Assembly (NCBI GenBank): GCA_045863855.1 | Contig: BTVV01000151.1 | Location: 1-13,503 of the forward strand | Source: Planctomycetota bacterium | GTDB lineage: Bacteria; Planctomycetota; SZUA-567; H5-PLA8 | Reading direction: 5' to 3' | Length of the DNA: 13,503 nucleotides | Shown here: piece by piece, positions 1 to 13,503 of the stretch | Numbering within the stretch: the first letter of the stretch is position 1 | Layout of the letters: the number at the start of each line of letters is the position of its first letter | Position numbers and translations under genes: made by a program | Notes under the pieces: generated by a model | Database searches by the model: none | Seen by the model: only the letters and a program-made list of their open reading frames with translations | What the model was told of the DNA's origin: nothing

Positions 1-1135
1 GCAGCGTATTCAAACGGGCCTCGCGGCGCTTCACGAAGCGCCACGCCAGCACCGCCCAGACGCCCAGCGCCAGAAACGGAAAGCATCGAAACGGAAGGTT
101 CAATTCCGCGCGCGGCGCCCAAGCGTCCAGGCCCGTCCACGCCCAGCTCAGGCCGATGTACCCAATCAGTCCCAGCGAAGCGACGGGGATCGCCAAGCCC
201 CGCCGCAGGCCGGCGCGAATCTCCTCCCGCGCGCCCAAGCATCCCAAGCCGTAAACCCCAAGCGCCACCGCGAACAGCAGCGCCGCCGATACCCCCGCCG
301 CCGCGAGACTCGAAGCCGGATTGTCTAGCCCCATGTGTTGCCTGGAAAACGTGGCCATGCTTCCGCCGGAGAGCAGCGCGAACAGATTGTCCGCCAGCAG
401 CCCCCCGCCCACCTGCCACGCCAGCAGCCCATATCCCAGCCCCGCCGCGGCCAGCGCCGCCGCGTATCCGGCCGCATGCATCCGGCGCAGCCGGCCTCCC
501 AGGCCCCAACCCAGCACCGCGACGCCGTGCGCCAGCAGCAGCGCGAACGCGATCTCGAGCTTCGTCAAGAGCGCCAGCGCCAAGGCGCCCAGCGCCAGCG
601 CAAAATCGAGCGCCTTCCCATTGCGCGCGTGGCGTGCCAGAAAGTACACGCTGCTCAATGCCGCCAGAAACCCGTAGCTCGCCGAGTACGTGTACGGCAT
701 TACGAAATTGTGGTTTCCGGTCGTGACGTAGCTGCCGAACGCACAAAGGTACTGGAAGCCTAGCACCGCGCACGCCGCGCCCAAGCGGCCGGTGAACAGC
801 CGCGTCAGCCGGTACAGCACCCACGCGCTCAGGGCCGTTGCGGCAAGACCCAACGCGGCCAGCACGTTCAGGTGCGCGCCAAAAAGCTTGAACGCGCAAG
901 CGTTCACGTACGGCGCGAGCGGCCCGTAGTAGTAGCGTAGATCGGCGTAGAGCCGTTCGCCCTGTGCGAGGCGGCGGGGAATTTCGAACGCCTGACCGGT
1001 ATCGACGAGCGGGTCGCCGCAGCGTTCCCAGATCAGCCAGGCGTTATGCAGAAAAGCCAGTACCAGCACCGCGGCCGTGCCGAAGCGCGCGACGCGCACC
1101 CGAGTGCTCGAACCGGCCGCGGAGGCTTCGGACAT
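1..1135 (-). CDS. Polytopic membrane glycosyltransferase, GT-C fold (ArnT/PMT-like); 3' end runs off the window
   Basis: Absent from the ORF track because it has no stop in the window. I translated it from ATG at 1135 and found no in-frame stop down to base 2: MSEASAAGSSTRVRVARFGTAAVLVLAFLHNAWLIWERCGDPLVDTGQAFEIPRRLAQGERLYADLRYYYGPLAPYVNA... One TM helix is followed by a D-x-G...LYxD...YGPL-PY loop typical of GT-C enzymes, then many hydrophobic segments. Confidence 0.8.
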   Translation of the reverse strand, partial: MSEASAAGSSTRVRVARFGTAAVLVLAFLHNAWLIWERCGDPLVDTGQAFEIPRRLAQGERLYADLRYYYGPLAPYVNACAFKLFGAHLNVLAALGLAATALSAWVLYRLTRLFTGRLGAACAVLGFQYLCAFGSYVTTGNHNFVMPYTYSASYGFLAALSSVYFLARHARNGKALDFALALGALALALLTKLEIAFALLLAHGVAVLGWGLGGRLRRMHAAGYAAALAAAGLGYGLLAWQVGGGLLADNLFALLSGGSMATFSRQHMGLDNPASSLAAAGVSAALLFAVALGVYGLGCLGAREEIRAGLRRGLAIPVASLGLIGYIGLSWAWTGLDAWAPRAELNLPFRCFPFLALGVWAVLAWRFVKRREARLNTL

Positions 1136-1141
1136 GCCGGG

Positions 1142-1147
1142 ATTATA
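1142..1147 (-). promoter_or_regulatory. Consensus -10 box (TATAAT) 6 nt upstream of the glycosyltransferase ATG; probable leaderless promoter
   Basis: Minus strand reads TATAAT-CCCGGC-ATG, with no SD sequence in between. Confidence 0.55.
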
Positions 1148-1183
1148 GGAGCGCGCCGGTCTCCGCGCGCGGCGAAAGGCGCG

Positions 1184-2839
1184 CTACTTCTCCTCTTCTT
1201 TCGTGCCGAAGAGCCCGCCGATCCCCGGGATCTTCTTGATCAGCTTCTCGCCTTCGCGCACGCCCTGATCCACCGCCGCGCCCATGCCCTCCCCGAAGGT
1301 ATCCAGGATCCCGGTCGCCGCACCGGCGATCGCATCGCTAAATACTTCGAAGACGATCCCCGCGATCATGTCCGGAGGCTTCGGATCGGGATTCAAGAGC
1401 GTCCCCCGAATGCGGAACGTGCGCATCGGCTCGCCCGTCGCGGCTTTGGCGATGGCCTTTTTGACCGTCGCCGAGATGCCCTCGCCGGTCAGCTCCGTAT
1501 CTTTGCTGATCGTGATGCTGCCGTCCCAATTAAGCTTTCCGTTCGTCGTCGGGCCGGCGAACTCCGTCGACATCGTACCTTTCCGCACGCCCAGTTTGGC
1601 CGACTTCTCCACGCGGCTGTGGAACGGCCCCAGCGGAACGCCCGTCAGTTCGAACTTCTGGTCGAAGCTCAGCGTCGGCCACGAGCCTGTCACGTTCTTC
1701 CATTCGACCAACAGGTTTCCGTCGCCTTCGCTGCTCTTCGAAGGGCTGTAGATGCCCAGCGCGCCGGGGTTATCGGCCTTCGCCTCGCTGCCCGGTCCGA
1801 ACCCGATGCGCGTCATATCGATCTTGAAATCGCTGAAGCGGTGCCAGGCCAGATTCCCGTCGGCGTTGGGTCCGTCGAGTTGAATCGCCGACGCGTCGAG
1901 CTTGAAGTCCTCGACCACGACGCCCCCGTTGCCCAACTGCATCCCGGGCTGCCCGGGTTCTCCGGCCGGGGAGCGCAGGCACGCCGCGCGCGCCGTCTGG
2001 ATGCGCATCAGCGTGTCGGGATCGTTGGGGCCCAACAGCCGGTCGCGAATCTTCAACCCGTGCAAATGCGCGCCTTGAATGCGCATCGGCTCATCCAGCG
2101 AACCCGGAACCGCCAGCTTCGCTTTCGCGCCGGCCAGCTCGATGCCTTCTTCCAGCGGCGCGCCCGCCGCTTCGGGATGTTCGGCCGGTTTGGCGGGACT
2201 CAACGGCGATCGGATTGCCAGCTCTTCCAGTTCCACCACGAAGGTCGCGGGCTGCGGCAGCGCCTTTCCGGGCGCCGGCAGCGCGATGCCGTCCACGCCC
2301 AAATACCCCAGCGTCACCGCCACCGGTTCCGGCGTGTACTCGCTGTTCGGCGCCGTCAGCGCCTTGGGCGTGTGCATCGTCAGCTTGCCGTCGCGAATCC
2401 GCATGCTGTCGATATACATCGGTGTCTCGCGCTTGCCCTTGGGCATGCCGGCCAAGAAGGCTTCGAGTGTCGAGGCGCCCTTTGAATCGCAGGCTACCTG
2501 AATATCGGCATCGTCGATCGTCAGGCTCTTGACGCGCATCTCCGTCCCCTGCAGCGTCGCCCAACTGACCGTCGCGTGCAGCGTCGGGATCGTGGCAAAG
2601 GGCTTCCCGCCCGTCAGCGCCGAGGCCTCCCCGACCTGCAGATCGCTCAACGTCGCGCCCATCGAAAGGATCGAGATCGAGAGCCCGCCCAGCTTCGCGG
2701 GAGCGCCCACCGATTCGGAAATCTTCTTTTCCACCGTCTCCCGGTACATCGAGCCCAGCACGAACGGCACGATCAGGAGGAACAACAACAACACGACCGC
2801 CAACCCTAACGCAATCTTTCGACCGGTGCTCATGGCCAT
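1184..2839 (-). CDS. AsmA-like / DUF748-like membrane-anchored envelope protein
   Basis: 551 aa with an N-terminal basic plus hydrophobic anchor, then ETVEKKISESVGAPAKLGGLSISILSMGATLSDLQVG, which resembles the AsmA/Chorein-N start. It has amphipathic beta-strand patterns and a C-terminal FRIRGTLLNP plus amphipathic helices. The start could be 2833. Confidence 0.7.
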   Translation of the reverse strand: MAMSTGRKIALGLAVVLLLFLLIVPFVLGSMYRETVEKKISESVGAPAKLGGLSISILSMGATLSDLQVGEASALTGGKPFATIPTLHATVSWATLQGTEMRVKSLTIDDADIQVACDSKGASTLEAFLAGMPKGKRETPMYIDSMRIRDGKLTMHTPKALTAPNSEYTPEPVAVTLGYLGVDGIALPAPGKALPQPATFVVELEELAIRSPLSPAKPAEHPEAAGAPLEEGIELAGAKAKLAVPGSLDEPMRIQGAHLHGLKIRDRLLGPNDPDTLMRIQTARAACLRSPAGEPGQPGMQLGNGGVVVEDFKLDASAIQLDGPNADGNLAWHRFSDFKIDMTRIGFGPGSEAKADNPGALGIYSPSKSSEGDGNLLVEWKNVTGSWPTLSFDQKFELTGVPLGPFHSRVEKSAKLGVRKGTMSTEFAGPTTNGKLNWDGSITISKDTELTGEGISATVKKAIAKAATGEPMRTFRIRGTLLNPDPKPPDMIAGIVFEVFSDAIAGAATGILDTFGEGMGAAVDQGVREGEKLIKKIPGIGGLFGTKEEEK

Positions 2840-2860
2840 GGCGACACCCTCGTTCGGCTA

Positions 2861-3148
2861 ACCCATCCGACGCCTGCGCGATTTCGTGCATTCAGCCGTG
2901 CGCGCGCATTGCTTGAATAGGTGACGCGATAAGCCTAGCCGATCCCCGAAATGTTTGCACGAGTGCTCTAGCGGGACAAAAAGGGCCTCCAACTCCCGCT
3001 CGGAGGTGGTAAGCGTCGGCGGGTCGAGTAAATAGGAATCCGTAGCCGGAGTTTCGGCCCTAACTCCAAAGGCCGGAACGAATAGGACCGGATTTAAAAC
3101 GTCTCCCGGTCAACGGGACGAAGGTAGACGCGACTACGGCGGAGGGGC
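2861..3148 (+). ncRNA. Candidate structured RNA or cis-regulatory leader of unknown family
   Basis: Three consecutive H-type pseudoknot-compatible segments (2970-3007, 3048-3076, 3086-3120) plus long-range helices, found by eye. No known family recognised. Confidence 0.25.
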
Positions 3149-3152
3149 TCAC

Positions 3153-3605
3153 ATGCGGCAGGCGGCGGCGAGTTTGGCGGCGGTGGGGTTGCTGGTGACG
3201 GGTGCGCTGGTGGTGACCGCCGGTCCGGCGGAGGCACAGCGTAAGTTCCTCGAGCGCGTGCGCCGAGATTACATGCTCCATCCACGCGAGATCGGCAAGT
3301 GCGACCTGTGCCATAAGCTGGGGCCGAAGGAAGACCCCACGCGCGAGAACATCAACGAGTTCGGAAAAGCCATCCAGAACCACGCCGACTTCAAGCCGCT
3401 GGCCGGCAAATCCGATGAATACAAGTTCACCAAGGAGGAACTGGACCTCCTGCAGAAGATCGTGGTCTCGCTCGAAAGCCAGGACACCGACGGCGACGGC
3501 GCCACCAATAAGGAAGAACTGGAACTCTCCACCTTCCCCGGCGACGCCGCCAGCAAGCCCGATCCCAAGAAACTCGAAGACTTCCGCGCCAAGAATAAGA
3601 AGTAA
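3153..3605 (+). CDS. Secreted c-type cytochrome-like protein (single CxxCH) with a C-terminal DxDGDG Ca-binding-like motif
   Basis: GGAGG SD at 3141-3145; signal peptide ending in AEA; CDLCH at 3300-3314; DTDGDGATNKEE...TFPGD motif; followed by a terminator. Confidence 0.8.
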   Translation: MRQAAASLAAVGLLVTGALVVTAGPAEAQRKFLERVRRDYMLHPREIGKCDLCHKLGPKEDPTRENINEFGKAIQNHADFKPLAGKSDEYKFTKEELDLLQKIVVSLESQDTDGDGATNKEELELSTFPGDAASKPDPKKLEDFRAKNKK

Positions 3606-3628
3606 ACTTGCGCCGAACGCTTAGAAAC

Positions 3629-3660
3629 AAAAAGCGCGAGCTTCACTCGCGCTTTTTTTT
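3629..3660. terminator. Bidirectional intrinsic terminator
   Basis: AAAAAGCGCGAG-CTTCA-CTCGCGCTTTTTTTT lies between convergent genes, with a T-tract on both strands. Confidence 0.9.
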
Positions 3661-3669
3661 GAGCCGTTC

Positions 3670-3693
3670 AATCCGAAATCCAAAATCGAAAAT
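3670..3693. repeat. Short degenerate heptamer tandem repeat (about 3.4 units)
   Basis: AATCCGA-AATCCAA-AATCGAA-AAT. Confidence 0.65.
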
Positions 3694-3694
3694 G

Positions 3695-4354
3695 CTAATA
3701 CCCCCGCTCGCGCAGCCACTCCTCGGTGATTTTGCTCTTGGCCTCGGGCGCCAGCCCGCGCGCGGCCAGCATCGCCAGCACGTACTTGCCCAATAGATCG
3801 GTCTCCACGTTCACGCGCGCGCCGTCCCCGCGTTCGGCCAGCGTCGTCCGCGCCAGCGTTTCGGGAATCAGCGCGACCCAGAACGCGCCCTTGCCGTCGG
3901 CGCCGGCCACGGTGAGCGAGATGCCGTCGAGCGCGATGCTGCCCTTTTCGACGATCTGCGGCGCCAACTCGGGCTGCTCCAGCGCGAAATGCCACTCGGC
4001 CCAACGCCCGCCGGTCACGCTCTTGGCCACCCGCGCCGTGCCGTCGATGTGCCCCTGGACGAAGTGCCCGCCCAGGCGCTGCCCCGGCAGCAGCGCGCGC
4101 TCCAGGTTCACGCGGCTCCCGGCTTTCAGTTCGCCCAGCGCCGTGCGCCGCAGCGTCTCCGGCACCGCATCGAAGCTCGCGTGCGAACCGGCCAGCGTCA
4201 CCACCGTCAGGCAGCAGCCGTTCACGGCGATCGAATCGCCCAGCTTGGTGCCCTCGGCCAGCGGGCCGATCTCCAATTCGACGCGCGCCTCGCCGCCGGG
4301 CTGCGGAGCGAGTCCCAAAACCGTCCCCACGTGTTCGATCAATCCGGTAAACAT
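3695..4354 (-). CDS. ribE: Riboflavin synthase (alpha chain)
   Basis: Begins with the invariant MFTGLIE; contains GDSIAVNGCCLTV, VNLERAL, RLGGHFVQGHIDG, KGSIALDGISLTV and VNVETD. The start is ATG at 4354 rather than 4480. Named ribC in E. coli. Confidence 0.97.
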   Translation of the reverse strand: MFTGLIEHVGTVLGLAPQPGGEARVELEIGPLAEGTKLGDSIAVNGCCLTVVTLAGSHASFDAVPETLRRTALGELKAGSRVNLERALLPGQRLGGHFVQGHIDGTARVAKSVTGGRWAEWHFALEQPELAPQIVEKGSIALDGISLTVAGADGKGAFWVALIPETLARTTLAERGDGARVNVETDLLGKYVLAMLAARGLAPEAKSKITEEWLRERGY

Positions 4355-4362
4355 GCTTCGCC

Positions 4363-5811
4363 TCAAGCCTGCTCGTTCAGGATGCCGGGGCCGAACGGAG
4401 CGACGCGCAGAATCGGGTACTGCGAATTCCACAAGCTCTTGTCGCCCGTCTCGCGCACGCGCTGCCAGAAGAGCCGGCACATGCGTTTGAGCGTCACGCG
4501 ATGCGCGTCGTTTTCCGCCAGGTTGCGCAGCTCATACGGATCGGCGGCCAAGTCGTACAGTTCGTCGAAGTCGAAACCGTTAAAGACGTACTTCCAGTTC
4601 CCGTCCCAGACGATCCGCTGCGTCAGGATCATCCGCCCGCCGAAGTATTCGGCGTAGCCCTGTTCGAAGGACTGCTCGGCGGCCTGGGGTTCGCGCAGGA
4701 CGCGCGCGAAGCTCCGTCCGTCCGGAACCGCCGGCAGCGCCACCGCGCCGCACAGTTCCACCAGCGTCGGCGCGCATTCGTGCAATCCCACCCGCGCCGA
4801 ACTCGTCGCGCCGCGCGCCACGCCGGGGCCCGCCACGAGCATCGGGATCGCGTAGACTTCCTCCGCACCGGTGAAGTTCTTGCAATACAGTCCGTGCGCG
4901 CCCAGCAGTTCGCCGTGGTCGCTGGTCAGGACCACGAGCGTATTCTCTTCCTGGCCCAGTTCCTTCAGGCGCTTAAGGATGCGTCCGTACTGCGCGTCGA
5001 TCTCGGTGATGCTCGCGTAATAGCACGCCATCGCTTCCTTGCGCTCGCGGTCGGTCAGGTCGCTCCAAACACGCGCGGCCTTCCGGTAGATCCCCGGCCG
5101 TCCGGCCAGATCGTCGTGCACGTTCGGCGGCAGTTCCAGCGCGTCTACGTCGTACCGCGCGAATGCTTCCGCGCCGCAGACGAACGGATCGTGCGGCTCG
5201 GTGAGGCTCGCGAAGCAGCACCACGGGCCGCTTTCCCGCGCCGCGCGCTCGATGAACTCCAGCGCCAGCGCCGTCGTCACGCCCATCCCGCGCCGCTCCG
5301 GCGCCACGGACGTGACCTGGTAGAAAAGACCCGCGCTATAGCCTTCCGGGAGATCGACCTTCCGTTCGAGCGCCACGCGCGCCGCGGAACCGTCGTTCAA
5401 TTCCGCCTGCTTGGCCTTCCAGCGCGCATCGCCATGCAGGGCCTGCTCCCGCCAACCGAAGCGCGTCAGGTCTTCGCTGCGTTCGACGTGCCACTTGCCG
5501 AAGTAGCCCGTACGGTACCCGGCCGCGTCGAGCCGCTGCGCCCAGTGCGGCTTATCGGTCCGCAGCACCGACTGGTCGTCGTCGACCGTATGCGTGACCG
5601 TCAGGACCCCGTGGTTGTGGGGCAAGAGGCCCGTCATCAGGCTCGCTCGCGCCGGCGAACAGATCGCATTGGGTGTGTACGCGCGCGTGAAGCGCACGCC
5701 GCGCGCGGCCAGCGCGTCGAAGTTCGGCGTCAGGCACGGATGCCCGGGCTCCAGCACGCGCGCCTGCATCTGGTCGACCATGAGAAAGAGGACGTTGGGG
5801 CGCGCGGGCAT
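4363..5811 (-). CDS. Formylglycine-dependent sulfatase family protein (choline-sulfatase-like), no signal peptide
   Basis: RPNVLFLMVDQ, TPNFDALAARG, CSPARASLMTG (CxPxR), GYFGKWH, EPHDP, LTSDHGELLGAHG and ELYDLAADPYE motifs. ATG at 5811 is preceded by GGAG; the ORF-track TTG start at 5823 is less likely. Confidence 0.93.
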   Translation of the reverse strand: MPARPNVLFLMVDQMQARVLEPGHPCLTPNFDALAARGVRFTRAYTPNAICSPARASLMTGLLPHNHGVLTVTHTVDDDQSVLRTDKPHWAQRLDAAGYRTGYFGKWHVERSEDLTRFGWREQALHGDARWKAKQAELNDGSAARVALERKVDLPEGYSAGLFYQVTSVAPERRGMGVTTALALEFIERAARESGPWCCFASLTEPHDPFVCGAEAFARYDVDALELPPNVHDDLAGRPGIYRKAARVWSDLTDRERKEAMACYYASITEIDAQYGRILKRLKELGQEENTLVVLTSDHGELLGAHGLYCKNFTGAEEVYAIPMLVAGPGVARGATSSARVGLHECAPTLVELCGAVALPAVPDGRSFARVLREPQAAEQSFEQGYAEYFGGRMILTQRIVWDGNWKYVFNGFDFDELYDLAADPYELRNLAENDAHRVTLKRMCRLFWQRVRETGDKSLWNSQYPILRVAPFGPGILNEQA

Positions 5812-5907
5812 CGAAGGCTCCAAGAGTGCGATTCGCAGACGTCAGGCACTGGAAATACTAACGCAATTCGAGCGCTTCGCATCCTGGGATCGGCGGAACA
5901 GAATCGC

Positions 5908-7056
5908 CTAGTCGCCCGCCGCCAGCCACGCCCAATCGCCCAGCCGCCCTTCGATCAGCACATCCTGCTCCACCTGCCGCACCCCGGTAACCTGCATATC
6001 CAGGCTCTCCGAAACCCGGTCCACGCCGCGCCCACGCACCGCGGTCACCCCGTCGCGCCCGCCGACGATCTTCGGCGCGACGAAAACCGCCACCCGGTCC
6101 ACCAAACGCGCATCGAGGAAGCTGCCCAGCACTTCCGAGCCGCCTTCGACGAAGACCGAAAGCGCCCCCGCGTCGGCGAGATGCTCCAGGGCCGCGCGGA
6201 CCGGAAGCAGCGGCTGCCCGCCCTCGTTCGCTTCGGGCGGAACTTCCACCACTTGTGCGCCTTTATCCTCCAGCGCCTTGCGCCGGTCGGCCGGCGCGTC
6301 TGGCGTGACGAAGATCACGATCGGACCGCCGCCTTCGGCCGTCCACAGCGGAGCGTCCAGCGGCGTGCGCGCCATCGAATCGAGGATCACGCGCCGCGGC
6401 TGCCACGCGGGCTCGCCCTGGTCGGGCAGGCCCAGGCGCACCGTCAGCAGCGGCGCATCGGTCAGCACCGTCCCGATGCCCACCAGAATCGCGTCGTGCT
6501 CGCCGCGCAGGCGATGCGCTTCCGCGCGCGCCGCGGGGCTGGTGATCCACTTGCTGTCTCCGCGCGCCGTGGCGATCTTGCCGTCGGCCGTCATCGCCCA
6601 CTTCGCCGTCACCAGCGGGAGTTTCGTGCGCATGCGCTTGAAGAACGGCGCGTTGGCTTCGCGGCATGCCTTCTCCAGCACGCCGCTTACCACCTCGATC
6701 CCCTTGGCCTGCAACGCGTCCAGCCCGCGCTTCGATTTGGGGTTCGGATCCAGGCAGCCCAGCACCACGCGCGCGATGCCCGCCTTGGCGATGGCCTCCG
6801 TGCAGGGCGGCGTCTTGCCGTAGTGGTTGCAAGGTTCGAGCGTCACGTAGAGCGTGCCGCCGCGCGCGCGCGCGCCGGCTTCGTGCAGCGCCTCCAGCTC
6901 CGCGTGCGCCGCGCCGTAGCGACGGTGGAACCCGCGCCCGACGACCCCGTCGCCGTTCACCACCACCGCGCCGACCACCGGATTGGGACTCGTCCAGCCG
7001 CGCCCGCGCTGCGCGAGTTCCAGGGCTTCTTCGAGAAACGGGCGATGCAGGGTCAT
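5908..7056 (-). CDS. ribD: Bifunctional diaminohydroxyphosphoribosylaminopyrimidine deaminase / 5-amino-6-(5-phosphoribosylamino)uracil reductase
   Basis: TSPNPVVGAV, HAE and TLEPCNHYGKTPPC zinc-deaminase motifs; KWAMTADGKIA, SKWIT and VEGG reductase motifs. Confidence 0.97.
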   Translation of the reverse strand: MTLHRPFLEEALELAQRGRGWTSPNPVVGAVVVNGDGVVGRGFHRRYGAAHAELEALHEAGARARGGTLYVTLEPCNHYGKTPPCTEAIAKAGIARVVLGCLDPNPKSKRGLDALQAKGIEVVSGVLEKACREANAPFFKRMRTKLPLVTAKWAMTADGKIATARGDSKWITSPAARAEAHRLRGEHDAILVGIGTVLTDAPLLTVRLGLPDQGEPAWQPRRVILDSMARTPLDAPLWTAEGGGPIVIFVTPDAPADRRKALEDKGAQVVEVPPEANEGGQPLLPVRAALEHLADAGALSVFVEGGSEVLGSFLDARLVDRVAVFVAPKIVGGRDGVTAVRGRGVDRVSESLDMQVTGVRQVEQDVLIEGRLGDWAWLAAGD

Positions 7057-7136
7057 GATGAGGGCAGCTTCTCCGGCTCGGGCGACGCGCCATCAGGATC
7101 GATTGAATGTAGTATCGGTTCCGTATCAGTAGAACT

Positions 7137-8117
7137 TCACGAATCGGCTTTTGTTGGCTCCAGCCCGAAGATCGCATCCAGAAAACTGTCCGCGTCGAAG
7201 GGCTTCAGGTCCGTCATCTGCTCGCCCAGCCCGATCCACTTCACCGGGATTTCCACTTCGCTGCGCATCGCCAGCACCGCCCCGCCCTTCGCCGTACCGT
7301 CCAGCTTCGTGATCACCAGTCCCGTCACCCCCGCCCCGCCGGTGAAAACCTCCGCCTGCCGCACCGCGTTCTGCCCCGTCGTCCCGTCCAGCACCAGCAG
7401 GACTTCGTGCGGACCGCTGGGCACCTTCTTCTTGATCACCCGCGTGATCTTCTCCAGCTCGTCCATCAGGTTCTTCTTGTTGTGCAGCCGGCCGGCCGTA
7501 TCGATTAGGAGCAGGTCGAACTTCTGCGCGAGCGCCTTCTCGCAGGCCGTGTACGCCACGCTGTCGGGCTTCGCGCCCTGCTGGCCCTTCACGATCTCCA
7601 CGCCCACGCGTTCCGACCAGAGCGTCAACTGCTCCACAGCCGCCGCGCGGAACGTATCCGCCGCCGCGAGCAGCACTTTCTGGCCCTGCTGCTTGTAGAA
7701 ATGCGCCAGCTTCGCCGTCGTCGTCGTCTTCCCGCTCCCGTTGACTCCCACGATCAGGATCACCGTCGGCGCTACATCGGCAAAGCGCGGAGCGCTGTCC
7801 TGCGGCGGGAACTGCTTCTTCACTTCCGCTTTGAGGAACTGCGCGATCTGGTCCGCCGACTCGATGGCGCGGTCCTTGAACGCGCCTTGCGCCTTATCGA
7901 CCAGGTCCTCGGCCAGCCGCGGCCCCAGATCCGCCCCGATCAGCGTCGCGCGCAGTTCGTCGCACTCGGCCTCGCCCAGCTTGCGGCCCACCAGCAGATC
8001 GAACCCGCCGCGCAGAACCTTGGCGGTCTTCTGCACGCCCGTCTTGATCGCATCGGTCGCCGCCTTCGCGACGCCGACGACGGTATCCTTGAGCTTCTTG
8101 AAGAACCCGAATGCCAC
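7137..8117 (-). CDS. ftsY: Signal recognition particle receptor FtsY (NG domain only)
   Basis: GVNGSGKTTT, DTFRAAAVEQL, DTAGRLH, TKLDGTAKGG and GLGE motifs. Likely start is GTG at 8117 (MAFGFFKKLK), with GGAGG upstream. Confidence 0.96.
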   Translation of the reverse strand: MAFGFFKKLKDTVVGVAKAATDAIKTGVQKTAKVLRGGFDLLVGRKLGEAECDELRATLIGADLGPRLAEDLVDKAQGAFKDRAIESADQIAQFLKAEVKKQFPPQDSAPRFADVAPTVILIVGVNGSGKTTTTAKLAHFYKQQGQKVLLAAADTFRAAAVEQLTLWSERVGVEIVKGQQGAKPDSVAYTACEKALAQKFDLLLIDTAGRLHNKKNLMDELEKITRVIKKKVPSGPHEVLLVLDGTTGQNAVRQAEVFTGGAGVTGLVITKLDGTAKGGAVLAMRSEVEIPVKWIGLGEQMTDLKPFDADSFLDAIFGLEPTKADS

Positions 8118-8217
8118 GGCCGCAGGCCTCCGCTCGAATCGTTCGCTGCTGAGTTGGCGGGCCCATCTAACCACACTGCGCGCGGAAGTCACAGGATAGA
8201 AACGGCTGCGGGACCGA

Positions 8218-9090
8218 TCAAGCCGGAACGGCCGCCGGCGCATGCGCCGCGCGGCTCGCGATCCGCCGGCGCAGATCGGCCAGTTGTGCGGAACTCACGC
8301 CTGAGCAGCCCACCACCAGCCCCGGCTTTAGATTCGGAGCGTGGAAATCGCTCCCGCCGCTCACGCCCCGGTCGTAGCGCCGCGCCAGCCCCGCGTAAAA
8401 GCGCCGGTTCACGTCTCCATGGGCAGCATGCAGCGCTTCCACCGCGTCGAGTCCGATACGGAAGAGCGGCGCGAGCTGTTCGTCGTGCGGCGGCTGCCCC
8501 GGATGCGCCAGCGACGCGATCCCGCCGCTGGCGTGAATCGCCTCCAGCGCCGCGGTCGGATCGAGCGGCCGCTTCTCCACGTGCCCCACTCCGTCGCGGC
8601 TGAGGTACAGCCGAAACGCCTCCGGCACGTTCCGGGCGTGCCCCGCTTCCACCAGCGCCAGCGCCACGTGCGGCTTTCCGATGCTGTCGGCGTCCCGCGC
8701 GATCGCACGCACGCGCGCCTCGTCCACCTTCACGCCCGCCGCCGCCAGTTGCGCCACGATCTTCGTCGCCCGCGCGCTGCGCGCCGCACGCAACTCCTGC
8801 AGCACCCGGCACAGCGGCGACTCGGCGCTCGCATCGAAGCCGTACGCCAGCACATGCAATTCGATGGAGCCCGCGTAAACCGTCACCTCGCAGCCGGTCC
8901 AGACCTCGATACCCAGTTCGCGCCCGCGCGCCTGCGCCCGCGCCACGCCGGCCACCGTATCGTGATCGGTCAGCGCCATCGCCCGCAACCCGGCGGCCGC
9001 GGCCAGATCGACCACCGCTTCCGGGGACAGCGCGCCGTCGGATGCGGTGCTGTGCAGGTGCAGGTCGGCTACGACGGGATCGGCAGGCAC
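8218..9090 (-). CDS. PHP-domain phosphoesterase (TrpH/YciV/RNase AM-like)
   Basis: DLHLHSTASDG, ALTDHDT, GCE, LHVLAY, KPHVA, LAHP and GGSDFH motifs. The start is placed at GTG 9090, just after the nusB stop; the ORF-track extension overlaps nusB. Confidence 0.9.
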   Translation of the reverse strand: MPADPVVADLHLHSTASDGALSPEAVVDLAAAAGLRAMALTDHDTVAGVARAQARGRELGIEVWTGCEVTVYAGSIELHVLAYGFDASAESPLCRVLQELRAARSARATKIVAQLAAAGVKVDEARVRAIARDADSIGKPHVALALVEAGHARNVPEAFRLYLSRDGVGHVEKRPLDPTAALEAIHASGGIASLAHPGQPPHDEQLAPLFRIGLDAVEALHAAHGDVNRRFYAGLARRYDRGVSGGSDFHAPNLKPGLVVGCSGVSSAQLADLRRRIASRAAHAPAAVPA

Positions 9091-9095
9091 GGAAT

Positions 9096-9608
9096 TCAGG
9101 CGGGCTCCGCGGGCGGTGTCTGCGGGTGTTGCGAGGACGAATCGTTCGGGCGGACCTTCTGGCGCAGCCGGTCGAGCAGCCCGTTCACGAAGCCGCACGA
9201 AGCGTCGCTGCTGAACTGTCGCGCCAATTCCACCGCTTCGTTGATCACGACCTTGTGCGACGTCGCGGGATGCACGATCAGTTCGGCCAATCCCAAGCGC
9301 AGGATGTTGCGGTCCACCAAGGCCATGCGCGAGAGCTTCCAATTCGTCGCGGCCTCGGCGATATCCTTATCCAGTTCCTCACGATGAGCCGTCACCGCTT
9401 CGACCAGTTCGCGCGTGAAGCGCACCGTCTCTTCGTCGGGCGGCGTCTCTTGAAGACCGAGGAAATCGGAGAGCAACTGGACGTCCTGCCCGTTCAACGC
9501 GTCGTGCATGTAAAGGTATTGCAGCGCGATCTCGCGGCCTTGCGTGCGCGGATGGCGGATGGTCTTGCGCTCTTCGCCTTCGTTCGGCTTCAACGGCTTG
9601 ACGTCCAT
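9096..9608 (-). CDS. nusB: Transcription antitermination factor NusB
   Basis: RTQGREIALQYLY, NWKLSRMALVDRNILRLG, VVINEAVELARQF and FVNGLLD motifs; canonical position after ribH. Confidence 0.96.
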   Translation of the reverse strand: MDVKPLKPNEGEERKTIRHPRTQGREIALQYLYMHDALNGQDVQLLSDFLGLQETPPDEETVRFTRELVEAVTAHREELDKDIAEAATNWKLSRMALVDRNILRLGLAELIVHPATSHKVVINEAVELARQFSSDASCGFVNGLLDRLRQKVRPNDSSSQHPQTPPAEPA

Positions 9609-9687
9609 GGCTTTCGCGCACCGCGCATCTCCCGCGGCGCTCTCCTCAGGAAGGCTGTCGATTCAAAGACCGGCCCGCATCCGTCCC

Positions 9688-10155
9688 CTACAGCTTGCCC
9701 AGCAAATCGACCATCTCCAGCGCCGACATCGCCGCTTCCCAACCCTTATTACCGGCTTTGGCTCCGGCGCGGTCGAGCGCCTGTTCCAAAGTATCGCACG
9801 TGAGCACCCCGAAGGCCACAGGAATCCCCGCGTTCAGGGAGACCTGCGAGAGCCCCTTCGTGGCCTCACCCGCCACGTATTCGAAGTGCGGCGTCCCGCC
9901 CCGGATCACGCAGCCCAGCGCGATCAGCGCCGCGTACTTCTTGCTCGCCGCAAGCTTCTGCGCCGCGAGTGGCAGTTCGAACGAACCCGGCACGTAGACC
10001 GAATCGATGCGGTCCTCCGGCACCCCGTGGCGCACCAGCGCGTCCACGCAGCCGCTCAACAACCGCTCCGTGATCAGGCTGTTCCACCGCGCCACGACGA
10101 TTCCGAAGCGCGCGTTCTTCTTGGCTACGAAATGACCTTCGATCTTGTTCGGCAT
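9688..10155 (-). CDS. ribH: 6,7-dimethyl-8-ribityllumazine synthase
   Basis: [35 protein letters not shown] and GNKG motifs. Confidence 0.98.
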
Positions 10156-10173
10156 GCGGCTCCCTCGATCGGT

Positions 10174-11142
10174 TCAAACCTGCCGGCCTTCGCGGGCCAG
10201 TTCTTCGCGCACCCACGCCACCGTATGGCGCAGCCCTTCCTCCAGCGAAAACTTCGGCGCGAAGCCCAAATCGCGTCGGCTGCGCGTCAAGTCCGCGCAC
10301 GTCCGCTCCACGTCTCCGGCCTGCATCGGCGCGAAGTTCACTGCCGCGCGCTTGCCCGTCGCTTTTTCCAGCAGCGCCACCAGTTCACGCAGTTCGTAGG
10401 GCCGATCCCCGCCCAAGTTGTAAATCCCGAACGGGATATCCGCCTGCAGCGCCCCCATCAGGCCGCTTACGATATCCGCCACGTACGTATAATCGCGCGC
10501 CGAACTTCCGTCGCCGAAAAGCGTGATCGGTTCGCCCAGCAGGATCTTGCGCGCGAAGGCCGCGATCGCCATGTCCGGGCGTTGCCGCGGGCCGTAAACC
10601 GTGAACGGGCGCACCACGACGATCCGCAATCCGTACAACTGCGCGTAAGATCCGCAGTAGATCTCACCCGCCCGCTTGCTCGCGCCGTACGGCGACTGCG
10701 GCTGCGCGCACGGAGCGTCCTCTCTGAACGGCGCCGGCGTCACGTTTCCGTACACGCTGCTCGACGAGGCCGCCACCAGCTTGCGCGGCCCGTGCTTGCG
10801 CAGCGCTTCCAACAGCGCCACTACGTTTGCGACGTTGATGCGCTGGTAGCGCAGCGGATCTTCCAACGACGGGCGCACGCCGGCCTGAGCGGCCAGATGG
10901 ATTACCGCATCGCAGCCCGGAAGCTCCCGCGCCAGCAGCGCCGGATCGCCGAAATCGCCCTCGACCATCCGGTAGCGTTCGGCATGCTTCGAGAGCGCCG
11001 CCGCCACGTTGCGCCGCTTAATTTCCGGTGCGTAATACGGATCGAAGTTATCGACGCCCGTGACGGTATGCCCCGCCTCGAGCAAGCGCTCGGCGGTATG
11101 CGATCCCACGAACCCGGCCGCGCCGGTCAACAGTATCTTCAT
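10174..11142 (-). CDS. NAD-dependent nucleotide-sugar epimerase (UDP-glucuronate 4-epimerase-like extended SDR)
   Basis: TGAAGFVG, HLAAQAGVRPS, ASSSSVYG, YGASK, FTVYGPRQRPDMA and RDYTYV motifs. Confidence 0.92.
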   Translation of the reverse strand: MKILLTGAAGFVGSHTAERLLEAGHTVTGVDNFDPYYAPEIKRRNVAAALSKHAERYRMVEGDFGDPALLARELPGCDAVIHLAAQAGVRPSLEDPLRYQRINVANVVALLEALRKHGPRKLVAASSSSVYGNVTPAPFREDAPCAQPQSPYGASKRAGEIYCGSYAQLYGLRIVVVRPFTVYGPRQRPDMAIAAFARKILLGEPITLFGDGSSARDYTYVADIVSGLMGALQADIPFGIYNLGGDRPYELRELVALLEKATGKRAAVNFAPMQAGDVERTCADLTRSRRDLGFAPKFSLEEGLRHTVAWVREELAREGRQV

Positions 11143-11152
11143 GGCGGGCCTA

Positions 11153-11180
11153 AAGATACGGCCTCGCTCGATTTTATCAA
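11153..11180 (-). promoter_or_regulatory. Putative sigma70-type promoter for the epimerase-ribH-nusB cluster
   Basis: Minus strand reads TTGATA-16 nt-TATCTT; the same stretch also reads as an extended -10 (TGnTAAAAT). Confidence 0.4.
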
Positions 11181-11232
11181 CTCAGCACCCGGCGAACCTG
11201 CGGCTGGTCTGGAGCAAAAGCCCGTTGAGGCG

Positions 11233-11238
11233 TATAAT
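11233..11238 (+). promoter_or_regulatory. Consensus -10 box upstream of the methyltransferase
   Basis: TATAAT 28 nt before ATG 11267; GGAGG SD at 11254-11258; no good -35 box. Confidence 0.5.
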
Positions 11239-11266
11239 CCGGACGATCGAATCGGAGGACAAGGCC

Positions 11267-11857
11267 ATGAAGGGACGCGAAAGCGGCATGCCAGACGAGG
11301 AGTATTGGACCTCGTTCTTTAATCCGGATTGAGTCGTCGCCAAGCTCGACTGCACGGGTCCGTGCGGGGATGTGCTGGAGTTCGGTTGCGGCTACGGAAC
11401 CTTCACGCTGCCTGCCGCGCGGCGCGTTCAAGGCCGCGTGTACGCCTTGGATATCGAGCCCGAAATGACCGCCGCCACCGCGGCCAAAGCGCGCGAAGCG
11501 GGACTCGCCAACGTCGTAACCGACGTGCGCGATTTCCTGGCCCAAGGTTCGGGACGTCCCGATCGCAGCATCGATTACGCGATGCTTTTCAACATCCTCC
11601 ATATCGAGCGACCCGCGACGCTCCTGAACGAAGCCTACCGTGCGCTTAAACCAGGCGGCAAGCTGGGCATCATCCATTGGCGGCGCGACCGGCCCACGCC
11701 GCGCGGACCATCATTGGAGATTCGCCCCACGCTCGAGCAATGCCGCGCTTGGGCCGAGGCGGCCGGATTCGAGTTCGTGCGCAGCGAAGAGCTCTGCTGC
11801 TGCAGTTGGCATTGGGGCTTGGTGATGCGCCGGCCCTTAAGCGCGTCGGCGAAGTGA
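11267..11857 (+). CDS. Class I SAM-dependent methyltransferase with an in-frame TGA at codon 22 (candidate selenoprotein; alternatively a nonsense allele)
   Basis: The ORF-track pieces ending at 11332 and starting at 11372 are in the same frame: MKGRESGMPDEEYWTSFFNPD*VVAKLDCTGPCGDVLEFGCGYG... (196 codons). The SAM motif I (VLEFGCGYG), VYALDI and LKPGG are present. A start at 11372 would begin inside motif I. Confidence 0.85.
11350..11367 (+). promoter_or_regulatory. Candidate bacterial SECIS element
   Basis: CUGCACG-GGUC-CGUGCGG forms a 7-bp stem with a G-first loop that starts after a 24-nt spacer from the UGA. Confidence 0.55.
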
Positions 11858-11901
11858 ACGGAAACTAAGTGGTGGAATGCGGTTCGAAGTACGCAGACCG
11901 C

Positions 11902-11970
11902 CCGCCTCCGTCTTCCTCCGGAAGACTCCGGCGCGGCGGCCTTCGCCCTCGCTGCGCTACGGGCGAAGGC
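11902..11970. repeat. Two adjacent GC-rich inverted repeats (REP-like or terminator-like) directly 3' of the CCA end
   Basis: GCCTTCGCCC (11939-11948) / GGGCGAAGGC (11961-11970) and GTCTTCC (11910-11916) / GGAAGAC (11920-11926). Confidence 0.7.
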
Positions 11971-13249
11971 TGGTGGAGGCGATGGGAGTTGAACCCGTAA
12001 AGCCTTGCGTGCAAACCGTTTCCACGTCTAGACTTTCCGCGCCAACGGCGAGGCGTTGTGCTGGACTTATGTTGCCAGCGCCCAAGTTTAGGGCGTTTGC
12101 CACCGATTCAGCCACCGCAGCAAGCCGATCCTGGGACGCACGGCCGTAAGTATCCAACGTCAACGATGCCGCCGAATGCCGCGCCAACGTCTGCGCCTCT
12201 TTCACGCTCGCCCCTGATTCAAGTATGAACGTGACGTAGGCCACCCGGCAGGCGTGGAAATCCGCCTTCCCGCCCGGTCCGTACTTCGTCATACCGGCCG
12301 CAATCAGGTCTTTCTCCAAATCACGGGCCGCGTTCCTGGGGACATAGAGCAACGGCCGCTCCGGTGGCGGACCCTTGCGCTTCCGGGCATTCCGCAGATC
12401 CGCGTATTGGGTCGCGGCCAAGCCTTGCTTGGCCGATTCGGCCAGCCGCTCAACCAAGGCGCGCGGTAGCACCTGGAACCCGCGTTTGCGGTTCTTGGTC
12501 CAGGTCGGATCGAGTAGCAACCCGCCGCGTTTCGTGTCCAAGTGATCCACGGTCAACGCGCGAAGCTCGCCAACGCGAAGGCCGGACAGGAAAGCGACCT
12601 CGTAAAGCATCCGCCGATGCGGCGCCGCTGCCTCAAGTAACCGCCTGATTTCATCGGCCGTCAGTGCACGGCGAGTGGTAACGGGCGTCGTGTCGAACGC
12701 GGTGAGGCGAGCAAGCGGATTGCTGTCGAGGTATCCCCGTTCAACGCACCATGCCGCGAAGGACGCCAGCGCCTCAGCCATGTTCTGCTTGGTCTTGCCC
12801 GTGGCCGGACGCAACGGTTGGTCTTTGCCCTTGGGCTTGGCCAGCAACTCCCGCAAGTGCTTCTCAACGCGAGGCAAACAGCCGATCAGGTCGTGATGCG
12901 TGGCGAACCCAAGCGCCCGCTTCCAAGTCCGCAACCAAGCCTCTTTGTTCCGCGCGTGCACCCGTCCCCATGGGAATCCCCCACGGCCACCTTGGGCACG
13001 TCCCCAAGCCATATATTCAGCCACAACCAAATCGAACTCACGCGGCGCGTCACTAACCTTGGGAGCCGGACGAAGGCCCTTTCGAATCTCATCCTGCTTG
13101 ATCTGCTCACGAAGCGCTTCCCGCTCCGTGTCCGCGCGTGAAGTGCTTCCGGTTGCCGTGCACCGCTTGCCCTGCCAATCGGTGTACTGGTATTTCCAAC
13201 GCGGATGCGGATTGCCATCCTTCCGCTTTGACTGAAACACGTAAGGCAT
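11957..13249 (-). CDS. Tyrosine recombinase / integrase
   Basis: Catalytic residues: SGLR (R), TKNRK (K), FHACR (HxxR), LARHS (H) and LDTY (Y). The N-terminus resembles an arm-binding domain, and SNPL marks the end of the core-binding region. Confidence 0.95.
   Translation of the reverse strand: MPYVFQSKRKDGNPHPRWKYQYTDWQGKRCTATGSTSRADTEREALREQIKQDEIRKGLRPAPKVSDAPREFDLVVAEYMAWGRAQGGRGGFPWGRVHARNKEAWLRTWKRALGFATHHDLIGCLPRVEKHLRELLAKPKGKDQPLRPATGKTKQNMAEALASFAAWCVERGYLDSNPLARLTAFDTTPVTTRRALTADEIRRLLEAAAPHRRMLYEVAFLSGLRVGELRALTVDHLDTKRGGLLLDPTWTKNRKRGFQVLPRALVERLAESAKQGLAATQYADLRNARKRKGPPPERPLLYVPRNAARDLEKDLIAAGMTKYGPGGKADFHACRVAYVTFILESGASVKEAQTLARHSAASLTLDTYGRASQDRLAAVAESVANALNLGAGNISPAQRLAVGAESLDVETVCTQGFTGSTPIASTSLRP
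11971..11996 (-). other. att site: displaced 3' fragment of tmRNA (ssrA), less likely tRNA-Ala
   Basis: Minus strand GGGTTCAACTCCCATCGCCTCCACCA comprises a T-loop, the 3' acceptor strand with the Ala-type U70, and ACCA. The T-stem has a mismatch upstream of GGG and no 5' half is present. Confidence 0.85.
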
Positions 13250-13272
13250 ACGCCGCTCCTTGCGCGGGGACT

Positions 13273-13503
13273 CTAAACCAAGTGCGGCGAAGTGGAAGAT
13301 TTTTCCGCCGCGCGTTGCGCTTGCCGTGCAGCACGCTCCGCGTGTGCTTCAAACCAGCGGAGAACAGCACCGGCCTGCCACGTACTCTTCCCCGCGAACC
13401 GAACGGACGGCGGCAACTCGAACCGCGCCACCATGCGCCGGATGGTCCGCTTGGATACACCGAGTGCGCGGGCCAATGCGTCTTCGGTCACCAACGCTTT
13501 TTC
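13273..13503 (-). CDS. AlpA/excisionase-like helix-turn-helix protein; 5' end probably beyond the window
   Basis: EKALVTEDALARALGVSKRTIRRMVARFELPPSVRFAGKSTW fits a winged-HTH Xis pattern. The frame is open to the window edge and lies immediately upstream of the integrase. Confidence 0.8.
   Translation of the reverse strand, partial: EKALVTEDALARALGVSKRTIRRMVARFELPPSVRFAGKSTWQAGAVLRWFEAHAERAARQAQRAAEKSSTSPHLV

Follow-up and report, generated by a model that had tools for sequence, protein, structure and literature searches.

Bacteria insert selenocysteine (Sec) at in-frame UGA codons by means of SelA, SelB, SelC and SelD, together with a SECIS hairpin located within the reading frame (PMC13188914). 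A 2026 inventory of 119 selenoprotein families (Table 1 of PMC13188914) includes six methyltransferase entries, namely ArsM, two ArsM fusions, MduS, a UXPK-star fusion and the methylated-DNA-protein-cysteine methyltransferase. In ArsM, as far as the accessible text of the deep-Sep report describes it (PMC12013277), Sec lies in a C-terminal T/G-U-V-x-G-A motif; ArsM and a DNA-repair enzyme are the only methyltransferases seen in that text. Other small class I SAM enzymes, MddH and MddM1/MddM2, methylate H2S or methanethiol (PMC11445057, PMC12904073). In the accessible parts of these two papers they are related to TMT1A/B, membership requires methylation of H2S or methanethiol and, at 70% coverage, >=40% identity to a ratified member, and no Planctomycetota members are mentioned; the accessible MddH text makes no mention of selenium.

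Here we analysed a 13,503-nt stretch of Planctomycetota DNA (the window), in which a plus-strand frame opens at ATG 11267 and runs to a terminal TGA at 11855-11857, with the TGA at 11330-11332 (codon 22) as its sole internal stop. Read through at this UGA, the gene (11267..11857, +) would encode a 196-aa class I SAM-dependent methyltransferase, to which homologs align over residues 1-190 and which matches Pfam PF13649 (E 2.6e-17, from residue 36). The first-pass annotation had described a frame broken by this TGA alone and followed by a methyltransferase domain, and both parts of that description held. From sequence comparison we put at about 0.92 the probability that the UGA at codon 22 is selenocysteine and that the family is a new selenoprotein family.

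The upstream signals of the same annotation were also confirmed in the sequence. A Shine-Dalgarno-like GGAGG (11254..11258, +) is located 8 nt 5' of the ATG, and a TATAAT (11233..11238, +) is a weak candidate for a -10 element. A sigma-70 scan gave no plus-strand -35/-10 pair, hence no -35 to go with this TATAAT, and the hexamer is altered in a related contig; a promoter upstream of the gene is only weakly indicated. The N-terminal motif K2-R4-S6-G7-M8-P9, found family-wide, backs ATG 11267 as the start. Calling with table 11 gave only a 161-aa ORF starting at GTG 11372, and this is the form (P0002) in which the protein collection holds the product, so that standard gene callers do truncate the gene as had been anticipated. 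No Rfam match was obtained anywhere in the window at gathering thresholds.

The presence of Cys or TGA at position 22 in homologs was a check set in advance. Of 5187 proteins, the best 120 have Cys (116) or Ser (1) at column 22, except for 3 in which the N-terminus is missing, and TGA was found at this column in 26 genes besides the window gene. Eleven of these belong to the best 80 of 289 confirmed genome loci, where the remaining loci carry Cys (26) or other residues (43, with identity of <=61%). Thirteen came from metagenomes, with a pattern in which only the codons flanking the UGA and a downstream E-F-G-C-G were fixed and the stem was left free; all 13 stretches were true homologs, each with the TGA and the hairpin described below. 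The last two were found among 40 relatives, which brings the TGA genes to 27 with the window gene. The carriers are mostly 63-71% identical to the window protein, or about 0.7 changes per site on the tree. In 260 near-full-length family rows, of which only the DNA-derived ones are able to show a stop, 21 of 21 internal stops are at column 22, and in none of the rows does a UGA occur at the Cys-Cys pair discussed further on. The in-frame TGA at 11330..11332 (+) is accordingly annotated as a predicted selenocysteine 22.

The family is patchy, with matches in 15 of the 401 genomes of a phylum sample. Among the matches listed, the closest named record is a Planctomycetota genome, with 92% identity and the same gene order. 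Host assignments are soft, because some record labels (e.g. Bacteroidales for L042) may be binning errors. The window genome also contains a Cys-form paralog (contig C201, 1570-2139), 69% identical and devoid of the hairpin; it has an AAA ATPase and an MgsA-like gene as neighbours, and beside it lies an ORF which we take to be terminase-like. The relative behind locus L008 carries two Cys-form copies (L023 and L032). We ran a quick tree search on 66 rows, comprising every genome locus with TGA or Cys, 18 of the 43 with neither, 9 of the 13 from metagenomes, the window gene and the C201 paralog. The U and C rows intermingle in this tree, with 8 changes, and a single origin of U22 may be compatible with it.

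The putative bacterial SECIS, CUGCACG-GGUC-CGUGCGG, is located at 11350..11367 (+), exactly as first described: a 7-bp stem closes a GGUC loop (11357-11360) that begins 24 nt after the UGA. The SECIS of E. coli fdhF also has GGUC at its apex, about 6 nt nearer the UGA. Loop sequence, stem length and spacing of the window hairpin (GGUC, 7 bp, 24 nt) fall within the published bacterial SECIS consensus as given in the accessible text (PMC13188914). The local fold of the hairpin has an energy of -11.1 kcal/mol. When the 71 nt from the UGA were folded, the minimum-energy solution preferred another structure (z = -1.23) and the hairpin was not recovered; support for the hairpin therefore comes from its conservation and local fold, not from global stability.

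Conservation and covariation were assessed in all 27 TGA genes (25 distinct over 60 nt). All keep the hairpin, with 173 of 175 cells paired, a pairing score reached by 0 of 500 shuffles; slid registers pair in 15-63%. Two compensatory changes were observed; since the carriers are related, all of these counts overstate independent events. The loop-closing G-C became A-U in two genes, at the cost of a Pro to Leu substitution, and an A-U became G-C in two other genes, where Thr gives way to Ala and Cys to Arg or Leu. One TGA gene (L105) has an AGUU loop and one mismatch. Covariation specific to TGA carriers had been another check set in advance, and it was found: no Cys gene has both the seven pairs and GGUC. 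All 23 of 23 distinct TGA genes use GGT for the Gly codon in the loop, and at the following Gly codon each of the four endings occurs (6/6/6/5); for comparison, seven window genes have GGT at 8% of their 229 Gly codons, and the Cys genes at 4 of 26. These comparisons indicate that the hairpin is under selection as RNA. Base pairs of the SECIS are kept at amino-acid cost, and RNA structure here clearly takes precedence over protein sequence.

Five Cys-form genes keep 6-7 of the 7 SECIS pairs with another loop (L023:3061, L022:3064, L009:3064, L019:791 and L018:3064). They may be relics of lost Sec, or a by-product of the same amino acids. A C29-x-x-x-C33 redox motif was also considered and rejected, C33 being encoded within the SECIS stem and replaced by Arg or Leu in two TGA genes. 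Genome-wide, on both strands and in all frames, 18 of 141,824 TGA triplets are followed at 16-37 nt by a GGUC-loop stem of at least 7 bp, a figure that carries no p-value because the filter was chosen after the window hairpin had been seen. A looser SECIS-consensus scan of the genome returned 428 sites, mostly spurious, and was too noisy to define a selenoproteome.

The presence of the Sec machinery was a further check laid down beforehand, and selA, selB, selC and selD were all found in the window genome (93.9% complete). selA, a TGA-containing selD and the tRNA-Sec gene (selC) are together on contig C231 and selB is on C192; selD has one TGA, with a different G-loop hairpin ~33 nt after it. 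The search for selA and selB was extended to the genomes of 35 of the 37 TGA or Cys loci, those left out being two Cys copies from the same genome as L008. Both genes were detected in 11 of 11 TGA genomes; in the Cys genomes (n=23), selA was above cut-off in 15 and a selB match was obtained in 15. Of the two further TGA relatives, G041 has both selA and selB, and in G050 (79% complete, 1320 contigs) the selA match was limited to an N-terminal fragment at the edge of a contig, with no selB at E <= 1e-60. In all, selA and selB are present in 12 of the 13 other TGA genomes, and the 13th is incomplete.

Two other genes of the window genome, which like the window gene are among the 18 TGA triplets with such a stem, are probable selenoproteins as judged from their sequences. 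One (C19:11568, +; L112:258-1010) encodes a membrane-anchored peroxiredoxin-like protein containing W-U-P-S-C, has its GGUC hairpin at the 24-nt spacing of the window gene, and lies below the NCBIfam cut-off for SelL-related proteins. The other (C3:15006, +; L113:266-610) encodes a secreted MerP/CopZ-like heavy-metal-binding protein with M-T-U-G-G-C and a GGUC hairpin at 20 nt, and lies below the NCBIfam cut-offs. A GGUC hairpin after the UGA is thus common to the window gene and these two UxxC genes. Elsewhere in the genome, contig C1 carries a tRNA array of at least 23 genes (~23600-27700).

Taken together, an intact gene, a complete Sec machinery, the pairing of Cys with TGA at column 22 and a hairpin under selection make Sec incorporation at codon 22 very highly probable, as the first-pass annotation had proposed. 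SelB with Sec-tRNA(Sec) would bind the GGUC hairpin inside the coding sequence and deliver Sec at the UGA. It is very improbable that this codon is instead read as cysteine or tryptophan, or by leaky read-through, or that it acts as a selenium-dependent expression switch. Such decoding could draw on the fact that Cys is the residue in most close homologs, and on a second tca-anticodon gene called by ARAGORN on contig C125. However, this call was rejected as a false positive (78% G+C, mismatches in two stems, absent from the Rfam tRNA-Sec matches), the hairpin fits the bacterial SECIS model and recurs in the two UxxC genes, and TGA is an ordinary stop elsewhere, including at the end of this very gene, which agrees with the original remark that the genome is not recoded as a whole. 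Even more improbable is a nonsense mutation, a pseudogene, an assembly error or a true start at GTG 11372. The intact C201 paralog could relax selection on the window copy, and databases do call the 161-aa product, but the first 21 codons before the UGA include eight residues conserved family-wide, the same TGA is present in 26 other genes, the majority of them 63-71% identical, and no other internal stop occurs in the 260 rows. In addition, the same TGA was recovered in assembled contigs (not raw reads) of three public runs, one of which is possibly the source of the window DNA; small-share runs were left out of this comparison. A related contig has 21 listed differences from the window in 11205-11320 and zero over the UGA and hairpin. 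These contigs and the 26 genes argue that the TGA is genuine. One 151-nt contig came from an RNA run and was not taken as a sign that the window gene is expressed.

An AlphaFold2 model with Cys at position 22 (mean pLDDT 94.5) places this residue in helix 20-26, before motif I, and displays the class I features: a seven-strand Rossmann-like fold, a GxGxG motif I and acidic residues after strands 2 and 3, with G40, G42, G44, D62 and D89 conserved across the family. Motif I, which binds SAM in class I methyltransferases, is E-F-G-C-G-Y-G (residues 38-44; 11378..11398, +), of which G40, G42, Y43 and G44 are conserved in >=90% of the family. Family-wide conservation further includes K2-R4-S6-G7-M8-P9, W14, F18, N109-H112, H137-W138, T144-P148, R153-P154 and H182, and no Cys. 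The stretches from N109-H112 to R153-P154 listed here, together with H182, likely form the catalytic pocket. An ESM Atlas query with a Cys homolog (P0101) returned generic methyltransferase clusters only.

Only ~14% of the weighted family carries C/U22, and the basic reaction therefore does not require Sec. Since the pocket is common to members without such Cys, and most of the wider family lacks both C/U22 and the Cys-Cys pair, Sec looks like an accessory of one subfamily and not like the core catalyst. Its putative partner site is Cys177-Cys178-Cys179 (11795..11803, +), in the loop between the last two strands, as suggested by co-occurrence with C/U22. At least two Cys are present at this site in 35 of 35 C/U22 loci versus 8 of 42 others, and C179 and C178 are the top weighted correlates of C/U22, although kin are not independent. 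Sorted by state, the 80 loci comprise 35 with no Cys, 8 with Cys-Cys only, 26 with C22 and 11 with U22. In the class I topology, the start of the helix points to the substrate side, as does the loop joining the last two strands, which makes a shared Sec22/Cys178/Cys179 site plausible.

The window gene stands alone, divergent from a neighbour that we take to be NAD-dependent epimerase-like, behind which come presumably ribH-like and nusB-like genes. At other loci the gene is immediately preceded by one for an OsmC-like protein in which two Cys are invariant, and the stop codon of this gene often overlaps the methyltransferase start. This arrangement was found at 8 of the 11 genome loci with TGA, 3 of the 26 with Cys and none of the 43 others, and at 9 of 13 metagenome TGA loci; it was not seen at L103, L105 or the window, and the window genome has only a 28% match. 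Complex prediction with an OsmC dimer and the Cys-form methyltransferase of L009 scored 0.18 (mark 0.32), which counts neither for nor against such a complex. Within 3 kb of the 80 loci, some stretches being shorter, we counted DsrE (20), ArsR (19), rhodanese (12) and persulfide-dioxygenase-like genes (5), as well as chromate transporter (5), AhpD (4), ArsM-like (1) and ArsE-like (1) genes. Rhodanese is also present at 12 of the 19 ArsR loci. DsrE lies beside members without C/U22 at 19 of its 20 loci, and sulfur-related neighbours are mostly so placed. The neighbours favour sulfur or chalcogen stress over arsenic, mostly for the members without C/U22. A gene (L086:958-2283) for an SBP56 selenium-binding protein, which we take to belong to the methanethiol oxidase family, is located upstream of a no-Cys member and fits a sulfur or selenium link.

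On the other side of the window gene, a tyrosine integrase gene (PF00589; 11957-13249, -) overlaps a copy of the 3' end of tRNA-Ala(CGC) at ~11964-11999. The syntenic relative L008 has an intact tRNA at the matching place, where its similarity to the window stops, and an integrated element therefore starts immediately beyond the methyltransferase gene. Its other end may be marked by an intact tRNA-Ala(CGC) on contig C140.

Tentatively, we propose a role in detoxification, with a small sulfur or chalcogen nucleophile (sulfide, persulfide-derived thiol or selenide) as the methyl acceptor. The product would be a stand-alone member of the uncharacterised 3dh0/3i9f type of class I SAM methyltransferases. 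In it Sec22, at the start of the first long helix, would adjoin Cys178/Cys179 at the active-site rim. Sec22 and the two Cys would form a reversible Se-S or substrate-trapping site, and the two-Cys OsmC-like protein, encoded upstream in most TGA loci, might recycle it. The fuller scheme, in which Sec22 and the vicinal Cys-Cys make a three-chalcogen site that captures and methylates sulfide, persulfide or selenide with the translationally coupled OsmC-like partner, is quite unlikely as a whole. If true, it would amount to an undescribed route to volatile methylated sulfur or selenium, and the living intermediates (no Cys, Cys-Cys, Cys22, Sec22) would show the stepwise rise of a selenoprotein.

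Other roles can be envisaged for the same three residues. It is somewhat unlikely that Sec22 is a redox switch or a stabilising Se-S bond in an enzyme acting on an unrelated small organic molecule, the neighbours then reflecting co-regulation under oxidative or sulfur stress. The conserved pocket without Cys and the stepwise addition of Cys seen in the 80 loci would suit this possibility, as would the structural neighbours, which are small-molecule O-, N- and S-methyltransferases, and the OsmC and AhpD genes, which encode thiol-redox proteins. Yet the cost of SECIS upkeep, amino-acid changes included, suggests more than a structural role, and no neighbour gene points to a substrate. An ArsM-like function, in which Sec22, Cys178 and Cys179 would be the three ligands of a soft metal or metalloid (As(III), Hg(II), Te) that is methylated or sensed for regulation, we regard as unlikely. 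A cluster of three thiol or selenol groups is well suited to binding As(III) or Hg(II), the ArsM type accounts for several of the known methyltransferase selenoproteins, and the ArsR, chromate transporter, ArsM-like and ArsE-like neighbours are joined by cation or RND efflux genes. Against this, the window protein (P0001) scored 30.7 bits versus an ArsM cut-off of 263, over the generic core 35-135 only; its alignment to the natural ArsM-like neighbour was limited to residues 36-132; the C-terminal Sec motif of ArsM is absent; none of the three residues is found in most of the family; and rhodanese accompanies most of the ArsR genes. Our tentative preference remains with methylation of a small sulfur or chalcogen nucleophile.

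For the window protein no model of NCBIfam release 20 passed its cut-off, the best E-value among 125 aligned members being 2.8e-14, and none of the 119 families of the 2026 inventory matched (Table 1 of PMC13188914). The suspicion that this is not a classic selenoprotein family thus held against both collections, which argues for a new family using a known recoding mechanism. No such family was found in the accessible material of BSepDB (PMC13326102) and SelCysML (PMC13745706). A literature search, within the texts it could access, found nothing on this methyltransferase family, of which supplements or RefSeq annotations could hold a prior listing, and no paper on planctomycete selenoproteomes. 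The family would be mainly planctomycete and apparently uncatalogued, new as a family and in its Sec position, which the catalogues consulted do not list for methyltransferases. It is invisible to protein-level surveys because public protein sets hold the TGA forms truncated. The coexistence of no-Cys, Cys-Cys, Cys22 and Sec22 forms, with Sec and Cys copies in one genome, would allow a direct test of the benefit of Sec on a non-oxidoreductase fold, and the family is also suited to asking how Sec is gained or lost.

Compared with the methyltransferases known to contain Sec, the window protein shares with ArsM (NF008823) and its fusions (NF041536, NF041537, NF047649) a class I SAM methyltransferase core and the replacement of Cys by Sec. 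It differs in scoring only 28-39 bits, over the generic core, against cut-offs of 263-575, and in length (196 aa versus 270-460 aa). The Sec of ArsM lies late in the chain within a UxxG motif, according to the accessible description, whereas that of the window protein comes ahead of motif I, as residue 22 of the 196, within F-F-N-P-x-U. MduS (NF045649) likewise combines a Methyltransf_25 domain with Sec, but the score was 25.7 bits versus a cut-off of 380, and its 338-position model has two Sec in CxxU, in contrast to one Sec and no CxxU here. Against the UXPK-star fusion, a family defined by its C-terminal UXPK-star extension, the window protein reached 37.8 of the 460 bits required, over residues 31-134 only.

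The best fold match is Aquifex aeolicus 3dh0 (TM 0.80; Z 23.9, rmsd 2.1 A over 182 residues), and Sulfolobus solfataricus 3i9f is related by profile. These structural-genomics SAM methyltransferases share W-x(5-6)-G-P and P-Y-H-F-G-type motifs with the window protein. They differ from it by their ~25% identity, by Lys at column 22 in 3dh0 and by the lack of the Cys-Cys pair in 3i9f; their entry titles name no substrate, and no functional study was found in the literature accessible to the search. For the proposed function, MddH and MddM1/MddM2, in the accessible text, serve as a model by analogy only (PMC11445057, PMC12904073). In bacterial Sec insertion, as described in the accessible text (PMC13188914), we find the same UGA, G-first 4-nt loop, 7-bp stem, 24-nt spacing, machinery and Cys homologs. 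The mechanism would thus be alike throughout, and only the protein family is new.
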